Shown: positions 1-64,000 of the stretch, piece by piece
Position numbering within the stretch: position 1 is the stretch's first letter
Layout of the letters: the number at the start of each line of letters is the position of its first letter
Source of the DNA: a virus
Lineage: Duplodnaviria; Caudoviricetes
DNA: 64,000 nucleotides
Virus record (IMG/VR): IMGVR_UViG_2565956658_000004
Span: 39,937-103,936 of that record
Strand: one strand, 5' to 3'
Made by a program: the position numbers and the translations under genes
Notes under the pieces: model-generated
The model's database searches: none
What the model saw: the letters and a program-made list of their open reading frames with translations, nothing else
Told to the model about the DNA's origin: nothing

Positions 1-1198
1 CCCTACCAAATTAGCAACAAATGTTACACCAGCAGCAGCCAAACCTGATCCTGCAAAAACAAGTAATGCTGCAACCTCGGCAACCCAACCTAATTTAATG
101 ACAGGCGTAACTCCAGAAAAAGCAGCAACAGCAGTTTCATCTGATTTATCTCAGCAGAATACGAAGCAACCAGTTTCAATGTTTACAGATACATCGAATC
201 AGAATACTGCACAATCTGCTGGCAATCCTTACGCTATTCAGTCAAAGGGCAATAGTTTTAGTTATGCTGATCCACAAGCCGCAGCGCAGGCACGGGCAGC
301 AGGTGTTCCTGAACTTCAAGGCTCAGGTATTCAAACTGGATTAGGTATCCGTGGTGTTAAAGATTTTATGGCAAATACCCGTGAGATGGGAGCCAGTGAT
401 CAGCAAATACAAGCTGCTCTGGCTCGTCGAGAAATGAATTTGGGAATGCAGGGTTTTGGTGGAATTGCTCGACAGCTACAAGTACAAGAGCGTACACCAG
501 CGCAAGAAGCACAGTTGCAGACCGAAATCCAAAGAATAAGCACTCCAATAGCAGGTGCACGTGGCTTAACAGCAAGCCAGCGTAACCAGATTAATGACCT
601 ACAACAGGGTTATTCAAACCGTGAAAATGACGTTTATAAAACTTATGCTAACAATGCAGCAGCTTTACAGCGTGAAGCTATGGGGCAGGTAGGACAGAAT
701 TATCGTGCTGAGTTAGGTGAGCAAGGCGCAAATAGTCGTTTTAACTCTAATTTAGAACTTGATGCTCAGAAATTTAATGCTACGAATGATCTGGCCAACC
801 GTCAATTTAGTGCTGAACAGTTAAGCAACATGCCAGCACGTATGAAGCAACAAGCTGAATTGAATTTGCTTCAACAGTATGATGCAGCTCAGACTGATGA
901 AGAAAGAAAGCCGATTCTTGAAAAATTAGGGATGTTGAGAGGGCAGGCGCAGCAGCAAGTTGGTAAACTTACACCATTTAAGCAGTATGAAGTGGTTGAT
1001 GCAAAAGGTAATGTGACACAGCCAGCAAAAGATTATTTCATTGATGAACAAGGGCGAATTATCGACCCAATGGCAAATATGCAGTCGCAGCAAATTCCAC
1101 AAGCAGCGATTGAACATCTGCGCAAGAATCCAAATCAATCTACATATTTTGATGAAATGTTTGGTAAAGGCTCCGCTGCTAAATATTTGAAGGGGTAA
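1..1198 (+). CDS. Virion internal/DNA-ejection protein (5' end outside window)
   Basis: Frame is open from base 2; Q/A-rich helical sequence; C-terminal IPQAAIEHLRKNPxxxxYFDEMFGKGSAAKYL segment of the kind seen in podovirus ejection proteins; precedes the large polyvalent gene. Confidence 0.65.
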   Translation, partial: PTKLATNVTPAAAKPDPAKTSNAATSATQPNLMTGVTPEKAATAVSSDLSQQNTKQPVSMFTDTSNQNTAQSAGNPYAIQSKGNSFSYADPQAAAQARAAGVPELQGSGIQTGLGIRGVKDFMANTREMGASDQQIQAALARREMNLGMQGFGGIARQLQVQERTPAQEAQLQTEIQRISTPIAGARGLTASQRNQINDLQQGYSNRENDVYKTYANNAAALQREAMGQVGQNYRAELGEQGANSRFNSNLELDAQKFNATNDLANRQFSAEQLSNMPARMKQQAELNLLQQYDAAQTDEERKPILEKLGMLRGQAQQQVGKLTPFKQYEVVDAKGNVTQPAKDYFIDEQGRIIDPMANMQSQQIPQAAIEHLRKNPNQSTYFDEMFGKGSAAKYLKG

Positions 1199-1202
1199 AG
1201 AC

Positions 1203-1224
1203 CACCACCCGAAGGGTGGTTTTG
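1203..1224 (+). terminator. Intrinsic terminator
   Basis: ACCACCC-GAA-GGGTGGT followed by TTT just after the stop codon. Confidence 0.7.
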
Positions 1225-1276
1225 CTTACTAAATTTTATACAGATATGGTAAAATTGATGTTAGAGGTGAGGGTAC

Positions 1277-1831
1277 ATGCTGATTAATCGAGAACGTGAA
1301 AAAATCATAAATTTGGTGGCTTATTTTGCAGATAATGTAAATTATCTTGGCAAAACAAAGTTATTCAAATTGCTTTATTTTGTTGATTTCGAACATTACA
1401 AATTGACTGGTCGTAGTGTTACTGGTTTAGATTATTATGCATGGAAAATGGGACCAGTTCCTACAATGTTGTTTGATGAAATAGAACGACCTGAGCCAGA
1501 CATGCAGGAAAAGGTAAAGGTGCAGCAAAAGACTTTACAGAATAATAAAAAGATGTTCTGCATTGAGGCTATTGCTCAGTTTGATAGTCGATTATTTACC
1601 AAAAGAGAATTACGACTTATAGGGGAATTTGCTCAAAAATATAAAGAAGCGAAAGCGGAAGACATGGTTGAAGCCACTCATTTGGAAAATCTACCATGGA
1701 GTAAAATCTATAACTCCCCAACAGGCAAGCAGAAAATAATTCCATATGAGTTGGCATTAAGAACTCAAGAGTTGGAAGAAATGAAAGCCTTTATAAGTGA
1801 AAGACAAGATTTTATTGGTTTGTTTAAATGA
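1277..1831 (+). CDS. Panacea (DUF4065/SocA-like) antitoxin
   Basis: GKTKLFKLLYFxD...TG..Y.AW.MGPV and ATH....PW motifs. Confidence 0.85.
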   Translation: MLINREREKIINLVAYFADNVNYLGKTKLFKLLYFVDFEHYKLTGRSVTGLDYYAWKMGPVPTMLFDEIERPEPDMQEKVKVQQKTLQNNKKMFCIEAIAQFDSRLFTKRELRLIGEFAQKYKEAKAEDMVEATHLENLPWSKIYNSPTGKQKIIPYELALRTQELEEMKAFISERQDFIGLFK

Positions 1832-2241
1832 ATGATGTAGGTTCGGTTTTTCTTCATAAAGAATTTGAGTTTGCTGATGGTGGAAAAGCACAAAAATTCT
1901 TTGTAGTTATTGGTAGGCATAATGGGGTTGTGATTGCTGCTAAAACAACTTCACAGCAACATGGGCGTGGGATTAGTTATGGCTGTCAACCTTCAGACAG
2001 ATTCCATAATTTTTATCTACCTACAGGTAGTTGTTACTTTGACAAGTGTACATGGGTTTGTCTTGATGAATTTTATGAGTTTTCGGACTCTGAGTTATTT
2101 AATGCAAGGTTTAGTGGCACGGTTCGATTTACTTGTACTCTTGATGCTGCACATATGAAAATATTACAGGACTGCGCAAAGGAGAGCGAAGACATAACAT
2201 CAATTCAGGAAAATATTATTAATAATAGCATTGTGCAATAA
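1828..2241 (+). CDS. Putative PemK/MazF-like toxin paired with the Panacea antitoxin
   Basis: F.F.DG...KFFVVIG...KTTSQ pattern; 4-bp overlap (ATGA) with the antitoxin gene. Confidence 0.6.
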   Translation: MNDVGSVFLHKEFEFADGGKAQKFFVVIGRHNGVVIAAKTTSQQHGRGISYGCQPSDRFHNFYLPTGSCYFDKCTWVCLDEFYEFSDSELFNARFSGTVRFTCTLDAAHMKILQDCAKESEDITSIQENIINNSIVQ

Positions 2242-2363
2242 AATTATTAATCATCTGCGTGATTAATAAGAATTGTTTAAAGAATGGTTCAAAACTTTGC
2301 ATGGAATGGAAATAGAGTTAAAATGAACAAAATATGCATATTTTTTAGACATAAGGTGGTTCA

Positions 2364-3101
2364 ATGGTAGCCCCGATACCGAAAACAAAAGCAGTCGAAT
2401 TGTTAGCGGAACTTTCTAGCTATGAGAGATTGCAAGTTGTCATGTCTGAATTTAATACAAATAAATTTTTAAGAGATATTAAAAAACTATTTGATAGTAA
2501 GGTAGACATTGCTAATTTGTGGATATGTAAAGGGTTTGTTTATTCTTTATCTAATCAACCTGAAGCGATGGTTGATGCTTTTAGAAATGCACAAAAATTA
2601 GGTGCAACTGATAAATACTCAATGTTCAACCAGGCTACACAATATATTCTTCATGGATATTATGAAAATGCCATCGAGGCATTAGTATTAAGTAAGGATG
2701 ATGTAGCCCAAGAACAGCTTGAAAGAATCGCTATCTCGACTTTTGATTATGATCAGATCGAACAGCATGACTTAAGTGTAGTGGCAAAAAATAATTTATT
2801 AAAAAGAAAATCAAGATTAGCTGAGCTAGGTATTGATATTAATGAGGCAAAGGTACTCATGAATGCTTTCTTTCAAATATTAAAAAGTCGTAAATGTAGG
2901 TTTGGTTTGGTACATCATGATACTAATCAAGACGAATATTATCTGCATTTTGAGGCTGTTACTGATATTGATATGACACATTCAGTTTTGAATGAGTTTG
3001 ACATTTATATTGCTGAGCATCCAGAGCTTTATAAAGTTAATTCTAAAATTAATATTGTACTCACGCCTATTTCATCAATTAGACATAATTCTGTAGCGTA
3101 A
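2364..3101 (+). CDS. Hypothetical TPR-like protein, partner of the downstream HEPN gene
   Basis: Helical-repeat pattern (W..KG.VY......EAM.DAF..A..L); 1 bp from the HEPN gene. Confidence 0.5.
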   Translation: MVAPIPKTKAVELLAELSSYERLQVVMSEFNTNKFLRDIKKLFDSKVDIANLWICKGFVYSLSNQPEAMVDAFRNAQKLGATDKYSMFNQATQYILHGYYENAIEALVLSKDDVAQEQLERIAISTFDYDQIEQHDLSVVAKNNLLKRKSRLAELGIDINEAKVLMNAFFQILKSRKCRFGLVHHDTNQDEYYLHFEAVTDIDMTHSVLNEFDIYIAEHPELYKVNSKINIVLTPISSIRHNSVA

Positions 3102-3102
3102 C

Positions 3103-3510
3103 ATGAGTTTTAAGCCACAACATAGACTGAGTTATGCTCTCGAGCTTTATGATTCTGAATTTTCAGGTGAGGTACATAATCGATGTATCATTCATCAAGC
3201 ATATTACGCAGCTTTGAATCAGGTTCAATACGAAATTGAGAATCGACTTTTTTTTATTGTTGATGATGAGGATCGCAAAAAGCAGTCACACAAGGCGTTT
3301 ATAGATGCCTGTGAAAATCAGTTGGGAAAATTGGTTGCTGGTGATGTCCGTAGACAATTGTTGGTCTCTATTGTCAATAACTTGCGTAGAGCAAAAAGAC
3401 TGCGAGAAACTGCTGATTACAGATTAGATTCAAATATTGATAAAACCAGTGCTCAGGTTGCATTAAGACATGCTCAGGAAATATTTGATACTCTAGAGCA
3501 ATTTGATTGA
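3103..3510 (+). CDS. HEPN-domain protein (putative RNase toxin)
   Basis: R....QAYYAA, SH..FI and R.TADY motifs. Confidence 0.8.
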   Translation: MSFKPQHRLSYALELYDSEFSGEVHNRCIIHQAYYAALNQVQYEIENRLFFIVDDEDRKKQSHKAFIDACENQLGKLVAGDVRRQLLVSIVNNLRRAKRLRETADYRLDSNIDKTSAQVALRHAQEIFDTLEQFD

Positions 3511-3538
3511 AAAAAAACCTGCAATTGCAGGGTTTTTA
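3510..3538. terminator. Bidirectional terminator
   Basis: A-run, CCTGC-AATT-GCAGG, T-run between convergent genes. Confidence 0.7.
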
Positions 3539-3570
3539 ATAGTTGATTCGCAAGTCGAATGATGTCAACA

Positions 3571-4386
3571 CTATTTGATTTGATTCATGACACTTTGCAC
3601 TTGTTCTTTAGTTAAAGGCTTCATTTTTTCATTCATACAAGCACTATAATCTTCAATAATCATATTTTCTTGTTTAGTAATTAATTCATCTTTTAGACAA
3701 CGATCCTTTTCACATTTACTGTTTCGCACTAGCTTCTTAAAATCATCATATCTTTTAGTATTCGCATTTTTGGTTTTTAAAATATTAAATAATTTCTCTG
3801 AGTAAGCTAAATATTTCTCTCTATTTCTAGGGTTTATAACTTGATCAGGGTCTTGTCCAATTAACGAATGTAATAGATGCCCAAACTTAGGTGCATATGC
3901 TCTTTCTTGCTTTGAATTTAATTCTCCATCAGTATGGGCATATGCATCCGCATATGCATGTATCAATAGCCCCGCTTTCCATATATCTTCAGGATCTTTT
4001 AGGTTGTTTTTTATTGCATTTTCTATAGATTTTCTTCTAGTTTTAATATCCTCACTATTGCCACCATGCAATGAGTGAAGTTTAGTTACTACATCGTTGG
4101 TAAATTCATTACTTGCAAAAGGAAACTTATTTTTAACTGCATTCACAATTGCATCGTATTTTTTATAAGCATCAGGATATTGTGAGAAATAAGTTAACGC
4201 CATTGTATCTGAGATGTTTCTTCCAGCTATTCTAGATACCATATAAGATGTAGTTGAGTGCCCCACGCTACTTGATTTATTAGTACTTGGAGCACATTCT
4301 ATTACTGCATCGAAAGGACTTAGTTCACCAGCAAAGGCCGTTGAACTAAAAAGCGATAACAAGCTAAGTAAAAGAACTTTTTTCAT
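3571..4386 (-). CDS. Secreted putative Zn-dependent hydrolase (phospholipase C/P1 nuclease-like)
   Basis: Signal peptide MKKVLLLSLLSLFSSTAFA; GH..T, SQYPD, LH.LH, HAYADAYAH and GH..DPD metal-ligand motifs. Confidence 0.5.
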   Translation of the reverse strand: MKKVLLLSLLSLFSSTAFAGELSPFDAVIECAPSTNKSSSVGHSTTSYMVSRIAGRNISDTMALTYFSQYPDAYKKYDAIVNAVKNKFPFASNEFTNDVVTKLHSLHGGNSEDIKTRRKSIENAIKNNLKDPEDIWKAGLLIHAYADAYAHTDGELNSKQERAYAPKFGHLLHSLIGQDPDQVINPRNREKYLAYSEKLFNILKTKNANTKRYDDFKKLVRNSKCEKDRCLKDELITKQENMIIEDYSACMNEKMKPLTKEQVQSVMNQIK

Positions 4387-4479
4387 TTTTATTCCCCTTA
4401 TGTATATAAAATTTAATAATAAACAGACATATGAGGGGAAAGTCAAACTTATTTTTCTGGCGCTTCTTTGCTTGCCTTA

Positions 4480-4567
4480 TTTCTAAATCATCTGTGAGAT
4501 GAACAACCATGGGTAAATCGCAATCGTATTCAACAAACTTTTCTAAATCATCTATGCGATGAACAAC
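4480..4567 (-). CRISPR. Type I-F mini-array 1 (2 repeats, one 32-nt spacer)
   Basis: Minus-strand 28-nt repeats GTTGTTCATCGCATAGATGATTTAGAAA (4540-4567) and GTTGTTCATCTCACAGATGATTTAGAAA (4480-4507) with TCATC/GATGA stem and TTTAGAAA handle; spacer 4508-4539 is exactly 32 nt. Confidence 0.9.
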
Positions 4568-4700
4568 TAGAGAAATCTAACAACAATCTCTCTAGCTTCA
4601 TTAAGATAGCACAACTTTTGCTGTGCCACCTTTTTTTTGTACAGGTGGTTAATTCATTGTTTTCAATGAAATTAATTTAGCGACCACTTGCAGGGTTTTT
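4568..4700 (-). promoter_or_regulatory. Leader/promoter of mini-array 1
   Basis: Extended -10 TGcTATCTT (4611-4603); AT-rich IHF-like AAACAATGAATTA; A-run-GG tract like those in I-F leaders. Confidence 0.5.
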
Positions 4701-4706
4701 TATCGA

Positions 4707-5591
4707 CTATTTGCCTCTAAAAAATTTTATCAATTCAGATTGTTTAAGGTGATAAGGGTAATCTTGCATTATCCTTGCATCTATTTCTTTAGTTCGTTCA
4801 ACTCCTAAAGTCAAACTAGCTGAAAATGCCCCATCAGAAAAATGACTTTGGATATCTGATGCCATTTTTGGATTGAGTAATCTGATCGAGTCTGAGTAAC
4901 AAATCCACCATCTAGAAACCCACATCATATGTAACGCTGTATTATTTGCATGGCTCTCAAAGTTTGGGCTCTTCGATTGATATTTTTTTTCTGCATTGCT
5001 ATACAGCGCAATCAAATGGTGAACATACTCAACTGCAACAGGAATTGATTCAAATGGGATTTCGTCAATGTGCTCAACATTGAAGCGCTGGTGAACAAGT
5101 TTATATGCATCGCTGTAACTTAAATGCTTGGTCTTAGCTACAAGCATGTTTACAGCATTGGTTAGCGGTTCTCGGTCAGATTTATGCGTTTTGGCTAAAA
5201 ATTCCTTACGGACAAAATAGCAATCTTCAAGCTGCTCGAATACTTCCCAAGCTTGGTCAGTGTCGAGCATTTTAGCGTGTCGTGCTGCACCGCGTTCTGT
5301 CCAGAGGGTCAACACACGTGTTTTGGATGAAATTTGTGTGTGAATATTATTCACGAGCAAATCATTTGTGAGTAGCTTTAAACTACTCACAAAATCTTTG
5401 AGTTCTTGGCCAGCAATTTTGAAGAAGTGTTTACCCTCAACAAAACGTTGTTTGTTGTTTGAAAAGTTTTTACGAATATTGTCTGTGTCGGTGCCATAGA
5501 AGCCGGAAAGCATTTCGGTAGTAATAACAGGAATGGATTTGAAGTTTATAATTGATACTTGCGTATCATTGATTTGTGCTAAACTTGCCAT
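4707..5591 (-). CDS. Phage antirepressor (ORF6N N-terminal domain plus P22 Ant-like C-terminal domain)
   Basis: PVITTE.L..FYG...I..NF..NK.RF.EGKHFF and LWTERGAARHAKMLDTDQAWEVFE.LEDCYF motifs; YKLVHQRFNVEHIDE. Confidence 0.9.
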   Translation of the reverse strand: MASLAQINDTQVSIINFKSIPVITTEMLSGFYGTDTDNIRKNFSNNKQRFVEGKHFFKIAGQELKDFVSSLKLLTNDLLVNNIHTQISSKTRVLTLWTERGAARHAKMLDTDQAWEVFEQLEDCYFVRKEFLAKTHKSDREPLTNAVNMLVAKTKHLSYSDAYKLVHQRFNVEHIDEIPFESIPVAVEYVHHLIALYSNAEKKYQSKSPNFESHANNTALHMMWVSRWWICYSDSIRLLNPKMASDIQSHFSDGAFSASLTLGVERTKEIDARIMQDYPYHLKQSELIKFFRGK

Positions 5592-5661
5592 GTCAGTTTT
5601 CCTTGTTCGGAAGTTGATAACTAGCCCCATAAATCTTGGTCGAGGAGTGGGGCTTTTTTTT
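5591..5661 (+). ncRNA. Putative sar-like antisense RNA against the antirepressor RBS
   Basis: Extended -10 TGcTAAACT (5577-5585) inside the first antirepressor codons; AGCCCCA...TGGGGCT-T7 terminator ending about 5661. Confidence 0.6.
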
Positions 5662-5725
5662 ATCCCCATTGGGGATGTATTTAATTTATAACCACAAAAA
5701 CCTATTGTCAATCCCCAATGGGGAT
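5662..5725. promoter_or_regulatory. Two 15-bp palindromic operators between ant and arc
   Basis: ATCCCCATTGGGGAT (5662-5676) and ATCCCCAATGGGGAT (5711-5725). Confidence 0.8.
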
Positions 5726-5770
5726 ATTACTATTAATTTAATAAATCGAAATTTTGTTAGAGAAATAGAT

Positions 5771-6133
5771 ATGGCTAGAAATCTTGATGTTGAATACAAG
5801 ATGCGTATGACGCAAGAGCTTAAGGAAAAGATTGTTGAATCAGCAAAATTTCATAACCGTTCTATGAATGCTGATATTGTTGCGAGAATTGAACAAAGTT
5901 TTGAGCCTGATTTTTTTAAAATAACAAAATTGAATGACTTAGAAGAACCCGCAGCCTCCATCGAAATTGGTGCTATAACAATTGGTTTGTATGAATCTCA
6001 ATACAAAGAGATCAAACTAACGCAACTAGGTCTTAATTATTGGCTCTTAAGTTACCATGCTGTTTTGTGTCATCTAAGAGATGAGAGTGCCAAGCAACTT
6101 ATTGAGCTGGGTTGTGCCTACACCACATTGTAA
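5771..6133 (+). CDS. Arc/Mnt-family ribbon-helix-helix repressor
   Basis: YKMRMTQELKEKI.E.AK..NRSMNADIVARIEQSF. Confidence 0.9.
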   Translation: MARNLDVEYKMRMTQELKEKIVESAKFHNRSMNADIVARIEQSFEPDFFKITKLNDLEEPAASIEIGAITIGLYESQYKEIKLTQLGLNYWLLSYHAVLCHLRDESAKQLIELGCAYTTL

Positions 6134-6182
6134 ATCTAGATTTTAAAGAGGATATAAACATATTCAGTATTTTAAATCATGA

Positions 6183-7313
6183 TTAATTACACTGCACCAT
6201 ACCACCAATATCTCGACACACCCCACCATTTTGCTGAAAATAAGTGCCATTATTGCCTGCATATCGGTTGCCTTGGTTATCCCAACACCCTGATCCATCG
6301 CAACTCGTCATATGCGTGGACTGTGGTGCTGGAGCGGGGGTGGTCATTGGTGTTGAGTTGTTGATGGTAGTGTAATCATCGTAACGAGTTTTAGAACTTG
6401 AGTAGCTGTCGGTATTTTGATAATAATCGTTTGAAGTTAGAGAGCTTGTATCCTCTGTAGAGCGTGTACGATAAACGTACTTATTGCTATTGCTGTCATC
6501 GTATGAATGGTAATTGTTTGAATAACTTGACGTAGTTCCCAAATTATTATTTTGTCTTTCTTGTTGAGGTGGTGTGGTTGTTCCGTTATTCAAATCCATT
6601 TCCCGAGGCTTCACATCATGATTCTGTGGGTTTTGTTGCACAAACTGAGCAAAAGGGTTTTCTTCTTTCTTTTCTTGTGGCTTAACAAATTGAGCAAACG
6701 GATTCTGTTGATTAGTGGTTTGCTGTAGTTGATTATCTTGAGTTGGGTTTTTCCGCTGCACTAAGCTCGAACCAACAGCTATAAAAATAAAGGTAGTAAC
6801 AAATAAAATCACTGTGGCGCTAACTAGTGGTATCCACCAAGATTTTTTTTGATATCTATTATTTAAAGTTTCCTTAACATATTTTGTCTGTTTTCTTGCA
6901 TAGGCGAAATACCAAATAATGATATACCAAAAGCCTAAACCTCTTGCTACAGTTGTGGATTGCTCAAGATTAGCATCGGCTAAATACGAAAGAAAATTAA
7001 TGAATAAAATAAATACAATGGTAAAAATCAACCAGTTTCTCGCATTACTCGCTTCATTTGAGTTGCCGAGAGCTTGCCAATTTTTCATTTGTAAAAATGA
7101 ACCGAAAATAGGAGTAAACAGTAAGCTCCAATTTGCAGCCGCATTTGGATTCCACAATTCGATTTGTTTTTTTCTTGGTTGCGGTGATTCTGTTTTTATT
7201 GGCTGTTGATGTGTTTGTGCAGGCTGAATATTTTTAATTTCTAATTTATTACCACAGCTACTACAAAACTTAGCATCGTTACTATTCGTTTGCCCACATT
7301 GATTACAGAACAT
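6183..7313 (-). CDS. Zinc-ribbon inner-membrane protein carrying a copy of the ejection-protein N-terminus
   Basis: N-terminal CxxC..CxxC, 3-4 TM helices, then NPFAQFVKPQEKKEENPFAQFVQ, a S/T/N-rich linker and a Cys-rich C-terminus. Confidence 0.75.
   Translation of the reverse strand: MFCNQCGQTNSNDAKFCSSCGNKLEIKNIQPAQTHQQPIKTESPQPRKKQIELWNPNAAANWSLLFTPIFGSFLQMKNWQALGNSNEASNARNWLIFTIVFILFINFLSYLADANLEQSTTVARGLGFWYIIIWYFAYARKQTKYVKETLNNRYQKKSWWIPLVSATVILFVTTFIFIAVGSSLVQRKNPTQDNQLQQTTNQQNPFAQFVKPQEKKEENPFAQFVQQNPQNHDVKPREMDLNNGTTTPPQQERQNNNLGTTSSYSNNYHSYDDSNSNKYVYRTRSTEDTSSLTSNDYYQNTDSYSSSKTRYDDYTTINNSTPMTTPAPAPQSTHMTSCDGSGCWDNQGNRYAGNNGTYFQQNGGVCRDIGGMVQCN
6636..6706. repeat. 71-bp inverted repeat, copy 1
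   Basis: Reverse complement of 7454-7524 with one synonymous mismatch. Confidence 0.95.
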
Positions 7314-7453
7314 TTCCCCACCAAAAAATTTAATAATTATATAAAGTTACGATAGAGTATTTTTTAAACTTCTTCAATACACCCCTCTAAGGTTCGACCA
7401 TTTTCATTATAAAAATCATGATAGACGCATATTTTAGGAGTGCGTCATGTCTG

Positions 7454-7524
7454 AGAATCCTTTTGCTCAATTTGTTAAGCCACAAGAAAAGAAAGAAGAA
7501 AACCCTTTTGCTCAGTTTGTGCAA
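7454..7524. repeat. 71-bp inverted repeat, copy 2
   Basis: Encodes the N-terminal NPFAQFV repeats of the large virion protein. Confidence 0.95.
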
Positions 7525-10500
7525 AAAAGTCCTGAACAAGACAAAGAACAAGGCAAAGACTTTCTAGGTCATGCTCAAGATGCAGGTGCATCTTTAATGA
7601 AAGGTCTGGCGGCTGTGCCAGAAGCAATTGTTGGTCTAGCTGACATACCGACTGGTGGACGTGTTGGTAAATTTATTGAGCAAGATGTTGGTTTAGATTT
7701 AAAGGGAACAAAAGAATATTGGAACGATAAACATACCGACCAATACAAGGCCCAACAGAAACAGTTTGATCAAGCCGATGGAATTGTTGATAAAGCAAAA
7801 GTTGTTCTGACCAATCCGTCAATGATTGCAAATACGGTTGTTGAGTCCGCTCCATCAATGCTACTGGGTGGTGCAATTGGTCGTGGTTTAAGCTTGGCAA
7901 GTAAAGCTATTACCCCGATTGCTGGTGGTGCCATAGGTGAGGGTGCTGTCATGGCTGGGCAGCAGGTAGAAAATATACGTCAGCAAACTGATGATAAATT
8001 ATTGACACCTGAACAATCGGGCCTGTCTATTGCCACGGGTGCTTTAGGTTCATTGTTTGGCTATGCTGGTGGTACGATTGCCAAAAAGTTTGGCTTTGAC
8101 GATATTAATACTGCAATGGCATCAGGGCGATTAAACTCACAGCAGGTTGCTGGAGAAATTCAAAAAATACCATTAAAAAGTATCCCAAAATCCATTATTG
8201 GTGGTGCGATTACCGAGGGTTTACTGGAGGAATTGCCACAGTCTGTTTCCGAACAACTTTTACAGAATATTGCTTTAGATAAACCTCTGGATGAGGGGGT
8301 GGATTCTGCAATTGTTATGGGAACATTGGCAGGTATGGCAATGGGTGGCGGAATGAATACTTTTTCTGCCCCTAGTCATTATTTGCAGAATAGTAGGGCT
8401 TATAACGAACAGCAGGCTCTGGCAGCACAAGAAGAACAACGATTAGCTGCGGAATCACTGGCGCAAGAACAGCAGCAATTAACTCAACAACAGCAAAAGT
8501 TATTTGGTTTTGGCAAAGAACCTGATACATCGATGAATGTAGATGATGTATATGCGAAAACAGGTATTCCACCAAACCCTGTAATTGATGAAAGTAAATT
8601 ATTGCCTAATGCGCTCAGCTATGAAAATGGTATTGATTACCAGCCACCACAGATAAATAGTGGGCTGACATCTGGTAATGAAGTACCACCAAATGCTGAT
8701 GACATACCTTATGCACCACAGCAGATGCACGATACATGGTCTTTGGCTAATGAAGCACAGCAGGATTATGGGAACTCAATCGAGTTTGGTGCACCTGAAT
8801 CTAAATCCCGTAATTTAGAATCACAAATTCAGTTTAATGATACGTTTGGTCAAACTACACCTGATCCAGTGGTTGACTACAATGCATTGAGTCCATTTAG
8901 TAATGTACAGCAACCCTTTGTTGATCAGACAAAATTATCTGAGCGGTTAGGAATAAATCCGAATGCTGGCCCAATGTCATCAGCGGCAGCGTTAGCCGTA
9001 GACAGTGGTGCATCACCAATATTCCAGACACACCAGCCGTTGCCACAGAACAACAACCACAAACGTTATTAACTACACAGACTGAACCAGCACAAGAACC
9101 AGCCTCAAAGCCAACTTTTGCAAGTGACCATCCTACGGGTTCCGTCACCTATGCCCAGGACATTGCGAATCAGGCATTGCAACAGTATCAGGGAGATACA
9201 TCAGCTTTGACCAGTAAAGGTTCGTTTGGGCATAGTGCTGCAACTGAGTTGATCTATTCTAAAAATTCACCATCGTACAGTGACGTTCAGGTTGAGGATG
9301 CTGGAGACAAAGCCATTGTCAAGCTGACCAACGCAAGAACAGGTCTGGTTGAGGAGAGATCGTATCCACATGAGTTGGTACGTTTTAATCAATTTTTGGA
9401 TGGGGTAAGTCCTGATGTTTCACCAAATACCCAAGCGAATGATGTTGGCACGGGAACACCAACGCAGACAGATAGAACTATTTCGTCAAATACAAACGCA
9501 CGATTCAATAGTGAAACTCAGGCAACAGGCGCACATGAAGAATCAACGGGAGAAAACTTAAAATCCAATGCTGTAAATCCAATTCAAATTACATCAGAAA
9601 AAATCGCTCAACTGGAACAACAACTTTCAGAAACTAAGTCTGTTCCACAACGAAACCCTATTAAGCAGCAGATTGGTGAGTTAAATTCTCAACTGGAAAA
9701 TCAGGGACGTGCATCATGGGAAAATATGTCACCTGAACAGCGTCAGGCTGTGGTAGGGCAGATTGATACCAATATGCCTTTGGGAATGAAGAAGAGATTA
9801 CCTACAGCAGAATGGGACAGGATTGGCCCAGCAGTTAAGGAAAAGTTGATTGGAGTGATGGGACAGTCTTTTCAGCCATTTTCACAGATCGATACTAGTG
9901 CCCATGAAGCAGCAACAAGTCATTTAAACGATATACCTCAACCTACGCAAGCACAGATCGAAGCTGGTAACTATAAGAAAGGTCATGTACGAATACATGG
10001 TTTAGATATTTCGATTGAGAATCCAAAGGGTTCAACACGTTCGGGTACACGTCCAGATGGTACTGAATGGTCACACGATATGAGTGATCATTACGGTTAT
10101 ATAAAACGTACAAAAGGTGCGGATAATGAGCATATTGATACCTATATCGGTAATAACCCTGATTCAGACCAAGTTTATATTGTCGATCAATTAGATCAGC
10201 AAACGGGTAATTTTGACGAGCATAAAGTGATGCTTGGGTTTGATAATCAGGATGCAGCAACCAAGGCATATCAGTCCAATTTTGACAAAGGATGGAAAGT
10301 AGGCCCGATTCGTTCAATGAACATAGAGCAGTTTAAAGATTGGTTAAAGAATGAAGATACTTCAAAGCCTGTTGCGGATATTAAAATTTCTAATTCTAGT
10401 CAAAGTGCGTTATCTGAGCCAGTTGCACCAAAAAATATAAAAGAAGGCATTGAGAATATTCGCGCTGAACAAAATCGTCAAAAGGTTTTGGTTGATATGC

Positions 10501-11421
10501 ACAATAGTGTTTATGGCTTGGCATCGAATGAACAATTGCAAGAGTCGCTGAAACACTTAAATAAAGAAATCGTGAAAGCTCAAAAGCAAAGTGAGAACGA
10601 GGTTGTAAATGGAAAGCGTAGTACACGCAAGGCAGTTGCAGCAGGTGCTTTAGATCGATTTTTAAAAAATCGTGTAGATTTGGAAATGTATATCAAAGCA
10701 CGTAAGAATGGGGAGTTAAAGCAACGAAATAAAAAAATAGATGACTTTAGTAGAAACACTAAATTAACTCGTATGATCCAAATTCAATCTCAGTCAGAAA
10801 TTGACCAAATACATTTTATCCCAAGTCACCTGATGGATTCAGTGAATAGACTTGGAGATGTGGTCAATGATTTGGCATCGATGAGGACTGATAGCATCAA
10901 AACAAATCATGAATATGCTGTTAAATTGTTGAATGAGATTGTCAAGTCGAATCCAAATGTACTTGTACATATTGTTTCAGATTTGAATAGTATTGAAGAC
11001 ACCTCTATTCGAGCAAATTTAACAGCTGGTGGATTTTTTGTACCAGAACAAAATACTGTTTATATCTATCCTAGTTCTGAAGCGTGGAATAGTTCAGCGT
11101 TAGAGTTATTGAACCATGAGTTGGTACACTCTATTACTGAACAATATATTTCAAAAGGTCTAATGTCTCTTGAAGATATTGGTCATTTGGATAATTTTAT
11201 AAATATAATTAATGACTATCGAATTTTGAGTTATGAAAAGTTATCAGATGATGTTCGAGACAGGCTCGATTATGCAGTAACTACAAACCCTCATCATGAA
11301 ATTCTTTCTGTCGGGGTCGCAGAAACAGCAGTTCGTCAAGAATTGAAAAACATCATTGGTGAAGATGGTCTTCAGCAGTTATATAAAATATTCACGAATA
11401 TATCCATAAAGGAAAAGCAAT

Positions 11422-11628
11422 ATGAGCAACATGAACAAAGAGGAAATTCGGGAAGAAATTCGAAAGGAAACGATAAAGATGTATCAAAGTCTGCCAGTGG
11501 AATCTCAGAAAAAATTCAAAAAGGATTTGTCAAAGCTGAGTCAGACAATGGAATCAAACGAGATACGGGGAATCCGAGCGGAGATTTATCAGGAAATGAA
11601 AACTCTGAATATTCAAATACCCAATTAG
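11422..11628 (+). CDS. Possible overprinted small helical protein inside the polyvalent gene
   Basis: RBS-like AAGGA before ATG; amphipathic 68-aa sequence; the main frame here is low-complexity. Confidence 0.4.
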   Translation: MSNMNKEEIREEIRKETIKMYQSLPVESQKKFKKDLSKLSQTMESNEIRGIRAEIYQEMKTLNIQIPN

Positions 11629-14600
11629 AAGCGGATAACAATTTTGAATGGACTGAATCAATCAACAGGGTGTTTGGGATTTTCACTCAAAACAGAGCGA
11701 TTGAGCACATCATTTCTTTTTTTAATCATTTCAAAATGTCCACTACACAAGATGCTTCGATTAGTGGACGTATTAAGGTCACTTTGGGTAGGGCTAACCT
11801 CAACAATGTTGGTGATTTGGATACCGCGAGCTTTACGGTTCAAGTTGTTTCTAGTTTTAATAAGCTTCCTAAAATCATACAAGATAATGCCACTTATCAA
11901 GATGAAAACGGAGTAACCAACAATTATAGCGTAAGCGGTGTTTGGCATAATGACACGCTCTATATAGTCACTGATCAGATATATGGAAATATAGAACAAC
12001 AGCTTACTACATCTGATGCATATGAAGAATTATTAGCACATGAAGTTATAGGACATTTTGGTGTTCAGCAATTATTTGGTGATGAATATCAATCAAAGTT
12101 TCAGCAGTTATATAACGTACTTGGTGGAATAGATGGTATTCGGAACATAGCAAAAAATAATGGTGTCGATATGCAGCAATTTGAAAGTGCTTATATAGAC
12201 CCGTTTAAAAAAGGTGTAGAAGAAGGCTATTACAGTGCCCTGGATGCTCAACAAGCAGTTGTGGGAGAGTTATTCGCATTCATTGCACAGAACGCAGAAA
12301 CACGACCATTTGTGCGGCAAAAATTAAAAGAAGTCATTGGCTATATCCGTCAATGGTTTAGAGATCATGGGTTTAGCAAATTCTTATCACGCTACAACGA
12401 TGCTGATTTGATCATGTTTTTATCAGAAGCACGGAAAGCTGTTGTAGATCGTCGTTATTTTGGAAAATTTAAAGATCAGACTATTTCAACTAATAATAGC
12501 GATAAATTATTTAGCCGCGGTCAGTCTACAACCCGTACAGATACCACAGTAAAACAGGTACGAGATAAACTTGTTTCACGATTTGGTGAAGAAACGATTT
12601 CAAAACTGGAAATACAGGAGAAGTTAAATATTCTTGATACCTATGAAAAGGCAGGTGTTGAGGGTTTTTATCAAAGTGGCAAGGCAACTTTAATTGCAGA
12701 TGCCTTAACCAATGACACAATTATCCCAACATTTCTACATGAATTAGGTGGTCATGGGGGATTCCAGAATATGATGGATGCCAAACAGTACGATGATTTA
12801 ATGCATCAGTTTGATCGTCTAGTGGCACAGAACAACCCGATTGCACTTGAAGCTAAACGCCTTGCTGAACGGGAAACAGATCCAGAAGTACAGCATCTTG
12901 AAATGCTACCTTACTTACTGACCTTAGCATCCAATAACCAGATTAAAAATGCAGTTCATAAAGGTAATGTAAAACGCTTAATTTCGGATTTGAAATCCAA
13001 AATTAAGGCTTGGGTTTATGACCGTTTGGGGGTAAACCTAAATCTTGATACAAATGATATTGTTGCATTAGCTGAACGAATGATTGATAAAGGTACTACT
13101 AAGGCAGCTCAAAGCAATCAGCCTTTATATAGTCGCCAGCCTATTAATAGTGCAATTAACAGACTAAGCCAAAACATTAAACAAATGTCAGTTAAGTCAA
13201 TTAAGGACAAAACAGGTTATAAATGGACTGATTGGTTGGGGATAGGGCTATCTAGTTTAGGTCGTCGTCAGCTTACTGAAATTTATAGCAAAATTTTACC
13301 TCAACTCAACAAATATAATGAGCTTGCGGCACAAATGGATGCTGATAAAAATGATGCTGGTGCTGAAGCTGATAGTATCGTGCGTGAGTGGGCTAATCTA
13401 AAAGATGAAAATCAGCTTGCAGAATTGATGCACGATGCAACTTTAGCCAAGATTGACCCATCAAAACCGTATGTGAGTGGCGATAGCATTTCTAAATATA
13501 AGCAGTTGCGTGATGATTATAATTCATTATCGCCAGAAGCACAGGCAATGTATTTGAAAGCCCGTGATGCGTATAAAAAGCATTATGCGAAAGTCCATCA
13601 GGCGATTAAAGAGCGTATTTTACGTTCTGAATTAACCAATCATAAAAAAGCTGATTTGTTGAAACAGATGGATAACCAGTTTTTTGGTTATACAAAAGGG
13701 GTGTATTTTCCATTAGCACGCTTTGGTAAATATGTGGTCGTGATGCGTAACCAGAATGGTGATGTAGAATGTGTTAGCCGCGCCGAAACCATGGGAGAAG
13801 CACAAGCGTTACGTTCTGAACTTATGCAGAAATACCCTAATTTTAAGGTAGATCGAGTAATTCTTGATAAAGAGTTTAACGCATCTCGTGATGCCGTTGG
13901 TCGTGGGTTTATGACCAGTCTATTTGCAGAGGTAGATAATTTAGGTTTATCAACTGCGGAACAGGCTGAATTTGAAGATACCCTAAGCCAGCTTTATTTA
14001 TCTTCTATGCCCGATTTGAGTTGGGCGAAACACGGTATCCATCGTAAAGGTACGGCTGGATTTAGCCAAGATGCCCGTCGGGCATTTGCACAAAATATGT
14101 TTCATGGGGCTGGATACCTTGCAAAGTTACGCTATGGTGATCAACTTGCAGAGCAGCTTGATGATATGCAGAAATATGCAACAGAGCAGGGCAAACAGGA
14201 TGACACGTATGACCAGCCAACCGCCCAGCGTGTCATTGATGAGATGAATAAACGTCATGATTTATTGATGAATCCTAAATCTCATCCATTATCCAGCGGC
14301 TTAACAAGTCTAGGATTTATATATTATCTAGGTCTATCACCTGCGGCAGCAATGGTCAATTTATCGCAAACTACTTTGGTTGCTTATCCGATTATGGGTG
14401 CAAAATGGGGCTTTGATAAAGCAGCAACAGAACTGTTAAAAGCGTCAAATGATTTTAGAAAAGGTGTTGAGTTCCATAAAGTTAAATGGGAGGGAACTAA
14501 AACAGACTTATATAAAACCATAAGTGCTGATATTTCAAAATTTCTAAATAAGGATGAAAAACAGGCTTATGATAGTGCTGTGGCAAGTGGTGTAATTGAT

Positions 14601-15920
14601 GTGACACAAGCACATGATTTAGCTGGCATTGCTCAAGGTGAAGATAGCGGCATTATGTGGAAAACACGTCCAATTATGCGTGCAGCAAGTGTTATGTTCC
14701 ACAACGCAGAACGATTTAACCGTGAAGTGACCTTTATCGCTGCTTATCGTCTTGCACGTCAATCAGGTTCAAACCATGATGCAGCCTATACCCAAGCGGT
14801 AGATGCAACGTATAAGGGGCATTTCGATTATAGTTCTGGCAATCGCCCACGTATCATGCAAGGTAATGTGGCTAAAGTTCTTCTGTTGTTTAAACAGTTC
14901 GGTCAGAACATGATTTACACCTTGGCTCGTCAGACATATCAGTCAATAAAAGGTGAAACGGACGCACAGCGTAAAGAAGCCCGTAAGTCACTCGGTGCAA
15001 TTTTGGCAATGCACGCAACTTTTGCAGGTGTACTTGGTCTACCTGGTGTTTGGCTTATCATGGCTATTGCATCAGCATGGGGTGGAGATGATGACGAGCC
15101 ATGGGATGCAGAAGTGGCATTGCGTAATTATCTTGCTGAAGCATTCAACCCAACTATTTCAAATATGTTGATGAAAGGTGCACCACGTGGTGTTGGTATT
15201 GATCTGTCTGGTCGTGTTGGTATTAACAATCTTTTATTACCAGATGTACAAGAGGGATTAGAGGGTAAACGTTGGGCTGAATCTGCTATGGCTGGTGCAT
15301 TAGGACCAGTAGCAGGCATTGGTACAAATTTAATTAAAGGTGGTCAGGAGTTATCAGATGGGCATACATTGCGTGGTATGGAAACTATGCTACCTGTATT
15401 TCTGAAAAACTTTGCCAAGACCTATCGCTATGGTGATGAGGGTGTTCAAGACAAAACTGGTATATCCATTATGGATGAAGTCAGCTCTATGGATTTACTT
15501 GTTCAGGGTATGGGCTTCTCACCATCTGATGTGCGTACAGCGAATGAGGGTAAATCGGCAATTTACCAATTAAATCGAAAGCTAAACGAACGTCGTAGCC
15601 GATTAGTGACATTATGGTCACGAGCGAAAATGATGAATGATCAAAACGAAATGGATAAAATCTGGGAAGAAATCCAACAGTTTAATGAGAAAAATCCATC
15701 TCGACGTATTAATAGAATCAATCTAAACCAAAGCTATAAGAATCGGAAAAATCGTATTGATAAAGCTGAGGATGGTATTTATCTCAGTAGAAATCGCCAA
15801 GATGCCCGTGAAGCTGGTCGTTTTGCGTTTGGCGAGTAACCCTCTGTAAGCCTCGAATAAATATCCAAATTCAATAAAACTCTGCGTTAAGACGTGGGGT
15901 TTTTTTATTAGGTGAAAAAA

Positions 15921-16301
15921 ATGCAGGAAAATACAATTCCTTGGGTTCTAAAATTAGTGCCTGCTGTTGTTGGGGCAATATTAGCACTTGTATTGAGTGG
16001 TGATATTGATAAAAACGGAAAAATTCAAGTTTCGCTTGGTGTTATTGGAAAGTTTCTAGCAAGTGTAACTGTTAGTTTGTACGGTGGTTCAGCATTTATC
16101 GAGCACTTTGATCTATTAAATAAATCAACAATGTATCAAGGATTTGTGATGTTGATTTTTGCTGTTTTTGGACTGTTAGCTATTGGTATTATTTACCAGT
16201 CTATTGCATTAATGCAAGGTAAGCCGCTTTTTGAAGTAATAGGTGAAATAAAAGCAGCCTTTATCTCAATTCTTGGCAATGGCAAGGGTGGGAACCAATG
16301 A
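15921..16301 (+). CDS. Holin
   Basis: Three TM helices; overlaps the lysozyme start. Confidence 0.75.
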   Translation: MQENTIPWVLKLVPAVVGAILALVLSGDIDKNGKIQVSLGVIGKFLASVTVSLYGGSAFIEHFDLLNKSTMYQGFVMLIFAVFGLLAIGIIYQSIALMQGKPLFEVIGEIKAAFISILGNGKGGNQ

Positions 16302-16918
16302 GTATTGATCAATCTCAGCAAATTGCTCAAGCGTACTCATGGCTTAGAGCAATGTCGGGGGGTAAACTTACTCAAAAGCAAGTTGAGGCAGGTGATGCCG
16401 TTATTGCAGTAAATGGACTTCAGACTTTTGCAAACCTAATAGGTTTCAAACTTGATTCTACAGTTACAGGTCAGTTTGATATTTCAGAAAATGGTTTTGC
16501 AATCATACGTGAGTTTGAAGGATTTCGCGCACAAGCATATTTAGACACGGGTGGGGTGTGGACCATTGGATATGGAACAATTAAATATCCAAATGGTATA
16601 CGAGTTAAAAAAGGGGATACTTGCACGCAAGGTCAAGCAGAACTTTGGCTCAAAAACGATTGTGCATGGGTTGATGCTTGTCTTGATAAGTATGTTAAAA
16701 CAACTATTAATCAAAACCAATTTGATGCTTTATCCTCATTTGTTTATAACGTGGGCGAACCTTCATTTATAAAAAGTACGATGCTTACTCTCATTAATAA
16801 AGGTGAGCTGCAGAACTCAGCGCTACAATTTGATCGTTGGGTTTTTGATAATGGAAAAAAAATTGACGGTTTAGCGAATCGCCGTGCTAAAGAAAAGGCA
16901 CTATTTCAAAAAAAGTAA
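16298..16918 (+). CDS. Endolysin (GH24 lysozyme)
   Basis: FEG...AY.D.GGVWTIGYG, NQFDAL.SFVYNVG, GL.NRR..E..LF. Confidence 0.95.
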   Translation: MSIDQSQQIAQAYSWLRAMSGGKLTQKQVEAGDAVIAVNGLQTFANLIGFKLDSTVTGQFDISENGFAIIREFEGFRAQAYLDTGGVWTIGYGTIKYPNGIRVKKGDTCTQGQAELWLKNDCAWVDACLDKYVKTTINQNQFDALSSFVYNVGEPSFIKSTMLTLINKGELQNSALQFDRWVFDNGKKIDGLANRRAKEKALFQKK

Positions 16919-16930
16919 TTCACCATTGCA

Positions 16931-16965
16931 AACGCTCATTATCTTCACTGATAGTGAGCGTTTTG
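16931..16965 (+). terminator. Intrinsic terminator after the lysis genes
   Basis: AACGCTCATTATC...GATAGTGAGCGTT-TT hairpin. Confidence 0.65.
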
Positions 16966-16987
16966 GTATATTTTATAATGAAATAAC

Positions 16988-17015
16988 TTGAAAAATAGTC
17001 ATGCTATGGTAGTTT
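16988..17015 (+). promoter_or_regulatory. Sigma70-like promoter of mini-array 2
   Basis: TTGAAA-16 nt-TAGTTT with TGn extension; predicted +1 about 17021-17022. Confidence 0.55.
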
Positions 17016-17017
17016 CT

Positions 17018-17105
17018 AATAACTACCATAAAGGTAGCTTAGAAAGTATTTCGGTCATATTTCACTGTACCGTTTACGTTAACTGTCGTATAGACAGCTT
17101 AATTT
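17018..17105 (+). CRISPR. Type I-F mini-array 2 (2 degenerate repeats, one 32-nt spacer)
   Basis: AATAACTACCATAAAGGTAGCTTAGAAA (17018-17045) and GTTAACTGTCGTATAGACAGCTTAATTT (17078-17105), each with an intact 5-bp stem and 5-nt loop; spacer 17046-17077 is 32 nt. Confidence 0.85.
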
Positions 17106-17442
17106 TTAAATCTTTAGACTACCCAGCATTTTATTGTTATACCAGCTCATGAGTTCACGATGCTCATTGATATATTTATATCTTGGGGACTAGGGAATAC
17201 ATAGATTGGGTGATTGATCTCTGATTTGTGCATCTGCATACGCTTAATCTACTTTTGAGCAAAGTTATGAGAAAAGTCCGATGACAAACATTATTTTCCA
17301 CTAGAAAGTTTTCAGATGTTGTGTGATGCTTATTTTATATAAAAAGAAATATTTATGGATTGAGAAATAATATTTAGTCATAGCTTGTTTGTTTTTGATT
17401 AATTACTTACGTTCTTGAAAATAAAGAAAAGAGGGTTGGAAA

Positions 17443-18387
17443 ATGGTTTTAATTAAATATATACATTTAAGCTTGGTTCTTTGTGGCTTTGGGTTTATAA
17501 CCTCTGCTTTTGCTGGAAATGATAATTTTAAGACCATTGAATCTAATGAATTTATTGCTCGAACTAGTAATGATTGTGGTCTAGTTGAGAAAGTAAAAGG
17601 TAATTCTAAATACAAATCAGTTCGCATAGAGTCTGTAAAACGCGACATATGGGAAGGAATTTGTGTAGATGGGCTAGCTTTGGGTCCTGGTAAAATTATA
17701 AATCGCAATGCTAATGGTGAGACAACTGGACTCTCAGAAATGTGGATGTTGTACGGTAGGCCTATAGGACAGATCAAAACAACTTATATTTCTAGATATA
17801 ATTCCCCAGATTTACATACTGAGGGGTTTTATTGGAATGGAGAAGGCTATTCTCGAAGGGGAAATACAAAGTTATCTGAAGAAACACAAGCTGATCGCGA
17901 TAACCTATTTATTAATTATCAGCCCAGAGAGGCAACTAAGTGGATTAGCTTTGGACTGAATGCTAATTGTTATGATTCTAAGAGTCAAACAACTGGTCCT
18001 TGTATTGCTGAAATGCACCATACAAATACAGATAATTTCGAAGATGGTGTTACTCGTTACTTTTGTAAGAGTAATGAGTGTGAAGGAAAATGGCGTGAAT
18101 TAACTGACAAGTTGGTTTCCGAATATGAATTATTTGAACGAACTCATACAGCGGAGGTAGAGGCTGCAAAAAAAATAGTTGAACCTATTTTACTAAAAGC
18201 TAGAGCCGATAAACAAAAAGCTGAAGCTGAAGCTGAAGCAGAGTTAATTGCTATGGAAAATAAACGGAAGGCACAGATTGAGCAACGTCAGAAAGAATTC
18301 AGTCAGGCTAATCTGGCAAAAATACCTGTAGCTAGTCCAGCATTAGAAGAACTTATCAGAAGAACACTGAATGGAGGAGGGAAATAA
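17443..18387 (+). CDS. Secreted hypothetical protein (cargo)
   Basis: Signal peptide ending AFA; WEGxCVDGLAxGxG motif; coiled-coil C-terminus. Confidence 0.7.
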   Translation: MVLIKYIHLSLVLCGFGFITSAFAGNDNFKTIESNEFIARTSNDCGLVEKVKGNSKYKSVRIESVKRDIWEGICVDGLALGPGKIINRNANGETTGLSEMWMLYGRPIGQIKTTYISRYNSPDLHTEGFYWNGEGYSRRGNTKLSEETQADRDNLFINYQPREATKWISFGLNANCYDSKSQTTGPCIAEMHHTNTDNFEDGVTRYFCKSNECEGKWRELTDKLVSEYELFERTHTAEVEAAKKIVEPILLKARADKQKAEAEAEAELIAMENKRKAQIEQRQKEFSQANLAKIPVASPALEELIRRTLNGGGK

Positions 18388-18388
18388 A

Positions 18389-19195
18389 ATGTCTAAATTG
18401 AATATTGTGCGTACATTTACACTCTCAATTTTAATTTTTACTCCATCTATTTATGCGGAAACAAGAAGTGAAATGTTTGCCAGAATAGCGGAAGAAGGTC
18501 GTAAGAATAACAAATGGACATCAGAAGCAGATTGTAAAGCTGAACAAGAAGTAGTCAGAAAATTTCGTTTTAGAGGAGCTACTACTTGTGATGATCGAAC
18601 TGGGAATAATACTGAGCAATCCATCGCTGCAGCATTAAGAGCGCCATGGGAATCTAGATATAGTGGTAAAGTTCAAGGAGCCCTAGTTTCGACAAGTGAA
18701 TTAAAAGAAAGTGTTATTTACTTATATAAAGCTGCTGATGAAGAAGATCAGAAAAAATACAATATTCATTCAGTCAGTAGAGGTGATCAATGCACAGTTG
18801 CATTATATAGATTGACTGCATGTGCATATCAAACTGCTGCCATGAGAAAGGATAGCATAGCAGCAGTTTCTCCAGAGGTAGCAAAAGCAAAATTAGAATC
18901 TCAATGCTCGACTCAATCAATTGAAAAAGCCAACTTAGAATTGCAAAAGATTGATCAGCGAATTGCAGACTATTTAGCATCTTCTGAGGGTAAACAATTA
19001 GCGAATGCAACCCCATCATTGCAGGTTGTAATGTGGGGAACAAGTGAACAAGCCAAAATTATGAAAAAATATTGCCCTGATGCAGATGCATTTAAACAGG
19101 AAATAGCTGATCGAATGGTATCTTATGAGGGTGCTCTAAGAACATGTCGTCAAATTCAATCAAGCCCTGAGGTATGTGGACCTGTAGCACCTTAA
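18389..19195 (+). CDS. Secreted Cys-rich hypothetical protein (cargo)
   Basis: Signal peptide-like N-terminus, eight Cys, strong RBS GGAGG. Confidence 0.7.
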   Translation: MSKLNIVRTFTLSILIFTPSIYAETRSEMFARIAEEGRKNNKWTSEADCKAEQEVVRKFRFRGATTCDDRTGNNTEQSIAAALRAPWESRYSGKVQGALVSTSELKESVIYLYKAADEEDQKKYNIHSVSRGDQCTVALYRLTACAYQTAAMRKDSIAAVSPEVAKAKLESQCSTQSIEKANLELQKIDQRIADYLASSEGKQLANATPSLQVVMWGTSEQAKIMKKYCPDADAFKQEIADRMVSYEGALRTCRQIQSSPEVCGPVAP

Positions 19196-19298
19196 AGCCT
19201 GACTGTGAAATTGCCTTAATATACAATCTATTGTGGCTTTTACAATTCAAATTCATTAAATTGTGGGTAAATAAGGACAAGTCAAAAGTTGTCGTCTG

Positions 19299-19943
19299 TT
19301 AGTGTGTGTTTGGTCGGAATTTATGCATGTCAGCTTTTGGTGCGGCTGTGAACTCATCCACTGGCATTTCAAAGAAAAAGTCTCTTGCTTGTTCATGGCT
19401 ACAGTTAAGCCAATCATTGCGACGATCTCGTGGTATTACGATGATTGATCGTTTCTCGTCATCTAATGCATGAAATTGATTCATGAATGGGTGTAGATCT
19501 GAATTGATCGTCAACATCGACATTGATCTATATTCAACGCCATCAATAACCGCATATTCATAAATGCCTGCGACGGTAAACGGCATTTCATCTCTACGAT
19601 AAATTCCATACCAGTGAGACTTTCCATCTATGTATTTTGGTTCAAAAATAGTCTCAACTGGAATTAAGCAAAATTGGCTTTTCTTCCATGCATTTCTAAA
19701 ACTTGGCTTTTTTTCTACAGTCTCAGTTCTAGCATTGTATGTATTCTTAGCTTTCTTAATATCATCTAACCACGGTGCAACTAGACCAAATCTGGCCAAG
19801 CGCCATTCTATGTTGCCGCGCTTGGAGAAAAGGATAGGGGCCTCATAGTTAGGGTAGATGTCAGCTTTATAGTCAAAAGTAGGCTCAAATAGATTTAATA
19901 ATTGAGCGCGGCTTCTGGCAATTGGTTTGTAGTTGGCACACAT
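19299..19943 (-). CDS. SOS response-associated peptidase (SRAP/HMCES family)
   Basis: N-terminal MC, NAR.ET..KPSF..AW, CLIP....EP, FH...DEKRS. Confidence 0.9.
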   Translation of the reverse strand: MCANYKPIARSRAQLLNLFEPTFDYKADIYPNYEAPILFSKRGNIEWRLARFGLVAPWLDDIKKAKNTYNARTETVEKKPSFRNAWKKSQFCLIPVETIFEPKYIDGKSHWYGIYRRDEMPFTVAGIYEYAVIDGVEYRSMSMLTINSDLHPFMNQFHALDDEKRSIIVIPRDRRNDWLNCSHEQARDFFFEMPVDEFTAAPKADMHKFRPNTH

Positions 19944-20109
19944 GAATCTGGCCTCAATAGTGATAACAATAACTATGAACATTTTATATGTATTGTTGGT
20001 TGCTAGTTTGGTTATAAATGAGATATTTGATGATGTAAAAAGAATGCTCTTTATGGTTTGTAGGGGGAGGTGAGTCCTTTATCAAGAGATTAAATTTTTA
20101 AAATTCAGA

Positions 20110-21306
20110 TTAATAACTATAAAAGAATAAAACTAATGTATAGATAAATAGAGCTATAGATATAATAATAGAGGATGTCATCTTTCCTACAGTCCAGTTA
20201 TTCTTTCTATCCAGTTCTTTTGAAATTTTTCCTATTTCCTTAGCCTCATCAGCAAACTTAACTTTTAAATTTTTAAAAACATCAGTGTATTCATTTTTAA
20301 GCTCTTTTAAAGTTGAATATTGGCCAAGAATATTTAAAATTAATACCACAACCATGCATAGTACCGTCATAAGAACAACAAAATTTCTTGTAAAGTCAAA
20401 ATTCTGCTCAGCGTTATTTTTAATTTGAGCTGTTGCAAACCAAATTCCTGCAGGGATAGCCAACATTTTTGTAGCTACAGAATCAAAAGTATCGTTTATT
20501 TTTTTTGTGTATTCAGTTCTTTTCTCATTATATTCTTTCCTTACCTTGTCAAAGCTATAGTCATCAACAAAGCTTTGATAGCTATGAAGAATATTAGTAA
20601 TAAGTGGATTGAGATGTCTAATCATATGGCTGAAACGGTCTTTCTCATCAATATCTTTGATAAACCCCGTTACTTCTTTACACATTAAATGAATGATTGC
20701 TTCTCTATGCATATCTTTATTCATTAATGTCTCAAGAGTTTGTATGTCCAAACACTCTTTGAGATCATTTTCTGTAAGTGTGAATTTAAACTTATAAGAG
20801 CGATTGAAAAAAATTGTGCCTTGATCACTCTTAGTATTCTCTGATAAAAAATTTATAAATTCATATATTTTATAAAGGTTTAAATAATTAAGATAATTTT
20901 CATCCGTAGAGTCTTTATTAAAAAGCATCTGTGAAGATGTAAAAAATAAGTCCTTAATTGGATTAATAATATAATGGGGATAAGACAATAATTCATCCCA
21001 GTTGTAACAGATGATGAAATCATCACCATTGTTGATGTTATTTTTTTCAAGTTTGATTTCATAAGTGTATTCTGGAAAAAAGTGGCGGTCCTTAATTCCG
21101 TCTAAACTTGCAGTAGGGCTAATAAGAACATTATTTTTTTTTATACGTAGGGAACTATCTGCTAAACCAGCGCTACTTAATTCATTTAATTTTTCTAAAA
21201 TTTCAGAGTTTAATGCAATCCAACCAATAAATTTATCATGAGTATCCTCCCTATCTTTTAAAGATAGTAAGATATTCTGATACGTAGTTACTGTGTTGAT
21301 TGTCAT
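20110..21306 (-). CDS. Membrane protein with three C-terminal TM helices, partner of the NdpA-like gene
   Basis: YSFDKVR.E, KMLAIP, TM segments; ATGA overlap with the upstream gene. Confidence 0.65.
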   Translation of the reverse strand: MTINTVTTYQNILLSLKDREDTHDKFIGWIALNSEILEKLNELSSAGLADSSLRIKKNNVLISPTASLDGIKDRHFFPEYTYEIKLEKNNINNGDDFIICYNWDELLSYPHYIINPIKDLFFTSSQMLFNKDSTDENYLNYLNLYKIYEFINFLSENTKSDQGTIFFNRSYKFKFTLTENDLKECLDIQTLETLMNKDMHREAIIHLMCKEVTGFIKDIDEKDRFSHMIRHLNPLITNILHSYQSFVDDYSFDKVRKEYNEKRTEYTKKINDTFDSVATKMLAIPAGIWFATAQIKNNAEQNFDFTRNFVVLMTVLCMVVVLILNILGQYSTLKELKNEYTDVFKNLKVKFADEAKEIGKISKELDRKNNWTVGKMTSSIIISIALFIYTLVLFFYSY

Positions 21307-22385
21307 TCGTCATCATCTAAATTGGGTTTGGTGCCATTCTTAGCATGGTCGATTTCCTCTAAGAATTTAGGGTTAAGTAGAGTTTCATCTATTTCAATTT
21401 TACCATTTTTGCGATCAATTTGCTTACCTATAAGGTGACGAGCGACACTTAATGACACATCCTTATTGCTGCTGCTTATTTTTTTGAAGTCTCGTAAAAC
21501 CCCCTTACTAATTTTTATATGATTAGACAAATTATGTTTATCACTAGCGTGTTTGAAAAAATCTTCACTTCTTTCAGGAAAAAGACGTTTAGCCACATGT
21601 TCAAGAAGCACATCTTCATTATTTTTTAATTTCTCGGTAATAAAAACATGCGCTTCAGACAATTTCATGTCTGTCTGCGTATGATCTAGTTTCAATTCAT
21701 CTTTAATGAAACTTTCAATTGCGGATTTTAAGCCTCTTGTTTCCTCTCTAGGGGCATTTTTATCGACAGCACATCCAATGAATTTTTCAAAATAATCACG
21801 GACTTCATTTGCATTACCCTTTTTAAATCGAATATATCTTTGGGATAACCCTTCAATCCAATCATTAATATTTATTGTTGCACCCAAATGCAATTTTTCA
21901 ATATCTAATATTTCTCTAGCAATGAAATTTAAATCTTGATCTACGTCAGTACCTTTGGTTTTGTTGATAACTGCAATAGCAAGTTTAACTTGATCAGCAA
22001 CTTGATATTCAAAGAAAACTAAATAACCGCCATTGATGCGCTTATCATTCTTTAATATTTCTTCAAAATGTGTAGCAAGTTCAATTGTTAGTTGCACGAA
22101 ATCCTCACATGACGTGCTTCCAACATAGAAATTTTTTAATTTTTGTTCAAATGCTGGCTCGACCTCAGGATCATCATTTACAGCAAATTCACCTACATAA
22201 AGACTAGCTTTGGTAAACAGTTGTATCAAATCAACTTTTAAATCAGCATCTAATTTAGAAATATCATTCTCTTTGTCCTTGATCTTTGAAATGATATTAT
22301 CATCTGAATTTTCACCATTGGAATCATCAGTTTTATAACTTTTTGCGCGTCTAATTTCATGCGTTATAATATGTTGTATTGACAT
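21303..22385 (-). CDS. Nucleoid-associated protein YejK/NdpA-like
   Basis: MSI.H.I.HEI, GGYLVF.EY, LHLGA.IN..W, YI.F, V.DYF..FIGC motifs. Confidence 0.8.
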   Translation of the reverse strand: MSIQHIITHEIRRAKSYKTDDSNGENSDDNIISKIKDKENDISKLDADLKVDLIQLFTKASLYVGEFAVNDDPEVEPAFEQKLKNFYVGSTSCEDFVQLTIELATHFEEILKNDKRINGGYLVFFEYQVADQVKLAIAVINKTKGTDVDQDLNFIAREILDIEKLHLGATININDWIEGLSQRYIRFKKGNANEVRDYFEKFIGCAVDKNAPREETRGLKSAIESFIKDELKLDHTQTDMKLSEAHVFITEKLKNNEDVLLEHVAKRLFPERSEDFFKHASDKHNLSNHIKISKGVLRDFKKISSSNKDVSLSVARHLIGKQIDRKNGKIEIDETLLNPKFLEEIDHAKNGTKPNLDDDE

Positions 22386-22790
22386 TTTTACCCCGAAGTA
22401 TTTAAAACCGTTTTCAAAATATCTGTATATTATCCAATGTATAATTTTGAATCTATAATAATTATAACTTTTACTCTTGAATATTAATATTAATAGATAC
22501 TTCACCACATTTAACTTGTACAAAGCATAAAAGAAGTTGCATTTCGACTTATGAAAATTCAGCAGTCGATTTAGACAGCCTTACAATAGATTCTTCCTTA
22601 ACACACAAAGCATTGGAAATAGAAGTGAATGAAGTGCCACCAAAACTTTTAGCGCTATATTTTTAACATCGTTCGGCTTATACTGCCCCGAACTTTTCGT
22701 ACATTTTTTCCACAGTAATCAGAAATATACAAAATTCCTAGATTTTTGCTCATATCAATAATCGATTGAAAAAATTAAAAGATATATTAA

Positions 22791-23198
22791 TTAAGTTCTG
22801 AACATACCTAAAAAAACATAAGCAGCGTAAAAAAGAGCTCCAAATATGAATGTATAAAACTGTAAAGTATTTTTGAAACTCATCATATTTACACATTCAT
22901 TTAGTTGGTGATAGAGACATAGCTTTTCCTGAGGGTTAACAGATTGTATAAATAAAGCATTGATATTTGCGAGCTTTGCATATGTTCCCAAATACGATGC
23001 ACCAAAGCAAAAACTTGAACTAATTAATAAAAGAGAAATTAGTGGTAAGTACATAATAGTTGACCACTTTTCATCTTTAATCTGAGTCAAAATATAGCCG
23101 ATTGATGCCGTTGAGACAGTAAGAAGCATGAATGCTGTTTTTTCCAAAATTGCTTTATTAATCTTATGTAATTCAAGAACAGACTCTTTGTTTGACAT
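22791..23198 (-). CDS. Small three-TM membrane protein
   Basis: Three hydrophobic helices; low GC. Confidence 0.6.
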   Translation of the reverse strand: MSNKESVLELHKINKAILEKTAFMLLTVSTASIGYILTQIKDEKWSTIMYLPLISLLLISSSFCFGASYLGTYAKLANINALFIQSVNPQEKLCLYHQLNECVNMMSFKNTLQFYTFIFGALFYAAYVFLGMFRT

Positions 23199-23344
23199 CT
23201 TTAATCTCATATAAGGTTATAATAATTCGATAATAATTACAGAAGAGTGTTCAATTCTTCACTTACTTAGCTGTAAAATTCCAATCTGAATTGGTTACTA
23301 AAGTCTACTAGCTATCACCAACATTGGCCTAATCTTGAATCACT

Positions 23345-24225
23345 TTACAAGACATTTTGTCTTTGATCTCCTAAAACAATTTCTTCTATCTCATTCATCG
23401 CTGCTCGAAGCTTCTTATCACTAATTTGAACATAGCCTGCTGTGACATCATTTTGATCTTCGTTCTTGTGATTCAGTAGTTTTTTAATTGTATATTTCCC
23501 ATAGTCCAGACTTTCAGCAATTGAACCATAGGTACGGCGTAGATCATGGAAAGTAAACTGGATACCACAACTTTCATTGATCTTGGCTCTAACTTTTGAA
23601 ATATTTGTTATGTGACCAGATTCAGATTTTGCAGAAGGGAAAACCCAATCTACAGTGATTTGCTTTCGACGCTTCTTCATCAACTCCCAAAGAAAATCAC
23701 CCATAGGAAGAGTATGAGGTTCATTATTCTTTGGATCTATTGAGGTGATATAACCATATTTTAAATCTACAGCAGACCATGCCAGCGATTCACACTCTTC
23801 TCGTCTAAAACCAGTAAGGATCAAAGTGATAAGAAAGTCTTTATTGGTCTCAAGCTGCTGGCCACGATCATCAAAGTTTAATACAGCATTAATCCAATCA
23901 GGTAGCTTATCTTCATTGATATATGAGCTACGTCTACGAATTTTATTCCAAGACTTTTTAGCTGTTAAAGTTTTAACTGGGTTGAGTGGGGGAATGATAG
24001 ATTGTTCATCATCATCCAAATAGTGTTCGATCGAAAAGTTATAAATTGCTCGAAAGACCCGCATACACATATTGGCTTGAGCTTTACTATTAACTGATAG
24101 TTCCTTATGTTTTTCTTGAACCATGGTTCTAGTAATGTCTTTAAGCTTAGTATCCTTCCAGTCTTTTAAGTAGCCATTAACTACATCACTATAATCTTCC
24201 AACGTACGCGGTTTTAATGTGCGTT
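23345..24225 (-). pseudogene. int: Tyrosine integrase, C-terminal part (interrupted)
   Basis: TGFRREE, K, HDLRR, LLNH and GYV catalytic residues; joins in frame to 58699-59059. Confidence 0.92.
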
Positions 24226-24383
24226 TGATGCGCGCCGAGATAATTTAGCCAAAATATTGAGATAAATAGCACATCATTTCATTTCATCTAATGAAAAATA
24301 ATTTCATTATTGTTTATACGCAATCAATCCAAACTTATTACCACAGAACTGCACAAAGTCATCTAATTTATTAACAATTAAAT

Positions 24384-25043
24384 TCATGCTGTACGTCTCC
24401 AGCGAGCATCGACAATACTTGGTTGAACGTTATTGTGAGGGTTTCCTGAGCCTGATAAACCTGTCCTATCCGTAGATGAACCATTTTTATCTGCCGTTAT
24501 GTGACTCGCCAAATCAGCCAGACCAATCCTAGACGTACCAGAATATTCAAGAACTCCATGATCATGCTCAGGCATTTCATCAGTTGTGAGCTGGTGTGTA
24601 TATTCGCCAAATTCAGTGCCAACAATTTTTGTCCATGCTGGATCATCTGCTTGCGTTGATAAACCAACAGATGCTTTACCTTCGGCATGTCGCACCCATG
24701 TCGTGCCCACGAATCGCACGTTTGGGTCTATTGCTGAAATACCAAAGTCAATGATTACGCCCACTGGATAAATAAAATCCACAATATTTTCAACAAACTC
24801 TTCTAAGAGAGTTGTGCGGTCAGAGATTCCTTTTACAACAGTAAAAACTTGATTCTTTTGACTTGGATTTAAGGGAATACCAAAACCTTCAATGACATTA
24901 GCCAGCTCTTCCTGAACATGGTTACACCAAGACGGATCAATATAGGTCGCATCTTGTCCTGAAACGTCTGCATTATCATGAAAACCTTTTTTACCGACTC
25001 CATTCACATCAGGACGTGCGTTTGCAGTATCAATTCGTTTCAT
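24384..25043 (-). CDS. Short tail fibre/baseplate protein
   Basis: MKRID...GFHD...AT.....W.N.VQEEL..VIE N-terminus; YPVG...HQLT..EMP.H.H...PHNNVQP collar motif. Confidence 0.8.
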   Translation of the reverse strand: MKRIDTANARPDVNGVGKKGFHDNADVSGQDATYIDPSWCNHVQEELANVIEGFGIPLNPSQKNQVFTVVKGISDRTTLLEEFVENIVDFIYPVGVIIDFGISAIDPNVRFVGTTWVRHAEGKASVGLSTQADDPAWTKIVGTEFGEYTHQLTTDEMPEHDHGVLEYSGTSRIGLADLASHITADKNGSSTDRTGLSGSGNPHNNVQPSIVDARWRRTA

Positions 25044-25576
25044 TAAATCACCTCAAGGTCATAGCGAATGTACGCTGGTAAATAGTTATAAATAATGCAG
25101 TCCAAATCTGCTTCGACTGGGCTTTGTAAAACCAATTTGACTTTGTAGCGCAGTTGATCAGTGTTCACTGGTGAATTGCATGGAGCAGTACATTGCATCG
25201 GTCTGTACTTAACTAGCTCAATCAAATGCACATTAAAAATTACAAGCAGTTGTTCTAAATATTCAGTGTTTAGAACGTTCTTTGTATTTCTAATCCAGTT
25301 AACAGCTGCGAGACGTTGTTCTATTGTTTGAGTCACATTTGTTTGGCATTTCAACGGCAAACCATATTCTTTTTCATATTCTTCCAGCAGCTCGACTGGA
25401 ATAGATTCAAGAACATTTAAAAGGCGTTTTGCATCGAGATCACATTGAGCTAATGCTTTAGCGTGTCCATAAATGTCTTTAGAAATATTTGAATTAGGTG
25501 CACGTTCATAGCCACCGACAGGCATCAACTGGCGTAAAACCATTTCATATAGCTTTGTGGTTTCTTCTAAAGTCAT
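25043..25576 (-). CDS. Baseplate protein (Mu gp48/YmfQ-like)
   Basis: LL.EYE..YGLP motif; position. Confidence 0.8.
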   Translation of the reverse strand: MTLEETTKLYEMVLRQLMPVGGYERAPNSNISKDIYGHAKALAQCDLDAKRLLNVLESIPVELLEEYEKEYGLPLKCQTNVTQTIEQRLAAVNWIRNTKNVLNTEYLEQLLVIFNVHLIELVKYRPMQCTAPCNSPVNTDQLRYKVKLVLQSPVEADLDCIIYNYLPAYIRYDLEVI

Positions 25577-26619
25577 GGCGCAGCACTCACTGTTAAAACA
25601 CCGAGACGAAGCCAATAAGTGTGAAAAGGATCAACAGTAGGTACGATGTTTGAAGATGGGGTCAATTCAAGATCGGTCACACCAGCAACCGCAACAATGC
25701 GTGAAGTTAATATGGCTGCTTGATATGGTTCAACAGGATCAATCTCAGCAAAGTAATCACGAATGACTTTTCTGACACTATCTAAATCAGCTGTACCTGA
25801 GACAATTGCAGTCACTGGAACTAATTGTTCTGTTGGTGAATAAACTCGGCAATCAGCCCAAAAGCCTGCATAACTATCAAGTACCAGTTGTGCAGCATCT
25901 ATCAATGCTTGGCTTGGTAATGTTGGCGGATTACCAACTGCTGTGATTGCTATATCAAGCGATCCTAAGCCGCGTCGCTTCGGATATGGATAAACGTTAT
26001 GCACGTTTGCAACTGTCTTTAATACCGAAATCAAATCTTCAGAACGGTCACGCGATAAACCAAGTTGTTTGGTTTCAAGTAGACGAGCACGCCAATCTTC
26101 TAATTCTTCCTGATCAGTACCACCTCCAATTGAAGCATCTGTTGCAGTACCACTTAGACCAGCTGCTGGACTAACAAAAAGTAATGTACCTGTGAAATTC
26201 CAACTCGCTCCAATACGATCCGCAACAACATCTATAGATATTGCTGTGTTTGCTAATAGCTCGGTGTCACTTACAACAGACCAGTAATGCGACTTACCAT
26301 CGGTCAACTTTGTACCAGCAGCAATAGTCAATGCAATATTAGAGGTTGCTAAAACAGTACCTGAAGCTTGTGTTCCACCGAGTCGTGGACGACCTAATTC
26401 ATCCGCATGAATATAAAGAAACGGCTCATCAGCAGTGGAGATAAATAACTGTTTCTGTATATAGACTTGATGATGGTATAAGCCTTCAACAATTGAGGCT
26501 GTACCGTCCGCACGAATACCAGCATCGCTATCATCTGAAATGACTAAACCTGTTAGATTTCGAATTTCTTGAGTAATCAGATTGCGAATCTGAGCAAATG
26601 TTTTAACTGGATAAGCCAT
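25573..26619 (-). CDS. Baseplate J (Mu gp47-like)
   Basis: GG.D.E.LE.WR.R and YP.RRGLG motifs. Confidence 0.9.
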   Translation of the reverse strand: MAYPVKTFAQIRNLITQEIRNLTGLVISDDSDAGIRADGTASIVEGLYHHQVYIQKQLFISTADEPFLYIHADELGRPRLGGTQASGTVLATSNIALTIAAGTKLTDGKSHYWSVVSDTELLANTAISIDVVADRIGASWNFTGTLLFVSPAAGLSGTATDASIGGGTDQEELEDWRARLLETKQLGLSRDRSEDLISVLKTVANVHNVYPYPKRRGLGSLDIAITAVGNPPTLPSQALIDAAQLVLDSYAGFWADCRVYSPTEQLVPVTAIVSGTADLDSVRKVIRDYFAEIDPVEPYQAAILTSRIVAVAGVTDLELTPSSNIVPTVDPFHTYWLRLGVLTVSAAP

Positions 26620-26620
26620 A

Positions 26621-26983
26621 TCAACCACCAACTGCAACAAAATAAGGAATCGTTTGCTTTTCACCAGTCAATCGAGTGATCTCAATCTTTAAATCAATAC
26701 GGCTTTTAACCGACTGAGCTGCTGATACGACTAGACTTTGCAAACGATTCGGAACTAAATCCATCAAAGCTTCCTCAGCATATTGTTTTACTGTTTGAAC
26801 CATACGGGGTACGTCTTTTGAACGTTTCAATGTATAAAATCGACTACCAAGATTAGGATCAGCCCAATAGCGTCCACGATGAATATTGAGTCTCTGGCAA
26901 ACGACCTGAACAACATCATCATTGAATGCAGCATCTAAACTGGTAAGAACGTAGTCTTTCGTTTCTAAATTAATAGTTCCCAT
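26621..26983 (-). CDS. Baseplate wedge (Mu gp46-like)
   Basis: YWADP.LGSR...L.RSK...YAEEAL. Confidence 0.9.
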   Translation of the reverse strand: MGTINLETKDYVLTSLDAAFNDDVVQVVCQRLNIHRGRYWADPNLGSRFYTLKRSKDVPRMVQTVKQYAEEALMDLVPNRLQSLVVSAAQSVKSRIDLKIEITRLTGEKQTIPYFVAVGG

Positions 26984-26986
26984 GAA

Positions 26987-27484
26987 TTACTCCATTTTTG
27001 GATTAGCTATTGGACTGTTACCATGTAAATGTTCGTTATAAACATCACGCATGCCTTGCATTGAGCCTGTTTTGTCTAAGACTTCTTTTTCTGATTCGAT
27101 ATTTTCTGAAACTTTTAAACCGCCAATAATCTCGACATCGCCCATCATTTTTATGCCTGACTCATGTAGTAGAACTTGATGCCCAAACTGGTCATAAATA
27201 CAGGTTTCACCCTCAGCAACGTTGACAACAACAGCACCGCCTGTGGTTGCGATCACAACCGATTTAGATGTTTTCCCCTGAAGTGGAATAACGACAACTT
27301 TTGCTGAATCTGGAATGTGTGAGTTGAAGCCGACTTGCTGAATAAGTTCAACTTCTTGCAGCGTTTCATCTGTAAAACCCTTGAGCTGCAATACTTTTGA
27401 ACCACCGCGAGCAACAATCCCCAAGAATGTTTGGCGTATTTGTGAACCAGCTTTTTGAATGCGAGAACTAAGAGATTTCATCAT
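26987..27484 (-). CDS. Baseplate spike (Mu gp45-like)
   Basis: Q.GF.S..P, GE..IYD..G, C-terminal H.H. Confidence 0.88.
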   Translation of the reverse strand: MMKSLSSRIQKAGSQIRQTFLGIVARGGSKVLQLKGFTDETLQEVELIQQVGFNSHIPDSAKVVVIPLQGKTSKSVVIATTGGAVVVNVAEGETCIYDQFGHQVLLHESGIKMMGDVEIIGGLKVSENIESEKEVLDKTGSMQGMRDVYNEHLHGNSPIANPKME

Positions 27485-28589
27485 TGCTGCTGATCTCCTT
27501 TGTTGCTTTTGCCTTTTTAGATTTCTTTTTAGTTTTTGCTTGAGGGTCTTTATAGATCAGTGGCTGTGCCCAGTCGCCTTGACGCTTGAGATTCAGCTTT
27601 GTGGTTTTGCCTTTATCGCGTGATAAATAAAAAGTGCGACCTAAAACCGCCCATTTTCCTGTCGCACGGCTGAGAGCATTGGTTTCAACAGTGACATAAA
27701 AACCAGCACGCCAGAGCTTGCCATCAATCACCCAATCATCAACTGTAGCGGTCAGACCATAGGCTGCTAGATTGTTATCTTTAATGATTTTATCGAGCGC
27801 TGCGTCTGCTTCAGCTTTGGTCTCAACATCACCAAGCGTCACGATTTTTAAACGATTAAAGCCGTATTGAGTTGGTGCTGTCGCTTCAGACAAAATTGAT
27901 TGTGCTTCACCGTCTTGGCTCATCACTTTGATCTGACTAAATACACCAGAAACGTCATTGGTATATTGCAAATCAAGTACATTGTTATTGTTATCCAATG
28001 GCTTGATTAGACGCAGCGTTTCTTGAACTTGATAAGGATTAGCGAATGGATCACCAATACTGATCGAACCGTCAGGCTCAAGCCATACGTGTTGACCAGT
28101 GACCTGAGCAGCCTTTGCAATTGCATCCCACAATGACTCACTTGGCTCGACAGAGACTTTATTCTTCAGCCAACTATTATTCTGAATCCGCACATCATGA
28201 ATGACTGAAGAGAGATCACCAGCCAACACAAAACGTTCTAATAGTTCCTCAAGCGTGATCTGACGACCATTGAAAATAGGCACTGAGCAATCGATCAACT
28301 GACCAGCCAAATCACGCCCAGAAATTTGCAATCCATAACCATCACGGCTGACAGCTTCTTCTATGCTGTCAGCAATGGAAGTTAAAATTACTTCATCGTT
28401 ATAAAACAACTGAATTTTGGCAGCACCTTGAACGCTATCAGGTAAGGGCTGACTATCTGGACGAAATAAAGTTAAATTCCAGTTGTCCGCTGGTGTTTCA
28501 ATCTGACTATCAGCAGTGACATTATCCCAACCGCTAATTTCAACATCTCCGATCACAAGGCGGATTTGATTGCCTGAATTATCTTGCAT
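27468..28589 (-). CDS. Baseplate hub (Mu gpP/gp44-like)
   Basis: SGRD..G.L.DCS motif. Confidence 0.9.
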   Translation of the reverse strand: MQDNSGNQIRLVIGDVEISGWDNVTADSQIETPADNWNLTLFRPDSQPLPDSVQGAAKIQLFYNDEVILTSIADSIEEAVSRDGYGLQISGRDLAGQLIDCSVPIFNGRQITLEELLERFVLAGDLSSVIHDVRIQNNSWLKNKVSVEPSESLWDAIAKAAQVTGQHVWLEPDGSISIGDPFANPYQVQETLRLIKPLDNNNNVLDLQYTNDVSGVFSQIKVMSQDGEAQSILSEATAPTQYGFNRLKIVTLGDVETKAEADAALDKIIKDNNLAAYGLTATVDDWVIDGKLWRAGFYVTVETNALSRATGKWAVLGRTFYLSRDKGKTTKLNLKRQGDWAQPLIYKDPQAKTKKKSKKAKATKEISSNDEIS

Positions 28590-29763
28590 AGACAGTCAAC
28601 TCCATGCCGATCTGAAGTACTGCTGGATTAAATAAATCAGGATTTAGACGACGGATTTCATCTGCACGATCCATGTCGCCATAAAGCGAATGAGCAAGCC
28701 AATGCAAGGTGCATGGCACTAAAATTTTTGTGGTTGTAATTGGTGGACGTACTTCAATCAACTCTTGAATCTGTACATGAATTTGATCAGAAACATTTTT
28801 AAAGACTTGAACCTGAGCAACAGATTCAAAGAGCAAATCTGTAGCAGCTTGCTCTCGCTCGGTTTTAATCGTTTGTTGAATTTGCTGACGAACCTGTTGA
28901 CGAATGATCGCAAGCTCAACTGGTGTAAAGCTGACTTGTTTTTTATCAGCCATCTCTTTGCGGACTGAAGAAACGACTTTTTGCGTAGCAGTAACAGTAC
29001 TTGCAATTTGTGTTGCACGCCATGTTTGCTTCAGCTCTGGTAGATCATCATCTTGAAAAAGTTTTTCAAAACGCTTCACTCTTTTGAATAGGTCACGCCA
29101 TTTTGCGATTGCTGAAATATTAGTATCAAAGGTCGCTAATTTAGTGACTTCATCAACAAGTCCAACAATGCTTTCAGCTGGTGACAAAACAGATTCAATT
29201 GTACTTTTTGCAAGACCTAAATACTGACGTGCAGTTGTGACCGCATTTTTGATGTTATTGACAACAGTAAAAAACTTGTTTGGATCAGTCTTTTCTAGCT
29301 GATCAAGTGATTTATCTAGTGCAGCGGCTGGTGTCTTGGTGATTACTGCAACATCAACAGTTGCAGGCGTGGAGACTGGAATAAATAAAGGACGTTCTTT
29401 GTCTTCGGCTTGAATAAACTTGATTGAAATTTTACATGTATCGACTTCTTCAGCGACATGACCGATTTGATAATCTTCAACAGAGACTTTCATCACACCA
29501 TGAATTGGGTGAATTAGCTCACCTGACCCAGTAGCGATCAATGCTGCCCGAAGCGCATCCATTTCTGTTTTATAGTCTTCACCAGCAAAAATAGCCTCAA
29601 TACTAATTCTTAGTGGGTTGTTGCCCATATCTTCAATTGAGGCTTTGTTTGAATATGGTGCTTGTTTGACTGCCAATGATTTAGAGCCAGAGTCATTTGT
29701 AGATATACACTCGAACGGTACGCCTCTAAAACTTGCATCTTGCAGATCATCTTTCCAGCCCAT
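28579..29763 (-). CDS. DNA circularization protein (Mu gpN-like)
   Basis: W...LQDASFRGVPF, EDMG, G.LIHP..G. Confidence 0.92.
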   Translation of the reverse strand: MGWKDDLQDASFRGVPFECISTNDSGSKSLAVKQAPYSNKASIEDMGNNPLRISIEAIFAGEDYKTEMDALRAALIATGSGELIHPIHGVMKVSVEDYQIGHVAEEVDTCKISIKFIQAEDKERPLFIPVSTPATVDVAVITKTPAAALDKSLDQLEKTDPNKFFTVVNNIKNAVTTARQYLGLAKSTIESVLSPAESIVGLVDEVTKLATFDTNISAIAKWRDLFKRVKRFEKLFQDDDLPELKQTWRATQIASTVTATQKVVSSVRKEMADKKQVSFTPVELAIIRQQVRQQIQQTIKTEREQAATDLLFESVAQVQVFKNVSDQIHVQIQELIEVRPPITTTKILVPCTLHWLAHSLYGDMDRADEIRRLNPDLFNPAVLQIGMELTVYAR

Positions 29764-29816
29764 AACAATAAACCTCACTTTAGTGAGGTTTATTGTGCGA
29801 AAAACTGGTCTTTTAT

Positions 29817-29835
29817 ATTAGGCGGAAAGGCTTCC
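29817..29835 (-). promoter_or_regulatory. Late-promoter activator motif, copy 1 of 6
   Basis: ATTAGGCGGAAAGGCTTCC; other copies start at 32993, 38817, 42462, 43173 and 47369. Confidence 0.8.
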
Positions 29836-29837
29836 AT

Positions 29838-32000
29838 TTAATTTTGACCATAAGATAATAGCCCCACGCCATGACGTTTTTCTTCAGTTCGGGCATGTTG
29901 TGAAATTTGATCCATCAATGAACCGCCATTCAAGTTAATGACAGGCTTATTTTGTTGAGTGACATTGATTAAAGTACTTAACTTCGTGCTCAAGTCTTTA
30001 CTTAATTGATTTTGTTGTTGCTGTTCAGAAATCATTTGCTCATATTTAGCATTTGCTTCAAGTGTTGCCTGAGCCTCATCATTTCCACCCAATGCAAGAA
30101 GCTGAGTTATTTTTTCACCGATCCAATCATCCGCTTTTTGACCTGTTTCAGTTTGCATATACATATTACGGATTGCTGTACCAACTCCGTAACCCAATGC
30201 CCCTGATAAGACCACTTGACCAGCTGTAACTGCAAAAGTGCCACCTCGACCTAAAGCTGCGCCAGCTGTAACACCACCACCTCCTGCACGCATTCCTAGA
30301 GCAGCAACACCACCAGCTGCTGCAACTGCTGTTAAGCCTAGAACAGCGGCTGAGGCGGCGGCGGCAACTCCAGCATTCGATGAAGCAAAATCTGCAATAC
30401 CTTGTTTTAAATCACCCAACCAACCAGCTACACCATTATAGTTATCAACACGTGCATTAAATCGAGCAGTATCTAATGCGCTATCTTTACCGTACTCTTG
30501 AGCAGCTTGACGATCATGTGATGTTTGAATTGTACCAACTGAATCATTGATACCTTTTTCAAGATAGTCTTTAAATCCACCTTTTTCCATATTCATGGTG
30601 ATTCCCATGAATGCCATCAATGCTTGTTTATTATGAAAAATTTTGCCAATCTCAGATTGAGCCGCAATTTGTGTTGCTGCCTGTACATTTTCTAAATATT
30701 CAGCATTATTACCCGATGACAATGCTTTTTGAGCTTTGGTCTGATATTCACGATATAAAGGGCTTTTTTGCATTTGTCTGTTCATGAGCATTGCCGCAGC
30801 TTCAACTTCACCAACACCTTTCTCACGCATATTCGCAGCATAGGTTGTCCAATCAAATCCTTTGCGCTTCTTACTTACACCATAGGCAGCAATTGGATCG
30901 CCAGCATCTACTTTAATATGCTTAGCAAAAGAGAGTCCGAGATGGTATTGGCTAAATGAACCAAGCAAATCAGATAAATTAACTGCTGCACCCTCAGCTG
31001 TACCTGCGGTCTTCTTACTAAGTTGCATCATGACAAGCAAATCTTTGTAGCCATTCTCGCCGATATAACCTGCATTTTTACCTTGAGTGAGTAAATCTGG
31101 CATATATCGAGCCATATCACGTAGTTCAAATGATCCTAGCTGACCAGCTTTCATTGCTTGATCATTTGCACGTGTCAAATTAGTCAAACCAAAATTACGT
31201 TGAGCAACAGTCATTAATGCAACATGATCTGCATCAGCACCTGATGCGAACCCAGTACGACTAACTTGCAGCATTACATCTTTTAACTCTTTAAAATCGT
31301 AAACGTTTGAAGCCGTTAAAGTATTCAGCGCTTGCACCATCTGCTGAGGTGATGACCCACCTTTAATCGTTGAATTACGAACAAAGCCCTCCATCTCAGT
31401 TACTTTATTATTAAAGTCGGGTACAGACATCTTTTGTCCTGCAAGCGCTGTATCTGTCGCAAGGCTCATTTGACGCATATAATCGCGAGGGTCTTTTAAA
31501 TAATTTGCGCCGATCATTCCAGCAGCATAAGTACCGCCTGCGATTGCGGCTGTTGTGCCGATGATATTATTACCGCCTGTACCGCCAGCACGAGCATTAT
31601 CGCGTTGCACTTGACCGATCTGTTGTAATTCGTGCCGCAGACGTTCAGCTTCTCTTACTTGTGACCGCAATGCATTAACTTGCACTTGGCATGTACGTTC
31701 TTGCTGTCTAAGTTGTTGTGTAATTAGACTTGATGATCGCTGTTGTTGCTGAAGTATTTGGGCAAGCAAACGATTTGTTTGCACCATACTTTGACCAGTA
31801 CGCAATTGTTGTTGCCCATATCGACCACCTTGTTGTACAGATGAATTAATTTGTTGCTGTGTGCGTAATATCTGATCTAAATTACCTTTTTGCTGTTGTT
31901 GAGCCTGATTAATATTCAGATTTAACCGTTGTACTTGCTGTGCAGCCTGTTGACCGCGTATTTGAAGCGTCAATGAAACTGTAGAATTACTACTACTCAT
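29838..32000 (-). CDS. Tail tape measure protein
   Basis: GQLGSFELRDMARY.P.L motif; Q/A-rich; position. Confidence 0.9.
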   Translation of the reverse strand: MSSSNSTVSLTLQIRGQQAAQQVQRLNLNINQAQQQQKGNLDQILRTQQQINSSVQQGGRYGQQQLRTGQSMVQTNRLLAQILQQQQRSSSLITQQLRQQERTCQVQVNALRSQVREAERLRHELQQIGQVQRDNARAGGTGGNNIIGTTAAIAGGTYAAGMIGANYLKDPRDYMRQMSLATDTALAGQKMSVPDFNNKVTEMEGFVRNSTIKGGSSPQQMVQALNTLTASNVYDFKELKDVMLQVSRTGFASGADADHVALMTVAQRNFGLTNLTRANDQAMKAGQLGSFELRDMARYMPDLLTQGKNAGYIGENGYKDLLVMMQLSKKTAGTAEGAAVNLSDLLGSFSQYHLGLSFAKHIKVDAGDPIAAYGVSKKRKGFDWTTYAANMREKGVGEVEAAAMLMNRQMQKSPLYREYQTKAQKALSSGNNAEYLENVQAATQIAAQSEIGKIFHNKQALMAFMGITMNMEKGGFKDYLEKGINDSVGTIQTSHDRQAAQEYGKDSALDTARFNARVDNYNGVAGWLGDLKQGIADFASSNAGVAAAASAAVLGLTAVAAAGGVAALGMRAGGGGVTAGAALGRGGTFAVTAGQVVLSGALGYGVGTAIRNMYMQTETGQKADDWIGEKITQLLALGGNDEAQATLEANAKYEQMISEQQQQNQLSKDLSTKLSTLINVTQQNKPVINLNGGSLMDQISQHARTEEKRHGVGLLSYGQN

Positions 32001-32004
32001 TTAA

Positions 32005-32549
32005 TTACTCCGTCCGAGGCTTCGAGTTTTTACGCTCAGTTGCAACATAAGTTTTTGTATTTGATGAAGGTGATACATGAGTATTTTGTTGCCGCTCACG
32101 TTCAAGTTTAGCTTTTGCCGATTGAATTAAATCTGCTTTTTCAGCCAAAAATGCCAATGCATACTGCATTGGCATTTTTTCAGCATCTTTTAAATCAATG
32201 CCAGCTTGATGTAATAAAGCAATCAGCTGGATGGGTTCTCTAAACTCTCGGCGTTGAGCTTTAGTTGCAACTCATAATCCATCTCTTCAAATTTTTTAAA
32301 ATTCGCTGAAGATGTATCAGCTAACATTTCATAAGTTACCTGATACTTATTACCTTTATCATCAATCAACTGAATTTTTGCTACCATTTCATGTATTGCA
32401 AAATATTGACCTTCTGTCGCTAAAGTGCGCGCAGCGATAAGTTCACCAGAACTTACATCAGTCAACTCAAACTTTTTGCACTTAACAGCTTTATCTTTAA
32501 CTAAAACAGTCATCGCTACTGCTAATGCACCAATTATACTTAATCTCAT
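32005..32549 (-). CDS. Tail assembly chaperone (32223-32549) with a -1-frame GT-type extension to 32005
   Basis: Lies between tube and tape measure; -1 frame open from about 32270 to the stop at 32005. Confidence 0.7.
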
Positions 32550-32560
32550 TTTTCACCCAA

Positions 32561-32938
32561 TTAGAAAGTTTCTTTCAAATAGTCCATTGCAAACAATGTT
32601 AAATCGCGCATGGTTTCACCATTCACATCGTAAGAATCACCAATGTCTTGTACTTCGCAATCAATATAGGTTTCACGAAAACCACCGTCAGGTGACTCAA
32701 TTGAAATACGTGCATCTTCAATACTGTCCCAGTCAACAGTATCTTTGCTGTTTGGAATTACGACAGAGCAAGTCAAGTCATATAACGTGACACCCTTAGA
32801 TTTATATTTAACTTTCATCTTGCGATTCATCGTCGCAATACGTTTGTTACCTGTGGTTTTTTTTGCACTAAACTTTGAACAGTCATAGTCCTGACCGTCT
32901 ACGCTCATTACAATTGAACCGACTGCTTGTTCAGCCAT
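32561..32938 (-). CDS. Tail tube protein
   Basis: Size, beta-rich sequence, position after the sheath. Confidence 0.8.
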   Translation of the reverse strand: MAEQAVGSIVMSVDGQDYDCSKFSAKKTTGNKRIATMNRKMKVKYKSKGVTLYDLTCSVVIPNSKDTVDWDSIEDARISIESPDGGFRETYIDCEVQDIGDSYDVNGETMRDLTLFAMDYLKETF

Positions 32939-33060
32939 ATTGAGAGACCTCATAAAATCATGAGGCTATTGTGATAAAAATGATTGCTGATTATTAGGCG
33001 GAAAGACTTCCATAAAAATTAAGGCTGCAAAAGCAGCCTTAATTTTCTATCAGAATACGC

Positions 33061-33861
33061 TTAGTAAACGTCCAAAGTACCAGCAATGACATGCATTCCA
33101 CGTACCCAATCCGCAGGAATTTTCGCATTAGCACGATAGCGATCTGTTGCATCTTCAGTAACTGTTAATTCATCTGCACGTGCACGTACATTCTGCAAAA
33201 TCTCTGCATCATCAAGCTGAACTAAACGTTTCAGAATAATAGAGCGTACATTTCGACGTTTTGCTCCTGTATTTTTACGACGACGTTCTTTTGCCAAGTC
33301 AGTACGAAGTACTTTACGTGTGTAGTCAACGACGAGAGCACCATTAATGTCTAACATTAAATCATCATCAGCACCCGAATCAGGATTAATACGATAAGTT
33401 GAAACAGCGCGAACGATTTCAGGTAAACCATCAACACCAGTATCGATCATGCAAACACCGCGATTCAAAGCAAGTTCAATACGGTCAAACTTAAGCTTAT
33501 ATTGATCAGCAACCGCAGTGATACCGCCAAGGTTCACACCATCAAACGGCAAAGCTGGATCATTTGAATCTGCTAATGCAGCAGCCATTGCTCCAGCTAA
33601 CTCAGCTTCTTGACCGATTGCACCATGATAACAAACGCATAAAACGCGATATGAAGTCTTCACTGGAGCTTGTTCAGCAAAATTTTCAGCTGCTTCAATA
33701 TTAGAAAACGGAATAATGATAATTGCTGGCTTGTGATTGATTGCATCACTTACAGAGTTTAAGTGAGCAATCCAAGCCAGTGTCTCCACACCAGCAGATG
33801 GAGGTGCAGACAATGCGATGATTGTGTGCCCAAGTGGTGCAATTGTTTCTTGAATTGACAT
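33061..33861 (-). CDS. Tail sheath, C-terminal part (Mu gpL-like)
   Basis: DPA.PF, IVRAVSTY..N, DY.R, GMHV.A motifs. Confidence 0.88.
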   Translation of the reverse strand: MSIQETIAPLGHTIIALSAPPSAGVETLAWIAHLNSVSDAINHKPAIIIIPFSNIEAAENFAEQAPVKTSYRVLCVCYHGAIGQEAELAGAMAAALADSNDPALPFDGVNLGGITAVADQYKLKFDRIELALNRGVCMIDTGVDGLPEIVRAVSTYRINPDSGADDDLMLDINGALVVDYTRKVLRTDLAKERRRKNTGAKRRNVRSIILKRLVQLDDAEILQNVRARADELTVTEDATDRYRANAKIPADWVRGMHVIAGTLDVY

Positions 33862-33863
33862 TT

Positions 33864-34352
33864 TTAATCCTCAACATTTGTTGAACCTGAGTTAGCATAA
33901 CCACAACTATGTATCAGTGTCGGAACTGCACCATCCAATGATTTCAACATCGGATACAAATCAATAGCTGTTAGACCATTTACACTGATGAGTTGTTCTG
34001 ATGGCGTTTCAATAAATAAGAAATCTATTGGTCTACTTTGATTCGCCCAGTTTTCGTTATTCTGATCAACACCTGATAGCGTGTTTTCATCTACACTCAA
34101 GCGAAATACAGAATAAATAGTTGCCCAGCCATCAACTGGATTACCTAAATACTCATAACCTGCTGCGCGTATTAGCTCTGAAAAAATTGCTGCATATGTA
34201 TAAATACGCTGTGTATCAGAATTAAAACTTGCAGTTTTTGTAGTAGCTACATTATTTTCAGTAACTTCAAAACTTAAATAATAAACAGCGTCAGGAACAC
34301 TTGTAAAAAAATCAGGAAATGATGTGTTTATTGATGTTGCTAAACAATTCAA
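33864..34352 (-). CDS. Unknown domain, probably appended to the sheath N-terminal fragment by a -1 frameshift
   Basis: In the -1 frame downstream of G_GGA_AAG (34373-34367); only a TTG start of its own. Confidence 0.65.
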   Translation of the reverse strand: MNCLATSINTSFPDFFTSVPDAVYYLSFEVTENNVATTKTASFNSDTQRIYTYAAIFSELIRAAGYEYLGNPVDGWATIYSVFRLSVDENTLSGVDQNNENWANQSRPIDFLFIETPSEQLISVNGLTAIDLYPMLKSLDGAVPTLIHSCGYANSGSTNVED

Positions 34353-34624
34353 ATTTCCGCTTGAGACTTTCCCAAGCCCTGCACATCCATAAAACGATTA
34401 GTTGCGATTGCAGCTGCAACCATACGACCAACAACACTGTTTTCACCAAAAGTAGTATCAGCCTTTGCTTTACTGTCAAGGTTGACGGGCATAGTTGTAC
34501 TTTCAGGCTGATTGTCATCAGTAACAAATAAGATTTTGTGCTTATTTTGCGGTAAACCTGAACGTTGAGTGTTCGTATTTACTTCAAAATATTGACCAGG
34601 CGTTTTGATGAGTGGAATAGACAT
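34349..34624 (-). CDS. Tail sheath, N-terminal fragment (91 aa)
   Basis: IKTPG.Y.E.NT...GLP.N...IL and A...FG..S...RM motifs; RBS AAGGAG. Confidence 0.8.
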   Translation of the reverse strand: MSIPLIKTPGQYFEVNTNTQRSGLPQNKHKILFVTDDNQPESTTMPVNLDSKAKADTTFGENSVVGRMVAAAIATNRFMDVQGLGKSQAEI

Positions 34625-34639
34625 TTTCAACTCCTTTTA

Positions 34640-35317
34640 TTACGAAGTTTGAGTTGTTAATTCAGTCGAGAAAACAGTGCTTACATTTGCAAAATGCGCA
34701 CTTAACCAGATTCGTTTCAAGTCAGCTTCAGCAATCGTAACAATGCGCTCTTTCAACAAATTATTGTTTAAATCAGAAACACTTAAAACAACAGTATCAA
34801 TCGCTGTGCGCTCAATTCGTGCTGTGTAAGTCGTATTGTCTTGCAAATCAACTTTATGTTCATCTGACCAATCTCGTCCAGAAATTAACCGCGCAGCTAA
34901 TTCATTCTGAAAAATCACAGCGCCGAGATCGCCCCAACTTCCATACTTCGTACCATCATCAACAGCAAAAGCAAAATAAGTAATGTCAGCAGATGCGAAC
35001 TTAAAGCCGACCGTTGCTGATTCACCAATTGCGAGTGATTTCTTTGCAAATAAACCGTTGTAAGTGCTACCTGTTCCTTCTTCTTCAAACAAACCACCTG
35101 TATAGCTAATGACACCATTTACTAGGACTGCATTAGTCAACTCCCAACCATTGTTGTTAGGGGTTTCAGGTTCAGGCAATGTAATTGTGCCACCTAGGTC
35201 TTCAACTGCTTTAAATAGTGCATTCAGTTTTAAAACATCTGCACCTGTCGCTTGATCACGACCAGTAATTCTGACTGTCATATCTAAATTAACCTCAGTA
35301 TTAATTTCAAAATTCAT
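34640..35317 (-). CDS. Hypothetical virion-associated beta-rich protein
   Basis: Between gp37 and the sheath; Pro/Glu linker then a beta-rich domain. Confidence 0.55.
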   Translation of the reverse strand: MNFEINTEVNLDMTVRITGRDQATGADVLKLNALFKAVEDLGGTITLPEPETPNNNGWELTNAVLVNGVISYTGGLFEEEGTGSTYNGLFAKKSLAIGESATVGFKFASADITYFAFAVDDGTKYGSWGDLGAVIFQNELAARLISGRDWSDEHKVDLQDNTTYTARIERTAIDTVVLSVSDLNNNLLKERIVTIAEADLKRIWLSAHFANVSTVFSTELTTQTS

Positions 35318-35324
35318 TTCTATC

Positions 35325-35933
35325 TCACGGTTTCAATTCGACTAGATCAGATGCATGTACAACATCTTGATCATTGTCAAAGTAATAGTCGGCATTAACA
35401 CGTAATAAATCTTCTTCAGTCGCTTCTTCTTCACGCACGCGATCTGACGCTTCAATAACGTATTGGGTATGAAATTCTTGCGATAAAACGTTGATGGATT
35501 GACTACGAGTTTTGGTATTAAAAATGGTTATAGTGCGCCCAAGCGTAAGTGGTGCAAGACCTTTTACATCAACAGATGACAAATCATTGCCGATCAAAAG
35601 TTTTTGTACATGCTTGAGCATCAAGAAAGTACCAATATCTTGACCAGCACCATGACGTTGGGCTTCTTCATTTCGCACAGAGCGAGCACCAACCAAAACA
35701 ACGAATGTCACTGGATATTCAGTCGTGTTATGACTAGTTTTTTTTGGCGTACCTGAACCTTGGAACGTTACCCAAATCGCTGGAAATGTATCAACCCAAG
35801 CCAAAGTACCGTCATCAAACTCGCCGCCATAAGTTTTGATTTGACGTATCCATGTCCAGATTCCTTGTTGAACCTGTCGAGCCAAGACATCTTTAATGCC
35901 TTGCTCAACAATCGATAGGTCTAGATCTACCAT
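35325..35933 (-). CDS. Mu gp37-like (DUF1834) protein
   Basis: TYGGEFD, PAIWVTF.G, R.E..QR.G. Confidence 0.88.
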   Translation of the reverse strand: MVDLDLSIVEQGIKDVLARQVQQGIWTWIRQIKTYGGEFDDGTLAWVDTFPAIWVTFQGSGTPKKTSHNTTEYPVTFVVLVGARSVRNEEAQRHGAGQDIGTFLMLKHVQKLLIGNDLSSVDVKGLAPLTLGRTITIFNTKTRSQSINVLSQEFHTQYVIEASDRVREEEATEEDLLRVNADYYFDNDQDVVHASDLVELKP

Positions 35934-36355
35934 GACCGCCCCCCAAAATCGCGACGACCAACAACAAGAATGACATTGTTAGAAGAGGTATCTGTAGGGG
36001 CAGATTCGCCAGCTGGTGCACCACCCAAACCCATTTCACCTTTTGAAATTGATTTAAGTTTTTTGCAAGCATCGTCATAGCGAATTTTGATTGGATCATT
36101 TTCAGTAATGGTCTGAGTACAAGCATGATAGCGAGCCATATGACAAGCAATATTGACCAAAAATGGAGGAGTAACTTGTAACGGTAGCGGATAGCGACCT
36201 TGCAACCAACCATCAATTTCACTATTTGCTTCTTCAATCGCTGCATTCAGTTTGTTGTAGTTAATTACATCTTGATAAGGTGCTTCATTATCAGTGAGCT
36301 GGATAATTTCACGCTCACCAAACTTTCCGATCATCGCAGCTACCGTTACATACAT
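35927..36355 (-). CDS. Mu gp36-like head-tail adaptor (DUF1320)
   Basis: MY.T......FG.RE..QLTD, A..EID.WL..RY.LPL. Confidence 0.9.
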   Translation of the reverse strand: MYVTVAAMIGKFGEREIIQLTDNEAPYQDVINYNKLNAAIEEANSEIDGWLQGRYPLPLQVTPPFLVNIACHMARYHACTQTITENDPIKIRYDDACKKLKSISKGEMGLGGAPAGESAPTDTSSNNVILVVGRRDFGGRSW

Positions 36356-36358
36356 AAC

Positions 36359-37285
36359 TTATGCTCCAGTTGAACCAACAGCCATTTGCCACAACCCATA
36401 TCCCGCTGCACCACGTGCTTCAGCACCGTATTTAAACTTTTTACGCATAAATACAGAATCACTTGATGTATCAGTTTGCTGTACAAATACAGGCTTCTTA
36501 CGAGGCTGAAAGATAATGGCTTTGACTGGCTTGGTTGAATCATGCAAGTGCCACTCAGTGTCGGTTTTTAACCAACCCACAACGAGAACTTTTGCAGTAG
36601 CTTTATAAGGATTAGGCTTACCATCTTCCAAACGATCATTCGTCATTAATGCATTTGCAATATCTTCCAAAGCTGGAGGCACAATCAACAAACTCGGTTT
36701 TAAGTTCAGTGGGCGACCTTCTTCATCTTTCACGCTACGCAGCATAGTACGCGCAGCGCCATAACTCGCTTTGGCAGCAGCCAATGAATCAATGCTCAAA
36801 GGCACATTCAGACGATTTGAAACTAGCTTTTTATTTTTACCTTCACCGACTTCATGATTCGTCGCGTAAAACGTTTTACCGTCGTAGCACTGCTCACTAA
36901 AACCATTGGTTAAAGTAGTAAAGACAAGTTCATCTGCCCATTGCTTTGAAGACTCACCAGCCATTTCAGTTTGTGGCTTGTAGATACCTAAATTGTCATC
37001 TTCAATATCATTACGATCAATTTCAACGGTTGCTTCAAAATCATCATTGATGATGGTGTATGCATGACCTGATAACTGTTTTACAACTTTATCGCCGATC
37101 CATTTGCGAAGTTTTGGAAATTTATCAATCCATGCATATGTGTTAGATGCGCCACTGCTAGGTACTTGCATTGCGACTTGATCCCATTGGCTTTCAGCTG
37201 CTTCAAATGCAGCATCAAAAACCTTTTTAAGACTGGTTGCTAATGCATTCACTACACGTTGAGCAGTTTGTTCATTAAAAATCAT
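36359..37285 (-). CDS. Major capsid protein (Mu gpT-like)
   Basis: NTYAW...P.LR.W.G, FE.TV...R.DIEDD.LG.Y, GYG.WQMA. Confidence 0.95.
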   Translation of the reverse strand: MIFNEQTAQRVVNALATSLKKVFDAAFEAAESQWDQVAMQVPSSGASNTYAWIDKFPKLRKWIGDKVVKQLSGHAYTIINDDFEATVEIDRNDIEDDNLGIYKPQTEMAGESSKQWADELVFTTLTNGFSEQCYDGKTFYATNHEVGEGKNKKLVSNRLNVPLSIDSLAAAKASYGAARTMLRSVKDEEGRPLNLKPSLLIVPPALEDIANALMTNDRLEDGKPNPYKATAKVLVVGWLKTDTEWHLHDSTKPVKAIIFQPRKKPVFVQQTDTSSDSVFMRKKFKYGAEARGAAGYGLWQMAVGSTGA

Positions 37286-37288
37286 TGG

Positions 37289-37708
37289 TTAAATCTCCAC
37301 CCAAACGCAATCTTCAAATTGCGTATCAAAACCCACAAAACGACCAGCAAGAGAACGTGTGCCACCACCATCAGTTTTGGCAATGGTCTGGTTATCTTGG
37401 ATATAAACCTGAACACCCAAATTTGCTTGAGCGACTGGATCTGTCGATGAATTACGCACTAAGAATTGCTTATTACGTTGCACTAAGCCCCACATATCAC
37501 CATTTGCACCTGTGTTTTCCGTACTCCCGTCCCAAACACCCAAACAAATCTGATCTGCACCACCGACATCATCAGAAGCGATACCATGCCCAGTACTATC
37601 AATGACTGCAAAAGTGCCTTGTAAAACAAGCGCTGTTGCCAACAATGGAATTGAAATCAAATCTCCATCCCGAACTTCAGTAATAATTGCAATTTCAGTT
37701 TTAGCCAT
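37289..37708 (-). CDS. Head decoration/cement protein
   Basis: N..GA.GD...VYI.D.QT.AKT.G.GTRS.AG...VWVE. Confidence 0.75.
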   Translation of the reverse strand: MAKTEIAIITEVRDGDLISIPLLATALVLQGTFAVIDSTGHGIASDDVGGADQICLGVWDGSTENTGANGDMWGLVQRNKQFLVRNSSTDPVAQANLGVQVYIQDNQTIAKTDGGGTRSLAGRFVGFDTQFEDCVWVEI

Positions 37709-37720
37709 GAAAGTTTCTCC

Positions 37721-38785
37721 TTAAAGCCCTAATTGCCCATCAATTGCGATAGCGATTTCATCAGGCTGGCTTTGTTGTTGCTGTTGACCACCAACAAGAG
37801 TTACAGAACTGGTTTGGCGCTGTGATAAAGCCGCAATTTTTGGCAAGCTTTCAATATGGGTTTTAATAAAATCAGGATTGGTTTTTGCCTGATCTTTCAC
37901 CCAGTCAATAGTTGCTGCGCCAGTTAAACGTCCGTCACTACATGCTGCTACGATTAGATCATCAATTTCTTTTGCTTTGGCTTGCGCTACTGATGTACCA
38001 GCCCGATTCACAGCTTCCTGATAGACAGCGATTGGCACGAACTGAGTGAGATCAGGAGTAGATTGGCTATTTGCTGCAATTTTAAGTTGATCAATTGCTG
38101 CAATTGCGTCAAAAAGGTTCTGACTGTTAGCAGCGAGTGCAACACCTGTTTTTTCTTTAATTTGCTGCTGAAGCTTGCTAAGTTCTGCCAAGATTTCTTC
38201 CGCAGTAGCGGATAACGGCAGATTTAGCATCCAGCGCAATTGTTCTAATAACTCATCCATTTTGGAATCCTGTGATAAATTTTGGGCAAAAAACTCCTGA
38301 GCTGCCGCAGCAAGTTTTGCTTCAGGCAACTGATCTAATGCAGGGGTATTTGTTAGGGCGACATTAATCAGAGTGGTGATTGCACCAGTGCTGTCATACA
38401 AGAACACTGGCGAGATGTATTTGTATTCTTGTGCTTCAATATGGTCTTTGGCTTTCTGTAGCCATTCAAAGTTCGTACTACATAATCCGACTCCTTCAAT
38501 GTAGGTGAAACCAGCAGATTTTAACCATCCCGCAGCTGGAGCTGGATCACCAGTTTGTTTCGACTTTAAAGTGGCATGTTCGTAATCGATGACTGTATCT
38601 ATCTTGCGCTGGTTTAAAGCAGCAACAATTTGTCGACCACGTTCTGGAGTCAAAATCCAGTGTGGGGCATCATAAGGGCGACCATCAATTTCACTGCGAA
38701 AGACACCTTCAGGAATCAATACAAAGTGATCTGATAATGCGGATAAGTCGAATGAGCACGAAGCTGCGAGTAATGTCTTTTTCAT
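37721..38785 (-). CDS. Prohead protease/scaffold (Mu gpI/Z-like)
   Basis: DGRP, IDYEH, APAAGW, Y.YISPVF, ALTN.PAL; internal MDELLEQL scaffold start. Confidence 0.93.
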   Translation of the reverse strand: MKKTLLAASCSFDLSALSDHFVLIPEGVFRSEIDGRPYDAPHWILTPERGRQIVAALNQRKIDTVIDYEHATLKSKQTGDPAPAAGWLKSAGFTYIEGVGLCSTNFEWLQKAKDHIEAQEYKYISPVFLYDSTGAITTLINVALTNTPALDQLPEAKLAAAAQEFFAQNLSQDSKMDELLEQLRWMLNLPLSATAEEILAELSKLQQQIKEKTGVALAANSQNLFDAIAAIDQLKIAANSQSTPDLTQFVPIAVYQEAVNRAGTSVAQAKAKEIDDLIVAACSDGRLTGAATIDWVKDQAKTNPDFIKTHIESLPKIAALSQRQTSSVTLVGGQQQQQSQPDEIAIAIDGQLGL

Positions 38786-38843
38786 GCTGACAGCATTGCA
38801 CTGACAGCAAATTATTATTAGGCGGAAAGACTTCCATTTATTT

Positions 38844-39338
38844 TTATGGATTAAATATTTTATGCCAGTAGTGATCTACATCAATGAAAACTTCTTTTTC
38901 AGCTTCAGGTTGCATATTGCCATCCGTATCAATTGGCATATAAGGACGTGCAGGAATATCACCGAAGGGAATCGGTGCACCACGACTCGTTTTTCCTGAT
39001 TCACCTTTCTTGATACCAAAATGCATGGCGGCTGCATAGGGCATATTATTACTAATCACTGCTTCATCTTGAGTATGACTGGTGACAACTCTGGCTCTTA
39101 GATCACCAGAGCACTGTAAGACACCACTGTATTTTATGCCTTTACGCTCATAGATTTTTAACGTCACTGCCGAGCGTCCTGCCCATTGTGGGCGACCGCC
39201 CATATCAAAATTATCATCTGTCACTGTTGCAAAAGTTGTAGCAATTGCTGCGGCTAATGGTGATGTATTAAGTAAATGACCAGCAACTTGATTAAGACGA
39301 TCAACCAGTGCTTGATCGTTGATTTTTATAGCGCTCAT
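38844..39338 (-). CDS. Virion morphogenesis protein (Mu gpG-like)
   Basis: F...GRP.W, YAA.HFG, IPARPY. Confidence 0.9.
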   Translation of the reverse strand: MSAIKINDQALVDRLNQVAGHLLNTSPLAAAIATTFATVTDDNFDMGGRPQWAGRSAVTLKIYERKGIKYSGVLQCSGDLRARVVTSHTQDEAVISNNMPYAAAMHFGIKKGESGKTSRGAPIPFGDIPARPYMPIDTDGNMQPEAEKEVFIDVDHYWHKIFNP

Positions 39339-39354
39339 AATTTATACTATTCCT

Positions 39355-39432
39355 GAGATGGTAGTTTCCAAATAGAACGGTTACAGGCGAAAGCTATGTA
39401 TTATGCTGTGCAAGTCAGCCACCATCTCACAA
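39355..39432 (+). ncRNA. Putative tRNA-shaped RNA without an anticodon loop
   Basis: TTGATT-18-TATACT promoter (39319-39348); GAGATGG/CCATCTC stem; D-like and T-like arms; GAAA-capped middle arm. Confidence 0.55.
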
Positions 39433-40767
39433 CTATCTAATCTTTTCATAAAGACCGCCCTGCAAGCTTCCAGCTACAACATCATCTTTAATCTTAAAAA
39501 TACTCACAATTTCCATCACGCCATTTTTTGAACGTATTGATAACTTAATCACTTCATTTGGCGCATTTTTCTGAAGTGCTGGTAATAGATACAACACACT
39601 TTGATTATCAACATCCCAAATGACTTGCTGTGCTTGTGGAATAAGCTTAGGTAAAGCGATCCATTCATCCAACGTTGGCGCATTGCCAGCTGCACCATGT
39701 CGTTGAGCTTTTTGACCAACAAGCAAATGGTCTGAAATTGTAAGAATTGGGCTTTCTACTGCAACACTCTTTTTTGCCAAGAATTGAATATCTTGCATAT
39801 CAACTACACCAACGGTATTAGTTTTATTTTGCTGCTTGCCAAAACTGATGGCGTTTTTAACAAATGCCTCATGCGCTTTAATACGTGGTGCGCTTAATAA
39901 CATTTGTTGCACTTGTTGCAAACCTTTCTGAGCACCGAGCAGATTGGCAGCTCGCTTGGTCAGTTCAACATCGAGTAAATAGCTCGCTGCTGGATGACTA
40001 TTAAAGCCAGCCGTAGGCGAGAAATAAGTGACTTGTCCATCCGCTTGCTTGATACGAATACGCGTCTGTGTAGCAACAGCATCCTGACCAGTAAAACTAC
40101 TTTTTCCAATCACAACCTGATGTTGATCAATATCTTCAGGTTTAGTTTCAACAACATTTAAATCCAAAGCCTCAACATCACTGGCACGACGTGCACGAAT
40201 TTTACATTGACAGCCAAACTCAGTTGGTGGGTAGGCATAAAGCCAAAAGGGATCATCATAACGACGGGTTTCACCATTCCGTGCTAAATGTACTTTGCGC
40301 GGATTAGTAATCGAAATATGTACCCATTCCCACAATGGGCGAGTATCAACACTTGCCATCATTGACTTATAGCGCCCAGCTGCAAGACTCTTATGGACAT
40401 TGGTATCAAATATGGTTTTAAGACGACGTGGGCTACCAAGCTGAACTGTTTGATTAACACCAGCAGGATTAATAACTGTCTGTTTTCCCCACCAACCTTT
40501 TTGCTGCAAGACTGGTGTAATTGCGGCTTTCCATTGTTCTAAATTTTGACCTTGTTCCAGTGCAGTAATCAGTGACTTTCTGATGTCTTGTAGCAGATCA
40601 ATACGAGCAACTTTAGCAACAGTAAAAGCACGGCTATGCGCTTCATCAAGCGTCTCATGCCAGTCCCAGCCAATTTTAAAACCTTTCGATTTTAAATAAG
40701 AAATTGCATCTTCAGGCGGCAACTTAAATAGAGCGTTCAGTTCTGGGCGTGAAGGGACATTAGCCAT
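39433..40767 (-). CDS. MuF (gp30-like) head protein with a C-terminal extension (putative PBECR-type nuclease)
   Basis: AFTVAK, RL.TI..TN, PP..FGC.C MuF motifs plus about 150 extra residues (K..RH...N..T..EW..LP..I....V.WD). Confidence 0.85.
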   Translation of the reverse strand: MANVPSRPELNALFKLPPEDAISYLKSKGFKIGWDWHETLDEAHSRAFTVAKVARIDLLQDIRKSLITALEQGQNLEQWKAAITPVLQQKGWWGKQTVINPAGVNQTVQLGSPRRLKTIFDTNVHKSLAAGRYKSMMASVDTRPLWEWVHISITNPRKVHLARNGETRRYDDPFWLYAYPPTEFGCQCKIRARRASDVEALDLNVVETKPEDIDQHQVVIGKSSFTGQDAVATQTRIRIKQADGQVTYFSPTAGFNSHPAASYLLDVELTKRAANLLGAQKGLQQVQQMLLSAPRIKAHEAFVKNAISFGKQQNKTNTVGVVDMQDIQFLAKKSVAVESPILTISDHLLVGQKAQRHGAAGNAPTLDEWIALPKLIPQAQQVIWDVDNQSVLYLLPALQKNAPNEVIKLSIRSKNGVMEIVSIFKIKDDVVAGSLQGGLYEKIR

Positions 40768-42406
40768 TTTCTGCTTCTGCCTCCGCACTCAAGCGACCAA
40801 ACACTTCAGCTGCAAAAAATAGTTGTGTCAGTTTTTCCTGAAGTGCAGGTTCATCTTCAGTTGGATATAGCTCAGCCAGTACAGCTAAAATTTCATCATC
40901 ATTTTGACCAGCTTGGATTTTGGCAATTAAGCCTTTAGTCCAAGCTTCAGCAGTTTGTTGTGCTTGCTTTGCTTGATCATTGAGTAAGAGCTGAATAGCT
41001 TGTTCTTCAAGTGGGATTTGATTATTTTCTGCAATCAACCCATTGAGCAGTTGAGGCAAATAAGTATTCACTGCCAAATTAGGTACGACAGGATTTTGAT
41101 TCAATGCCGCCCAACGTTGTGCATCTGCTAAGCGTTCAGCTACAAGTTGTACTTGGCGTTGAACTCCCAATACAGGCTCTTGATCATCAGCAGGTTCAGG
41201 AATACCAAGCTTCTCATGCGCCCATGTCCGCGGAATTTTGAAGCCAATTTCTACAAGCTTTGGCAATGCTTCACTAAAGACTTCCATATCTTCAGTATCA
41301 GTCGTGTCAAAGTAAAATGACGGGTAACGATCAGGTGAAATTTCAGAGTAATTTAATTGCATTAAATACTTGATCAAACAATCATTGATTGATCGTGCAA
41401 GTTGCTTAGCATCAGATTTGACTAGTTTCTCAAATTGAATCTCATGGGTTTGGCTTTGTGCATTAGTTGATGTTTTACCATCCGCTTGAGATAACAAAGT
41501 CCCCCCGACAATGACTTTTGATTGTGTATGTTCACACCACTTAATCAAGTCAAAATGGTTTTTAGTGTCACCGTCAGTAGCTTGTTCAAAATCAATTGCC
41601 ATGCCAGTGGGAATAATGCCACCAGCATTCCGCCCAATACTCATGACTGCACGAAGCAATGTCATTTTTTCTTTTTCTGTCGCACCACTTGGGTATTTAC
41701 CAATCTTGCTTGGTAGACCGTAAGTTTCTAAAAACTCCATCACATCGCGGATGCCATAGTTTTTAAATAGAAATGACCAACTCAGAACACGATGCAAACC
41801 AGAGCGAGCGATATAACCAGACTTAGCCTTATGCCGATGGATGAACCAGCCGAAATCCCAAAAGTCAGCGCCCTCATGCGATCCATCATTCAGGCGCAGC
41901 TCATTCGGCTTGTCATAAGGTGTCATGAAGTTACGGGGGTTTACATACTCAAAGCTTTTAGGCAGCCACAAGTTACCCAGTTGATGCCATTCGATCTCTT
42001 GGCAGGAGTAGCCATGACCAGCAGCATCCATTGCATCGAATAAAAACATCTCAAAATCTTTGATGTCGTCAATCCATTCAGCAACTTCTTCAGCAATTTT
42101 TCTTTCTGCTTCAGAGGCATTCTTTGGTGGATTAACTCCCCATGACAGACCGTTAATACCTTTCTTACGTTTATCCATTTCGCTAAAAATATGACCATCA
42201 CGCTCTTCCATATCGCAAAACAGATCAGCCTGTGCTTGTAAGTTACCTTGCTCAGCATTGGTCAAAAGCTGGTGCAACCTTTGTGGTGTCAAACCTACAA
42301 CAGGATGCTCTTGCCACTGATTTGCTAACCATGCGACATCAGCAGTTTGGTTCTGCTCCAGTGCTGTACGATCTTGAGTTTTGGATTGAGATTTTTTCTT
42401 AGCCAT
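40760..42406 (-). CDS. Portal protein (DUF935, Mu gp29-like)
   Basis: DMEERD.H, FLE.YGLP...GKY, SK...GGTL. Confidence 0.95.
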   Translation of the reverse strand: MAKKKSQSKTQDRTALEQNQTADVAWLANQWQEHPVVGLTPQRLHQLLTNAEQGNLQAQADLFCDMEERDGHIFSEMDKRKKGINGLSWGVNPPKNASEAERKIAEEVAEWIDDIKDFEMFLFDAMDAAGHGYSCQEIEWHQLGNLWLPKSFEYVNPRNFMTPYDKPNELRLNDGSHEGADFWDFGWFIHRHKAKSGYIARSGLHRVLSWSFLFKNYGIRDVMEFLETYGLPSKIGKYPSGATEKEKMTLLRAVMSIGRNAGGIIPTGMAIDFEQATDGDTKNHFDLIKWCEHTQSKVIVGGTLLSQADGKTSTNAQSQTHEIQFEKLVKSDAKQLARSINDCLIKYLMQLNYSEISPDRYPSFYFDTTDTEDMEVFSEALPKLVEIGFKIPRTWAHEKLGIPEPADDQEPVLGVQRQVQLVAERLADAQRWAALNQNPVVPNLAVNTYLPQLLNGLIAENNQIPLEEQAIQLLLNDQAKQAQQTAEAWTKGLIAKIQAGQNDDEILAVLAELYPTEDEPALQEKLTQLFFAAEVFGRLSAEAEAENG

Positions 42407-42665
42407 AGCGCAAACACAATTCGAGGATTTTGCACCATTATTGTTTTTTGACTTTTTTAAAATTAGGCGGAAAGGCTTCCATTTATTTTAAGAATTTTAC
42501 TTCGCCTAAAACACGCGATTTTAGCGACTCAAAATCAGATACGATTCATTCATGCAGAATTGACTTTAAATCGCTTAAAACCGCTTTATAAACATTTATA
42601 AATCTATATTTAACCCGTCTGGTATGTGATATAAAAAATCCTCATAACAATACAGAGAAACAGCC

Positions 42666-42950
42666 ATGGCAAAATACAAAATCGCTCATCTATGTGAACA
42701 AGGTCAAGACATGATAATTGTACCACTTGAAAACAATTTTCATCATGCAACTGGGGCAGACCAACAAAATACAATTGATTATTTGCAGGCGTGCTCAATC
42801 GACGCAGGCTTAGCTGGCAAAATTGTTCCTGTTTGGTTGCATGGAGGGCGTGTGTACTTTATTGCACCTACACCATGGCATCCATTTTTTAAATCATTGA
42901 GTTGGGATAGTATTTTATACAACCTCAATAAAGAACTTATTTGTGATTAG
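42666..42950 (+). CDS. Hypothetical cargo protein
   Basis: Opposite strand to the late operon; own AT-rich upstream region. Confidence 0.65.
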   Translation: MAKYKIAHLCEQGQDMIIVPLENNFHHATGADQQNTIDYLQACSIDAGLAGKIVPVWLHGGRVYFIAPTPWHPFFKSLSWDSILYNLNKELICD

Positions 42951-43116
42951 CTAGTTTCTCCAGTTGTAAAAGTGCATCTTCAAGCTGTGCTTTTACAACT
43001 GCGATAGTGTTTGGATCAAGAGGCTGAACACCACCTTTTTGATCCCCATCTTGAAACCTTGAAAATTGCACATCATGATTAATTTCCACAATGACACGGG
43101 TATGCTGGATTACCAT
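42937..43116 (-). CDS. 59-aa hypothetical protein under a late-promoter motif
   Basis: ATG 43116 to TAA 42937 (MVIQHTRVIVEINHDV...); downstream of the motif copy at 43173. Confidence 0.45.
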   Translation of the reverse strand: MVIQHTRVIVEINHDVQFSRFQDGDQKGGVQPLDPNTIAVVKAQLEDALLQLEKLANHK

Positions 43117-43212
43117 CTTTATGAAACCTTTTTTCTAAAAGTATCTTTACATTAAAGCTTTTAATAAAAAAGATTAGGCGGAAACTATTCCATTTATTTT
43201 AAAGAGACCACC

Positions 43213-43518
43213 ATGAGCCAAACTAAAATTGCATATTTGGTCAATCAAAATAAAATTGCATCAAATATTAAAGACACAACAGAGAATAAAGACCTCGCAT
43301 TTGACCAAATGCTGGAGACTTCACTCTATGAAGCCTTTGCCGTTGGATATGAAGTCAATCAGGAAAAAATAAATGAGATGCTTTATTTTATTGAAGAACT
43401 CTTACCAAGCCTTGCAGAAGAACCAAAGTTGCAAATGGCATATGGCTTGGCATTGGAGTTTTTACGCAAATTTAAAAAATTAAAATCAGAAAACTACCAA
43501 CAGCCGACATCTGAATAA
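43213..43518 (+). CDS. Hypothetical cargo protein
   Basis: 101-aa ORF with RBS, convergent with terminase. Confidence 0.55.
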   Translation: MSQTKIAYLVNQNKIASNIKDTTENKDLAFDQMLETSLYEAFAVGYEVNQEKINEMLYFIEELLPSLAEEPKLQMAYGLALEFLRKFKKLKSENYQQPTSE

Positions 43519-45128
43519 AACTCATCCCAATCATCAGCATCTCGATTTTCTTCACGAGATGGAAGTCCCATAAATTCGATTGGACTTGAAAGGTGCAGAC
43601 TCGCAAACCATCCTAAAATCATTGCAACTGCACCATCACCATGACGATACAACTCAGGGTCTTTAATATCTTTCGCACGAGCTTTTGACACCATGTAAAT
43701 CCCGTCTACCTCCTCAATCGCCGAACAGTCATTTTTCAAATCAGCATCGATTGGTAAGTCAATCATATCCTCCTCAAAAGCTGTGACAAGCTTTGGAGTC
43801 CATAAACCATACCATGCTCGACTGAGCTTAATTTGATGCACCATGTGTTCACCAAATTTCTCTGCTGTATTTTCTGCTAAGGTCTCACCATTACCAGTCG
43901 CATCCATAGCGATACCACCAAATCTTGGTAAACGTTCCAACATATACCAAAGAATTTTTTGCTGTAGGCGTGAAGGTACTTTGTGCATCTCAATAACAAA
44001 AGGAGCGATACGACGTAAGTCCTGAGCAATAAAGAAAGGCAGAATAAAACTAAAGTCACGATGTCGTGCATAATCCTGTCCAGCACAATGCTGTTTACTC
44101 TTATCTAGCTTTTGCAATTCAGGTTCTAAGTAGCGTTGAATCCAGTCATCAATATAAGCATCACGTTCATCAGGTGTTAATTCCGTAAAATCATCACCAA
44201 GACTTAAACGTAGAACAGTTCGAGCCTTAGTCATTGCACGTTCAACCCAAAGCGTGGGCAAACACACTGACGATCCATCACGTGGAATAGCATCAAGTTC
44301 CTCACGCATGGCAGCCTTACGACTTCCATAAGCTTTACGGATTTTTTTGTACCATTTTTCTTTACCTTCAAGCGTGGCTTCTTTGCCTTGCATAAAGCAA
44401 ACACGCTCATATAAACCATTTTCTACAGCATCATCAAAAGTCACCACATGGACTTTGGCATCCTCTCCAAAGACTCCATTTTCAATATCTTTTACAAACT
44501 GGTTGAAAGGATTATTTTTGCCATTATGTGAACTAATAACAGAGATACGACCACCCCAAATGAGTAGTGCTGTTGCTGCTTCCATTACACCTTGTACATT
44601 CGGATGAAAGGCTGCTTCATCAATCACAACTTTACCTTGTAAACCACGAATGTTTTCTGGGCGACTTGATAAAGCCACAATTTGAAAACCACTAGCATAT
44701 CGAATACGGTAAGCGGTTATCTGCCGTGTTTCACCTTTGTCATTTTGGTCTTCAAAGAGAAACTCTTCAATCTGAACAATTTGCCCTTGTGCCTCAGCAA
44801 TTACTCGCGAAAACTTGGCACAGTAACCAATAAATTCAAGACCTTTTTCTTTGGTATCGCCAATGTAGTAGACGCTCATGCCACCAGCATCTTTACTCGC
44901 AGCGGCAGTAAAAACAGCATCAAAGCTCTCAGCGAAAGTAATCCCTGTACGACGACCTTTAGGGCACGCCTTAATATCTGTCTTAATCTTTAACCATTCG
45001 ACTTGGTGTTTCATTAAAACACCTTCTTCAAAAGGATTGAGATTGTTAGGCAAATTACGAGCACGCTCTGGAAGTTCATCCCAGTCAACGATCCGTACAG
45101 TGTCCGTGCGAGGCTTCAATGCTGTCAT
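43494..45128 (-). CDS. Terminase large subunit (Mu gp28-like)
   Basis: K.RRTGIT, IDEAAFH, G.DYAR..D, HGD.AVA. Confidence 0.93.
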   Translation of the reverse strand: MTALKPRTDTVRIVDWDELPERARNLPNNLNPFEEGVLMKHQVEWLKIKTDIKACPKGRRTGITFAESFDAVFTAAASKDAGGMSVYYIGDTKEKGLEFIGYCAKFSRVIAEAQGQIVQIEEFLFEDQNDKGETRQITAYRIRYASGFQIVALSSRPENIRGLQGKVVIDEAAFHPNVQGVMEAATALLIWGGRISVISSHNGKNNPFNQFVKDIENGVFGEDAKVHVVTFDDAVENGLYERVCFMQGKEATLEGKEKWYKKIRKAYGSRKAAMREELDAIPRDGSSVCLPTLWVERAMTKARTVLRLSLGDDFTELTPDERDAYIDDWIQRYLEPELQKLDKSKQHCAGQDYARHRDFSFILPFFIAQDLRRIAPFVIEMHKVPSRLQQKILWYMLERLPRFGGIAMDATGNGETLAENTAEKFGEHMVHQIKLSRAWYGLWTPKLVTAFEEDMIDLPIDADLKNDCSAIEEVDGIYMVSKARAKDIKDPELYRHGDGAVAMILGWFASLHLSSPIEFMGLPSREENRDADDWDEFYSDVGCW

Positions 45129-45694
45129 TATTTAATACCTAATACTTTTTCACGCCAGAACTGAATTTGCTCTTCACCCATACCTTGTGAAACAGCGGCT
45201 TTTTGTAGGTTTGCATCTTGTTCACGCAGCAGCTCTTCACGCGCTTGGCGGCGAATCTCATCACGGTTTTCCATTGCTTTTGACTTAGTCATTATTGCTG
45301 CACGTGCAGCACGCGCTAAAGCTCCAACATCGTCAATATCCATTTTGGGTTTTTCTGGGTCATCACCTGTATTTGTCAGCTCATCCATCGCTCGCTTGGT
45401 GACAACTGCTTGCACAGCCTGAGCCAACAACATGCCACCTTTATCATCAGGGTCTTCGCCAAATTCCTTGACCAAAACTTCGGACATGGCAGCGATCTGC
45501 CGAAACTCTTTAGCTTCAGCAACATAATTCTGTCTTTCACGCCCAAGAGCAGATCGACTTGGAATACAATCAGCTGGAAATTCAGCACGAATTTCGTCCA
45601 ACATTTCATTTAATGTCAGCTTATCTTCTTCCAGCATCTTATAAATAAGCTGGCGTTGAGCATCAGAAACTTTATGTATAAATGACTTAGCCAT
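45128..45694 (-). CDS. Terminase small subunit (DUF3486, Mu gp27-like)
   Basis: PSRSALGR motif; position. Confidence 0.85.
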   Translation of the reverse strand: MAKSFIHKVSDAQRQLIYKMLEEDKLTLNEMLDEIRAEFPADCIPSRSALGRERQNYVAEAKEFRQIAAMSEVLVKEFGEDPDDKGGMLLAQAVQAVVTKRAMDELTNTGDDPEKPKMDIDDVGALARAARAAIMTKSKAMENRDEIRRQAREELLREQDANLQKAAVSQGMGEEQIQFWREKVLGIK

Positions 45695-45701
45695 GCTTCA
45701 C

Positions 45702-45995
45702 CTATGCAGATGGACGCTTTACGCCATGAGTAATGACTAGACCTTTTGCAACATCAGCACCACGTTCAGTCAGCTTTACAACAAACACTGTTCCTAGATT
45801 TTCTTCAATTTCAAGTAAACCTTGCTCAGCTAACCAATGCAGTTCTGTACGCAGTTGATCACGACTGAAGCTGTGACCATATCGAGTGATGAAATCATGC
45901 AACACGGATGAGTTTGAGCGATAAGTTGGCAATTCTGATAATGAGCGCAATACAACTAGGCGCATATCTTCTTTTAAAGCATCTGCATAACGCAT
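45702..45995 (-). CDS. Winged-helix protein (Mu gp26-like)
   Basis: RL..LR.L, SRD.L...L.WL.EQGL, LTERG.DVA.G.....GV.RP. Confidence 0.85.
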   Translation of the reverse strand: MRYADALKEDMRLVVLRSLSELPTYRSNSSVLHDFITRYGHSFSRDQLRTELHWLAEQGLLEIEENLGTVFVVKLTERGADVAKGLVITHGVKRPSA

Positions 45996-46000
45996 AATTA

Positions 46001-46306
46001 TTAATCCTTATGATGCAGCAAATAATCATTCACACGATCCACTGCTTTTGCTAAAGGGGCTATAACTTCTTTTAACCCCGCAACTGATTCTTTAAGCGCT
46101 TTCATATCGCCAGCCATGTCGCTAATAACTAGATGATCAGGCATGTTTTTGACACGCTCTTCCAATCGACTTAAACGCTCTTTGGTTTCTTGCAATTCCT
46201 TATCTTTTGCTGCCTGACGATTAGAAATAAACACATAGACAGCAAGACCAAAGTTAAAGAGAAAGCTGACAAGATAAAAAATTAAACCGTAGTTGGATGG
46301 CTGCAT
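46001..46306 (-). CDS. DUF2730-like membrane/coiled-coil protein
   Basis: N-terminal TM, RL..LE..V..MP, DYLL. Confidence 0.75.
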   Translation of the reverse strand: MQPSNYGLIFYLVSFLFNFGLAVYVFISNRQAAKDKELQETKERLSRLEERVKNMPDHLVISDMAGDMKALKESVAGLKEVIAPLAKAVDRVNDYLLHHKD

Positions 46307-46836
46307 TATTTCCCTCGGCTTTGATTAATGAAGCGACCTACAAAGCCAAGCAATGCCAAAGCAGCAGTAACTTTTGACTGAGAAGCTTCAGGAACTAATG
46401 CAAGGACTTCTGGAGGGATACCAGCAACAGAAACATAAGCGATCAGACCAAACGCCCATGTCGAAACCCATTTCCATGCTGTATGCCAATTATTAACTAA
46501 TAAACCATCATGAAAATCTGAGACACCAAGCATTGGTATAAACTGCCGTGCCTGTTCTTCATTTATTGCTTTTAGCTCATCAATATGTTTTTGATGTTTC
46601 TTTGCCTGATCAAGTAGTTGCTGTTTGTAGGTTTTGATCAACTCATCGCTTTGCTGTAAATCAGAGTTATAAATAGCACGGGCAATTCGACAGCCTTCTT
46701 CTCGTGCTCGCTTATGAGTAGCATCCAACTCATCTATAAACCGACTGCGATCTGACCGTAAAAGTTGTAGTAAACCTTGCTCATAAGCAATTCGTTCTTC
46801 AGCTTTAACTAACTGGCGTAAAGGACTCTTTTTCAT
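46306..46836 (-). CDS. Putative holin with a soluble N-terminal extension
   Basis: LVNNW..AWKW.S two-TM C-terminus ending RFINQ; next to the endolysin. Confidence 0.6.
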   Translation of the reverse strand: MKKSPLRQLVKAEERIAYEQGLLQLLRSDRSRFIDELDATHKRAREEGCRIARAIYNSDLQQSDELIKTYKQQLLDQAKKHQKHIDELKAINEEQARQFIPMLGVSDFHDGLLVNNWHTAWKWVSTWAFGLIAYVSVAGIPPEVLALVPEASQSKVTAALALLGFVGRFINQSRGK

Positions 46837-46849
46837 AACTCAGCCCTCA

Positions 46850-47314
46850 TTAAATTTCAAAATGAGGCGAATCATATTCACCAGATTCACGATATTTGCC
46901 GTCATTATCCCAGTCAGCACCCCAACGGATCGACACACCTAATTCCTTTGCTGCTGCAAACATGGCTTTAGCAACTTTGTCGAATTTAGTCGCATCCTCC
47001 CAATCCACAGGGTATGGCACTAGATCGACAGCGTGACCAGTGACATGCTTGCTAGAAAGTGGATTATTTAGCCAAGTGACTTTTGCTAGTTTTGGTTGTG
47101 CATATTGAGCTGGCACGCCCTTGGTTAGGCATTGTTCTGCTGTGCGACCTTTACCATAATTGATAAAGCATTGCTCTTTTGAACGAACACCTTCGATCAC
47201 TAGAAAATCTTGCTCAGTGATCTCGATTGCACGTTTCACGACAGCTTCAAGTCTTGCATCAAGTCCAACCAAACGGCTTAAACTTAATTTAGATAAAATG
47301 TATTTTTTGCTCAC
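46850..47314 (-). CDS. Endolysin, M15-family peptidase
   Basis: EG.RS.E.Q, SKH..GHAVD, RWG.DW, D.PHFE. Confidence 0.92.
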   Translation of the reverse strand: MSKKYILSKLSLSRLVGLDARLEAVVKRAIEITEQDFLVIEGVRSKEQCFINYGKGRTAEQCLTKGVPAQYAQPKLAKVTWLNNPLSSKHVTGHAVDLVPYPVDWEDATKFDKVAKAMFAAAKELGVSIRWGADWDNDGKYRESGEYDSPHFEI

Positions 47315-47393
47315 AACAAAAAACCTCATCAAATGATGAGGCTAGTTTGTATATTTGAAACGTTTTATATTAGGCGGAAAGACTTCCGTTTAT

Positions 47394-48014
47394 TCACCTA
47401 TTTTCTGGTAAATCGAACATTCCAACTAAATAAGGGGCATTAGTTGTACCACCAATGGCATTATTAAAACCAATTTTACCAATTACAACACCACAAAAAG
47501 TTACACTAGAATTTGCAACCAACTCTCCAGTGGAACCAACAGCTAATACTCGTGTGAAATCTGTATAATTACTTGCAAGACCAGCATGATATGATGGAAA
47601 ACCACCAGAGCGATCTACCTGAATCTCAACAATAGTCCCACTCACACATAAACGCTTACCACGTTCATTAAATGAATCTTTTAAAATTTTCCCGCGTGTA
47701 CTGGAATCAAGAACTTTAATATCTCCAATTTTTGTATGCTTATTATCCATCCAAAAGGCTAGTACACCAGCAGATGCAGGAAAAGCATCAAACTCATCTG
47801 ACATTGTCGGTTTAACCATCTCAATTACGTCTGTCAAAGTATCTTTTGACAAAATGCGTTCAACACCCTTTTCAGCATCACTTTTTTCTTCAGCGACTGG
47901 CTGTGCGATAGCAGGCTGAGTCATATTTTCATTATTAGATTCAGAATTTGGTTGTTTGGAACATCCAACTAAAACTGTTGCTGTTAGTGCAACAACTAAT
48001 AAAAACTTTTTCAT
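47394..48014 (-). CDS. Lipoprotein in the repressor operon (possible superinfection exclusion)
   Basis: Lipobox LVGC; OB-fold-like GK....SGTIVEI. Confidence 0.7.
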   Translation of the reverse strand: MKKFLLVVALTATVLVGCSKQPNSESNNENMTQPAIAQPVAEEKSDAEKGVERILSKDTLTDVIEMVKPTMSDEFDAFPASAGVLAFWMDNKHTKIGDIKVLDSSTRGKILKDSFNERGKRLCVSGTIVEIQVDRSGGFPSYHAGLASNYTDFTRVLAVGSTGELVANSSVTFCGVVIGKIGFNNAIGGTTNAPYLVGMFDLPENR

Positions 48015-48034
48015 TGATTATTCCTTAAAAGAGA

Positions 48035-48454
48035 CTAGCCTTCAAACTTGGCACTATTTGCTACTGCTACAGCCAACATTCCTATAATAAATAACATTCC
48101 GACAAATATTGACGAGGTAAATTGAAGCAAAACAAAAGCGAAAGCCAAACATCCTAAACCAATAAACCAAACTTGACTTACCCGTTTATCAAAAAAAGCT
48201 TTACGTCTATCTCTATCCATTTTGTACCAGTAATCTGCCAAATCGAACTTACAATATTCGCATTCTTTATTATCTTTATAGATCCATTTTCTACAACTTT
48301 GACGTGGACATTGTATTGCTTCCGCACTATAAGGCTCTGGAGGAATAAAGGTAGAATAATTTATTAGAGTATTTTCGACACCCGTCATCTTACCGCCTAT
48401 GAGTTGTTCAACACTCATATCAACGGATTGGTAAACTGTTTTTCTTTCATTCAT
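48035..48454 (-). CDS. Zinc-finger membrane protein
   Basis: CP...C...C..C followed by two TM helices. Confidence 0.7.
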   Translation of the reverse strand: MNERKTVYQSVDMSVEQLIGGKMTGVENTLINYSTFIPPEPYSAEAIQCPRQSCRKWIYKDNKECEYCKFDLADYWYKMDRDRRKAFFDKRVSQVWFIGLGCLAFAFVLLQFTSSIFVGMLFIIGMLAVAVANSAKFEG

Positions 48455-48473
48455 GGTACACCACCTGAGAGTC

Positions 48474-48935
48474 TTATTTATTCTTTATCCCCACAATTGA
48501 TCCACCATGTTGATTTTCAATATTAATCGAACTATTTTGTTGTGATGCAAAGTGGTTATGCTGCTGATTATTATCACCAATTTGCTGACCTTTTACACTA
48601 TTTTTATTATTTTTTACGACAGTCTTTGTCGCTTCACTATCTCCACCTAATAAAAGCATTAATATTCTGTTTCGAAGTACAGGATTAGCTTGACGATATT
48701 TTTCAAGAATTAGAGCTTCGTCCGTAGGCAATGATGCTTCTTCCCCATAGATCAAATAATCAAAAGAATAACCAGTAATCGTTTGCAATTTACTCAAAAA
48801 ATCTATGTCGGGTGATCTTTCATCATTTTCATATCGCTGCAATGTAGCCGTGCCAATCCCCAATTTGTCCGCAAAAAGTGCTCTTGATTCACCCCCACGA
48901 ATATTACGGATACGACTACCAATAGAAGAACTCAT
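48474..48935 (-). CDS. Prophage repressor (XRE HTH)
   Basis: IG.RIR.IR..SR..FA..LGI...TLQRYE..ERSP; divergent from the early operon. Confidence 0.88.
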   Translation of the reverse strand: MSSSIGSRIRNIRGGESRALFADKLGIGTATLQRYENDERSPDIDFLSKLQTITGYSFDYLIYGEEASLPTDEALILEKYRQANPVLRNRILMLLLGGDSEATKTVVKNNKNSVKGQQIGDNNQQHNHFASQQNSSINIENQHGGSIVGIKNK

Positions 48936-48970
48936 AAAAAACTCAATATTTATCTAAATTGATTGATTTG

Positions 48971-48988
48971 TTAATCCAATTGGATTAA
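48971..48988. promoter_or_regulatory. Perfect 18-bp palindrome, putative repressor/Ner operator
   Basis: TTAATCCAATTGGATTAA in the divergent control region. Confidence 0.65.
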
Positions 48989-49048
48989 ATTAAATTTATA
49001 AAGATTCAACTTTAATCAATTTCAATCGCACACAAGGGGTCACTATCT

Positions 49049-49234
49049 ATGTCGATTAAAACAACTGATCAGGTCAAACAAGACTTTGAAAACAAGGGAT
49101 TAACGGTCTCTGCATGGGCAACAGAGCGTGGTTTCGCTCCACAAGATGTTTACAAAGTTCTTAATGGTCAAGCGAAATGCAAGCGAGGTAAAGGTCACGC
49201 TATTGCAGTTCAGCTTGGAATCAAACCAGCTTAA
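49049..49234 (+). CDS. Ner/Cro-like DNA-binding protein (BcepMu gp16-like)
   Basis: T..QVK..F...G.T...WA..RGF....V..VLNG....RGKGH.IAV.LGIK. Confidence 0.88.
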   Translation: MSIKTTDQVKQDFENKGLTVSAWATERGFAPQDVYKVLNGQAKCKRGKGHAIAVQLGIKPA

Positions 49235-49297
49235 TTCGTTTAAACGTTCTTTAGAACGTTAGCACATTTTTGCACAAATTTGCACAAGGTTAAATAC

Positions 49298-49456
49298 ATG
49301 AAAAAAGAAGACTTCATCTTGACTGTTGTATTTGTTTTTGTTGTGACCTTTGGTTACTTCGGTTGGTACATGGCGGAGCTAGATAACGAGTTACTTCAAC
49401 AAGAACTCACTTCGCTCAAATACACCAGCAGCGAAATTCGAGGGCTAAATAAATGA
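49298..49456 (+). CDS. 52-aa membrane peptide
   Basis: MKKEDFILTVVFVFVVTFGYFGWY...; ATGA overlap with the next gene. Confidence 0.55.
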   Translation: MKKEDFILTVVFVFVVTFGYFGWYMAELDNELLQQELTSLKYTSSEIRGLNK

Positions 49457-49743
49457 GCACAGTTAAATCAGCAGAAAAAGTTCTCAAAGTATTAAAGGCT
49501 TTGCGAGGACACAGCTTACAAGGTGTATCAAATCAAGATCTTGCAAAACAACTGAATGAATCTCCAGCCCAAATTCACCGCCAATTACAGACCCTTATTT
49601 CCGAAGGCTTAGCGAAACAGGAAGAAGACGGTTCATTCACTTTGGGGACAGCTGTAGTGCAAATCGCAAAAGCACACGATACAGAAATGGAGCGCGCCAA
49701 AGCACGCATAGCAGAAATCGAACAACGCACTCGTGTGTATTGA
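49453..49743 (+). CDS. IclR-type HTH protein
   Basis: KVL.VLKAL.GHSL.GVSN..LA..L. Confidence 0.8.
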   Translation: MSTVKSAEKVLKVLKALRGHSLQGVSNQDLAKQLNESPAQIHRQLQTLISEGLAKQEEDGSFTLGTAVVQIAKAHDTEMERAKARIAEIEQRTRVY

Positions 49744-49750
49744 GGTCTTC

Positions 49751-50671
49751 ATGGATTTTGAACAAGAAACTACAGAAGTCATTACCTCTGATTACGCAAA
49801 GAAGATTGGTGGCTTAGCAGCCCAGTTAGGCTATGAAGGTGCTTTAACAGTTGGTGCGCTTGAAGATGAAATTCGCTTCTACCAACAACGCTCAGTTGAA
49901 GCTGTATTGGAGCTTGGTAAACGTCTTTTGATCTTGAAAGAGATCACTCCACACGGAGAGTTCACCAAACGTATTGACATGCTCGGTATAAGCAAACGTA
50001 CAGCGCAACGTTTTATGTCTGTTGTACTTAAATTTTCAAAAACGACAACGTTGTCGCTTTTGGAAAAATCAGGTAGTGGTTCAAAGCTTCTTGAATTAAT
50101 GGTTTTAGATGACGATGATATTGATGTCATTGATCAAGGTGGCAGCATTGGCGATGTATCACTAGATACGATTGAAACCATGTCTGTACGCGAGCTTAAA
50201 AAAGCGTTACGTGATGCAAAATCTGATATTGAAGCTAAAGAACAGGTCATTAAAACTAAAGATCAAAAAGCAAACGAACTGCTTGAAGAAAACACCAAGC
50301 TTAAAAGCCCAGTACAAATTAAAAAACGTGCTGAGACTGAGCAGCAACAACTTGCTAAGAAAGCTTTAGAAGAAATTAGTGCTGCATGCTTAAAGATGCA
50401 TAACGACACGGTACGTTTCACCAATGAAATTAACTCTGTTATCGATGCAATTGAAGAAAACGGTTTGTATCACATTCAAGAACAACTTGAAGCAAACGTG
50501 ATTGCAGCCTTTCAGCAAATCGCACAAACAAGTGTAGCACTTGGAATTCAGATTGATTTTGAAGCAATGGTTTCACCTAGCTGGATGGCTGATGACTCGA
50601 ACAAAGACGGAATGGGTGTTGAAGAGCTTCAGCAACTTCAGCACAACGTCGAAACATTGTTGGAGTCTTAA
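49751..50671 (+). CDS. DUF3102-domain protein
   Basis: ELGKRLL.LKE..PHGEF......GI..R.AQRFM. Confidence 0.85.
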   Translation: MDFEQETTEVITSDYAKKIGGLAAQLGYEGALTVGALEDEIRFYQQRSVEAVLELGKRLLILKEITPHGEFTKRIDMLGISKRTAQRFMSVVLKFSKTTTLSLLEKSGSGSKLLELMVLDDDDIDVIDQGGSIGDVSLDTIETMSVRELKKALRDAKSDIEAKEQVIKTKDQKANELLEENTKLKSPVQIKKRAETEQQQLAKKALEEISAACLKMHNDTVRFTNEINSVIDAIEENGLYHIQEQLEANVIAAFQQIAQTSVALGIQIDFEAMVSPSWMADDSNKDGMGVEELQQLQHNVETLLES

Positions 50672-50673
50672 TC

Positions 50674-52413
50674 ATGGCGACTCCAAACTTAGCGAAACAA
50701 GACTACTTACGTGATATTGCAGCCAAACTTACTGCTGCTAAGTTTGGTGGCAAAGCTGACATTATCAAAACTGCATGTGACACATTAAATATCAGTCGCC
50801 CACAGCTTTATCGTGAACTTGAGACAGTCGGCTTCAAGTCAGAACGTAAACAACGTTCAGACAAAGGCAAAACGGTTGTTCCAATTGAAGTTGCGGAAAT
50901 GGTTGGCGGAATGGTGCATGTGGCAACACGTGCAAATGGTAAAAAGACTTTACCAGTAACCACTGCACTAGAAATTTTAGTTGCAGATGGTAAAGCGCCT
51001 AATGTTAGCGCTGCAACGATTGCACGTGTGATGAAGCAAAATATGTGTCATCCAAAGCAATTAGCAACACCAACAGCTCACACACAACAAAAGTCTTTGC
51101 ACCCAAATCATGTATGGCAAGTTGATGCTTCAGTCTGTGTTCTGTTTTACCTCCCTCGCGGTGGTATGCAAGTCATGGACGAGAAAAAGTTCTACAAGAA
51201 CAAACCATCAAACGTAAAGAAAATTGAGAATGACCGTGTTATTCGATACGTCATCACAGATCACTTTAGCGGTTCAATTTATATCGAGTATGTCTACGGT
51301 AGTGAAAGTGCGGAAAACCTCACTGAAATTTTCTTAAATTGCATTCAGAAACGTTCAGTACAAGAGCCGATGCATGGTGTGCCATTTATCCTCTATACCG
51401 ACAAAGGCTGTTCCAATACATCAGGACTATTCAAGAATTTACTTGAGCGCCTAGACGTTACTTTTATTCCTCATGCGACAGGAAATTCGCGCGCAAAAGG
51501 TCAAGTCGAAAACGGCAATAACATTGTTGAGACTCAATTTGAAGGACGTTTACGTTTTATCAAAATTGAGAGCTTAGAGCAGCTTAATGCGACTGCTGCG
51601 AAGTGGCGCATGATGTGGAATGAAACCAAAACCCATAGCCGTACTAAACGTACTCGTAATGCAGTTTGGCAAACCATTTCTAACCAACAATTACGCATTG
51701 CTCCAGCACTTGAACTTTGCAAAGAGCTTCTAACTACAACACCTGTTGAACGTACCGTAACAGGTAATTTGACCATTCCATACGCAATCAAAGGCTATGG
51801 ATCACACGACTACGATGTGCGCCATGTTGATGGCGTTTACCCAAAAGCCAAGCTTCAAGTTGTGGTAAATCCATACCGTGCACCTTGTATTGATGTACTC
51901 ACAATTAATCAACATGGTGAAGAAATCGCATACACATGCGAACCGATGCAAACTGATTGGGTTGGCTTCAGAAATGATGCAACGGTTATTGGTGAAACAC
52001 CAGCAGCAATGCCTCAAAGCAACATCGATGCAAAACGCAAAAGCATTCTCAAAAATGCTTATAACGCTGACACGCTGGAGCAAGTTGATAAGGCAATTGC
52101 TAAGAAAGAAGTTGCCTATAAAGAACTCAACGCGATGGCTGATGTCGATGCAACCGAAGTTCCTACTTACATCAAACGTGCTGGCGAGCAAATGACGACT
52201 CAACAACAACGTCGCCAAGTTGCACCAGTCAATTTGATCCAAGCTGCGAAGCAGATTCGCGGCATGGTTGGTGATCTGTGGACACCTGAACATTACAAAG
52301 CACTTCAGCAGTCATTCCCGAATGGTGAAGTTCCACAAGAAGTAATTCCAGACATTATTGAGGGCATCAAAGCCCAATCCGAAAAACCTAAATTACGTGT
52401 GGTTGGAGAGTAA
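50674..52413 (+). CDS. DDE transposase (MuA-like)
   Basis: RK.RSDKG, HPNHVWQVDAS, GVP..LY.D.G, RAKGQVE. Confidence 0.95.
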   Translation: MATPNLAKQDYLRDIAAKLTAAKFGGKADIIKTACDTLNISRPQLYRELETVGFKSERKQRSDKGKTVVPIEVAEMVGGMVHVATRANGKKTLPVTTALEILVADGKAPNVSAATIARVMKQNMCHPKQLATPTAHTQQKSLHPNHVWQVDASVCVLFYLPRGGMQVMDEKKFYKNKPSNVKKIENDRVIRYVITDHFSGSIYIEYVYGSESAENLTEIFLNCIQKRSVQEPMHGVPFILYTDKGCSNTSGLFKNLLERLDVTFIPHATGNSRAKGQVENGNNIVETQFEGRLRFIKIESLEQLNATAAKWRMMWNETKTHSRTKRTRNAVWQTISNQQLRIAPALELCKELLTTTPVERTVTGNLTIPYAIKGYGSHDYDVRHVDGVYPKAKLQVVVNPYRAPCIDVLTINQHGEEIAYTCEPMQTDWVGFRNDATVIGETPAAMPQSNIDAKRKSILKNAYNADTLEQVDKAIAKKEVAYKELNAMADVDATEVPTYIKRAGEQMTTQQQRRQVAPVNLIQAAKQIRGMVGDLWTPEHYKALQQSFPNGEVPQEVIPDIIEGIKAQSEKPKLRVVGE

Positions 52414-52415
52414 TT

Positions 52416-53609
52416 ATGAGCACATTAAAACAGCTACTTAAACAAAACGGCATTGCTCAAAGCTCACTCTGCAAACCACTTGGAGTAAGCACAGCAACAG
52501 TCAATCTTTTTGTAAATCATGGTCAACGACCAAAAAAGAACCTTGAGCAATTCCAGTCTCTATTTACTGAGATTTTGGAAGCAAAAGGAATTGCAGCAGA
52601 TCAAATTCAACAAGCATTAAAGACTGCATCTAACACTGAAAACGACCTGAGCAGTGCCAGCTGCGCAAGAGCACCGTTAGATGCAGCCACCCCACTTGAG
52701 GAGCAGCTTATGCTACTACGCAAACAAACCCTAACACCAGCAGCAAAGAAAAATTTCAAGCTGTTTAAAAATATCTTCACGGAAAATATTCGTAGCTCTA
52801 GTGAGTTGTTCAACAATGGCGACATCAACTATGTGCGTGAGTCAATGTGGCAAGCGGCAAAAGGAAACTCTTCCTTTATCGCTGTAGTAGGTCAATCAGG
52901 TGCTGGAAAAACCACACTACGTCGTGAACTTATTGATCGTATAGAACGTGAGCGCGAACCAGTTGTTGTAATTGAACCGTATGTCTTGGCGACTGAAGAC
53001 AACGACATCAAAGGTAAAACCCTCAAAGCATCACACATTGCTGAAGCGATCTTGGCAGCACTTGCACCGAGCACCAATGCAAAACGTTCACCAGAGGCGC
53101 GTTTTCGCCAAATCCACAACTTGCTGAAAGAAAGCAGCCGTGCTGGGCATCATCACTTATTGATTATTGAGGAAGCTCACAGCCTACCAATTCCAACACT
53201 CAAGCACCTTAAACGATTCATTGAACTTGAGAACGGTTTTACACCTTTACTCAGCATCATTTTGATCGGTCAAGATGAACTAAAAATCAAGCTTGCGGAA
53301 AACAATCAGGAAGTACGTGAGGTTGTTCAACGCTGTGAAATCGTCACGCTTGAACCATTCACCCAAACCACATTAGTTGACTATTTAAAGCATCGTTGCA
53401 AAGCAGCAGATCGCAATCTTAGTGACTTTATTGACGAGTCAGGACTCGATGCAATCTCTACAAAATTGACACGTAACGTTGGACGCAAGAACCAACACGA
53501 AAGCCTTTTATATCCACTTGCAGTCGGCAACCTCATCACAGGTGCAATGAACGTTGCTGCCGATCTTGGTGTCCCAGTCGTGACTGGCGACCTAGTGATG
53601 GAGGTCTAA
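52416..53609 (+). CDS. Transposition ATPase (MuB/ExeA-like) with N-terminal HTH
   Basis: Walker A GQSGAGKT, Walker B LIIEEAH. Confidence 0.93.
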   Translation: MSTLKQLLKQNGIAQSSLCKPLGVSTATVNLFVNHGQRPKKNLEQFQSLFTEILEAKGIAADQIQQALKTASNTENDLSSASCARAPLDAATPLEEQLMLLRKQTLTPAAKKNFKLFKNIFTENIRSSSELFNNGDINYVRESMWQAAKGNSSFIAVVGQSGAGKTTLRRELIDRIEREREPVVVIEPYVLATEDNDIKGKTLKASHIAEAILAALAPSTNAKRSPEARFRQIHNLLKESSRAGHHHLLIIEEAHSLPIPTLKHLKRFIELENGFTPLLSIILIGQDELKIKLAENNQEVREVVQRCEIVTLEPFTQTTLVDYLKHRCKAADRNLSDFIDESGLDAISTKLTRNVGRKNQHESLLYPLAVGNLITGAMNVAADLGVPVVTGDLVMEV

Positions 53610-53611
53610 AT

Positions 53612-53824
53612 ATGGCTGATTTTGCAGATGTAGCAGCAGACATTGCTCAAACCGATCTTGATCACACTTTACAGAACGCTCGGCGCATTGAATTTCCAAG
53701 CTATTTCGAGTGTGAAGAATGCGGTGCGGAAATTCCTGAGCAACGACGCAGACTCGGCAGCGTGACTTTATGCATCGGTTGCCAAACTGTTTTTGAAGCT
53801 AAGCAAAAGCACATACGAGGATAA
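53612..53824 (+). CDS. TraR/DksA C4 zinc-finger protein
   Basis: MADFAD.A, CEECG.EIP..RR......CI.CQ. Confidence 0.92.
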   Translation: MADFADVAADIAQTDLDHTLQNARRIEFPSYFECEECGAEIPEQRRRLGSVTLCIGCQTVFEAKQKHIRG

Positions 53825-53923
53825 CTCCATGCGCCTTAAATTTGATGAAAAACATATCGGCTGGGCAATTATGGCTGTTCTCTTCATTGCCTCAATTCTT
53901 GCAATTTTTCGGGAGCTAATGTC

Positions 53924-54124
53924 ATGAAAAATAACAAGCAACTAAACAATAAACGTGCTCAGTTCACCAAGGATTTAGACAAGCTTATTAGCGGTGATTA
54001 TGTGCTTGTGCCTAAACAGCCTACCGATGAAATGGAGCGAGCTGGTATAGCAGCTGGTGCTGGTTTTCTTGCAATCAAGATATTCAAAAAAATGGTTGAA
54101 GCTGCACAAGAGGCATCGATATGA
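53924..54124 (+). CDS. Hypothetical protein
   Basis: YVLVPK.PT.EM phage motif. Confidence 0.65.
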   Translation: MKNNKQLNNKRAQFTKDLDKLISGDYVLVPKQPTDEMERAGIAAGAGFLAIKIFKKMVEAAQEASI

Positions 54125-54822
54125 AAACTAGATGCCCAGCTTGCGGTGCAACATGCAGTCTTGATGCATTACTTGGTCATGGTGATGCAAGCCAAGCATT
54201 TGTTGCTTCACTTAATTTGACAGGCGACTTGGCAAAACCGCTTGTGAAGTACTTGGCATTGTTCCGCTCCGAAAGCCGTGACTTAACTTTTGAACGTACA
54301 GCTAAATTGCTTAGTGAAATTACGCCTGACATTTTAGCTAAACAAATCAAACGAGGTCATCACTCATATCCTGCGCCAATGGGCGCATGGGTTTGGGCGA
54401 TCAATACCATTCTTGAGCGTCGTGACCAAGGCAAACTGCAATTGCCATTCAAAAATCATGGCTATCTGTATGAGGTCATCACTTCATATAAGCCTGAATA
54501 TGCGCCAGTGCAAGAAGCAAAACTACGACCATCACATGCAGCTTCTCAAGCTGCTCGTGCCAAAACAGATGCTGAACGTGCAATCGATCAGGCTGAACAT
54601 GAGCGCCAAAAGCATGAACGTCCAGCAGTCCCATTTTCAGAATTACTTAAAAAAGCCAATGAAGAGCGCAAAGCTATAGAGCAAAGCACTCTTAATGGCA
54701 TTCCACAAGAACAACTTTTCGCATACGTCGCAAAGAACAAGCGTGATGGTGAATCCCACAAACAATGCTTTGACCGTTTAAAAACAGCGGAATTAGAGCA
54801 AGAACAAGGAGCAACACAATGA
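54121..54822 (+). CDS. Conserved Mu-like-phage early protein
   Basis: CPACGA..SLD.L, YL.LFR, LP.KNHGYL.EV. Confidence 0.75.
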   Translation: MKTRCPACGATCSLDALLGHGDASQAFVASLNLTGDLAKPLVKYLALFRSESRDLTFERTAKLLSEITPDILAKQIKRGHHSYPAPMGAWVWAINTILERRDQGKLQLPFKNHGYLYEVITSYKPEYAPVQEAKLRPSHAASQAARAKTDAERAIDQAEHERQKHERPAVPFSELLKKANEERKAIEQSTLNGIPQEQLFAYVAKNKRDGESHKQCFDRLKTAELEQEQGATQ

Positions 54823-55436
54823 CTATTAATACTATTCCAGAAGGCTATTGGGAGAATGCATCAGGCTCTTTAGTACCTGAAGCAAATGTCAAAGCGATTG
54901 ACAAATTACGTGATCAAACTGTTCGTCAGCTTCATGAAAAAGCAAAAGAAATCCACGAGCTTTTAAAAAAATTCAAAGTGGATGGCTTTGCTGATATTGC
55001 CAGCTTTATCCAAATTTCAACCGATCAATATGGTGCAAAAGTTGGTGGCACAAAAGGCAATGTTTCTCTCATGAGCTTTGATGGACGCTTAAAAATTCAA
55101 CGCAATATTGCAGAAACCATCAATTTTGATGAACGCCTGCAAGCAGCTAAACAACTCATTGATGAATGCCTTGAAGAATGGACTGAAGGCAGCCGTGATG
55201 AGATCAAAGTCATTATCAATGCCGCATTTAATGTGGACAAAAAAGGAGAAATCAGCACAGCAAAAGTACTTGGTTTAAAACGACACGACATCGATCACCC
55301 GAAATGGCAGCAAGCCATGCAAGCGATCTCGGACAGCATCAACATTATCGGCAGCAAAGCTTACCTACGTTTTTACACTCGCGATGACTCAACAGGTGGC
55401 TACTTGCCACTTTCACTCGACATTGCATCTATTTAA
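54819..55436 (+). CDS. DUF3164-family protein
   Basis: GG.KGNV.L.SFDG, FDERLQAAK.LIDEC. Confidence 0.9.
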   Translation: MTINTIPEGYWENASGSLVPEANVKAIDKLRDQTVRQLHEKAKEIHELLKKFKVDGFADIASFIQISTDQYGAKVGGTKGNVSLMSFDGRLKIQRNIAETINFDERLQAAKQLIDECLEEWTEGSRDEIKVIINAAFNVDKKGEISTAKVLGLKRHDIDHPKWQQAMQAISDSINIIGSKAYLRFYTRDDSTGGYLPLSLDIASI

Positions 55437-55454
55437 TTACAGGAATTTTTAAAC

Positions 55455-55727
55455 ATGAATAAGTCAGAACTAATTAAACACATTGCTTCTCAAGCTGGTC
55501 TTACACAATCACAAGCAACAGCTGCTCTTCAGGCAGTTGAAACGGGTGTGATTGAAACACTTACCAATGGTGGTGAAGTCACTTTAGTCGGCTTCGGCAC
55601 TTTCAAAGTGACTGATCGTGCAGCTCGGACAGGTCGCAACCCAAAAACTGGTGAAGAACTGCAAATTGCAGCTTCAAAAGTACCAACTTTCAAAGCTGGT
55701 AAAGCATTCAAAGAGGCATTGAATTAA
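55455..55727 (+). CDS. HU-family DNA-binding protein
   Basis: MNKSELI, GFGTF.V..RAARTGRNP.TG. Confidence 0.97.
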   Translation: MNKSELIKHIASQAGLTQSQATAALQAVETGVIETLTNGGEVTLVGFGTFKVTDRAARTGRNPKTGEELQIAASKVPTFKAGKAFKEALN

Positions 55728-55909
55728 TGACAACAAAAGTCAATCACTTGGACGAATCACTTGAAAAGAAAGGTTTGAGATTAGTCAGAAAATTCAACAT
55801 CTGCGGATATTTCGAGTACCACGTAGTGAACTTAGCTAACCAAACAATTGCTAAAGACACCGTTGCTCATCATGCAATTAACCGAGCGATAAATACGCTC
55901 CAAGCTTAA
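55727..55909 (+). CDS. Hypothetical protein
   Basis: Translationally coupled ORF in the early operon. Confidence 0.5.
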   Translation: MTTKVNHLDESLEKKGLRLVRKFNICGYFEYHVVNLANQTIAKDTVAHHAINRAINTLQA

Positions 55910-55938
55910 ACGAAACATATATCGAAGGTACTTAAAAG

Positions 55939-56238
55939 ATGGAAAACCAACATACACAAATCAGAGGCTATCGTGATCTTTCCAAAGAAGAAATTGATTT
56001 GATGAATGAAATCAAAGCTAAAGGTGCAGAATTGGGTGCTTTAGTTGAAAAGTTATTTGATCACACACGTCAACAAATTGATGCGGCTAATGCACACGGT
56101 ACTCAAACAGGAGATTTCTCTGAGTTTCAGCGTTTAACAGATGCTGAACCGCATCACTGGGTAGCAACTGGCGCTACCAATTTACAGCAAGGCTTGATGG
56201 CTTTAACACGTGCAGTTGCTCAACCAACAACATTCTAG
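55939..56238 (+). CDS. acb2: Anti-CBASS sponge protein Acb2
   Basis: MENQH..I.GYRDLS.EEIDLMNEIK and AEP..W...G.T.LQ.G.MAL.RAVAQP..F match the Acb2 family pattern. Confidence 0.9.
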   Translation: MENQHTQIRGYRDLSKEEIDLMNEIKAKGAELGALVEKLFDHTRQQIDAANAHGTQTGDFSEFQRLTDAEPHHWVATGATNLQQGLMALTRAVAQPTTF

Positions 56239-56309
56239 GCGAAACACAGGCATTCATGCCTGTGTCTACTGGATGTCGTGATCCAGTACTGACGAGCAGC
56301 GAGGATTTT

Positions 56310-56561
56310 ATGAGTAATGATGCAGAGCTTTTAATTGATGGAGACCGTGACCATGTGTACTTGATTATGGACGGTAAAGAATATCCTGAACTTAACGATG
56401 ATGATCTCATTCCTGAACGTGGGTATGTTCTCGATACGTTTGACGATATCTCAACTATGGAAGGTATTAACGGTTTATTAGTGGGCGTGAAATATAGCAC
56501 TGTGAAAAGTTTTAAAACAGTTAGGAAAGTTTTTAGCGCAATTCCAACAGGAGCAAAATGA
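56310..56561 (+). CDS. Hypothetical acidic protein
   Basis: RBS GAGG then ATG. Confidence 0.55.
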   Translation: MSNDAELLIDGDRDHVYLIMDGKEYPELNDDDLIPERGYVLDTFDDISTMEGINGLLVGVKYSTVKSFKTVRKVFSAIPTGAK

Positions 56562-56739
56562 TGATCAGCATTGAAGATCTAGTAAATTTACCTGAAGAAA
56601 TTAAGACCAGCATTGGTGAAATTCCATGAAAGAAAGACCAATCAGCCGACGCAGAAAACGCAAGTTAAGCAAAAAAGGTAAATGCGTTTACTGGTCAAAA
56701 CATCTTGAAAGCTACGTATATGTTATGGAGCAAAAATAA

Positions 56740-57453
56740 ATGAGTATGAATCGTGAAGAAGCAATTCTTAAAATAAAAAAATGTTTAGCTCTAGCTAAAT
56801 CAGCAAATGAAAATGAAGCTGCTATTGCACTACGCCAAGCTCAGTCTTTAATGCGTGAATTTCAAATCGATCCTGATCTGCTAGATATTGTTGAGGCTAG
56901 TTGTGAAAGTAAAGCAACTAAGATTCCGCAAGCTTGGGAGGCAAGTTTGGTTTTGACAATTGCGAGAGCTATGCAATGTAAACCAATTTTTAGCTCTGGC
57001 AGCAGTACTTGGGGCATCAAAGCATCATGGACATTTATAGGTGTTGATCCAGCACCAGAAGTTGCCTCTTATACATTTGATGTCTTATATCGTCAGATTA
57101 CACGTTCAAGAAAAAGCTTTATTGAAACAGCCTTAAAACGTGTCACTGTCAAAAAAAATAAGGTGGCTCGTGCTGATTTATTTTGTGAAGGCTGGGTGGA
57201 TTCTGTCAAGCGCTTAATAAAAGACTTAAATATTGAAGTACCAGCAAATACCAGTCAGCGCATAGAAAAACATATGGATCAGTCTCGCGGAAAACTGGAT
57301 TCATTTACACCAAAAGACCGAAACAAAGGTAAAGCATTTAATGACCGTGCTGCCAATGACTATCATGCTGGCAAACTGTCAGGAAAATCAGCACAACTTA
57401 ATCAAGCCATGAATGGTGGTAAACAATTCGAAAAATTAGGAGCTGGCTCATGA
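56740..57453 (+). CDS. DUF2786-domain protein
   Basis: KIKKCLALA.S.NE.EAA.AL..AQ.LM. Confidence 0.88.
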   Translation: MSMNREEAILKIKKCLALAKSANENEAAIALRQAQSLMREFQIDPDLLDIVEASCESKATKIPQAWEASLVLTIARAMQCKPIFSSGSSTWGIKASWTFIGVDPAPEVASYTFDVLYRQITRSRKSFIETALKRVTVKKNKVARADLFCEGWVDSVKRLIKDLNIEVPANTSQRIEKHMDQSRGKLDSFTPKDRNKGKAFNDRAANDYHAGKLSGKSAQLNQAMNGGKQFEKLGAGS

Positions 57454-57650
57454 TTTTAGCTTTCTTTGCTGTGTTTCTACTTGGTTTATACCACTGCTTT
57501 AATGAAGCGAAGCTTGCTTGGATCACACGTAACAGCACAGGTTTAACTGTGTTTGAGCGTCGTTCATATATTTTAAAAGCAGGCTCATCAATATCACTGG
57601 CAGTACTTGCATTAATTGGTCTATTTGATGCTGCTAAGGGAGTGTTTTGA
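57450..57650 (+). CDS. Small membrane protein
   Basis: Two hydrophobic segments; ATGA overlaps. Confidence 0.55.
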   Translation: MILAFFAVFLLGLYHCFNEAKLAWITRNSTGLTVFERRSYILKAGSSISLAVLALIGLFDAAKGVF

Positions 57651-58099
57651 TCATGCCGAAATTTAATAAAAAACTAAATTTGATCAAACTTATTCATGTA
57701 GCTAAAACAAAACTTGGTCTTGATGATGAAGTCTATCGTGACATTCTCCAAAGTACGACTGGCAAAGATAGCTCTAAACTTTTAACACCAGCACAACTTG
57801 AAGCTGTGTTAGATCGACTCAAGCAACTTGGCTTTGCCGTTGAATCAAAAGAAAAGACTGATGTTAAAAACTTAGCTAGTGATGTACAGAGTAAATTGAT
57901 TCGTCATTTGTGGCTTCAACTATACGAAGCTGGTCAAGTCAAAAACGGCAGTGAAAAAGCGCTGGCTAAATTCATTGAGAATCGTGTGAAAGTAAGTGCC
58001 TTACAATTTTTAAGCACTGAAAGCGCAGACATGGTGATCAACCATTTACGTCAATGGTGTAAGCGCTGCAACATTGAACGCATTACTGTGGAAGCATAG
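57647..58099 (+). CDS. gemA: GemA (Mu gp16/DUF1018) family protein
   Basis: IKLIHVAK..LGLD.E.YR..L...TGK.S, KLIR.LW. Confidence 0.9.
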   Translation: MIMPKFNKKLNLIKLIHVAKTKLGLDDEVYRDILQSTTGKDSSKLLTPAQLEAVLDRLKQLGFAVESKEKTDVKNLASDVQSKLIRHLWLQLYEAGQVKNGSEKALAKFIENRVKVSALQFLSTESADMVINHLRQWCKRCNIERITVEA

Positions 58100-58109
58100 G
58101 AGGTATATT

Positions 58110-58559
58110 ATGGCTTATCGTCCTCACATTACTGATGCACAGCAAGTTTTCACAGACGATGAGATCATTAACTTGATGCCTAAAAACTTTATCTTCATTG
58201 CACGCTTGATTAAGGTCGAAAATGCACTGAATTTAATTGATGCCTTTGGTGGTACTAAAGTCTTCATTCCAAAGCGTCAAGCATTAAACGTCCATTCTGA
58301 GCTTGCACAAGTGATAGGCTTGAACAGACTCCAAATGCTTGCAGATCAGCTTGGAAATGAAACCATCGAAGTACCAATGGGAACGCCTATAACCGTTGCT
58401 ATGCGAAACAGAGCGATCCGCGAACAAGCACCAACGATGTCAAAAGAAAAGCTCGCTCGTAAATTCAGCGTGACACTGCGTACAATTCGCAGTATTGTAA
58501 ACTCTGAAGAGAAGCTAAATGTTCATGAAGACCCCAATCTTGACTTATTCAGTGAATAA
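58110..58559 (+). CDS. Mor/C-family transcription activator
   Basis: FGG..V.IP, RN..IR, LARKF..T.R.IR.I. Confidence 0.85.
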   Translation: MAYRPHITDAQQVFTDDEIINLMPKNFIFIARLIKVENALNLIDAFGGTKVFIPKRQALNVHSELAQVIGLNRLQMLADQLGNETIEVPMGTPITVAMRNRAIREQAPTMSKEKLARKFSVTLRTIRSIVNSEEKLNVHEDPNLDLFSE

Positions 58560-58619
58560 AAAAAGCGGACTAATAATCCGCTTTCTAATTTCACAGAATG
58601 AAAAACATTTTCAAAAGTC

Positions 58620-58666
58620 ATCCCACTCAATCCCACAATATCCCATCAAATCCCACAATTATCTCG
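58620..58666. repeat. Four ATCCCA units at 10-bp period plus the inverted end motif
   Basis: ATCCCA at 58620, 58630, 58640 and 58650; AATTATCTCG at 58657. Confidence 0.8.
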
Positions 58667-58698
58667 TTACTCTTATATATTTATAATATTAGTAGTCA

Positions 58699-59059
58699 TG
58701 CGTTCCTCAATATATACCTGGTATGCCTCATATAAGGTTGGTTGAGACTTTTCAATATCAAAAATTGATTTAGCATCTGCAATTTTCTTCTTTTTCTTAT
58801 CTATTGGTTTTATACCCATCGTCATATCTAAAAGAGCTTCTTGAGCCAATACTCTTGCTTGAGACAGAGTAATTTGACCATGAATACCTAGAGTAGACCG
58901 AGTAGACCTGCCATTAACCTTTTTTTCAACGATATAAGTTTTATATGATGTATTTACACGCACAGCAAAGCCAATTAACTCACTATCACGATAAATCGCA
59001 GGAATTAATTCGAGTTGATCAATAAATGACTTAGTTAGCTTTACTCTGTTTGCAGACAT
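58699..59059 (-). pseudogene. int: Tyrosine integrase, N-terminal arm-binding domain (interrupted)
   Basis: KLTKS.ID, RD..L.GF.VRV...KTY, TLG.HG.ITL..AR..A. Confidence 0.92.
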
Positions 59060-59114
59060 GAGCTAGAATCCGCTTGTTTCACAACATTTAGCATCATATT
59101 ACAATATTCTTTGC

Positions 59115-59133
59115 GGTCTACTATAGGTCTACT
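59115..59133. promoter_or_regulatory. Putative integrase arm-type sites
   Basis: Direct repeat GGTCTACT at 59115 and 59126; GTCTACTA also at 23303. Confidence 0.55.
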
Positions 59134-59219
59134 CAAGAAAAAACTTGTAATTAAAAATGATTTTCGCTAATATTGGATTCAAGCTGAATTGTAGAGAATA
59201 CAAACAGTTATAAAGTATA

Positions 59220-59296
<77 letters not shown>

Positions 59297-59302
59297 TATA
59301 TC

Positions 59303-59337
59303 AAACCTCGTAACTATTTGAGTTATGAGGTTTTTTA
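59303..59337 (+). terminator. Terminator-like hairpin after the tRNA
   Basis: AACCTCGTAACT...AGTTATGAGGTT-TTTT. Confidence 0.7.
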
Positions 59338-59696
59338 GTGCCTATTGATTGTGTTTCTCACTGCTTTTTATAGACCGCAATGTGGTCTATCGGTTCGATA
59401 ATCCGATGGTCTATCTGTCTGATTGCCTACACAGTGCCTACATATATTCTATGATTTACCCCCAGATCGTTTTCCAAGCATTTTGTCTTGCCATGCGATT
59501 TAGACGTGTCGATGAATCCATGCTTTTGATGTCATCGCATCGTAAAACGCATGGGAAAACATGATGTGTATGGGGGAATTGTGAGATTGCTTGGATTCCT
59601 CGTTTGGGGCAGGAGTTCTAGGGGAAATTGCTGAATGGCGTGGGGGAGTTTTGCTTGTAGAGAACATATCTGCCAGCTTTGCCATTCAGTCTTGTA

Positions 59697-60596
59697 TTAG
59701 TTGATATATGCCTTTAGCCCATCCATCAATTCGCTTTGCAAGCTGTCAGGACTGACGACATGAATATGTGGCATCCAATAGCGAATTAGTGAAAGAAGCT
59801 GTAGTGAACTGACATACTGACTACTGATGAGCAAAGCACCATTATCCATTTCTTTGACAATCTGTTGGAGCGGTAACAGGCTTCGTTGTCGAAAATGATC
59901 TGCAACTTCGGCACTAATGGTTAAAATGGCTTCCTGTTTGTCCTGTCCAAACCAGATACTTTCTTCTGCTTCTAATTGAGTCAGGATTTCTTTGCTATGT
60001 TGGAAAATGGGTTGATCATTGTGAACAACAACATCTTTGACAAAGCTGAGACGGTAGGCTTTTAACTTCTCATCTTTGACGGCTGCCAAATACCAACAGC
60101 TACGATGATTGATGAGCTTATAGGGTTCAAGTAGATGATAGCCACCTTTATAATACAGTGTGATTTTGTGACGATTTAGAATTGCAGGTTCAAGCCGTTC
60201 AAACAAGGCTTTGAACTTTGTACCATCTTCATTAAATTGTCCTTTGCTTTCATACACAGATTTTGCATTTTCATTCAAGATACGGCGTAGGAATTGTCTA
60301 TCCATATTTGGGAATAAATCAGAGACACCTGAAAGCATGGAAAAATGACGAATATCATCATCATTCAACTGCCCTAAATAGTTATCGGGGAGGGTATAAA
60401 GTCCTTGCTCGTTCAATCCCAGCATCGGTAATGCCACCATTAAACGCTCATTAATATCACGTTGTATAGTGCGTTTACTCACGCCATATTGTTCGGCAAG
60501 CTGTTTGGTATCCAGTGCTTTACCCTCATTTAGTTGGCATAGCATATCAGTAATACGTATTGCTAGTTTTACATGCTCATTTTCATTATCTGTCAT
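59697..60596 (-). CDS. wHTH-WYL-WCX transcriptional regulator
   Basis: LAE.YGVS.RTIQRD, EPYKL....WYL.A, YRL motifs. Confidence 0.93.
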   Translation of the reverse strand: MTDNENEHVKLAIRITDMLCQLNEGKALDTKQLAEQYGVSKRTIQRDINERLMVALPMLGLNEQGLYTLPDNYLGQLNDDDIRHFSMLSGVSDLFPNMDRQFLRRILNENAKSVYESKGQFNEDGTKFKALFERLEPAILNRHKITLYYKGGYHLLEPYKLINHRSCWYLAAVKDEKLKAYRLSFVKDVVVHNDQPIFQHSKEILTQLEAEESIWFGQDKQEAILTISAEVADHFRQRSLLPLQQIVKEMDNGALLISSQYVSSLQLLSLIRYWMPHIHVVSPDSLQSELMDGLKAYIN

Positions 60597-60629
60597 TTGA
60601 TTTGTCCAAAAATGAATTTTCCTATATCT

Positions 60630-60661
60630 ATGGTATCTACATAGATAGACAGGTGATGTCG
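60630..60661 (-). promoter_or_regulatory. WYL-box promoter A (faces wyl)
   Basis: CGACATCACCTGTCTA-N10-TACCAT on the minus strand. Confidence 0.7.
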
Positions 60662-60734
60662 CTATTCATAAAAATCATGCCATATCCCTCTGAAAGCTAT
60701 TATTTGATTCTTTTTCCCATTGTCCTATTTGCAA

Positions 60735-60766
60735 CGACATCACCTGTCTATCCCTCCTGTTAGTCT
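60735..60766 (+). promoter_or_regulatory. WYL-box promoter B
   Basis: CGACATCACCTGTCTA-N10-TAGTCT. Confidence 0.72.
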
Positions 60767-60829
60767 TTAAATATCAGTAACAAGATGACTTTACGAATAC
60801 CAAATTTCATTCATAAAGTAGAAAATAAT

Positions 60830-60848
60830 TGTACCTTTATTGGGTACA
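60830..60848. promoter_or_regulatory. Putative XRE operator
   Basis: TGTACC-N7-GGTACA; related copies at 62229, 62256 and 62278. Confidence 0.65.
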
Positions 60849-60930
60849 AATTGTTATGATTTTTATGACTAAAAATACAACTACCTAGTTTGGTTGGAGA
60901 GTCAATCCATCATTATACAAGGAGAAAACA

Positions 60931-61137
60931 ATGGCACATTATGAAGACCAATCTGACATGTTTATGAAAAGAGCTGAAAGCTGCAAAAAGAATGGAGATC
61001 GTTTCTATGCTCAAGCAAAGCAAACAAGTAACAAAGATCAATACAACCAGTTGATGGCGCAAGCTCAAGCCCATTATCAAAGTCAAAAAGAGAATGAAGC
61101 CAAAGCCAAACAACATGCAGGTAAAACTTGGAAATAA
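60931..61137 (+). CDS. 68-aa helical hypothetical protein
   Basis: RBS AGGAG; first gene after promoter B. Confidence 0.75.
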   Translation: MAHYEDQSDMFMKRAESCKKNGDRFYAQAKQTSNKDQYNQLMAQAQAHYQSQKENEAKAKQHAGKTWK

Positions 61138-61191
61138 TCCAAGAATTTACAATGAATACGTCAAATTATTATTTAGAAAAGGGGTAATTTT

Positions 61192-61470
61192 ATGAGTAAC
61201 TTGGAAAAAGTTGTAAAAGCATCAACAGATCTGACATCAGGATTAGTCACAAGAACGACACAGAAGAATTCAGATGGAAGTACAACGACAACAACTGAAG
61301 TAGAACCAAGTAAAGGTGGAGCTATTGCAGGTGCAATGGCAGGTATGGCTGTAGGTTCAATGATTCCTGTTGTTGGTACAGCAATAGGTGGAGTTGTTGG
61401 GGGGCTAATAGGTGGTATTTTTGGACCATCAGATAAAAGTGATAAATCTCATCAGAATAATAATGAGTAA
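61192..61470 (+). CDS. Glycine-zipper membrane protein
   Basis: GAIAGAMAGMAVGS.IPVVGTAIGGVVGGLIGG. Confidence 0.8.
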   Translation: MSNLEKVVKASTDLTSGLVTRTTQKNSDGSTTTTTEVEPSKGGAIAGAMAGMAVGSMIPVVGTAIGGVVGGLIGGIFGPSDKSDKSHQNNNE

Positions 61471-61592
61471 TATTGCATCAGATTGTCAGAATGAGTCGAA
61501 ATATGATTTCTTCTCAGTCTGACAATTACTCATGTAATTAAGAAAGTTTTGCTCACATATTATTTTCATGGTCTATAACTAGAGGAGTGACC

Positions 61593-61739
61593 ATGAAAAA
61601 ATTTTGCTTAGTATTTCGGATTATTTCTAGCGTGCAATTCAATCCATTCTATAAGTCTATTGCGAAGATCATTTATAAAATCGTAGACAGGTTTGTAGAA
61701 AAGATTCCATATTTTTCCAACTCTTTATTTATCCAATAA
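61593..61739 (+). CDS. 48-aa ORF with a hairpin-embedded start
   Basis: AGAGGAG RBS; TTTTCATGGTC/GACCATGAAAA stem. Confidence 0.4.
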   Translation: MKKFCLVFRIISSVQFNPFYKSIAKIIYKIVDRFVEKIPYFSNSLFIQ

Positions 61740-61753
61740 GGGGGAATAGATAT

Positions 61754-61978
61754 ATGGAAGTTTTACAGCAATGGCTGATAGAGCAGCGTGAAAAAAGGAA
61801 ATTAACGATTCAACAGCTCGCACAAAATCTGAATAAACCTGTTTCATATATACACGACATTGAGCAGGGACAACATATTTTAGAGATCGTTGAATTTTTA
61901 CGATATTGCCATGCTTTGGAGGTTGATCACAATCTTGCTATTGAGATTATTCAAGATGAATTGCAAAAACAATCTTAG
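61754..61978 (+). CDS. XRE HTH protein
   Basis: R....LT...LA..L.KP.SYI..IEQG...L..VEF. Confidence 0.88.
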   Translation: MEVLQQWLIEQREKRKLTIQQLAQNLNKPVSYIHDIEQGQHILEIVEFLRYCHALEVDHNLAIEIIQDELQKQS

Positions 61979-62229
61979 CCCTTTGCTTTGTTGATTTCTT
62001 CCTGAATTAAATCCAATCCAGTTTGGGGATTGATTCCAAGCGTATTGCAATACCAAACATATTCCACAATATCCAAACGTCTTTCACCTTGTTCGACTTT
62101 TTGTATGTACGAATGGGGTTTATCCATGCGTTCAGCCAAGCTACGCATAGAAAGATGGTGTAATTTGCGTTCACTCTTGAGCCAATCGATCAGAGTTCGC
62201 ATCTCGTCAGTATAAATACTATTTGTCAT
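61975..62229 (-). CDS. XRE HTH protein, convergent paralogue
   Basis: LS.R.LA....PHSYI.KVEQGERRLD.VEY. Confidence 0.92.
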   Translation of the reverse strand: MTNSIYTDEMRTLIDWLKSERKLHHLSMRSLAERMDKPHSYIQKVEQGERRLDIVEYVWYCNTLGINPQTGLDLIQEEINKAKG

Positions 62230-62340
62230 GTACCTATTTTGAATACATTAAATAATGTACCCAAAATAGATACAAAAAGTACCTAAATTGGGTGCTGATC
62301 TTAAACAATTCTAACCAACCGCTATGTAGGAGAAAATATC

Positions 62341-62816
62341 ATGGGGTTTATGAACAACCTAGCTGCAAGTGTGCTTTCAATTGCAGCTAATTCAAGTGAT
62401 CCTGAAATACAGCAGTCGGCAGAATCATTAAATAATTTACGTGTTGCCACTATTGGCTATACGGATAATGAAAAACAGCAGATTGCAGCCGCAGAAGAAG
62501 CTAAACGTATTGAGGAGCAACAAGCAGAAGAGGCTCGTCAAAAAGCCGAAGCTGAAAAACAACAAGCAGAACAAAACGTCTAGTATTATATATGCAAACC
62601 ACTGAATATAAGCAAAATCTCTGGGTCAATCATAGGAGAAATATCAGAGACATGGCTATACAATTTAAACTTCCACAGGTCATTTTGGCGCAATGCGGCA
62701 ATGCAGTGAGTCAGGAATGTGCCAATCCTATGGCAGTAAATTTTATACAGAAGCTCGATGCTGATGCCAAAAATGAGCTGAAATGGGCATCTAAAAATGA
62801 TTGGAAGATTCGTTAG
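62341..62816 (+). pseudogene. Hypothetical gene split by a 1-nt frameshift near 62575
   Basis: Adding one A to CAAAACGT joins ORFs 62341-62583 and 62592-62816. Confidence 0.45.
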
Positions 62817-62844
62817 AAATATTGCTGTCATACAGAATGGATAA

Positions 62845-62876
62845 CGACATTACCTGTCTACTTGACCTGTTAGTCT
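62845..62876 (+). promoter_or_regulatory. WYL-box promoter C
   Basis: CGACATTACCTGTCTA-N10-TAGTCT. Confidence 0.72.
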
Positions 62877-62958
62877 GTAGATCACAACAGCAGAAATGCA
62901 AATGATGAATAATTCAAATTAATTCATCTAATTTTAAATCTTGATCACAGGGGTATAT

Positions 62959-63411
62959 ATGAAAAAATTTCTTTTAGTTCCAATGCTTTTTCTATGTGCT
63001 AATGGAGTCTATGCTGCTCCAAATATATGGCAAATGGGATATGGACAAGGTATCGCAGAATATTCAATTCAGGATGCCAAAGGGCAAACTTTATGGGTTA
63101 ACTGTAATATTGGAGCAGGAGATGAATATGATCATTCTGTACTGTTCGAGACAAAGACCAAGAGTTATGAAAATACAGACTCTAACTATCCACTCACTTT
63201 TCTCTTAGATGGCAAAACTGAAGTTGCACCATCAGGAACGACCAATTGGCGCAATGGTGCAAATGCTTGGTATGAGTTTTCTCAAGGTATTTCAAAAGCC
63301 AAGAAAATAGAAGTATTCGTCAATAATAAAAAGATGACTACATTTACGCCAGTTGCGAGCAGCATTAAAAGCGTTGCGAAAAATATCTCATCTTGCAAAG
63401 CAAAATGGTAA
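62959..63411 (+). CDS. Secreted hypothetical protein
   Basis: Signal peptide MKKFLL...VYA; W..GYGQG..EY. Confidence 0.8.
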   Translation: MKKFLLVPMLFLCANGVYAAPNIWQMGYGQGIAEYSIQDAKGQTLWVNCNIGAGDEYDHSVLFETKTKSYENTDSNYPLTFLLDGKTEVAPSGTTNWRNGANAWYEFSQGISKAKKIEVFVNNKKMTTFTPVASSIKSVAKNISSCKAKW

Positions 63412-63441
63412 ATCATTTAACTAAAATCAAAGGATTCAATT

Positions 63442-63747
63442 ATGAAATTTCTAAATCTAGTCGCTGTCATTTCTATGCTCTCTATGTCTTCTGCATACGC
63501 TGCGACATTAAATGTAAAAATGAAGAAAAATACTCAGTGGGGAGAAGAATCTGCTCAATTAGCGACTGATAAAGGGCTGATTTCCATTTATGCTATGGAA
63601 TTAACCAAGAAACAGGCAAATGATCTAAATATGCTGAGAAAAGGTAATTGCGCTCAAATCAAAGCCAAAGATCAGACCTTAGAAAAATCTGATGGTGTAA
63701 TATCTATTATGGAATTTGAGTCTGCAAAAACAGTAAAGTGTAAATAA
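63442..63747 (+). CDS. Secreted hypothetical protein
   Basis: Signal peptide ending AYA; two Cys. Confidence 0.78.
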   Translation: MKFLNLVAVISMLSMSSAYAATLNVKMKKNTQWGEESAQLATDKGLISIYAMELTKKQANDLNMLRKGNCAQIKAKDQTLEKSDGVISIMEFESAKTVKCK

Positions 63748-64000
63748 ACCTGATGCTGTATTCATAAATTGTAATCGTCCTCATTTGGCATAGATATTAT
63801 TTTCATGGTGATTCAATCAAGGAGCAAACACCATGAAAAAACATTATCCAGAGCTTGAACAAGTATGTGAGGTTATGGACAACATTCCTCATCCCAAGTG
63901 TCAAAACTTGGCGAATAGTATCCGTACCTGTAATAGGATTGATGCCAGTTATCAGGAAAAAGCTGCTGCTGTACTGATTGCAGTCTTACAATTTATTTAA

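What the first reader, a model, noticed from the sequence alone, without database searches (positions are those of the whole stretch)
39319..40767. tRNA-shaped, anticodon-less RNA transcribed toward an extended MuF gene: candidate RNA antitoxin or decoy
Seen: the 94-bp gap between gpG and MuF holds a + strand promoter (TTGATT-18-TATACT) whose predicted +1 coincides with a 78-nt cloverleaf. It has a 7-bp acceptor stem GAGATGG/CCATCTC, TA at positions 8-9, a D-like arm GTTT-CCAAATA-GAAC, a middle arm TACA-GGC-GAAA-GCT-A-TGTA capped by a GNRA loop in place of an anticodon, a T-like arm GCTG-TGCAAGT-CAGC, and a 3' end A-CAA that abuts the MuF stop codon. MuF carries a C-terminal extension resembling PBECR-type RNase domains, with no protein immunity gene after it. 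Known: MuF proteins can carry C-terminal toxin domains. Inference: the RNA is a tRNA mimic that neutralises this domain, or a decoy against host anticodon nucleases.
Basis: partly seen in the sequence, partly recalled or inferred. Interest (0 to 1): 0.8.

Follow-up and report, generated by a model that had tools for sequence, protein, structure and literature searches.

The report
tRNA-shaped small RNA gene in Mu-like prophages
Between two head genes of a Mu-like prophage of Acinetobacter sits a small, separately promoted RNA gene whose product folds like a tRNA without an anticodon; it is a conserved, previously uncatalogued RNA family, but it is not an antidote to the neighbouring MuF protein.

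Summary
The 94-nt MuF-gpG gap carries a four-helix cloverleaf (window 39355-39428). In this one sequence it is barely better than chance (z -2.1). Across 36 distinct relatives it is clearly real: 96% of cells pair, 14 of 17 pairs show compensatory changes, and 0 of 500 shuffles reach this.

A sigma-70-type promoter precedes the stem base in 28 of 28 loci. GNRA caps and most extra wobble pairs exist only on this strand, and it folds more stably in 24 of 29 sequences. Six divergent members carry a canonical tRNA T-loop together with a GG D-loop.

It is not a tRNA: the Rfam tRNA model and ARAGORN reject all copies, the middle arm is variable, and there is no conserved CCA.

The antitoxin reading fails. 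MuF is an ordinary Mu gp30/D3112 orf28-type protein with no toxin domain. Eight MuF genes with the same C-terminus lack the RNA. Three prophage relics keep the RNA gene without MuF or gpG. No prophage protein tracks the RNA.

Best reading: an RNA 'moron', a tRNA mimic acting in trans, possibly a decoy. There are no expression data, and the function is inferred.

The parts
39319..39324 (+). -35 hexamer TTGATT of the RNA promoter, formed by gpG codons 6-7 (Ile ATC, Asn) read on the other strand
   Evidence: One search lists TTGATT-18-TATACT. One search finds TTGAT[T/G/A], TTGAAA or TTGTCA at this spacing in 28 of 28 loci that have upstream sequence. One search shows the Ile codon is ATC in all the element-bearing loci listed.
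39343..39348 (+). -10 hexamer TATACT, 6 nt before the first base of the outer stem
   Evidence: The variants TAAACT, TATATT, TATAGT, TAGAAT, CATAAT and TATAAT all keep A2 and T6 (T1 changes only in CATAAT). The hexamer lies 5-9 nt from the stem base. The scan tool finds a promoter on this strand in 4 of 4 divergent loci tested.
39355..39428 (+). core of the tRNA-shaped RNA (74 nt): outer stem to outer stem
   Evidence: Covariation. Model R1/R2 match at window 39352-39430 with 89.6 bits.
39355..39362 (+). 5' strand of the acceptor-like stem GAGATGG, plus U8, which pairs with A39421 on this strand
   Evidence: All 7 pairs change on both sides. The eighth pair is U-A in 10, U.G in 18 and C-G in 1 of 29 on the + strand, but is a C.A mismatch on the other strand.
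39363..39381 (+). D-like region A-GUUU-CCA-AAUAGAA-CGG-U
Evidence: Nearly invariant. Six divergent members have UGG in this loop.
39382..39400 (+). variable middle arm UACA-GGC-GAAA-GCU-A-UGUA, with a GNRA cap and no anticodon loop
   Evidence: The three basal pairs covary. Length and sequence vary between loci. The GNRA loops GAAA and GCAA, and UUCG, occur only on this strand.
39401..39404 (+). 4-nt linker UUAU, in the place of a tRNA variable loop
   Evidence: UUAU in 33 of 36 sequences and UGAU in 3 of 36.
39405..39419 (+). T-like arm GCUG-UGCAAGU-CAGC, with a closing G-C pair
   Evidence: 3 of 4 pairs covary and the closing G-C is invariant. The loop is UGCAAGU in 30 of 36, and a canonical UUCGAGU, UUCGAAU or UUCAAUU in 6 of 36.
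39420..39428 (+). C, A, then the 3' strand of the acceptor-like stem CCATCTC
39433..40767 (-). MuF (Mu gp30 F-like virion morphogenesis protein, 444 aa), a neighbour and not a partner
38844..39338 (-). gpG (Phage_tail_S, tail completion / Neck1 type). Its first codons supply the -35 hexamer.

Best explanation
The gap holds a self-contained small-RNA gene. It is an 'RNA moron' inserted between the MuF stop codon and the gpG start codon, and it is read from the strand opposite to the late operon.

How it is built:
- A sigma-70-type promoter drives it. The -10 hexamer lies in the gap, and the -35 hexamer is made by gpG codons 6-7.
- Transcription starts at or within a few bases of an 8-bp outer stem.
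- The transcript of about 75-90 nt folds into a four-way junction with tRNA proportions.
- The acceptor-like stem (8 bp) and the T-like stem (4 bp) give 12 stacked pairs.
- The T-like hairpin has a 7-nt loop closed by G-C.
- There is a D-like region, a 1-nt and a 4-nt linker, and a middle arm of free length and sequence capped mostly by GNRA loops.
- It most likely descends from a tRNA gene, but it has lost the anticodon arm, the CCA end and tRNA identity.

Inferred mechanism:
- The RNA is made from the prophage in lysogens.
- Its ends are trimmed by the host tRNA-processing enzymes (RNase P type), which tandem two- and three-unit versions would require.
- It then acts in trans by offering a tRNA body (acceptor/T-arm/elbow) to a tRNA-recognising factor. 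That is, it acts as a mimic or decoy.
- It does not act on MuF.

What is shown and what is inferred:
- Shown: the structure, the promoter, the strand, the tRNA-like loops, the lack of a linked protein, and survival in relics.
- Inferred: expression, processing, action in trans, and the target.
For: Structure:
- Searches show compensatory changes in all four helices.

Distribution:
- The element is single-copy or a tandem array, and it is always at the MuF|gpG junction or a relic of it.
- All 19 viral-contig pattern hits are at that junction.
- Of 24 metagenome pattern hits, 13 are real and lie at that junction. The other 11 are chance matches that lack the model match and both genes.
- Five whole genomes have only the known locus.
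- Ten prophage records lacking it at the junction lack it everywhere.

Strand:
- A promoter lies on the + strand in 28 of 28 loci, and in 4 of 4 divergent loci by the scan tool, against 0.1-1.4 sites expected.
- The promoter holds even where the box is not next to the ATG (L143).
- GNRA or UUCG caps, and the A.C-to-G.U positions in the middle arm, the T-like stem and the eighth outer pair, exist only on this strand.
- The + strand MFE is lower in 24 of 29 sequences, mean -20.5 against -17.3 kcal/mol.

tRNA likeness:
- Six of 36 sequences have UUCGAGU, UUCGAAU or UUCAAUU together with UGG in the D-like loop. The other 30 of 36 have UGCAAGU with AAUAGAA or AAAAGAA. The association is perfect.
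- These motifs match the T-loop and D-loop of the Rfam tRNA consensus printed.
- L022 sits within the main group yet has switched both loops.
- Real tRNA-Gly and tRNA-Tyr genes match model R1 only as reverse complements (16.8 bits, E 0.008; 9.5 bits, E 0.57).
- The window's UA-GUUU...GAAC equals the D arm of a neighbouring tRNA-Gly.

Action in trans:
- Relics L154 (172 nt of homology), L221 (about 570 nt, three units) and L223 keep the RNA and its promoter. They lie next to gyrA, a GST gene and a rhodanese/tRNA-tufB operon, without MuF or gpG.
- No ORF family tracks the RNA in 11 bearing against 10 lacking prophages. The best split is 6/11 against 1/10.

Not a coding region:
- The ORF from the junction AUG is 10-45 aa and is not conserved.
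Against: - No transcript has been seen, and no RNA run was listed for this sequence.
- On the 17 core pairs, wobble pairs do not favour either strand: 12 on the + strand and 11 on the sense strand. Seven of the 11 sense wobbles fall on one doubtful pair.
- L228 has one A.C mismatch on the + strand.
- The Rfam tRNA model gives no hit at E<=10, even for the divergent members. ARAGORN calls none of the 34 element-bearing loci scanned nor the window.
- There is no conserved discriminator-CCA end and no conserved terminator.
- The constant position over MuF identities from 26% to 90% could mean a local (cis) role.
- There are only three relics, and the L223 relic is not shared within its genus (2 of 20 genomes).
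- The sequences are related to each other, so counts overstate independent events.
- Alignments A3-A5 were fitted to the model. A1 and A2 were not.
Confidence: 0.6

Rival explanations
1. It is a cis-antisense regulator. The + strand RNA pairs with the late mRNA at the MuF-gpG junction and changes its cleavage, stability or the F:G expression ratio. The tRNA shape serves only for stability and RNase P processing, as in the P1/P7 C4 and P4 CI RNAs.
For: The position is fixed at the MuF|gpG junction from 90% down to 26% MuF identity. The RNA is perfectly complementary to the late transcript by construction. Phage regulatory RNAs processed by RNase P are known (passage read in PMC5499578).
Against: Relics keep the RNA and its promoter after MuF and gpG are gone. 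The transcript would start at the stem base and so would not cover the gpG ribosome-binding site or start codon. The loops and junctions are nearly invariant, and the T-loop and D-loop change together, which antisense pairing does not require. Tandem units exist. There is no Rfam C4 match.
Confidence: 0.15
2. The functional molecule is the sense strand. The cloverleaf is part of the late polycistronic mRNA. It is either a processing signal like plant mitochondrial t-elements, or a fold that brings the MuF stop codon next to the gpG start to keep translation coupled.
For: The - strand also folds into a four-way junction. The outer stem abuts or overlaps the MuF stop codon. Loci without the element have overlapping stop and start codons. 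The 11-78 position is G.T in all sequences, which pairs only on the sense strand.
Against: The sense strand is less stable in 24 of 29 sequences. Its tetraloops are never GNRA, and its mismatches become wobble pairs on the other strand. The canonical T-loop and D-loop motifs of the divergent members read correctly only on the + strand. A promoter is conserved on the + strand. Relics exist without any operon.
Confidence: 0.08
3. It is a decaying tRNA pseudogene carried along by the phage, with no function of its own.
For: It has tRNA-like arms and motifs but no anticodon arm or CCA, and tRNA finders reject it. It has been lost from most related prophages: 58 of 78 loci lack it.
Against: Compensatory changes maintain all four helices across phages whose MuF is only 26-57% identical. 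The loops and junctions are almost invariant. The promoter is maintained in every copy. Units have been duplicated in tandem.
Confidence: 0.07
4. The RNA is an antitoxin that neutralises an RNase-like toxin domain at the C-terminus of MuF.
For: The RNA is adjacent to MuF and no protein immunity gene follows it. MuF-toxin fusions exist in other phages (recalled knowledge).
Against: MuF has no extra domain. MuF lengths are similar with and without the RNA, and 8 loci with the same C-terminus lack the RNA. Relics have the RNA but no MuF.
Confidence: 0.03
5. It is a DNA-level element, for example a centre-of-genome gyrase or synapsis site or a cruciform. This would be analogous to the strong gyrase site that phage Mu carries between G and I (recalled knowledge).
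For: The element lies near the middle of the prophage records, for example at 17.6 of 37.2 kb and 19.2 of 38.5 kb.
Against: Four helices with compensatory changes, GNRA caps, strand-specific wobble pairs, tRNA loop motifs and a dedicated promoter are not expected of a gyrase site. Most related phages lack the element, and relics keep it outside any phage.
Confidence: 0.03

Closest known systems
tRNA (Rfam RF00005)
   Same: It has a four-way junction, a 7-8 bp acceptor-like stem and UA at positions 8-9. It has a 1-nt and a 4-nt linker and a T-like hairpin with a 7-nt loop closed by G-C. In 6 of 36 members it has a canonical T-loop plus a GG D-loop. There are 12 stacked pairs from the T-loop to the stem end.
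   Different: There is no anticodon arm; the middle arm is variable and often capped by GNRA. There is no conserved discriminator-CCA. The T stem has 4 bp with an unpaired C. The main group has UGCAAGU and no GG. The tRNA covariance model and ARAGORN reject it.
P1/P7 C4 and P4 CI immunity RNAs (phage antisense RNAs processed by RNase P)
   Same: These are also small (about 77-79 nt, recalled), structured, phage-encoded, non-coding RNAs. They are made in lysogens and have an acceptor-like closing stem. They are RNase P substrates (passage read in PMC5499578).
   Different: Those RNAs lack a T-loop equivalent (same passage) and act by loop pairing with sites in their own operon. Here a T-like loop is present, no paired target sites were found in the window, and no Rfam C4 match was found.
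YrlA / bacterial Y RNA-like RNAs and other tRNA-like modules (mascRNA, plant mitochondrial t-elements)
   Same: In these RNAs a tRNA-like body has its anticodon arm replaced by another helix, and tRNA enzymes recognise it.
   Different: The element gives no match to Rfam YrlA (RF02553 is in the library). It has no Ro/Rsr-binding helix or rsr neighbour. It is encoded in a phage head-gene cluster.
Phage 'morons' and the anti-CRISPR locus of D3112-like Mu-like phages
   Same: It is an accessory, separately promoted insert with presence/absence polymorphism inside the conserved F-G-I head-gene block. In D3112 the acrF2 gene lies directly after G.
   Different: The insert here is an RNA gene on the opposite strand, not a protein gene.
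MuF polymorphic toxins with an immunity gene
   Same: A MuF (PF04233) domain protein lies next to the element.
   Different: There is no C-terminal toxin domain and no immunity gene. The RNA is uncoupled from MuF in evolution.
Type III toxin-antitoxin RNA arrays (ToxI-like)
   Same: Tandem RNA units occur in some loci, with 2 or 3 copies.
   Different: The units are about 85 nt cloverleaves and are usually single. There is no adjacent endoribonuclease toxin, and no protein tracks the RNA.

Membership tests
tRNA | Recognised by the tRNA covariance model or ARAGORN | tested here: not met
   Rfam gives no tRNA hit at E<=10 on the window, L022 or five divergent loci, while four real tRNAs in L223 score 58-76 bits. 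ARAGORN called none of the 34 element-bearing loci scanned nor the element in the window.
tRNA | Anticodon arm: 5-bp stem with a 7-nt loop | tested here: not met
   The middle arm varies in length and sequence, and its loops are mostly tetraloops such as GAAA, GCAA and UUCG.
tRNA | Acceptor stem plus T arm with a UUCRA-type loop and a GG D-loop | tested here: inconclusive
   The stem and a 7-nt loop closed by G-C are present in all 36 sequences. Canonical loop sequences occur in only 6 of 36.
tRNA | Encoded or added 3' CCA after a discriminator base | tested here: not met
   The 3' flanks differ between loci (ACAA, ACUC, CUUA, AAUC and others). ACCA occurs only in L088a and L164. Whether CCA is added after transcription cannot be tested here.
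C4/CI-type phage antisense immunity RNA | Match to the Rfam C4 model, and loops complementary to paired sites in the same phage | tested here: not met
   There is no Rfam hit. The 7-mers complementary to the two loops never occur close together elsewhere in the window.
MuF polymorphic toxin / immunity pair | MuF N-terminal domain fused to a C-terminal toxin domain, followed by an immunity gene | tested here: not met
   Pfam finds only Phage_Mu_F at residues 60-190. The C-terminal 244 aa give only sub-threshold noise (PIN_2, 15.4 bits against a cut-off of 22.4). The full length aligns to D3112 orf28-type proteins.
Type III toxin-antitoxin | RNA repeat array next to a toxin endoribonuclease gene | tested here: not met
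   The neighbours are MuF and gpG. No ORF family co-occurs with the RNA.
Dispersed repeat / MITE | Many copies per genome in unrelated contexts | tested here: not met
   There is one locus per genome in 5 whole genomes, and one locus in each genome that matched in the samples.

The most novel reading that the evidence does not exclude
A prophage-encoded, anticodon-less tRNA mimic is made in lysogens and acts as an RNA decoy. It would occupy a factor that recognises the tRNA acceptor/T-arm/elbow, such as a tRNA-targeting immune nuclease or toxin, or a tRNA-processing enzyme. That would protect the lysogen or the phage, and it would be an RNA-only counterpart of protein anti-defence genes. It is useful enough to be kept, and even triplicated, after the rest of the prophage has decayed.
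Probability: 0.2. Interest if true: 0.85.

Novelty: new variant of a known kind. Interest (0 to 1): 0.68.

Why it matters
Phages are known to carry real tRNAs, and in a few cases these rescue infection from tRNA-cleaving defences. One listed preprint abstract, 10.1101/2023.03.15.532788, reports T5 tRNA-Tyr acting against a retron.

A conserved RNA that keeps only the tRNA body and discards the anticodon would be a different tool. It points to recognition of tRNA shape rather than decoding.

The family is small and cleanly defined. It has natural single, double and triple versions, natural loop-swap variants, and closely related prophages that lack it. Together these make a ready-made experimental system.

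It also adds an RNA gene to the accessory-gene hotspot in the head-gene block of Mu-like phages. Finally, it gives a covariance model for a motif that is absent from Rfam 15.

Tried and rejected
- RNA evidence: the look-up of sequencing runs listed no RNA holder for window 39000-39900, so nothing could be laid. This says nothing about expression.
- blastn of the gap against the phage collection found no match.
- Rfam at E<=10 gave only chance snoRNA/miRNA-level hits.
- Trans targets: the 7-mers complementary to the two conserved loops occur at chance-like numbers and never near each other outside the element.
- Small protein: the ORF starting at the conserved junction AUG is 10-45 aa with unrelated tails, and the start is ATC in L143. 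Searches had faulty regular expressions for this and gave no result.
- Protein partner: all-against-all comparison of ORFs of 60 aa or more from 11 bearing and 10 lacking prophages gave no family with a strong split. Short genes under 60 aa and very divergent partners would be missed.
- Strand call from wobble pairs on the 17 core pairs is a tie.
- More distant Mu-like loci (11 loci, filters off) have no match. An order-level sample of 150 other genomes also has none.
- A CRISPR-repeat mimic was considered from memory only. It was not tested and is not claimed.
- Literature searches found no description of this element. The library covers open-access papers and bioRxiv only, and supplements were not seen.
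Full report
**Setting.** The window is part of an IMG/VR provirus record. Positions 36-45 kb carry the head-gene block of a Mu-like prophage on the - strand:
- Portal, 40760-42406 (Portal_Mu).
- MuF, 39433-40767 (Phage_Mu_F).
- gpG, 38844-39338 (Phage_tail_S).
- Protease I, 37721-38785.
- Major head protein gpT, 36359-37285.

Related loci come mostly from Acinetobacter.

**The observation.** Taken alone they are weak evidence. The fold z-score is -2.1 on the + strand and -1.75 on the - strand. Promoter-like sites are no more frequent than in shuffles. ARAGORN and Rfam find nothing in the gap.

**Comparative evidence for the structure.**
- I fetched MuF-encoding loci from viral contigs and genomes and measured the MuF-gpG gap.
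- Of 78 loci with MuF at least 48% identical, 19 have a gap of 87-101 nt (179 nt in L088). Another 58 have -4 to +7 nt. One (L064) has 280 nt because its MuF match breaks off.
- The long gaps share one conserved element.
- RNAalifold on 17 sequences predicts a four-way junction in which 11 of 16 pairs show compensatory changes.
- On a MAFFT alignment of 23 distinct sequences, my four-helix structure pairs 97.7% of cells and 13 of 17 pairs change on both sides. No shuffle of 500 reaches this, and partners slid by 1-3 columns pair only 28-40%.
- With 36 distinct sequences aligned to the model, 96.1% of cells pair and 14 of 17 pairs change on both sides. This alignment leans towards the structure.
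- Outer stems differ completely between copies. GAGAUGG/CCAUCUC, AAGGCGG/CCGCCUU, GUGAAAUAG/CUAUUUCAC and CGGGG/CCCCG all occur.

**Where the element occurs.**
- A context-free DNA pattern found 19 viral contigs, all with the element between MuF and gpG homologues.
- The same kind of pattern found 24 metagenome stretches. Thirteen match covariance model R1 and sit at MuF|gpG. The other 11 match neither the model nor either gene and are chance hits.
- In five whole genomes the model finds only the known locus.
- In genome samples it is found in:
  - 6 of 151 genomes of the genus;
  - 4 of 151 (R1) and 6 of 151 (R2) of the family;
  - only the reference genome among 151 of the order.
- Ten related prophage records without it at the junction have it nowhere.
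- It is therefore a single-locus, phage-linked element with presence/absence polymorphism, and not a dispersed repeat.
- Junction sequences show a clean cassette. MuF ends ...E(V/L)IR-stop in both classes, and the roughly 90 nt lie exactly between stop and ATG.

**Which strand is functional.** Wobble pairs on the 17 core pairs do not decide. There are 12 on the + strand and 11 on the sense strand, and 7 of the 11 sense wobbles fall on one doubtful pair. Five other lines of evidence agree on the window's + strand, antisense to the late genes.
1. Promoter.
   - A sigma-70-type promoter precedes the element on this strand in 28 of 28 loci with upstream sequence. The form is TTGAT[T/G/A], TTGAAA or TTGTCA, then 17-18 nt, then TATACT, TAAACT, TATATT or TATAGT. 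The -10 hexamer lies 5-9 nt from the stem base.
   - The -35 hexamer is made by gpG codons 6-7. The Ile codon is ATC in all the element-bearing loci listed. Element-free loci with Ile there use ATT or ATC.
   - In L143 the -10 box is 15 nt away from the ATG, yet TTGTCA-17-TATAGT is intact.
   - The scan tool finds a promoter on this strand just upstream in L226 (TTGACT-16-TAGAAT), L222 and L223, against 0.1-1.4 sites expected.
2. Middle-arm caps. The caps are GAAA or GCAA in several unrelated arm types and UUCG in L143, on this strand only. None is GNRA on the sense strand.
3. Mismatches that become wobbles. A.C mismatches on the sense strand become G.U pairs on this strand. This happens in the middle arm, in the T-like stem (L154, L155, L171) and at an eighth outer pair. 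That pair is U-A in 10, U.G in 18 and C-G in 1 of 29.
4. Stability. This strand is more stable in 24 of 29 sequences, mean -20.5 against -17.3 kcal/mol, Wilcoxon p 4e-5. The sequences are not independent.
5. tRNA motifs. The tRNA motifs described in the next section read correctly only on this strand.

**tRNA likeness.** On the + strand the layout is:
- an 8-bp outer stem;
- A-GUUU;
- a D-like region;
- 1 nt;
- the middle arm;
- UUAU;
- a 4-bp T-like stem with a 7-nt loop closed by G-C;
- C;
- the 3' strand of the outer stem.

Outer stem plus T-like stem give 12 stacked pairs, the same as 7+5 in tRNA. The tRNA figure is established knowledge, and one search shows the 8+4 here.

Family-level searches added divergent members. 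L222, L226, L227 and L228 are still at MuF|gpG, with MuF 26-43% identical. L223 is the fifth.

Their T-like loops are UUCGAGU, UUCGAAU or UUCAAUU. Their D-like loops are AUGGGUAA, ACUGGUAA or ACUGGAA. These are the T-loop and D-loop of the Rfam tRNA consensus printed.

L022 otherwise belongs to the main group but has made the same switch, to UUCGAGU with AAUGGAA. Across 36 sequences the association is complete. Thirty have UGCAAGU without GG in the D-like loop, and 6 have a canonical T-loop with UGG.

I read this as a tRNA-type loop-loop (elbow) contact. That is an inference. For L022 an alternative local hairpin is also possible.

Model R1 was built on the sense strand, and it matches real tRNA-Gly and tRNA-Tyr genes only as reverse complements. 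The window's UA-GUUU...GAAC equals the D arm of that tRNA-Gly.

The element is still not a tRNA:
- There is no tRNA-model hit at E<=10.
- ARAGORN calls none of the 34 element-bearing loci scanned, nor the element in the window.
- The middle arm is free to vary.
- There is no conserved CCA.

Elsewhere a CC(N)/(N)GG hairpin fits. The columns are too invariant to choose between them.

**The MuF idea.**
- MuF (444 aa) has one Pfam domain, and PHROG 220 covers residues 6-397.
- The C-terminal 244 aa give only sub-threshold noise at E<=10.
- Residues 5-444 align to the virion morphogenesis proteins of D3112-like phages, and 171 phage records cover at least 80% of the protein.
- So there is no extension and no PBECR domain.
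- Eight loci with MuF aligned to residue 444 have no RNA.

**Cis or trans.** Three loci are relics.
- L154 keeps 172 nt, made of the element, about 30 nt of MuF and about 60 nt of gpG. It lies next to a gyrA C-terminal gene.
- L221 keeps about 570 nt with three tandem units and a gpG stub that stops after 15 codons. It lies next to a GST gene.
- L223 lies between a rhodanese gene and a Thr-Gly-Tyr-Thr tRNA-tuf operon, with a gpG-like 'MSNIKLAKN' stub.

All three keep an intact fold and a promoter. That favours a unit that is useful in itself. However, the L223 relic is not shared in its genus (2 of 20 genomes), so long-term retention is not shown.

No ORF family of 60 aa or more tracks the RNA in 11 bearing against 10 lacking prophages. 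The best split is 6/11 against 1/10. The junction AUG opens no conserved ORF. The + strand transcript would not cover the gpG ribosome-binding site.

**Mechanism.**
- Shown: a conserved, promoter-equipped, tRNA-shaped RNA gene that evolves independently of MuF.
- Inferred: it is expressed in lysogens, trimmed by tRNA-processing enzymes, and acts in trans by presenting a tRNA body. Tandem units would need an endonuclease such as RNase P to release them.
- A decoy for anticodon nucleases is unlikely, since the middle arm is not conserved. A factor that reads the acceptor/T-arm/elbow is the better guess.

**Comparison with known RNAs and context.**
- Phage RNAs processed by RNase P (phi80 M3, P4 CI, P1/P7 C4) are the nearest functional precedents. 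According to the passage I read in PMC5499578, they lack a T-loop equivalent.
- In D3112 an anti-CRISPR gene lies directly after G. The head-gene block is therefore a known site for accessory inserts in Mu-like phages.

**Novelty.** No Rfam 15 family matches. Five literature searches found no description, within an open-access library and without supplements. I rate it a new variant of a known kind (tRNA-like small RNAs). It is well supported as a structure and open as to function.

Noticed in passing
L088:4309-4482 and L221:1501-1752: The unit occurs as a tandem pair in L088, where the two units have unrelated outer stems. It occurs as a tandem triple in L221. The third unit of L221 has a broken inner outer stem but a further-out 7-of-8 pairing (GCCUUGUC/GACUAGGC).
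   Followed up: partly
L180 (phage D3112) 3376-3648: In D3112 the anti-CRISPR gene acrF2 and two small ORFs lie directly after the G homologue. So the F-G-I block is an accessory-gene site in Mu-like phages.
   Followed up: no
window 39296-39320 (+): A 9-bp inverted repeat (GACGATCAA...TTGATCGTT) followed by a T-run is listed as terminator-like. It lies inside the first gpG codons and ends at the -35 hexamer. It is present only in the gpG clade that begins ...INDQALIDR, so it is probably a by-product of coding.
   Followed up: partly
window 59220-59296 (+): The only tRNA gene in the window is a tRNA-Met (CAT). It lies about 20 kb from the element, and its relation to the prophage end was not examined.
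   Followed up: no
L108:5613-5688 (-): A distant Mu-like locus (Solidesulfovibrio, MuF 29% identical) carries a real tRNA-Thr. It is on the strand opposite to MuF, about 1.3 kb downstream of it.
   Followed up: no
L064:3951-4232: This locus has a 280-nt apparent gap because its MuF match ends at residue 314. The downstream DNA still reads like MuF C-terminal coding sequence, so this looks like a frameshifted or broken MuF.
   Followed up: no
L154:1330-1420 (- strand reading): A 30-nt sequence (tctttctaagccatctatgtgatgggacac) is repeated twice directly after the gpG stub of the relic. It may be a small repeat element at the deletion edge.
   Followed up: no
L130 and L017 (same source genome by contig name): One host genome carries two related Mu-like proviruses, one with the RNA (L130) and one without it (L017).
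   Followed up: no
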